From Psammoneis japonica (taxonomy: Eukaryota), in NCBI GenBank assembly GCA_008632985.1, contig QPGO01000247.1:62001-94775 (forward strand): a stretch of 32,775 nucleotides of DNA, written 5' to 3'. The notes under the pieces are model-generated. The model worked only from the letters and a program-made list of their open reading frames with translations, had not been told where the DNA came from and searched no databases. The translations under genes were made by a program, and so were the position numbers. Of this stretch, positions 1-32,775 are shown one piece after another. Numbering within the stretch: position 1 is the first letter of the stretch; each line of letters begins with the position of its first letter.

Positions 1-899
1 GGGATTCAGCAGCATTCTTTGGTGCACCTCTCGGTGCTCAGTGGCACTGTCGTGTCTCTTCCTTGGCGTTAATTGCCGGTGAGAATATTTCTATTTTTTG
101 CATTGATGTTTCCAATTTTGTTGCCTCTCTTGAATCCTGTGTCACGGATGTTCTCACTTCTTGCACCCTCCCTTCTCTTTTTGGCCTCCCATCATGCGGC
201 AACTGCTGGTGGACGACTGCCAGCTCAATGACCTGGCGTGATAGTTCATAGGTCGTGGTTCGATGTGTGGCTAGCGCGATCGAGCCGAGAGAAAAGGATC
301 GACACATCCGATTGTGAATGATGGAATGAGGAGCTGTGTGGCAGTTGCGCAACTACAGGGCTTTGTCATGGCAACTCGAAACATCCCAATGCCACAAAAG
401 ATTCATTCTACAGTGCTAGATAGCCTTGGGAGTCGTCGTTCATGCCGATAACAGCAATGAGACGATGCGCTTGCGGCATGTCCGGAAAAACGGCACCGTA
501 ACAAACGGCCTACATACGACCCTGGTACATCGTCCGTCTTACTTCCGCGAGAGTCTATGAGGAGACCTTCGGGTGCGTGCGAGCGCGCGCGCGAAGAACG
601 GTCGACGCATAGACTCACGATGGAGAGTGACTGTACTGTGTAGTCGTGTAAACAAACTTCCGGAAAAATTGAACTTTCGCTCACAGGTAACTGTACTGTA
701 CAGTACGCACATGTCACAAAGCCAACTGCCAACTGGCCATCATCTTTTCCACAACATGCTCATGGCGAACGAACGGCATACAGTACCACAGCGCAGCTAC
801 TCTCTACTCTAGTAGAGAGCGGCTACCGGTAGTTTTCGCATAAGTCACCTCACTTGGCAAATTGAAAAGTTTTTGGAAAGAGCGTCTCGTTTGGCTATC

Positions 900-1608
900 A
901 TGTCACTGTCACTGATGATTCCAAAGATCGTCGCTCATTCGGCTTGCGTCACCGCCTCGAGTAGCAACTTGGCAGCGCCCTTTGCCACGTCCATATTGGT
1001 ACTGCGCGGTGGAAACAGCAGACTGGGAACCTATAAAGACTTTGACTCCAGTGGTTTTGATTCCATCTATTCTGAGTTTCACAAATTGCCCGAACCCTTT
1101 CGCTACGTGGTGGCCGCGTTTATTGGCAGCGTTGCCTTTTTCTTGATTGATCGAAGCATGTATAAGTACTTGCAATCGAAGCAAGAGATTTTACCAGATC
1201 TTTTACAGAAACATCTTGCCAGTACAGCCTACACGATGTCTTACATGATTGAAATCATTCTTCAACATTGGCTGAATGCTTTTTGTTGGTCCGGTCTCGA
1301 GACAATCTCGACTCGGAAAAAGTATTTTACAACCTTGGCTGAAACATATTCGACGTGAGTACTCCATAAGAGTGAATTGTTATCCTTTATGACATGGCTT
1401 TGTTCTTCTCAAGATTCGTTCCGCCAACCTTTTTCTTTGTAACTTTTACAGATACTTTCTTTCAATCGTATTGTCGGTTGGTCTCAACATGGTCCTTATT
1501 CAGAGTGGCATTCACAAGGATGTCGCGTTTGTCTGTACGCTCGCTGGACTCTCAATTGTAAATTATGTTGTCCTCAAGTGGATACTGATCCCTGATAAAA
1601 CAAAGTAG
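900..1608 (+). CDS. GtrA-like small integral membrane protein, 2 exons (900-1354, 1452-1608)
   Basis: ORF from ATG 900; GTGAGT donor at 1355, TTTTACAG acceptor ending 1451; splicing restores frame (..ETYST-YFLSIVLSVGLNMVLIQSG..SIVNYVVLKW..TAG 1608). Four hydrophobic segments, start FRYVVAAFIGSVAFF and end VNYVVLKW resemble GtrA family. Confidence 0.65.
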
Positions 1609-1997
1609 CAAAGGAGAGTACTCCGTGGAGTTTTGTTGGAGATGAGCACGTCATTTTGATAAAGTAGGGACGAGATTACAAGAGGGCGCGGCCTTTTGCC
1701 CGGAGAAGTCAGCGATGCTTTCCATCTTCACAGTTTTTCAAGTGACAAGTGCAACGGGCAAGGTACAAGCGAAAAACTGCACGAACCAGATAGATCGTAA
1801 CGGAGAATCTTGCCCCCCCTCGCGCTTTTCTGAAATGCAATTGTAATGACTTTGTCGGTGACTGAAGAGACTGTACTTTCTAAAGACTCTGTCTCGTCAA
1901 AATAATGCTTAGGCGAGCACAAAGTGACTGCTTGTGTCTGTCAGCCTCGTCTATCCGTTCTGCCCAGAGCCAGTGGCAGATTCTGTTCATTTTTTTG
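1555..1997 (+). repeat. Direct repeat copy 1 (~450 bp; 3' end of the GtrA-like gene plus downstream DNA)
   Basis: Aligns by eye with 2912-3407, e.g. TATGTTGTCCTCAAGTGGATACTGATCCC, GCACGAACCAGATAGATCGTAACGGAGAATCTTGCCCCCC, CCAGTGRCAGATTCTG, with several indels. Confidence 0.9.
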
Positions 1998-2008
1998 GAC
2001 TGAAACGC

Positions 2009-2502
2009 ATGACTGGAGAATGGAGTGCCGCATTTGACACGCTGGTGGATGCCCAGTTGGATCATTGCCCGAGACGGTGTGGGCCTCCTTTTTGAGTCGG
2101 ACTCTACCACCCCAGCGACAAGACATTTTGAAGCACTATGCCCGAGCCCAAATGGTCACGTATGAGAATGCTACGGACGCTTGGTTCTATTGGACACTCA
2201 AGACTGAAGCCGGCGCATTTGCTAAATGCGACGTTTTGCGTGGACTCCACGATGCATGGATGACAGTTCCGACTTTTTCTGCACAACAAAAGTTTGGAAG
2301 TTATTACGAAATCATGCGTGATACCAAGGATGACTGTTCCATTTTACACGAGTGTCCCAATGCTTCCTCATTGGATCCCGACAATTGGAAAGGAGACGAT
2401 ATTGACGATGTCGTCACGACACTCGGAGAGTCCTTGTTGGAAAGAAAGTATACGAATTCCAGCTCCTCGAGACGTTCCATGGTGATTCAGATGCTGCTGT
2501 AG
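2009..2502 (+). pseudogene. 3' fragment of a glycoside hydrolase family 5 exo-1,3-beta-glucanase
   Basis: TGEWSAAFD (GH5 nucleophile motif) at 2012-2038, frameshift near 2065, then AQMVTYE..WFYWTLKTE..AFAKCDVLRG (family-like WFYWT.K.E..EWDF, here degenerate). No N-terminal half (acid/base NEP) upstream. Confidence 0.75.
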
Positions 2503-2911
2503 CTCCTCCTTTCGACAACAACAACAACACCGATGCCATACAACGAACCAAACGCCCACACATCATCGCAATTGGTCGTTTACTTCCGTCCCTTTGATTG
2601 CCTTAACGAGTTGAGGAGTTCGAATCACGATTACCATTTCCTTGTCGTTCAAATGTGTACGTGGAGTGTACGACTAGAACCTTTTTTTTGCTAGCGGGAC
2701 ATGTGCAACGGTTGTCGGCAACATTGAACTACAAAAGAGATTGGGTCTACACATGCAAAAACTACCTGATCTTAATCTACTACTGTAGAAGAAGGCTTCT
2801 TGTTTCTCGTCCACCACACTGCTTCGCTTTTTGTTCATTCGCCAAAGTACTCCTCGGTAAGATCGACTTTCAAGGCACAATTCTCCGGGGAAGTTTTCTG
2901 CAAGTCGTTCT

Positions 2912-3407
2912 ATTGTAAACTATGTTGTCCTCAAGTGGATACTGATCCCAGATAAAACAAAGTAGCAAAGGATAGTACTGTCCTGCGTGGAGTTTTGTTG
3001 AAGATGAGTATTATGGTAATATTATAGGGACGCGATTACAAGAGGGCGCGGCTTTTTGACCGGAGAAGTCAGCAGAGGAATGTGACAATAGTAGGCATTA
3101 GGCATCCACCGTCAAGTTTTTTCAAGCAACAGATGCAACGGGCAAGATAGGGCTACAAACGAACAACGGCACGAACCAGATAGATCGTAACGGAGAATCT
3201 TGCCCCCCTCCCTTTGCGCTTTTCTGAAATGCAATTGTATGACGGTGCTGGTGAAATACTGTATAAGACTGAAGTGTCTAAAGACTTAGTCTCGTCATTT
3301 AATGCGTATGCTGGACTTGCCGGTAACGCCATGTGACTACTCGTGTCTGTGAGCCTCGTCAATCCGTTCTGCCCCCACCCAGTGACAGATTCTGATCATT
3401 TTCTTTG
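2912..3407 (+). repeat. Direct repeat copy 2, abutting the 3' end of the Alba gene
   Basis: Diverged copy of 1555-1997, including the last ~17 codons and stop of the GtrA-like gene. Confidence 0.9.
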
Positions 3408-3437
3408 CCGAATGCTGGGAGCCCATAACACCGGCCT

Positions 3438-3945
3438 CTAGGTCTCTTCACGAATTTCTTCACTAGAAAGAGGCGGCTGGTATCCCTTGTCTTCCTTATC
3501 CATTCCTACTCCATTTCTCGACAAAGTAATGGTCATACACGACACATGCCGTGTGCTCGTTACGGTGTCGAGACCCTCTTCAATCGGTTCAAACACATCA
3601 ATCATTTCACAGGTACCAAGAGTCGTTATTTGATGAAGAGGCATTTTACGCTTCAAAATTTCAGCAATGGTGACTGCCTTGCTGATGCCACGACCCATTG
3701 CCTTGAGCACTACTTCATTGCAACCCTCTGCCTGTTGTGTTGTAAAGAAAAGCACGGAATTGTGAGGAGTCGATTCACACATGACCAAAGAATAAGAAAA
3801 TCAAACTCACATAGAGACGAATGGCATAGGAGATATATCTCTTTGGTTTCCCCTGCTGTGTGATTCTGATTTCGTTGTGCGATTTCGTTTTGAGAAACGC
3901 TTCTCCGCTTTCTTTGTTTTCTTGGACCAGGCGATACTTTTCCAT
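3438..3945 (-). CDS. Alba / Rpp25-like nucleic-acid-binding protein, 2 exons (3945-3811, 3731-3438)
   Basis: Spliced product MEKYRLV..NEIRITQQGKPKRYISYAIRLY/AEGCNEVVLKAMGRGISKAVTIAEILKRK..DVFEPIEEGLD..GYQPP carries the eukaryotic Alba motifs; GTGAGT donor at 3810, CAG acceptor at 3732, phase 0. Confidence 0.92.
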
Positions 3946-4440
3946 TTCGATGACTTTTCCCTAGGCCTATGATAACATACACGAGATGATTCGCAATACT
4001 AGGCTGCTCTCTACTCTACTGCTCTGAGAGAGACTTGCGGCTTGCGTTTTCGTTTGTCTTCGAACTTTCTCGGTTCCTTTTGGCTGTTCTGCTTTCGCGA
4101 GAAAGCGCGGGAAAAAGTGAAAAGTGACACGCTGTGGCTTGCCACCGTGTCCTGTGCGTTATTTTTAAACATTCGGTTCCATGTATCTACAAAAACTGTC
4201 TTTTCCACGCAACCCTGCGTAAGATTCGAAGGTTGATTCGAAACATTGAGATTCCTGATTCCTATCATATATTCATGAGCTCATGACTCCTTTCACTCAC
4301 GACTGAAACCGGGACTGAGATGGAATTCCGCCAATTGCGAGAAGAAAAAGATACGGGAGGAAATTCTGACGACACTTCTTCAACGACAAAAGCGGTCGCT
4401 CCTTGGTCTCGTTGCTGCTGCTATCAAACCCACCAGCACA

Positions 4441-4968
4441 ATGGATGAACTCATTATAAAAGTGACTGACTCTCTTGGTCTAGATGAGGCAGTTGTACGC
4501 AAAGCGATTGGCGTTGTACTCACTTTTTTCAAGGAGCACGTTGGCGAGGACTTTGACTTTTCGTCCATTCTAGATAAACTCAACGGAGCCGACAAGCTAA
4601 TCAAGGACGCCGATAAGCCTCTACCTCCAGAAAGCCAGCCACGTGAAGAAGGATCCAAGGCTGCTGGAGGTATCATTGCTCTCATCAAGTATGTCTTGAG
4701 TTTAGGGCCCGTTATGGAGATCCTTCAAAAGGTTCTGTCGCTGTTTTTCGGCGAGAACGCATCCAAAATGATCAAGTCTGCCGGAGAAGGAGCAGAGCTT
4801 GCCGATGTTCTAAACAAGCTCGGAATCTCCACCGAGCAGGGTACTCAGATGATGTCCATGCTTATGGGATTCTTGAAGGAAAAGGTTGATCCCGAAACGA
4901 TCGATAAGTTGACCGAGCAGGTTCCTGCCGTGAAGGCCTTCTTAGGAGACGCAAAAAAGGACGAGTAA
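4441..4968 (+). CDS. Uncharacterised helical protein resembling bacterial DUF2267/DUF2780-type proteins
   Basis: Intronless 175-aa ORF; MDELI..LGLDEAVVRKAIGVVLTFFKE..LDKLNGADKLI and C-terminal LGIS..FLKEKVDPETIDKL..VPAV..FL match the pattern of small proteobacterial proteins (recognised from memory). Confidence 0.7.
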   Translation: MDELIIKVTDSLGLDEAVVRKAIGVVLTFFKEHVGEDFDFSSILDKLNGADKLIKDADKPLPPESQPREEGSKAAGGIIALIKYVLSLGPVMEILQKVLSLFFGENASKMIKSAGEGAELADVLNKLGISTEQGTQMMSMLMGFLKEKVDPETIDKLTEQVPAVKAFLGDAKKDE

Positions 4969-5904
4969 ACGTCTCGACAAGACTACTGGAAGTGCTCCAT
5001 GACAGCACTACTCCCGCGTGAGAAACAAATATCATGAATTAGTTTATCATTCCATATCTTTTTTTAATATTTCTCATCTCGCTCTTTCTCAGACACCAAC
5101 TCTAAGACAAAGATGAACATCTAATAGGGTTTTCTTACGAAGACACGTAGCGTTCCGAACTTTGCGGGTTACGTTTTGCCATCTCTAGATTATGGCTTTC
5201 CGCTCAATCATCACCGTCTCGAAAAGGGCCATACACTTCATCAAACTTTTCTTCATGCAATCAAAAGAACAAGTATGACTCTTGCATCCACACCGTGGTA
5301 TTGCGCTCCTCACCCTTTGCTTTGCCTACATGCGGTACTGTAGCTGCATTTTCCATTCACAAGACTAGCTCCATCATCAGCCCTGTGAAGCTTGGTACCT
5401 TCCTGATCCCCGCATGCAGACCCGTCTTCAACCGTGTAAGAAGCTTCTTCTTCTGTACAAGAGTACATTTTTGTGCGACTGGCATCACCGATCGTGGTAT
5501 CCGCAAGGTAAGAACAGGCATCCGTTACATAGCAGCTTTTCTCCCATTGTTACTATTCCAGAGGGCGCGGTAATAAGTCACCCGAGCCACACAACGTTAC
5601 TCACTACTTCAACCCAAGAGAACTTTTTTAAGGATGGAAAGCTGCATGGCTTATCAATGTTTGGTTCTGTAGCTGTGAACCATTCCTCAATACGTCTTGT
5701 AATGAATTGGGTAGATCCGAGCGATGAACCAGCGTTAAAAGATGAAGTCGCCTTCACGTCAGTTTGCCTTGAATTGTTGCTTATGAACGAATACGGTACT
5801 CAACAATGATTTCGGATGCAGAAAACATCATAGAAATTAGAATTAATCCAATGCATTTTAGAACTGTTACCATTTGTAGAAACATAAATGGGTCGTTTCG
5901 CGCT

Positions 5905-6579
5905 TTACTTCTTGGATGCAATGTTCACGGCCTTGCCACCAAAGCTGGGGCCATACATGTCTTCAACGATCCACATGGCAACATCCTTTCGATCGCATTC
6001 GAGATTAGGACACTTTTCCAGATTGCCGAACTCTTGAACTTTACCAGTGGCTTTATTATTCTGCAATGCTGTAGGCCTCACAATATCGGTTCTATCTTTG
6101 ACCTCCGTGAAGGCTTCTTCTTGATTGTCGTGATCTCTCAGAATGTGTCGAAGGTAAAATTCAACCATAGTTCCCATGCCCATGCCAACCTTGATGCGAG
6201 ATCCTCCAGCTCCATTGCTTGACACCACGACGGCTCGAACGTGACTGTACTCTGGATTAGCCATGGCCCCTGCAAGAGCTTTTGCAGAAACGGCACGGAT
6301 ATCCGTCTTTTTTACATTGTCGCCATTGCCAACACTAATGATGCAGAAATCAGCATTGCTGGAATCAATTGCCTTTTCGATGTCAGCTTGTTTGCGAGCA
6401 TTGCCTTGAATAACCGAGGTGCACAAGGACTGATCTTTGCTTGACAGTTTCGATGGATCGCGGCAGAATGCATGGATGGCAGGCGGGTCCTTTCGGTCAG
6501 CAAGAGCATGAAGAATGTCAAGCCCGAGACGACCAGATGCGCCGATGATAAGAACAGATTTAGCAGCAGGAGCAGTCAT
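5905..6579 (-). CDS. NAD(P)H-binding atypical SDR (flavin reductase/BLVRB-like, NAD_binding_10)
   Basis: VLIIGASGRLG Rossmann motif, AFCRDPSKL, IQGNA, VVVSSNG, DHDNQE, IVRPTAL, DRKDVAMWI; intronless 224 aa. Confidence 0.9.
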   Translation of the reverse strand: MTAPAAKSVLIIGASGRLGLDILHALADRKDPPAIHAFCRDPSKLSSKDQSLCTSVIQGNARKQADIEKAIDSSNADFCIISVGNGDNVKKTDIRAVSAKALAGAMANPEYSHVRAVVVSSNGAGGSRIKVGMGMGTMVEFYLRHILRDHDNQEEAFTEVKDRTDIVRPTALQNNKATGKVQEFGNLEKCPNLECDRKDVAMWIVEDMYGPSFGGKAVNIASKK

Positions 6580-6955
6580 TTTGTGTTTTGTTTGTTGTAG
6601 TTGAGATGGATTTGTTCAATTTGTGAGGAGAAAGATCATTTCGTTTTGTCCCTCGGTCTTGCGTTCTTGGCGCGTTGATCATCGTTGTTCTTGCTTCGCG
6701 AACAACGAAGAAGGTGCGATTTGAGTCTTGTGCATGATTTTGGTGGCGGAACGTTCTTGAGTCCATCGGAATCAGGAATCTCAAAAAAGACGCGCATTGC
6801 ACCACACGACACCACGGACACACACCGCACCACAACAACACAAACAGCAAAGGCATTGGGCGTCGGCTCCTCTCATTGGAAACAAACTTGCATTAGACTC
6901 AGTCAAACACTGTCGTGTGGAGCTCTTTAGGTGATACGCACGTCTCGTCAGAAGA

Positions 6956-8398
6956 ATGTCGGGAGAAACGTCGTCATCCGAACATAGGACACTGACAGAT
7001 GACGAAACTTCAACGCTGCGCGAATTGCTGAAAAAGGAGTTCTCCAGCGATCCTCAAGATGACGAGATGTTGCTGACTTGCTGGATTATACTTTTGCCAT
7101 GATTGGCAACAACAAGTCTGTTTCGTACATTGTGGATGAGTTGAAGAGTATGGAAATGTCTGTCTGTGATGAAGCGGCGTCGCAACGAGTAGGAAAAGCG
7201 CTGGAGGAGTTTCTGAAGAAAAAGGAAGTTCACAACAAGAGAGGAGGAATCGTTGTCCACGCCACGAGTCAAGTCACTCAAGTCTTCTGGAGGCAATGCT
7301 TTGACCATGTCGGGTGCTCTGGGAGCGTCACGCGAACGAGGAGGAGGAGCAAACAAGGACGAACGAAAGAAACAAAACAGGGAGCTGCATCTGCAGACAG
7401 GTCGTGAATCTGATAACAACCGTCAGAGAGGAGGCAATTATAATAATCAAGACCGAAGAGGAGGCCGAGGCGGAAGAGACAATCGCAATACACCTCAGTC
7501 TGCAGCGTTTGATCGCTTATCGAAAAATCGTCGACAGGGAAATAATAGTGATCGACGGGACGATCGACGTGGGAACGAGAGACGCGGCGGACGAGGAGAC
7601 GATCGTCGCGGTGGAGGCCGCGGGGATGACCGACGTGGAGGAGGAGGAGGCCGCGGTGGTGGCCGAGATAGCCGACGAGGTGGTGGTGGTGGACGTGGTA
7701 GTAGTGATCGGGGTGGACGTGGCGATCGTGGCGACAGAGGACAGCAGTTCTCAGGAAACCGGCGTGGCCGTGATAGTCAGGAAGAAGAGGATTTTATTCC
7801 TGCCGGCCGTGGCAGAGGTGGGCGATATGGAGATCGTCAAGGACGTGGCGATAATCGTGGTCGAGGTCGTGGAGGCCGCTTTGATAATGAGGATGGTGGT
7901 CCACCAAAGCGCCAGCGTGTTGATGATGGTAACTGGCAGCAGGAGGAATCACAAGACCAGGGCTACAACAACGAGGGATACGGTGGTTACGATGATGGAT
8001 CCGATTACTACAACTACCAGGGTTGGCGTGGAGGCAGAGGAGGAGGACGCGGTGGTCGCTTTGGCCGCGGACGAGGCGGCCGTGGACGTGGTCGTGGGCG
8101 AGGATGGGGTGGAGAAGAAGGAGAAGGCGATGAAGCTGGAACTCCCACTGAAAATGGTGGAGAAGACAGCACGAGTGATGCCGCTGCTGTGCATCCGTCT
8201 CCGATTGTTGCTGCTTCCTTTGGAGGCCGGGGAGGTCGGGGTCGTGGTCGCGGTCGAGGCAGAGGACGTGGCTTTTACCGTGCGCAAGTTGCAAGCATGA
8301 TTGCTTCAAAGACGTGGGTCCGCAAGAAGGACAACGACGAGGGTGGCGATGGAAACGGCTCGGCGGCACCTGCACCCGCCCCGGCTGCCGAGAGCTGA
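6956..8398 (+). CDS. RNA-binding protein: Nab2/ZC3H14-type PWI-like N-domain plus long RGG/RG region (frameshifted in this assembly)
   Basis: ATG 6956; after restoring single bases near 7066, 7222 and 7240 it reads DDEDVADLLDYTFAMIGNNKSVSYIVDELKSM (cf. ZC3H14 DEELPDYIMVMVANKKSQDQMTEDL), then RGG/RG repeats and C-terminal SKTWVRKK. Confidence 0.75.
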
Positions 8399-8534
8399 GA
8401 AAGCACCAAAATAATTGCTTCCGTATGACAGGGAGAATACTTCGGATTGGTGAGTCTCCATTCGACCACTATCCCGTGGTTAAAAGTGGGAGAAGGAAAC
8501 GATTGGATTTACAGTGACCATACGTGGGATGCGT

Positions 8535-8680
8535 TGAAAAGAAAAAAGAGTTCATCAAGAAAAAAGAAAAGAATAAAAAAAGAAACGAAAAGAAAATAAA
8601 AAAAGAAAAGTTGATGAACAAAAAAAGAAATGTGTCAATGCAAACATTCGAAGAAAAAGAAAAGAACGAAAACGAAACCG
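8535..8680. repeat. A-rich low-complexity tract
   Basis: About 145 nt of A runs interrupted by G/T/C just downstream of the RGG gene. Confidence 0.7.
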
Positions 8681-9213
8681 GTTGCTCAGGCTGGAGAACC
8701 GAGTGGTGCTGGTGGATGCATTCTTTGGGGATACTCGTCTTTCTTGTACATTATTTTTAGGTTGACAGCAGCTGTATGGGTCTGAAGGTCAGCGGATCAG
8801 TCTGGTGGACCTGACGAAGACGCTTCCATTCTTCTCGAGAGAGCAAGGTAGCACGATGAGCCTGTCTCAATCTCCACTGCCGCCAAATTCGTTTGGTCCC
8901 ACCGTTTCTCGGCTGCACGTCATGTAGCCATTAGATTGCAACGTTCTCGATTCCTAGCCTAGACTAGATTCCGCGGTATGTCTCCGTACACCTCGCCGCT
9001 CCTGCACAGAGTTGTCCCATCATCGACTACCGCGCTCTCAACTCCGAAGTACAGTAGGGACAGTAGACTCCTTCGTGCGGCAGACAGCGTCACGATACCA
9101 TACTTTCTACAGAAGTCGCATCTGAACAAGAGCGACATAAATCCTATGTAGCAACAATTCCGAAAAAATGAAAATGAATTCACTCTACTATATCGTATCA
9201 ACTCTTGCATCTC

Positions 9214-10402
9214 CTACTTGTGTTGTAAATCCTTAATCGCATGCAGAGCAAGCGGCAACAAAATTGGAATGACTTCACCGACACCCTTTGGGTTTCCCGG
9301 CAAGTTGCAAATCATTGTCGAATCCTTGATTCCAACAACGCCGCGTGACAGTGATGCCAGTGGCTGTTGCTTGAGGGAACATTCCGTCAAGACGTACGCC
9401 ATGAGACCGGGACAAGAACACGTCAAGACTTGCTCTGTGGCCTCGGGTGTAATGTCCCGCGCACTAAAACCAGTCCCACCCGTGGTGAGAATCAAATCGA
9501 TACCACGCTACTCCAATCTTGCAATGCCTTTTGAATATCCGCCTTGACATCCGGAACAACTGCAGTCTCGGCAATCTTGTATGAAACACGTGACGAACTG
9601 CTCCTTTGATTGATACGCTTGCAAGTTTGCTCCAGAGCCTCCTGTACGGCTGGTCCAGATAAGTCTCCAGTTTCATATTCCTTGTTGGCTGCACGATCGC
9701 TCACCGTCAAGATTCCTACTGTAAAGTCTATTCCGCCAGTCGGTGGATCGGGAGATTGAATCGAAGTGACGGACCTCGACGTTGATTCCTTCGCCAATGC
9801 TGTTTTTCCACTGCTTCCCTCATCTACAGCTTGACAACAAACGTTGGAGAGTAACGATGATGGATCCGTTTGGCGTGGTTTCAACAGATCTTTGTCATGC
9901 GTGGCCCACAGTGGCTTGCTATCATTAAAACGTTGCATTTGTTCGTCGGTTGCCTTGGTCTGGTGACGCTTCTTCCACTCCTTGTACTCGCATCCATAGA
10001 CATATCCCGCCGCCTCGTCATACCCCATGGCATCCAGCGCCCTTTGAATCGTTTCATCATCCACTCCCTCGAGCTTGCGAGCTTCTACTACCAACCACTG
10101 CGAGTTATCAAAACACAAAAAAACATGAAAATCAGAGAAGGAAGTTTTTTCAAGTAGTATGCAAGTCGGGCTTAAAATCATCATCACTCCATCCTCCTAT
10201 AGAGCCAAATATCACTACTTGCCTTTGCTAAGCAATTTCGACAAAATCCGGAAACAGTCATGAGTTCCATGTTGGCAACTTGATCGCTGCGCTCCCGCAA
10301 ATGTGTACAGAGACTGCGAAAGGCTCCGGCCTCGAGTTTTTCAACGATAGCCGGAGGCAATTTCTCCTTGACATAATTGGCAGTTGCATCGTCGCTACTC
10401 AT
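9214..10402 (-). CDS. DUF1244 domain fused to MogA/Cnx1G/gephyrin-G molybdopterin adenylyltransferase domain; 2 exons (10402-10223, 10097-9214), one frameshift near 9505
   Basis: N-part LEAGAFRSLCTHLRERSDQVANMELMTVSGFCRNCLAK/W..YVYGCEYKEWKKRHQTKATDEQMQRF is DUF1244-like; C-part GILTVSDRA..DLSGPAV..VVPD..IDLILTTGGTGFSARDITPEAT..ASLSRGVVG..ICNLPGNPKGV is the MoCF_biosynth G domain. Confidence 0.9.
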
Positions 10403-10847
10403 AGTGATAAAGTAGCTGATGAATTGTAATGTAAGGGCTGGTAAGGCAACACAGCGCTTGGGTAAACAGAAACCAACCCGTCGTCGCTCATCATTGTGAC
10501 GCGAAAGATCGAAGATCGCGAAACACGCTCTCTAGGTTTTCGCACAGTCGGAGCTCGTAAGTTGGTGGCATTTTTTTCGCAAGACTAATGTACCCGTTGT
10601 CGTAGAAATAGGTATTTAAAACTGTCTTTTCTACACGAGCACGACCAAAACATGCCGTTTGTTCAATACTGTAAGTCGCGTCAGCGCAAGTCGCGAACGA
10701 ACAAAAGCAATGCACAACGGCATTGTTGTTGCTGCTTTCCTCCTTGTACTTTTCTTGTTCAATACGCCGGCTTCAGCGTTGCACACCGACACAGCCCAAG
10801 CTATAGTTGCATTCATAACTGAGCAGCAGAAAACATAATTTTCAAGA

Positions 10848-11699
10848 ATGACAGGATCGACTACCAAAGAAGAAAATACCGTTGTTCCCGAGGTGGACGA
10901 GGAACTGCTGAGTATGCTCCAGAAAGACTTTCCCAATGCAACCCATGCCGAATGCCGTCGATTCTTGGTAGCTCGTGATGGTTCCCTTGAGGGTGCCACA
11001 AACCAACTAAAGGATTACATGGAGTGGCGCAAACTGCACGAAATCGACCAGAAAACCGATGGTCCCGACGAAAAGGACGAGGACGATGCAGCGCTATGGA
11101 CTCGTGTCGCTCGCAAGGCGACACTCTATGAAACCAATCAAGAGGTTGATTTGCCACGAGTGGTGCGTACACACGAAGATAAAAGCAACCCAGAGTCTCC
11201 CGGTGGTTGTGCCAAGGACGGGACCATTGTGATTCAAGTCATGCCGGCCATGATTGACTTGGACCTTGCTCCAGCCACGACATATGCCTTGGCCATGGCC
11301 TTCTATGTAATGGCAAAGATGGATCGCAACTCGCTCGATAAGGGTACAATCATGCTGGATGTTCGAGCTGGAACTGGCTTTCCCAATTTAAGTGCCTACA
11401 CGCTCTATCCCTTTATCAAGGCGGTCGCAAAGCTCTTGAACGCCCACGCACCGGAACGACTCAAGCGTTGTTTGCTTTATCCCTTGCCAACCTTATCCTT
11501 GTACTTGTGGGAAGGCATCAAACCATTCTTGGATGAAAATACCACGTCCAAAATCCAGCTGCTGAGTGGATCGGCCGGAGAAGAATCGCCTCCACCCGAA
11601 GAGGAGATTTTGAAATTCCTCGACAAGGAACTCCTCGATAAAATGGAAGCGGCTCGCAAGGACGAATTCGGCGAGCCCAAGAAAAGTAGTTGGTGGTAG
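10848..11699 (+). CDS. CRAL-TRIO (Sec14-like) lipid-binding protein
   Basis: N-terminal RRFLVARDGSLEGATNQLKDYMEWRK (CRAL-TRIO-N) and LNAHAPERLKRCLLYPLP..LWEGIKPFLDENTTSKIQLL; intronless; divergent from the DUF1244-MogA gene. Confidence 0.9.
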   Translation: MTGSTTKEENTVVPEVDEELLSMLQKDFPNATHAECRRFLVARDGSLEGATNQLKDYMEWRKLHEIDQKTDGPDEKDEDDAALWTRVARKATLYETNQEVDLPRVVRTHEDKSNPESPGGCAKDGTIVIQVMPAMIDLDLAPATTYALAMAFYVMAKMDRNSLDKGTIMLDVRAGTGFPNLSAYTLYPFIKAVAKLLNAHAPERLKRCLLYPLPTLSLYLWEGIKPFLDENTTSKIQLLSGSAGEESPPPEEEILKFLDKELLDKMEAARKDEFGEPKKSSWW

Positions 11700-12202
11700 A
11701 GAGCGCTTTCGAATATTTGTAATATTGTTCTAGTCCTTGTTGTTTCATTTCAGTGTGCACTCTCAAAAGTTACGCGTCGACTTCATAAGTTGTGCGTCAA
11801 GATATGCCTATCAAACAAATAGTTTCAGTTCGTTACTAGACCTAATGATCCACTCGGGGAGTTCTTCTGATTTACCATGATGGAGTTCCGTTAGGCTCTA
11901 GAGTTACAGCAAGAATCTTGTTTGGCGCTGTCCCAAGTCCCAACCAGTGCGACGAGTTGAAGTTAGAGCGCGCTCGCGACACGTTCGACATCACGTCGAG
12001 CCTTCGCATTTTGCGCTCGGCGATGCGGTGCAAAGATTTTGTCACGACTGATGCGATGACTCTGGACAACAAACAACACTCAAAAACGCGAGCGCACTAT
12101 CGTCTCTATTGCTTCAGAAACTGCCTTGTTAGATTGCATTTGCTTGTTTACGAGGGCGAGCTAAAACGAAAAAGTACTTTGGGGAGAGATGAATTATGAA
12201 TT

Positions 12203-14838
12203 ATGGATCAGAATCAAGAAGAAGAAAACACCGAGCTGCCTATCGATTACTATGATGAGTTGAGAAGAAGCAACGTTGCTTTTACAACACAGCTAGGATC
12301 CTCAGTCGTTCTGGTTAATGAAACATTGAGGCTATGCAAGTTGACAAGCTTGCTTCCAACCACAGTCAGACAAGCCGGAGCTCATCCGGAAGTGGTGGCA
12401 GAGCGAGTGTTTTACGAATTGTCCGCATGGATAGCAATGAATCACTTTAATCAGAGAAATGCAACCATTGTGCCGCTATTGAAAGACTTGGAAGAGTGCA
12501 ACATGTACCTTACAATGGAATTCAGAGATACACAATTTAGCCCGATAGACGCGGCGAAACAATACTTGGAAGACACATTGATACCGAAGCATTCCTTGGC
12601 AACGCCTTTGCCGTTTGGGTTGATTGGTGCTTCACGATCTGCTGTTTCAGTGTCGGTGGCTACCTTGGCTGGCGTTGATGGAATACCTCTAGTGAGTGCA
12701 GAATCAACATCATCACAGCTTGACAGGGAAAGCTCGTATCCGTTCTTTGCCCGCACCATTCCTACAAATTCGGGTGAGGCAATGGCGTTGCTACTGTATT
12801 TGGAGTCCATTGGCGTGGAGCATTTAGGTGTCATGTACGTAAGGGATTCTTATGGAACCGACTACTTTGCAGGCTTTTTAGCGGCCGCAGCATCCCTCCA
12901 CCACTCTATTCATGTGCATGGAGCGCCGTACGAGGACGGAAACACCGACAGTATTGACTCTGCAGTGGCTCGATTGAAAGCTTCTCACGTCAGGTATTTT
13001 GCAGGAATCTTCGGTTCCGAAAATCACAAAATTGTATTGGAGCGAATTCACAATCAAGGTCTGATTGGTAACTCCGAGTTTGCTTGGTTCTTTGGTGATG
13101 GACTGTCCTCGCTCTCTCAGCCAGGTTACGAACTAGACCCCAACACGGAAGCTCATTTGGCGTCGGCCATTCACGGATCCGGTGTCGTTTTGTTAGACCT
13201 ATCGATGAATGAGCAGTTGGAAACAAGTGTCCTTGAGATGTATGAAAGTGAAGAAATGATGAAACACTTTGTTTCAATGCATGTAGGTGTATTGTTTTGT
13301 TGGCTTTCAGCCCTGCACTATTCTCCGTCTCCTTTTCTCATTGATCTTTTCGCTGTTGAATGAGCAGGCTGAAGACAAGCTTTTCGAGTCCCTCAATCTA
13401 TCGACTGTTCCTTTTAGTAGCTCTGCATATAATGGCTTGGTATACGACGCAGTCATGACTTTGGCGATTGCGGCTTGTCAGACGAACAACAGCTTCTTCT
13501 CGGGCGCTGAACTCTACAACCAAGTACGGTTGACCGAGTTTGAAGGAGCCTCCGGATTTGTATCCTTTGATCCCGAAAGCGGCACAAGACGAGTGGAAAC
13601 CACAAATTTTCAAATCTTAAATGTTCTTGCCAATCCTATTCGAGACGGAGTATTGACTTTTTCAGCCCGGCGGTCTGTTTCGATTGCTACAACCAACAAT
13701 CGAACCGAAATCCGAGACTTTTCTCATGTTTATTGGAACAATAGCACAACTCCGCCAATGCCGCTACCAGAAGTACAAGATGAAGATCTAAACTATATTG
13801 GCCGAGCAGAAAAGATTGTGGGGCTAACCATGGCTGGGATTGTTATTGTCATGTCGACAGCATGGATGGTTTGGACGATTCGTAATCGAAAGCGACCCGT
13901 CATTAGAGCTTCTCAACCTGCCTTTCTTGGAATGCTCTGCGTTGGTACTTTAATAATGGCGTCAGCTCTAGTTTTTGCATCGCTGGAAGAACCTGTCAGT
14001 GACCAAGTACTTGACATTGCATGCATGGCCGTTCCCTGGCTATTTTCGATTGGATTTGTAACTGCGTTCTCAGCTCTCTTCACGAAAACATGGCGGATAA
14101 ACAAGGTAGGGCAGCTGTTATCGTTTCGATTCTCGCCAATGTTATTGCGCGTGCCTCATGAATGTTGTGTGTTTCAAGTTGTTTCACATGAGCCAGGAGT
14201 ACCGACGAGTTGAGATCCGAGCCAAGCATGTTCTTCCACCTTTCCTGATTCTCATGGCCATTAACATTGCCATTCTGACAGCATGGACCATCGTTTCTCC
14301 ATTGGAATGGACAAGAATAGAATTGTCAACCAAGGACGAGTTTGGTCGGAGCACGAGTTCGTATGGAACGTGCTACAGCTACGACGACACTACAACGTAT
14401 CTGTTTTTGCCTTTGCTATTACTCGTCAACTTTTGTCCTCTCGCCTTTGCAACGTACCAGGCGTATCAGTCGCGTTTACTGCCTCCATCCAACTTTAACG
14501 AAAGTCACTACATTGGTATTTCACTGGCAATGATGACAGAGTCGTTTCTCATTGCATTGCCTGTCTTCTTTGCGGTGCACGACAACCCTTCTGTTTTCTT
14601 TTTTGTCAAGTGTCTTTTGGTTTTTATTGTTTGCCTGGCAATCTTGCTTCCCATATTTGTTCCCAAATACCTCAAGAGAAATGAACGACCGCAAGGAGTT
14701 TCCAGGCGGCGTCGATTGAGGACATCTGCAATCTCGCGCAGCAATCAATATGATGGATCCGCAGCTTTCTCCCAAAGGCATTGCAGATTGAATCAGTCAA
14801 GAGTAACGGAGGCGCGCGTCTCGAGCCATATGAGGTGA
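12203..14838 (+). CDS. Class C GPCR (GABA-B-like): Venus-flytrap ANF_receptor domain plus 7tm_3; 3 exons (12203-13282, 13368-14105, 14179-14838)
   Basis: IGASRSAVS, STSSQLD..YPFFARTIP, DSYG, YDAV, FEGASGFVSFD (ligand-binding domain); IRASQPAFL, WLFSIGF, ALFTKTWRINK, FNESHYI, IFVPK (7tm_3). Two phase-0 GT-AG introns restore frame. Confidence 0.92.
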
Positions 14839-15317
14839 AAACTTTGCAAGCTCTCTCCAACGGTACCTATGCGAGATGGGTGAAAAAGACTTTGGCGCGC
14901 CTGCAGTTGTGATTGACGTTGGCAGGAATGGCCGGGTTCCTCAATGCTAGATTGGCTCACTGCAATCCTGAAGCAAGTAGAAGCACAAGGTTGTCGGAAG
15001 GCGATCTGTCAGCCATAATGTTCTCCCAATAATGTCGGAACAGCAGTGGTAGAAAAGCAATTCTGGAAAGCTCGCATGGGACTCTCATCAATTGATACCT
15101 GGAGCACACGCTTCAGCATAGTGAAACGGACTTTTGACCACAAAGAATTGCTCCAACTAGATAGTTATTGCTCTAGCGTTCATTCAGATGAAATTGTAGG
15201 AGCAGTGAATGACAATGGAGAGTTGCACAGGTTGAGAATCGCAAATGGTTTCCGGAGATGAAGATGAGAAGAGCTTCAGATTACTAATAAGTGTTCGTCA
15301 ATGAAGCTATTGCTTTC

Positions 15318-16463
15318 CTACTCGGCTACTTTGCAGTCAAACCCTATCCTGGAAAGAGTATTTATCTCCTCAAAGTGTTGTTTGATGGCATCAATCGACG
15401 TTTTTGGTATCGGTTCTTCCCCCGATCCAGTCCACACTATATCTGTGCTGTTGCAAACTCGTCAAGAAATCCGTCAAAGGGTACCATGTCTTTCACCAAT
15501 AGACGTGCATTAATAGCAAGAACAACACCTGTCACAAAGTATCGTATTATACACAATACGAGTAGAGATCCCATCCAGTAGTTGAGAACACGCAACAGAA
15601 AAGAGTTCAACCTCCAACTCCACCCGTATGCTTACCTGCAGATCGCTCCATCACGTTGTACTTGTAAATGAGCGCCGTCATGCTTGCCAGATCCTCGCTT
15701 GTATATCCACTTTCAGCATCATGTTCTACTCGAAAGCCCAAGGAAAACGCAAAGGGGTATTTGCTCTTTTCAATCACGCTCAAACACGTGCTGACAAAGG
15801 CATCCGCATCAAAGTTTGCACCGTCTCGGTGTCCAGGTCCCGGCAAAATGTCAGCATTCAGGTAAATAACATTGCCAGTCGGAATAATACTAGATGATGC
15901 ATTGGTAAACAAGTCGAGCGCAGGTTGTACCACCTCCAATTCTTTAAAGTCCAGCTTGAGGTGTTTGCGTAGTGCTCTTTCATCTAGTAGCCCGTTGTTC
16001 TCCCCTCGTGTCATCATGTCAAAGACAGTCTTGACTGCAAGATCGGAATCAACTTCGGGTGGATGAGAACATATTGGAATTTTCGGTCTCTCGTGAAGTG
16101 GATCTGTAGTCACATCGTATCCCATGAGCAAATCCATTTCAATGGCTGTTATGTTTGGATCCTGAATCGCCGCATACAACATGCTTTTCGTGTTGGTGGC
16201 ATGACTCCATGTTTGATCACCCGGTGGGAGTTCTTTGACTTTTGTTCTTCTTCTGAGGGAGTAGTAGTATCAGTAGAAATTGGAAAAGGCATAAAGCTCA
16301 AAATCACAATCAGCGCCATTGCTACCAAGAGAAAAAAGATTCCAGAGCGACGCCACGATACTCGTCGACTGCCGTGTTCACCCACAGAATCATCATCATC
16401 CAGAAAGATTCCGTCTTTCTTCCAAGACAGATTGGCCTCCTCCTCGTCGTGTTCATCAGGCAT
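15318..16463 (-). CDS. FAM151/menorin-like (DUF2181) membrane-anchored PLC-like phosphodiesterase-fold protein; intron 15529-15635; frameshifts near 16240 and 15438
   Basis: N-terminal TM segment, then TWSHATN, IEMDL, PICSHPP..SDL, LKLDFK, YLNADILPGPG, FSLGF, GYT and after the intron VWTG..RIGFD, the FAM151 motif order. Confidence 0.85.
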
Positions 16464-16947
16464 GTTATTGTTGTTGTTCTATTGGAGGTACAATGAAGAG
16501 CAGGGGGGCTAACTTACGGGACGCAGTTGACTACCGCCGCCATGGCTTGTAAAGGTTTTGGGCGTTGTATGGAAGATGGAATTCTGGATGACGGACGACG
16601 GACGAGCTCCGAATTGGCACGAATAAATTCCGCTTTCATGTGCATCACGGGTCTCAACGGCCACGTCAAAGAGAGTGACACTTTCGTGTCTAAGTAATTA
16701 TGAAAATTCAACGGCTGCTCTCATTTGATTGGTCAATTTTCCAAGTTGAAGTGACGTAGATTCAATAAAAAGCTACAAAATGAAGGTTACTTAAAATGTC
16801 CCTAACATCAATATTATTAAGCCCTTAATAAATAAGTTGCGAACATCTTGGGTGGCGAATTTTTGGAGACGCCATTTTGCCTGCTGTCTTTTGCCGCCAC
16901 TTTGCACCAAAGTCTGTTCTTCCAAGTTAAACCTGGAGTGCATAATC

Positions 16948-18060
16948 ATGCAGAGCAGAGTTGCCATCAATGTGTTTGGCTCGTCAAGGGGTCAAGTGGT
17001 TGAGACAAAGGAAAGAATGAGCGCTGAAGACCGAAAGAAAAAGGCTGTAAAGTGGTGGAAGACACGTGCCTGGATGGGTGGTCGTGGCAAACATGGGAAT
17101 AGTAGCAGCGGCTGTGAATCTGATGACCGAAAAAAGCAAGAGACAGAAACAGCACCGCTTGAAAAAGTAAAGAACCGTGATGTTGATGTTTGTGATGCTC
17201 CACAAGCGAAATCTTCATGGTTTCATAATCCGTCAGTGGGTCACTCGAGCAGCGACGGTGACGATTCCTCGGTTGCTTCGGGCACAAGTAGTGTCTCTTC
17301 TATTCTGCTACGAAACAAGCGCTCTCGCAAGACTCATCCCACGTCGGACGATCAACCACTCGTCACACCGAAAAGCAACCGCGCCATTCGTTTTGCCGAC
17401 GAAGAGGGACAACCGGTCGCCACGATTCGTTTTACCGAACGAGCGGAACCGTCGCAACGTCATGATTGGGTGCGAATCATTGTGCTCTTGGTGGCACCCA
17501 AACTCAAAAAGTTTGAATTTGTTCATGTCTATTACAATGTCAAGGAATGCAACTACATGACGAGTGTACTTCGGCACATTCGTCATGTCGCCACTCATCG
17601 AGTACTGGCCGATCAACGATATGTTGGACTATGCCGTCTAGCGGATGGTGGCAAGGAGCTGCTCAATAGGTATTCCATTCAAGATTACAAGCTGGAACGA
17701 CATGAAGTTCTTGCAGCCATTCCCAAGGGTATGAAGGCATCCGAACTCTATCCCATTGCCGGTCAACTTTTGGCTGACAACAAGAGAGTGGTGCGTGTCA
17801 TGAATCGATCCAAATGGAAGACCCGTCGCATCAAGTCGGGTAGGTCCAGCAGCAGGTACTCTCAGCCACTCGACATGAAGGAATTGGATGACGCCTTGCC
17901 AGAGAGTGAAGGTCGCAGTGGAACCCGAGATGGCTTTGTGGACGAGCGACTCATTCCGCACCTTGTTCATACCGGGGTCTTTCTCACGCCGCTTTTAGTC
18001 AACACGCACAAGCAAGTAGCGTCCAATTCAAGATTCTCGGTATCGACTGCAATCCGATGA
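16948..18060 (+). CDS. Hypothetical protein with RVxF-type PP1-docking motif and a compact alpha/beta domain; 3' end uncertain (may extend to ~18337)
   Basis: Long ORF; Ser-rich disordered N-half, RAIRFADEEGQPVATIRF, then globular RIIVLLVAPKLKKFEFVHV..HEVLAAIPKGM. A hydrophobic ORF at 18143-18337 after a TTTCAG acceptor may be a last exon. Confidence 0.65.
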   Translation: MQSRVAINVFGSSRGQVVETKERMSAEDRKKKAVKWWKTRAWMGGRGKHGNSSSGCESDDRKKQETETAPLEKVKNRDVDVCDAPQAKSSWFHNPSVGHSSSDGDDSSVASGTSSVSSILLRNKRSRKTHPTSDDQPLVTPKSNRAIRFADEEGQPVATIRFTERAEPSQRHDWVRIIVLLVAPKLKKFEFVHVYYNVKECNYMTSVLRHIRHVATHRVLADQRYVGLCRLADGGKELLNRYSIQDYKLERHEVLAAIPKGMKASELYPIAGQLLADNKRVVRVMNRSKWKTRRIKSGRSSSRYSQPLDMKELDDALPESEGRSGTRDGFVDERLIPHLVHTGVFLTPLLVNTHKQVASNSRFSVSTAIR

Positions 18061-19230
18061 ATCTAATAATGGAATTGAATACAGTAGGAAAATAGGAAAC
18101 GGAACTGCTCGAGAGCGAGGTTAATAAATTCATTCTCAATTTTTGCAAACTGCACTGTTTCAGGTGTCTGAGGCACGACATTGTGCTTGTTTTTGTCTCG
18201 TTTCATGGATACCTCCATTCATGGCAGCACTAGTTAGTACCGTAGTAAGCATGATGTTGTTTGAACAATTCTTTCACTCTCCTAGTTGGATTACACAGCA
18301 GTACAACATCATCCAGAGTGTCGCGTGCGATGCCTAATCGTTCAGCCAAATCAAACCATTCTACAAGTCATGGACGACGACTGTGCTGGCAGTTGTTGAC
18401 GGTGCGTGTGCCGGCACTGGAGAGGGTTTCGGCATGACAAAGCTGGAGCAAATTGCACCACAGCTCTCCCACTGACGTGTCGTTCGTTCACTGGCTTTTT
18501 CCAGCCATCACAACAACCAGCTGACAGGGAGTGCTGGAAGTGTGAGTTGGCCTGCCACAGCTTTGCTGGACAGCAGTGTGGCAGCAGCACTGTAAATCGG
18601 AGATGTGGGGGTGTTTTTTACAGGGACTTGATGCATGACTTTTTTTTTAATGAAGCTGTGCTGGCTGCCAGCACAGGCTTTTTTTCTAGCTGGGACAATG
18701 ATGCACAGGAAAGAGAAAGCCACACACATCCCCAAGAAGCAACTCTCAGATCAATGCTGAGCCAGGGCTGGAGCACATCTCCATTAAAGCTCAGCAGGTG
18801 ACATTGCATCAGCTGAGTCCCTTGTCGCAGAGCACACCAGATGGTCTCCTCATTTTGCTGCCAGCCAAAGTGCGCCCTTCATTTGGAAGAGATGCCACAG
18901 CTGGTGTCTTTCCCTCCCCATTGTGTCTTTCCCTCTCACCATTGTTTGGCAGGAGCCACATGAGATCACCTCCTCCTCAGAACAATTGTGCAACAGACAA
19001 GACACATTCACTCCAACCCTCGCCGCAAGAAGGCCCTTGCATCCGTTGGGATTTCTAGAAAGCTGCTGCAAGTTGCCAACAAACACCACTGTCCTGAGGA
19101 GGAAGAACGACCTTCTCTGCTGGCAAATTCTTTGCGCTAAATTGGGTGGATGTAGAGCTGGTGTGATTTCAAAGACATGGTTGTCATTCGCACTCTCCCA
19201 AGCAAACTTCTTCAAGCACATGAAGCCCCT

Positions 19231-19261
19231 TGTGTGTGTGTGTGTGGGGGGGGGGGGGGGG
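19231..19261 (+). repeat. (TG)n microsatellite followed by poly-G
   Basis: TGTGTGTGTGTGTGTG then a G run of about 15. Confidence 0.9.
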
Positions 19262-19879
19262 CATGTGGCAACCAAACAAATCCAAAATCTTCATTGGAGC
19301 ACCCAGCCGACTTTCAAACTTGTTGACATGTGCATCAAAATGCCAAATTTGGTGGGGGCTGCACAGCAGCAAGAGTGGAAGTGATCTTCTGATGCCAGCC
19401 ACATGCCACATTGAAGTCATGCAAAAAAGTGCAACCTCCAACAGCTTCTTGAACAGCTTCTCTTGACCAAGCTTTGCTGCCCATCATGGCTGCAACAATT
19501 CAAAATGTGCAAGATTGCCAGTGCAAATGTTGGTGCTTGGCTCTTGCAGCAAGTTTGCCAACAACAAAGAGCCCCTCATTGATGAGTGTCCTTGACATGG
19601 AGCTCACTGCACAAGTCCCAAGCCTGGTTGTTCTGTGAAAACAGAGCCCTGGAAGCAGACACAATTTCCAGCCACCACCATGCATGAAAAGTTGTTTGTG
19701 CTCAGCTGAAGTTGTGTGAGATGTCTGTGTTCTCATGCAAAGCAACAAACTTGGAAGATTGTCACACGAGATGTTGGTGTGACTCATGACTGCCCCAATC
19801 TCCTTGAAGAGAAATTGCTTCATTGTTTTGCAGCTGTGCGTGATTTTTTGCTGGGTGTGGGCAGCAAGTTTTTGTGCAA

Positions 19880-19957
19880 AAAAGTGATCCAGATGTCAGC
19901 ACAAAAGTGATCCAGATGTCAACACTCTGTGGCATGAACACATGCATGAACACATGC
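19880..19957 (+). repeat. Two short tandem duplications inside the depleted block
   Basis: AAAAGTGATCCAGATGTCA twice, then GCATGAACACAT twice. Confidence 0.85.
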
Positions 19958-22787
19958 ACTGTGCCACACAAAGCGTGAAGTGCCCATGACCACAGGCAAA
20001 ACAGTGGTGGCAGCAGCAGAAGAGTGGCCCCCACCCATGTCAAAGGACAGGAAACAATGTGCAGAGCTGAGCATGATTTAAAAGAAGAGCTTCCTTGGAG
20101 CCAGAATGCGGCTGCTCAGCTGGCATTGATGGGCTGGCTGGTTGTTGCAGAAGCTTGGCACCAGCAACAAGCAGTGCATCAAACAGCCAAAAGCAGCAGA
20201 GGAGGATCAAAAGGCAGCCAGAGCAAGAAAAAAATGAGAGGTTTTGGAGCAAGAGCAGCTTGGCAAGCAAAAATGGGACAAGGAGAAACAGGAGATTCAG
20301 GTGTTGGAAAGGCTTGCCTGCCACAGGAGATGTTTTTTGCAAGAAACAACACAAAGACAAAAGGAAGGCTGCAATGATGACAATGCACACTTCATCAATG
20401 ACGATGAAGACCACAATGAAGGCACTGAAAACAAAACAATTGAAACAACAAAAAAGAAGCATGGCTCATGTTGGCACAAACCACAACTGCTGGCTTGCTG
20501 CTGTGCTGTTGAATTGCTTGTAAGAGCACACTGTGTCAGCATGCCAAATCCATGGATCACAGGCAGACTGTGTGCAGACAATGGGGTCTGACAATTCTGG
20601 ACAGCCAAGCAGATGGCAGATCTTTGCCTGGGATCTGCTTCCCACTCCTTTTTGCCACTGCACATGTTGCAACTGCCAGGCTTGTGCAGAGGGAGGCTCT
20701 TGTCACTTGTGAACTCTGCCAGTGCAGCTGCTCCATCATGCCACAGCCTCATGCTTGGTTTGCCATCAGTGCCATCCTTGTCTTTGCCTTCTCCCTCACC
20801 CATTGCAGCAGTGTGATGCTGCACAGAATTGCACATGTGGCAATGCACACAAAATTTGTGGCTTTGAAGCTGGTGTGGCACTGGGCTTCTGCTCTGCAGG
20901 GCTGTGCCACAAATGATGGTTTCTCCTGTGCCACATCTCAATGGATGACACCCTCTCATGTCTTGAGGTGAGTGATGCCCCTTTTAGGCTGGCTGAAGTT
21001 GGCACCTTGTCAGACATTCAACTTGTGGTGTGGGGTGCAAAGCAAGGTGTCAGCCACCCTTGCATGCAATGCAGAGTTTGTGTCACACACAAGGCACTTT
21101 GCCAGGAGGATGACCTGCAACACATGCCATTCCATCATGAACTTTAACCCACACTGTTGGATGACCTGCCACAGGAGGATGCCAACAGCCTCTTCTCATT
21201 CTTGCAGGTTTGCTCTTTGCAGTCTTCCAGAAGAAAACATGGAGTTCTGCTTGACAGCAAGATTTGTTTGGGAAGAAAATGACAGCTTTGTTTTGAAATG
21301 GAGAAATGACATGACAGCCAAAGGTTTGGAATCTGTTGGAGATGGCAGGCATCTCTGCCAGCTGCTGCTCTTGTTGCTGGAGTGCTTTGTGCCAGCAATG
21401 TTCCAAAAGGCACCCATGATGAGTTGAGTGCCAGACTGATCATGCTGCACTCCACTTGTTGTGATGTGTGAAGACAACAGTGTCTCTTCAATTTTGGTGT
21501 GGAGACATGGACACTTGCAAACACAAATCACACACAAGCACTGGCCCATGGTGTGCTCTGACAGAATGGGCAGGAGCTGACATCTGCTCCCCTGGCATGT
21601 TTTGAAACACAGAGACAAAACATGAGATGTTGCACCCATGAAAGATGATCATCTGCCCAAGTCTCTCAAAATGCCGTGGTCGTTTGCCAAAAATCAACTT
21701 CATTGAGGAAGCCACCATTGTTGATCTTCTTCTCCACCTGTCCAAGCACCAGGTCCAATCACAGTGGGGTTGGGGAGGGGGGCAGAGTGGTGCCTGCACT
21801 GTTGGAGGCTTGCTGGATGAGTGGAGCTGAGTGACCAAAGCAACAGCTGGGATCTGTGACAGCATCGATGAGCACTTGTTGTTGTTGAGCTCTCCCAGCA
21901 GAATGCCCAGCCCCCAAATCTCATCTTCCAATCCCCTTTCAGCGCAAATTAAGATTTCTTTCGTCCCCTTCAATGACAACATTGGCAGACTCTTCACCCT
22001 CCCATTTCTTTTCCTGCTCTTGAACTGCCAGAACACGCACAGAGCAATGACGAGCCTGCGCATCTGCAGCGCACTCCAGCTCCAGGTGTGGCTCCGTGCG
22101 ACATGTTGGGCACAGAGAATTCCATGTGCATGCTCTGTGGATAAATTGTCAGGTGACGAATGTGCCAAAATGATTGCCAACAGAAAACAGACAATTTTCA
22201 AACTTGCTTGTGAACTCGCCGCCCCATTCTTGGAGCACATCATCACCTCCAGCTTGCCCAGGTGGTGTTCATTCAGACACAAAGAAAACACGCAGCCCCT
22301 TTTGTTCTCATAAATGGGTGAAATAAAATGCCATTGGCTTTGCAAAACAGGGATTGCGAAACAATTATTACATGTTCGTAAAAGCAAGAGGCGCAGTAGA
22401 ACACCTGTCATAGCTCTAGAGAATCGCCGAAACGCGCAAAAAAGTGAGAAATCGCGGCGGCAGCATTATGTAATTTTGAAATTTATCCCAACATATATTT
22501 CTTATACAAAAATATGTACATCGACATTCAACGGACAAATTCAAAATACAGCAGAAAAGCTTTGTACAACTCTACATACAGAGAAATGAACGAGACGCAA
22601 TACGAGTGATGGCGCTAAGTTTTTCACATGCTAACGGCTAAAACCACCCCACGTCTGATTAACGACACAACAACTAACCAGCTCCAGCTCCATCATCACT
22701 CATCATCATCCATCATACCGTTTTCAGTTTGATGTTTCTCCTACTTTTCGTCACACCGTCGAAATTTTGGGCTTGTGCTACAGAAAC

Positions 22788-25126
22788 ATGCCGACCCTAA
22801 TGATGTTTCCGATCAAGAATGGGATGGAAAAACACGACGCACAAGAAAATCGAGACGACGCCAAAGGAGAGAAGATAAAAGCAATAAATTTGAAGGTTTC
22901 CTCCATTGTAAGAGATCACTATGGTGATAGACCTATTCCGCGATTCGAGATGAACAAACAAGAACACGACAGAGTCGAATCACTGTTGAAGCGGCTGAAA
23001 ATATCGTCGTCGTGTCCGAGACCGCGTTCCTCTGAACAGATCTGCGGCATGATCGATGCAAGTAGCAGTACGAAGACCAACATAATTTGCACCCACCGTG
23101 AAAGCAGCAGAAACTCCTCCGATGATTCCTCGGTTACAACGCTTGGCAACAACAATGATTCAACGATGCTCGATGACACAACGATGGAAAATGAAGAATC
23201 AATTGCAATCGTTCCTGGGAGCAATGAGTCACCCTCAAATCGGGGTCTCGATACTCTGAACCAATCGTCTCGTACTACTTTGAATGACACTACCATGACT
23301 GATCAGAGCTCCATCCTATTGCTCTCGCCGGCAAATTCCGGCACGGCTTATGCGCTGGCGTATGGCTCTCCCGACGAGACGTTTCCTCCGCCTGACAATG
23401 ATTCCCGCTTCAACGACTCGAAAGATATGGATAGTCCGATAGCCAACCATCTCCCAGTAACAGCGAAAGTGTGACTCCAAAGAAGGCCAACCGTTCAACC
23501 ATTTCGGAAGCATCGATGGGGTTGCTACCTGCTGATAACGGGGATTCGCCTGTAGACCAGACGGTAAAGAGTCAGTCACGCCATCGAAGGCCCGAGAACC
23601 GGCACTATCAAAGTGATGATTCATCCATGTCAATGGAGGCTCCCAGGAGAAGAGATGTTTTTGATTCTCCTGCATCATCCAACATCTCCCGGAACAAACG
23701 ACAAGCATCAACCAGTGGGAAGAAGGGCATGGACCATTCTCGCTTAAGAACCGATGGCTGTTCACCGGGCCATTGCAGTTTTGTTTCATCTTCGGAAGAT
23801 ATTGATTCCCCTCCTTCTTTGTCGTTGACTCCTTCGTTGTCAGTCGAGTGTGGTTCGTCGGAGCATGAGCAACCAAAACTGTTTTCTGCGTCACAATCTC
23901 CAATCGTTCCCTACGGCGACGATGAATACGGAGATCTTTCCTCTGACGACAGCACAACTCATGGTAGAAGAAACAGACACACTTCTAATGTTCTCAGGGA
24001 TAGGTATAACAGATCCAATGCTGATGAAACCGTGGAGACCGTCGATTGTACCATATTACAACGGCGGAAGGTTCGGTGGAATGTTGGTACTAACGACTCT
24101 TATCACGACGAGCCAAACATCCAACTCAGAGACGGCGCCATATTTAGAAAAGAGCCTCTGCACGTTCGGCGTCAACGACCTTACCGCTCCATGGCTGCTT
24201 TGTCATTTCCCGACCCTCTATCAGGCTACCAAGGACATGTTATGGAGCGACTGAACAAAATTCATCAGTGGATGTTCGATAGAGAAGGTGCTTGGGACGA
24301 TGCTCATAAATCCGGGGTAATTGTGTCCTTATCTACGAAGCAGATTATGAATGTCTCCATGAAGCTGTTACTATCAACGAAGAGGAAGAAGCGCACAGCA
24401 AAGAGAGAAGCATCGAGTCAGTCGCAGCAGCAAGCTAGCGAGGAGCCTATTTCCGGTGGCACTTTGATTGTGGTGCGGGACAAGGAAGACTTGCAGCTGT
24501 GGCAAAGTGCTCTACGCGAGGGTACAGCTCATTCCGTTTTTGATTTCACCACGTTGACGCCAAAGGAACGGCAGCGCAAATCAGCAGGTCACGCATGCGC
24601 TGGATTCGATATCGTATTGTCAACTTTTGACGCGCTCAAGTCCAAGGATCTCGCAGTCGCATTGGATAGCAGTGGTCATGCTGTGTCACAAAAACTGGGT
24701 TATCAAGACGGATGGTATTCTAGTCGGAACAGCCAGGACTCAGGAACCGCTCATTATGAGCCTCTTACTGTGATGCACCATATCACATGGGATAGAATTC
24801 TGCTTGTGGACGTGTTTGGGAGAAAGAGCTACATATCTAAACCTGGTACTGCTCGTGTCAAGGCGTCCGTGGCATTGAATGGGTCGCCAAGGTAAGTCAC
24901 TATGAGTAGGGTCCCCCGAAGCAAATCTATCAGAAGCTTACAAGCTACTGCTTTTCATAGATTCATTTTCTTTGTGAGACAGGAGGGGGATAGGCATCCG
25001 TTACGTGAGCTTGCGAGCCATGACCAAAAGGCGATGCGGGCTATACCCGCAGTGCTCCGACTACCACCGAAAGAGAGCGAAGAAGAGACTATTCTGGACT
25101 ACATCGTAGGGCACGAGGATTTGTGA
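22788..25126 (+). CDS. Large disordered protein ending in a degenerate SNF2-type ATPase N-lobe; frameshift near 23470; intron 24892-24960
   Basis: GGTLIVV..LQLWQSAL, FDIVLSTFDAL, LTVMHHITWDRILLVD, TARVKASVAL..R follow the RAD5/RAD16-like SNF2_N motif order; GTAAGT donor and TTTTCATAG acceptor restore frame to TGA 25126. Confidence 0.7.
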
Positions 25127-26312
25127 GCACTCATAAGCAAGAGTCATACTGCGGAGAATGCCTGGTGAAACAAGGCAATCGTCAAGTAACAAATTTCCTC
25201 CGACCAATGAGTAACGGGGCGTATCTGAAGTGGCAGAACGGGAGAGAACGCATTTTTATTAGTTAATAGGAAATAGTTTAGGACGAAGCTCTCCTATAAC
25301 GCAAATACAGCGTGCGAGCTGAAAAGGATTCAAAGAACAGCATGTTCAGTTTGCTTGTAGTTGTCACTCTCTTCTTCGCATCCTGCGACCATGATTCGTC
25401 TCATGACCTCCATACGATAGTACTATCCTGCCTGAAAGCAAGTTAACAACTAATGCAGAGGGTGGCGATGCTTTGTTTTAGGTATGCGTCCTTCTCGTGA
25501 CGTCCATTATTCTTTATCCCTGTGCTTTGACATTGTCATTACCCCATTTTCACCTGTTGACCCAAGTACGTAGACCGCCTTTAGGACAAATGATAGCAGC
25601 ATGAAATCGCATGAGAGGACGGTTCGTGATGGTGGAATCAGCAGTCCGTCGAAAAAAGTAGCCAACAAACACGACATGAGTAATGATTCAAAAGACACGA
25701 TTTTCAGAAGAAACGAGTTCCGATCAAGCGCCTCCACAAGAAGTGTTGTACTGCCTTGGCAAAATAACCTTTGAGAGTAACATGTGCACGATGGGCATAG
25801 CCATCTCTTCACGACGTGTAATCCTCGGTTCTTACTCCACCACCCACCTGCACATGGGAACAACATTGAAGGGTGAAACGTCCAGGTATTCGTATTTCTA
25901 TCGCAGAGCGAGACCAGCTTCAGCATATGGGCACTACGTGATGAACTCCATCGGCAGCAATGGTATGAAATTGGTGACTTTGGGAAAGGTCGCGCATATA
26001 CTTTTCCAAACTGCAAATGGTTGCGACCAGTGACGATAGGCACTGTAGAGTTTTTGTAGCGCATCTTGTCCGGAAACTGCAGTAGGACTTCGATCGATCC
26101 AGATCTAGCAGGCTAGATCACTTGCTCCGACGAGCCTTAGTCTGTATCGTAGGGATATTCCCTCTCGATGGTGGCGCTTATGGCGTACTTGCTAGATTTC
26201 AGCCTGGCAATTAAGCATGGTAACTGTCTCGTAGCTGCAGTGTACCGTACGTGCTCCAGCCATGGAGAGAATCCATATACGGTATGAATGTGCTCGTAAT
26301 GGACAAGTTCAT

Positions 26313-27441
26313 CTATCTCACCAAGTGGAATGTCGCTCCGCCTTCTTCGCCGGAAGACGAAAACACCTTGATCAGGCTTCCTGAATGCGGCCTCAGCGGT
26401 GGATTCTCGATGTAAACGCCGATTTCTCTGGCAATGTCTATCGGCTTTGTCCACTTGTTAAAGTCTGCCTTGGGGTCAGCATCACGGTTCGTGGGGGTAT
26501 CAATCATGGTTGGTAGAATTCCAATAGCGGTGAGCGTATCCAAGTATTGACCACTGCCCTGACTGCGGACTCGACGTCCATCCTTTCGCTTCGGCTTTGA
26601 TGTGGCCGACTTTCCGGTACTTGCGCCTAGAGTCTGTACAAAGTGATGAGCCGCAGCCTTAGCAAGTCCATATCCCATCATGCCAGGTGTAGGAGATAAT
26701 GCTGCTGTAGCTCCAATGACAACAAAAAGTCCTTTTGCGACAAAGAACAAAATGCGGTGAGAAGCAGGACATTTGGTTCTGGAGTACATTGAGGCAGAAA
26801 CAAAAGATGCCAGTAGCACAGTCATCATATTTACCTTCATCTCCCATGAATCGTTCTGCCACATGCCCGGCAGCTACCACCGGGTGGAGGTTCATTCGCG
26901 TCATTCTATCGATGCAATCTCCGTACCGAACTGCACCTTCAATCACTTCGTCACTAGTAGCATCCAGACTAACCGGTGTAGGATCTCCCTCCCATCCACC
27001 GCTGGCAACCACAATAGCATCTAGTTGTCCTTCATCCAATGCATTGCCAACCCCCTTGACAAGACGAGTCGTAAGGTCAGCCAGCGTGGGATTCTGACCA
27101 ACGTGAGGGAGTGCCACAAAGTCACCCACCCCCCAATCAGCACTGTGGTCTAATTCTACAAGATCTGCCCCTATAACAGTCATGCCCAAATCTCTTCCCA
27201 AATGCTTTGACACTGTTCGTCCCAGCGCGCCCGACGATCCCAGCACCAATACGGACGCAGCATCATCTGCCACCGAGGATACCATTGTACGCCTCATAAC
27301 TTCAATTGGAAAGCTTGATAGATTTTTATTGTCCCACGTCAGACACGAAGATAACTTATTTGACTCATTGCAAAGGGTACGCGACGTTCTTATCGTAGCC
27401 AAACGGATGTGCCCCGACGCGCCAGTAAGCACCGGTAACAT
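26313..27441 (-). CDS. QDPR: Dihydropteridine reductase with N-terminal transit-peptide-like extension; 2 exons (27441-26835, 26731-26313)
   Basis: VLVLGSSGALG, LDAIVVASGGWEG, AALSPTPGMMGYGLAKAAAHH (YxxxK), ILPTMIDTPTNR..ADFNKWT, RPHSGSLIKV; GT-AG intron 26732-26834 restores frame. Confidence 0.93.
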
Positions 27442-27849
27442 AATTCCCTGATTTCACCCGATCGTAAGATCTTTTTGTGTTCGATTCTATTTCAATTGAC
27501 GGACAGACACGCGTCGCCTTTCGGGGACCTTAGTTTTCCTTTGCCGATTATAATATTGTAGGGCTAGTTCTTGTATAGTCGGTTTGTGGGGAAGAGGCTC
27601 TTTGACTCTTTACTCCAAGCCGCTTTGAATGTGCCTTTCTGAAACAGCGGTGTTATTGTTGTGTCATGATGTGGTTCGGAGCGACGGAGCGAGGTGGCGG
27701 CGGCAGTTCTTTTGCGTTTTGGACGGTTACCGTAAAGTGTACGTAGCGATTGGTAACTATTTTGAAAGTACCAAGATCCCACATTCGTTCTACATACGAA
27801 ATCATGGTATTCCTTATACGTAGATACACAAAATTGATAGTGATTGAGA

Positions 27850-28613
27850 AATTTAGCAACGGTCACGACACACAAACAAAATCTCGGAAAGCTTTTCTTC
27901 CGCGCTCGATTTCTCACAACTCCTCGTCGTCTCGCACGATGTGTTTGTTGTTCGCCAAGCAACGATTGCCGCGATCGCCCAGGATGGCTCGCCCTTCTTG
28001 CGGATAATAGAGAGCTAGCTCTTGTTTGGTGTTCCACAACTCATTGTGCCTGCACGAAGTGTTGTCTCTCTTTTAAAACTCGTCGTCTCGCACGATGTGT
28101 TTGTTGTTTGCCAAGCAACGAATGCCGCGATCGCCGAGGATGGCTCGCCCTTCTTCTGGAATAGATTGCTCGCTCTTGTTTGGAATTCCACAAATCATTT
28201 TGCTTGATGGCGTGTTTTCTCAATCGGCGGCGTAGGTGTTGCCAGTTAAGTCCGGAGGTCGGGGCAAATCGAATGCGTCTCTCCGGCCTTGAGTCCATGT
28301 CACTCTCGTGTCTTTGAGCGTAGGAAGTTGCCTGTTCGCTTGACCCGTCAGGTCACGGCTGTTGAAACAGACAGCAGCGTTCGTCTGCGAAGCAGCAAAA
28401 GCTCGCCAAGCAGATCATACCGTTGACGGAACGCGGGGTTTGGGGTTCCGTCGTACCAGTGACGTGGCACGGTAAGTCTTCACTCGTAGGGAGTGTTGAT
28501 TTAGCACGCGGTTGACTCGCAAGTTTACTTGTCGTCTCCGTAGTACGTCCCCCCTTTTTCTTTTTTTTGGGGTGGTTATCCACCCCGAAAATAGGAAAAA
28601 GCTTGAGCTCCAT
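27850..28613 (-). pseudogene. Degraded ORF of unknown family containing the 156-bp repeat
   Basis: Minus-strand reading MELKLFP..RRIRFAP..NDLWNSKQE..GDRGIRCLANNKHIVRDDE, last part duplicated, interrupted by stops and a frameshift. Confidence 0.4.
27923..28206. repeat. Two-copy tandem repeat, period 156 bp
   Basis: CTCGTCGTCTCGCACGATGTGTTTGTTGTT..GGATGGCTCGCCCTTCTT..GCTCTTGTTTGG..TTCCACAA at 27923 and 28079. Confidence 0.92.
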
Positions 28614-29239
28614 CTTTTGATGGCGCTCTTGAGGCAACGTTACCTACTCGACCGATTTCTATCAACTTTTGATATTGGCGTGTTTCAAATATTCGAAACA
28701 CACTTTGAACCTTTACAATAGAGAAGTAGAAAGACTAAAGTACACTATAGCAATCCTTATTTGCGTGTAAGTTATTCCGTACGTACGTCAAATGGACTAC
28801 GATGACGGTCGTAGCGCTTGCCATGTCGTTGCATACTCTGATGTCGTTGTGTTTCTGTTTTTGCACCACACCGCTCTCTTTCTTTGTGTAGGGGCCCTAC
28901 GAGCAAACGAGCAGGCAAGCAGAATGGTTTGTGTGTCCGGCTCATTTCATACCGTGCACTTTCAGGCTAGTTCTAATATTTTGTGAATACTCTATCTCTA
29001 CTTGAGGGTTGCGGAGGGTGCAGATCGTCTCCCTATGAGCCTGGAAAATTGAATTTGCTGTAATCTACTGTATTATAGTGTTCTCATCTGTAGTTTCTTT
29101 ACTAGGAGAAAAGGACCTAGAAAGCGTCTTTGGCAATGGAAGCAAAGCCAATGATCTTGGTAAAGATGGAGGCCATGCGCTACGTGAGGATTTTCAATCA
29201 AGAATCATTGCCAGCAGATGAGACTTCACCTTTAACTAC

Positions 29240-29830
29240 GCGTTAAAGGATACTTCAAATGGTGAGCACCATCGTGTAGACAGTATTCCGTAGAGAGTGA
29301 TCCGACATGGAAGGCAGTTTCGGACATTTGTAAACAACACTGCTTCGATTGAATTCTGCGAGGGACAAACGAAACAGGACGTGGATGTACTGTTGCGACC
29401 TCTGGTACAGGATGCTGCACTTCGGGCTTTTGTGGTTGTTAAACACACAGACGCGCCAAATACTGCAAAACATGCAGCCATGAACATGCCGTCTTGGAAA
29501 ATAAAAATGGATGCCATTGTGCATCAAATGGACACACTGGCTGGATTTGACCTCCCATCACAGTCGATTATGTAGGCGACGTCGCTTGCATTCACGGCGG
29601 ACAACCACGATTTGTACGACATTCGCACATTGAAACCATCCAGGGGTACGTACTTTCCAAGTCAAATTTTGTTGATTCTGACTGCCATTCTCCAAGAAGC
29701 ATTGAAACGAAAGACGCAAAACACTGCGGTTGCCTTGTTGACGACCAAATGGGCTTGCATCATTGCGACACCGCATGAACTGAGCGAGGGTTGCGGTTCC
29801 TTTGGAGTTGAAAACGGAATTGCTCCCTAA
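29240..29830 (+). pseudogene. Possible pseudogene fragment, unknown product
   Basis: ORFs 29297-29575 and 29612-29830 lie in the same frame, separated by a single TAG; no recognisable motif. Confidence 0.3.
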
Positions 29831-30243
29831 ATTCCATCGATGGAAATATCTGGTACAGGTCTAACCACTCGCCATTTTCTTTAACAATAGTCTCCAGAGA
29901 AAGTACACTGCTCCTTTCTAATTCGCAGTCCGTTGCCAGTAGCACGTAACTAATGACAAGTAGAAGAATGACGATCGTCATTCTTTTACTTGTCATTTGA
30001 GCAACGAACCACCTACACGCAAGACCTGGATGCATCCGAGAGAACAATAGCATCTCTTTAAGAGACTTGAAAATGTATGTGCGTCAGTCCAAAACCGAAA
30101 CCTCCAGAATGTTATGCCGTGACATGACATGACATAAAAGACAAGACCGCAAGGAAGTTGTTACCGTCTATAGTGCCAGGAGTAAGCTTTGCCAAGGCGG
30201 GCTAAATATGCAAGGTTGGTGCTAGATGAAACGTCCCAAAAGC

Positions 30244-30772
30244 TCACACCCGTCTTGCAACTTCAGCAGCAAGGGCGCTACCTTTCCCAACAATTCTCGA
30301 CCACGGTCTCACCCACCACGCGTCAAAGTCGGGGTCGCCATCCAGTAACTTTTGTACCGCATCTTGTTTGTGATGGACTTCGTCGGCACAGCAATGTTCC
30401 AGGAGCCGCACTAGCTCGTCTGCCCCACCTCTTTCTTTTAGCGGGATGATTTGCTCTTGAAAGTGCTCTTCCACAAAGGTCTCTACCGCTTCTACCGTTA
30501 CATACAATGCTTTTGGACCACCCAAAACTGTCGGTACAAAGCCCAAGGTCCATCCCGCCATTTTCCAAACTGGCAACAAGCGTGTGTGCTTTCCAGCCGG
30601 CACAATCGATTCAAACAGACGCAAATGCTCGGCTTCGTTGGCCATGTGCTCACGACAAAAATCAAGAGCTTGTTTGTTTTTGTTTCTTGTTGCTTTCAAT
30701 GCCGCTAGTGCTCCCTTGAAACAGCTCCAGTCTCACCCGCGAGGTTGGAGCTCAACTCGCATTCCAACCATG
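30244..30772 (-). pseudogene. COQ7: 5'-truncated demethoxyubiquinone hydroxylase (COQ7/Clk-1 family di-iron protein)
   Basis: WLECELSSNLAGETGAV, frameshifting deletion near 30720, then KGALAAL..EAEHL..TRLLPVWKMAGWTLG..TVEAVETFVEEHFQEQI..DEVHH: all four carboxylate/His ligand motifs present, but no own start or N-terminus. Confidence 0.85.
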
Positions 30773-31884
30773 GTTTGTAGAATGTCAATAGCTGTAAGAG
30801 TATCCGAGTATTGGCTGCTGCCCTGACTGCGGACTCACAACCATCCTTTCGCTTCGGCTTCGATGTGGCTGATTTTCCGCTGCTTGCGCCTAGAGTCTGT
30901 ACAAAGTGATGAGCCGCAACCTATAGCAAGTCCATATCCCACCATGCCAGGCGTAGGAGATAATGCTGCTGTTGCGCCCACGACAACATATAGTCCTTTT
31001 GCAAAAAAGAACAAACGCGGTGAGAAGCAGGGCATTTAGTTCTGGAGTACATTGAGGCGGACACAAAATATGCCCGTAGTACCGTCGTTATAGATGCCTT
31101 CATCTCCAATGAATCGTTCTGCTACATGCCCGGCAGCTACCACCGGGTGGAGGTCCATTCGCGTCATTCTATCGACGCAATCTCCGTACCGAACTGCACC
31201 CTCAGTCACTCCGTCACTAGTAGCATCCAGACTAACCGGTGTAGGATCTCCCTCCCATCCACCGCTGGCAACCACAATAGCATCTAGTTGTCTTTCATCC
31301 AATGCATTGCCAATAACTCCCTTGACAAACGAGTCGTTAGGTCAGCCAGTGTGGGATTCTGACCAGCGTGAGGGAGCGCCACAAAGTCACCCACCCCCCA
31401 ATCAGCACTGTGGTCTAATTCTACGAGATCTGCCCCCTATAACAGTCATGCCCAAATCTCTTCCCAAATGCTTTGACACTGCTCGTCCCAGCGCACCCGA
31501 CGATCCCAGCACCAATAAGGACGCAGCATCACCTGCCGCCGAGGATATCATTGTACGCACCATACTTTCAATTGTGAAGCTTGATCGAGATTAACTCTCC
31601 CACGTCAGACACGAAGATAACTCATTTGACTCATTGCAAAGGGTACGCGACGTTCTTATCGTAGCCAAACGGATATGTCCCAACGCGCCAGCGAGCACCG
31701 GAAAATAATTCCGTGATTTCACCCGATCGAACGATTTCTTGTGTTCGCTTCTATTTCAATTGACGGACGACCCCTCGTCGCTTTTCGAGGACCATAGTCT
31801 TCCTTTGCCGATTATAATACTGCAGGGCTAGTTCTTGTATGGCAGTGTGGGGCAGAGGCTCTTAGACTCTTTACTCAAAGCCTG
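30768..31884 (-). pseudogene. QDPR: QDPR pseudogene: diverged duplicate of ~26505-27624 including intron and promoter, 3'-truncated
   Basis: Colinear with the intact copy; ATG changed to ATT near 31705, several indels, insertion in the YxxxK lysine codon (GCTAAG to GCTATAG); homology stops at ..ACCATG near 30770. Confidence 0.92.
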
Positions 31885-32366
31885 CTGGTAATGGTAAAAG
31901 ACACTGAGGTACTATCAATACCCCCACTTGATTAAATATGACAAAAAACAATTCAGCTCATGCTTGTAACTGCAACTGTATCTGTTTCGTGCTGGTAGTA
32001 GGAGATGCTTCTCCTGTGACTTTCTATGATATCCTGCACAACGTACAAACCACATTGAGTGAGTCAACAAATTCACAATCAACACACCACTATCAAACCA
32101 CCTTACCTTCTTGACTTAGGGTTTACTACTGGAGCATCTACAGTGCACTTAATCTAATCCCAAGCGGTACGATATCGATGCAACCGTGTAGAAATCTCGA
32201 AAAAACAAGAAAACTCGCGTCGCTCGATCCAAAATGAGATCCCACACTTCGTTCGCTTCGAATCTGAGGGCTGTGGTTCAACCACGCCTCATGTAGACAC
32301 CAATAAGCCACAACGAATTATAATATGAACTGAAAACCTAGATCGTAACGAGAGATAGCCGAATCC

Positions 32367-32388
32367 GTGAGTGAGTGAGTGAGTGAGT
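32367..32388 (+). repeat. (GAGT)n microsatellite
   Basis: GTGAGTGAGTGAGTGAGTGAGT. Confidence 0.85.
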
Positions 32389-32775
32389 ACATTTTCATTT
32401 CTTGAAGAAAAAAGAGAGCCATTTTGTAGCAAATGCAAGAACAACGGTAATTCTGCAAGAAAGACAAAACTTTTGCAGGATGTCAACGAAAAGACACACA
32501 CACATTTCCATACCACTACTTACGAGATGCAATGGATGGGAATGGATGGCTGAATGCATCGACGCATGTCAGCGACGGCCGAAAAAGTGCTGATTTTGCG
32601 CTCGTTCAGTCTTGGATAAAAATCGACCAAAAAGACACCGATTCTTTTCATTCTAGTAGTGGCATGGTACGCTTCTCCATCGAGTTTTACAACAACGGTT
32701 GAACGGTGTAAGCATATGGCGTCGATGGGACGACGAAACCGATCATCGATCATCGTGTTATAATCTGTTATTTTT

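Follow-up and report, generated by a model that had tools for sequence, protein, structure and literature searches.

The window, the whole 32.8-kb stretch of DNA that was analyzed, contains a 4.7-kb intergenic gap between two genes of ordinary composition. This gap is occupied by a block of about 4 kb that has lost nearly all of its CG and TA dinucleotides and that starts ~300 nt past the stop of the left neighbor. Among the relatives of a flank protein, those named by organism were diatoms only, and the right neighbor has divergent paralogous pieces in a public sequencing run (X1, see below). The features are as follows.

16795..18060, plus strand: left neighbor, a 421-aa open frame of ordinary composition, without a Pfam family
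18363..22310, no strand: TA-free zone, 14 TA in 3948 nt (flank minimum at equal size, 105)
18363..18592, no strand: left shoulder, 0 TA in 230 nt, CG near normal (9 vs. 12.8)
18486..21865, no strand: CG-poor zone, 17 CG in 3380 nt (~188 at the flank rate of 0.0556 per nt)
19201..21660, no strand: saturated core of 2460 nt, by direct count 6 CG, 4 TA, 310 TG, and 292 CA
19231..19261, plus strand: a (TG)n tract that leads into 16 consecutive G, within the block; the X1 contigs break here (skipped repeat 19224-19268)
21866..22310, no strand: right shoulder, 2 TA vs. 18.3 expected, CG only halved (13 vs. 24.7)
22659..24895, plus strand: right neighbor, two open frames (271 and 486 aa) of ordinary composition, without a Pfam family

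We recounted the core and obtained exactly the numbers that the original prediction had estimated (~6 CG and ~4 TA); the dominance of TG and CA that it described was borne out as well. The counts correspond to observed/expected (o/e) ratios of 0.04 for CG (144 expected by base composition) and 0.02 for TA (162 expected), with TG at 2.08 and CA at 1.86, a doubling of the two together. Flank dinucleotide rates predict 137 CG and 101 TA in the core (Poisson P = 4e-50 and 5e-38, respectively), and the minima among 239 flank windows of 2460 nt were 104 CG and 51 TA. A dinucleotide scan found no comparable CG/TA-poor stretch elsewhere in the 32.8 kb. The purge of CG and TA from the block is a real observation, confirmed by these counts.

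The composition of the core supports transitions at every CG and TA step. Such transitions would account for the preserved number of pyrimidine-purine (YpR) steps (612 vs. 613 predicted by purine/pyrimidine content), for the near equality of TG and CA, and for the preserved G+C content (48.5% vs. 47% in the flanks); when all flank CG and TA were collapsed in silico into TG/CA, the CA/TG o/e became 1.95, matching the 1.96 of the core. CpG decay by itself would cost ~5 points of G+C by our arithmetic. The order of TG and CA along the core was random (runs test, z = -0.55), as expected if sites on either strand changed one at a time and independently of each other, and there were no strand-coordinated mutation clusters. 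Distinct 6-mers numbered 1654, only ~3% below the dinucleotide shuffles (1706 ± 15), and tandem repeats spanned ~120 nt, ruling out a decayed microsatellite.

We also mapped the borders of the two losses, refining the interval of 18370..22320 that had been proposed for the block as a whole. The TA-free zone ends abruptly, with dense TA at 18210-18362 and again from 22311, and the CG-poor zone is nested within it. No 445-nt flank window, out of 2786, was as poor in TA as the right shoulder, and 10 of 2829 flank windows of 230 nt were TA-free like the left shoulder. Because the TA-free zone overshoots the CG-poor zone on both sides, pointing to two footprints, the borders favor a separate TpA process.

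The block is rich in open reading frames. Over six frames, 18450-22200 contains nine of at least 140 aa, compared with 3.3 ± 1.7 in 300 dinucleotide-preserving shuffles, none of which reached nine. The six-frame translations of the core are nearly free of Tyr (0.02% vs. 2.31% in the flanks) and rich in Cys (7.4% vs. 3.65%) and His (5.84% vs. 3.42%), confirming an earlier remark to that effect, with Arg at 3.36% vs. 8.58%. We observed no Pfam family in any of the six read-through frames of the block, no matches in word-index protein searches with its 228-aa and 160-aa frames, and no HMMER match among 1.84 billion representatives for a read-through frame of 723 aa; the top ESM Atlas score was 0.77, a low recognition. 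The core also showed no 3-base periodicity, and a coding origin was dropped on these grounds. Such blocks yield long spurious Cys/His-rich, Tyr-free frames that gene callers may annotate as proteins.

Searches for the origin of the block returned no terminal inverted or direct repeats beyond those in shuffles, no target-site duplication, and no transposase or reverse-transcriptase remnants (Pfam on the six read-through frames); without these marks, the known transposable-element classes (LTR, TIR, and non-LTR) were rejected. There were no DNA relatives in viral contigs (scans) or metagenome contigs and nothing similar elsewhere in the window (blastn and tblastn). Rfam gave no family, the sole match being a sub-threshold Histone3 stem-loop (22.5 bits vs. 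a gathering score of 34), which we treated as chance, and no RNA run was among the public runs listed as containing the block. Run X1 contains the block at single-copy depth together with more divergent pieces, among them a 1.6-kb contig that matches 19800-20700 at ~81% identity, and these divergent paralogous pieces suggest that the block is a repeat. It is probably a ~4-kb noncoding relic, either a decayed low-copy repeat or a foreign insert.

Among public runs, the block was present only in X1; its coverage in X2 and X3 is slight or nil, and absent cover is uninformative. The X1 contigs span 16000-19621, 19804-21702, and 21755-24810 at a flank-like word depth of 55-63 and differ from the window at 24 letters, 2 of which lie outside the differences listed and compared here. 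The block is most unlikely to be an assembly artifact. X1 is possibly the window's own source sample or culture, so its support is not fully independent. Among the differences listed, 12 fell within 3617 covered nt of the block, and 8 of these 12 were transitions between CpG and TpG/CpA: 6 at CpGs of the window and 2 at sites where X1 carries CG (20178 and 20541). In the right shoulder, the CpGs at 21943, 22060, and 22096 showed transition differences and that at 22052 a transversion. Residual CpGs with a transition difference among those listed were 6/35 in the block vs. 2/275 in the flanks (Fisher P = 3e-5). CpG decay therefore appears still active in the block, and this excess is the direct signal of the loss of CpG to TG/CA that had been predicted. 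The only TA/CA difference among the 12 listed, TA in X1 and CA in the window at 20396, is unpolarized, and none of the 14 window TAs within the TA-free zone is among the listed differences, very few TA targets remaining.

The original prediction called for a separate TpA process and held that no mechanism for it had been described. The first part is favored by the wider TA-free zone; the second is outdated. The available text of a 2026 preprint reports de novo hypermutation of TpA to TpG/CpA in Bigelowiella natans, restricted to viral DNA that has integrated (Mettrop et al., bioRxiv 10.64898/2026.01.13.699255). In two viral inserts, 230/231 de novo mutations were A>G/T>C, at TpA (210/211 and 20/20 per insert), with essentially no accompanying C>T, and the enzyme suggested for this is an ADAT2-like adenine deaminase that acts on DNA. 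According to the same text, the genome has 124 clusters with the footprint of TpA hypermutation, in which 78 of 96 genes are unannotated. By our arithmetic, these numbers give a rate of ~9e-6 per TpA per generation, at which a 97% purge of TpA would take ~4e5 generations. Applying the cluster thresholds of the preprint, which were set on the 5% tails of the B. natans genome rather than those of the host, singled out four consecutive 1-kb windows (18001-19000, 19001-20000, 20001-21000, and 21001-22000) and none of the 28 others.

The best explanation, which we hold with moderate confidence, is a decayed block saturated by two context-specific transition processes, one at CpG and one at TpA. The first would convert CpG to TpG/CpA, likely by cytosine methylation of a silenced element and subsequent deamination, whether through passive 5mC decay or an active process of the RID/DNMT4 type. 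The second would convert TpA to TpG/CpA, equivalent to A>G on either strand, as measured in B. natans. Together they would turn every CG and TA step into TG or CA, sparing the purine/pyrimidine pattern and G+C content and erasing TAA/TAG stops. We infer that the TpA loss was mutational; the block was presumably methylated or silenced, and by analogy the same kind of enzyme as in B. natans may act in the diatom-like host. The block is thus probably a case of B. natans-type TpA hypermutation combined with CpG decay.

Several observations weigh against this explanation. No polarized TA>TG/CA change was seen, the one TA/CA difference among those listed being the unpolarized site at 20396, and X1 and the window may come from one and the same culture. 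Homology, terminal repeats, and Pfam lend no support to a foreign or mobile origin. GpC has an o/e of 1.40 in the core vs. 1.10 in the collapsed flanks, suggesting that the ancestor was not ordinary host DNA or that a further process was at work. CpG is absent from the available B. natans text, and the thresholds applied are another genome's 5% tails.

An element that arrived free of CG and TA, or was kept so, would require no TpA mutation process here. A foreign replicon, or a noncoding RNA or chromatin element avoiding both steps, could have such an intrinsic or selected composition, and we regard this as unlikely. In its favor, the TA-free zone ends abruptly, as a discrete inserted unit would; GpC and other dinucleotides have frequencies unlike those of the host flanks; and TGA and TCA fall below their counts in dinucleotide shuffles (92 vs. 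111 ± 7 and 67 vs. 92 ± 6, respectively). However, o/e ratios of 0.02-0.04 for both steps lie far under any genome-wide bias that we know of, and both the conserved YpR count and the agreement with the collapsed flanks are predicted by mutation, not selection. Furthermore, the X1 haplotype has CG at two sites and TA at one where the window has CA, and the block has no RNA family above threshold and no coding periodicity.

A single coupled process is less probable still. Here, T:G mismatches from 5mC deamination in a heavily methylated block would recruit error-prone patch repair that introduces A>G at TA steps close by, much as non-canonical mismatch repair with DNA polymerase eta does in antibody hypermutation, so that TpA loss would be a by-product and no second defense would exist. 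Both purges share one core, near saturation there, and CpG deamination seems to be ongoing within the block, consistent with coupling. Polymerase eta errors favor A>G at WA motifs. This hotspot, as generally defined, includes AA, yet AA and TT both have an o/e of 1.19 in the core, without AA depletion, unlike the pattern of polymerase-eta mutagenesis. In B. natans, TpA mutations run essentially without C>T (the 210/211 and 20/20 above; bioRxiv 10.64898/2026.01.13.699255, available text). The TA-free zone moreover extends into DNA where CG is near normal (left) or only halved (right).

We consider it very improbable that the block derives from RNA hyper-editing of a retroelement transcript (ADAR-like A>I at UA), followed by reverse transcription, insertion, and later CpG decay; ADARs are metazoan enzymes by general knowledge, and the block is without reverse transcriptase, LTR, or poly(A) tail. 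The divergent copies in X1 would fit such an origin, as would the preference of ADAR-type enzymes for a 5' U, cited in the Discussion of the B. natans preprint (bioRxiv 10.64898/2026.01.13.699255, available text). However, TG equals CA in amount and the two alternate at random, indicating that both strands were hit equally, contrary to one-strand RNA editing, and the A content of 27.6% is not lowered, nor is AA depleted. Lastly, we give almost no credence to an assembly or sequencing artifact: the block was found in one run only, possibly the source sample, but the short-word contigs of X1 reproduce it at depth 55-63 with a handful of differences, it is continuous with normal genes on either side, and we know of no artifact that removes TA.

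Returning to two processes at CpG and TpA, we tentatively entertain a wider reading, in which diatoms, as the rhizarian B. natans does, would run a DNA-editing defense that turns every TpA of a marked element into TpG/CpA, beside CpG methylation and deamination; as part of the same joint claim, both self-complementary pyrimidine-purine steps would be erased in a "YpR purge". If true, TpA editing would be an old, SAR-wide arm of genome defense, with the block as its end state at full saturation. Diatoms would then be tractable for finding the enzyme and its targeting, as they offer CRISPR knockouts, methylomes, and mutation-accumulation protocols.

Among known systems, APOBEC/ADAR-type deaminases mutate invading viruses and retroelements in animals with a dinucleotide context preference; their substrates are single-stranded DNA or double-stranded RNA, and the signatures they produce are partial and strand-biased. 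Unlike these, the pattern of the block is strand-symmetric, dinucleotide-exact, and saturated. With the CpG decay of methylated transposable elements, the block shares a conversion of CpG to TpG/CpA in noncoding, repeat-like DNA, a CpG deficit offset by a TpG/CpA excess in the core, and strongly raised transition differences at residual CpGs (6/35 vs. 2/275 among the differences listed). However, ordinary methylation decay is less complete than the CpG o/e of 0.04 seen here, and TpA loss is no part of that process. In diatoms, transposable elements are methylated in a DNMT5-dependent manner, and many species have RID-like DNMT4 genes whose function is unknown (PMC9998398, available sections). 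This RID-related family is a shared link to fungal RIP, which, like the CpG-targeted RIP-like mutation of basidiomycetes, resembles the block in being a context-specific, transition-only hypermutation of silenced or repeated DNA (PMC3318451, available sections). Classical RIP turns CpA into TpA and thereby raises TpA, whereas TpA is erased in the block; the core shows the opposite pattern (TpA o/e 0.02 and CpA o/e 1.86), and fungal RIP was rejected.

The closest likeness is to the B. natans footprint as given in the available preprint text: clusters of a few kb, mostly unannotated, poor in TpA and rich in CpA and TpG. The block is likewise short of TpA and rich in TpG and CpA on both strands, in a local, discrete stretch. 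It differs in that its purge is near total (Rho_TpA 0.03-0.05 vs. 0.45 in the B. natans NCLDV region) and in that CpG is purged as well, a double purge without precedent in that text, where CpG is mentioned zero times. The hosts also differ, a diatom-like stramenopile here and a rhizarian there, and the block is known from standing sequence, without viral or transposon homology. TpA-targeted hypermutation of invading DNA has to date been reported from one organism, in this 2026 preprint, and our literature search found no report of it for diatoms (some matches used TPA with another meaning). Finding a saturated TpA-free block in a diatom-like genome suggests that the process is not peculiar to one chlorarachniophyte, and the block displays what is likely its end state, coexisting with CpG decay.

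The core of the CG- and TA-depleted block (19201-21660, 2460 nt) contains exactly the 6 CG and 4 TA counted in the original prediction. Base composition predicts 144 CG and 162 TA for the core, and flank dinucleotide rates predict 137 CG and 101 TA (Poisson P = 4e-50 and 5e-38, respectively); the minimum among 239 flank windows of 2460 nt was 104 CG and 51 TA. TG (310) and CA (292) were each found at ~2-fold expectation. A 300-nt sliding scan of the 32.8-kb window revealed no second place like the block. The extents of TA and CG depletion differed:

18363-22310: TA-free zone (14 TA per 3948 nt; same-size flank windows all have at least 105 TA)
18486-21865: CG-poor zone, to which CG poverty is limited
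18363-18592: left shoulder (TA 0, matched by 10/2829 flank windows of 230 nt)
21866-22310: right shoulder (TA 2 vs 18.3 expected; equally TA-poor flank windows of 445 nt, 0/2786)

The borders of the TA-free zone are sharp, with 9 TA in 18210-18302 and 8 TA in 22311-22417. CG was near normal in the left shoulder (9 vs 12.8 expected) and merely halved in the right (13 vs 24.7 expected).

Four internal tallies indicate that otherwise ordinary DNA underwent transitions at its CG and TA steps. The core has 612 pyrimidine-purine (YpR) steps vs 613 expected from its purine and pyrimidine content, so the change is confined to which pyrimidine and which purine are used. TG and CA are nearly equal in number and are interspersed at random through the core (runs test z = -0.55), as would be expected if both strands had been hit many times independently. 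G+C is 48.5% in the core vs 47% in the flanks; arithmetically, CpG decay alone would cost ~5 points of G+C, and TA>TG/CA restores them. When every CG and TA in the flanks was collapsed in silico to TG or CA at random, the CA/TG observed/expected ratio (o/e) was 1.95 vs 1.96 in the core. There was also a misfit: compared with the collapsed flanks, the core has more GpC (o/e 1.40 vs 1.10) and less GA/TC. Given this GpC excess and GA/TC shortfall, the ancestor of the block was probably not average host sequence; a foreign origin is putative. Over 18450-22200, both TGA (92 vs 111 +/- 7) and TCA (67 vs 92 +/- 6) are rarer than in dinucleotide shuffles, and the two purges leave this rarity and the GpC enrichment (o/e 1.4) unexplained.

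The ORF features noted in the original prediction were borne out. Over 18450-22200, we found 9 ORFs of at least 140 aa vs 3.3 +/- 1.7 in dinucleotide-preserving shuffles (shuffles with 9 such ORFs, 0/300). Six-frame Tyr is near zero in the core (0.02% vs 2.31% in the flanks), Cys (7.4% vs 3.65%) and His (5.84% vs 3.42%) are raised, and Arg is 3.36% vs 8.58%. The block showed no 3-base periodicity, in bases or in purine/pyrimidine pattern, no Pfam family at E<=1 in any of the six frames read through stops, and no Rfam family at threshold. Two block ORFs had no match in a 5.8-billion-protein index, nor did a 723-aa read-through frame among 1.84 billion representatives; the best ESM Atlas score was 0.77, with low recognition. 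No relative was seen in the viral and metagenome contigs scanned, and nothing elsewhere in the window resembles the block. Long terminal repeats, inverted repeats and target duplication were looked for, and none was found. A decayed microsatellite was rejected on the number of distinct 6-mers (1654 vs 1706 +/- 15 in shuffles).

X1, a public sequencing run, contains 0.84 of the block's sampled words. Its contigs span 16000-19621, 19804-21702 and 21755-24810 with 12, 7 and 5 differing letters, respectively, at a word depth (55-63) equal to that of the flanks; X1 may be the window's own source sample, making its support not fully independent. Across these three long contigs, 22/24 differences were located (two are unlisted), 12 in 3617 covered block nt and 10 in 4960 flank nt. 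CpG<->TpG/CpA transitions accounted for 8 of the 12 block differences:

19021, 19024, 20402, 21943, 22060, 22096: CpG transitions, CG in the window
20178, 20541: CpG transitions, CG in X1
22052: CpG transversion
20396: TA/CA difference (window CA, X1 TA; direction not polarised)

The remaining block differences were two other changes. Transitions affected 6/35 window CpGs in the block vs 2/275 in the flanks (Fisher P = 3e-5). CpG loss in the block appears to be still running, in the pattern expected of methylated CpGs; methylation itself is predicted. Diatom transposable elements are methylated via DNMT5, and RID-related DNMT4 genes of unassigned function occur in 31/60 surveyed diatom species (PMC9998398). 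None of the 14 window TAs left in the TA-free zone differed in X1.

Among X1 records similar to the region, 31/53 are at <90% identity, and a 1.6-kb single-depth contig matches 19800-20700 piecewise at ~81%, showing that the sample contains old, divergent relatives of parts of the block. At 19231-19261, within the core, a (TG)n tract precedes 16 consecutive G, and contigs from short reads are interrupted there. Near the left end, 18531-18569 (39 nt) is the sole part matched by several X1 contigs, which continue into unlike sequence with normal TA content; this piece is a further small dispersed repeat. Just beyond the right end, 22321-22621 (chiefly 22330-22366) has a summed word depth of 554 vs ~55 in the flanks and loose ends on both sides, indicating an adjoining ~ten-copy short repeat of normal composition.

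An intrinsic or selected composition would account for the sharp block ends and the odd GpC, but we consider it unlikely in view of the exact YpR bookkeeping and the CG and TA alleles tolerated in X1. Less probable still is a single coupled process, in which T:G mismatches trigger error-prone repair that removes TA: AA is not depleted in the core (o/e 1.19), the TA-free zone extends beyond the CG-poor zone, and TpA mutation in Bigelowiella natans proceeds without C>T, according to a preprint (bioRxiv 10.64898/2026.01.13.699255). RNA editing followed by retro-copying is very improbable given the strand symmetry of the block and its lack of retroelement features (reverse transcriptase, LTR and poly(A) tail). 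The chance of an artefact is slighter again, as X1 contigs reproduce the block and rule out a consensus or polishing error.

The gap between the block's two plus-strand neighbours, both of normal composition, is 4.7 kb long and largely taken up by the block; the rest of the window's genes are eukaryotic:

16795-18060, plus strand: left neighbour, open frame, no Pfam family
22659-24895, plus strand: right neighbour, two open frames, no Pfam family
12200-14838: class-C GPCR (ANF_receptor + 7tm_3), split between three overlapping frames, as two short introns would produce

Further genes encode Menorin, CRAL/TRIO, COQ7 and an NAD-binding protein, whose top matches are at 55-56% identity and whose only two organism-named matches come from the diatoms Pseudictyota dubia and Entomoneis paludosa. 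On this basis, we take the source to be a diatom, or closely related to one, that lacks near neighbours in the databases. Within the right neighbour, 23166-24824 has several pieces 80-85% alike in X1 contigs, with segments skipped or replaced; this gene is a member of a small family. Elsewhere, 7217-8468 is GC-rich (58-59%) and strongly G-skewed, with long open frames overlapping on both strands and no Pfam family.

As originally proposed, the best reading is a second flux, specific to TpA, alongside CpG decay; the view that no such mechanism has been described is outdated, since TpA hypermutation has now been reported in B. natans (Mettrop et al., dated 2026-04-14; bioRxiv 10.64898/2026.01.13.699255). 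In that preprint, 231/302 nuclear point mutations in mutation-accumulation lines lay within two integrated viral regions, and 230/231 of these were A>G or T>C on TpA (TpA>TpG or CpA), at ~6e-7 per site per generation and in some lines only; the genomic footprint clusters are largely unannotated, and an ADAT2-like DNA adenine deaminase is proposed as the enzyme. With cluster thresholds borrowed from that other genome, four consecutive windows pass here (18001-22000) and 0/28 others. From the counts given there, 231 mutations over ~8469 TpA sites and 3132 line-generations give ~9e-6 per TpA per generation, at which a 97% purge takes ~4e5 generations (callability ignored in both), so that saturation as in the block would be easily reached. 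Further literature searches on TpA-type hypermutation and repeat-induced point mutation, covering diatoms as well as other organisms, brought up no other relevant work. From composition and this precedent, we infer that TA was probably lost by mutation in this organism, and that the block most likely represents, in a diatom-like genome, a TpA-hypermutation footprint of the kind reported in the rhizarian, here saturated and overlaid with ongoing CpG decay. The preprint text mentions CpG zero times, whereas the block loses CpG too; relative to B. natans, the novelty lies in the lineage, in how complete the purge is and in its coupling to a loss of CpG at the same locus.
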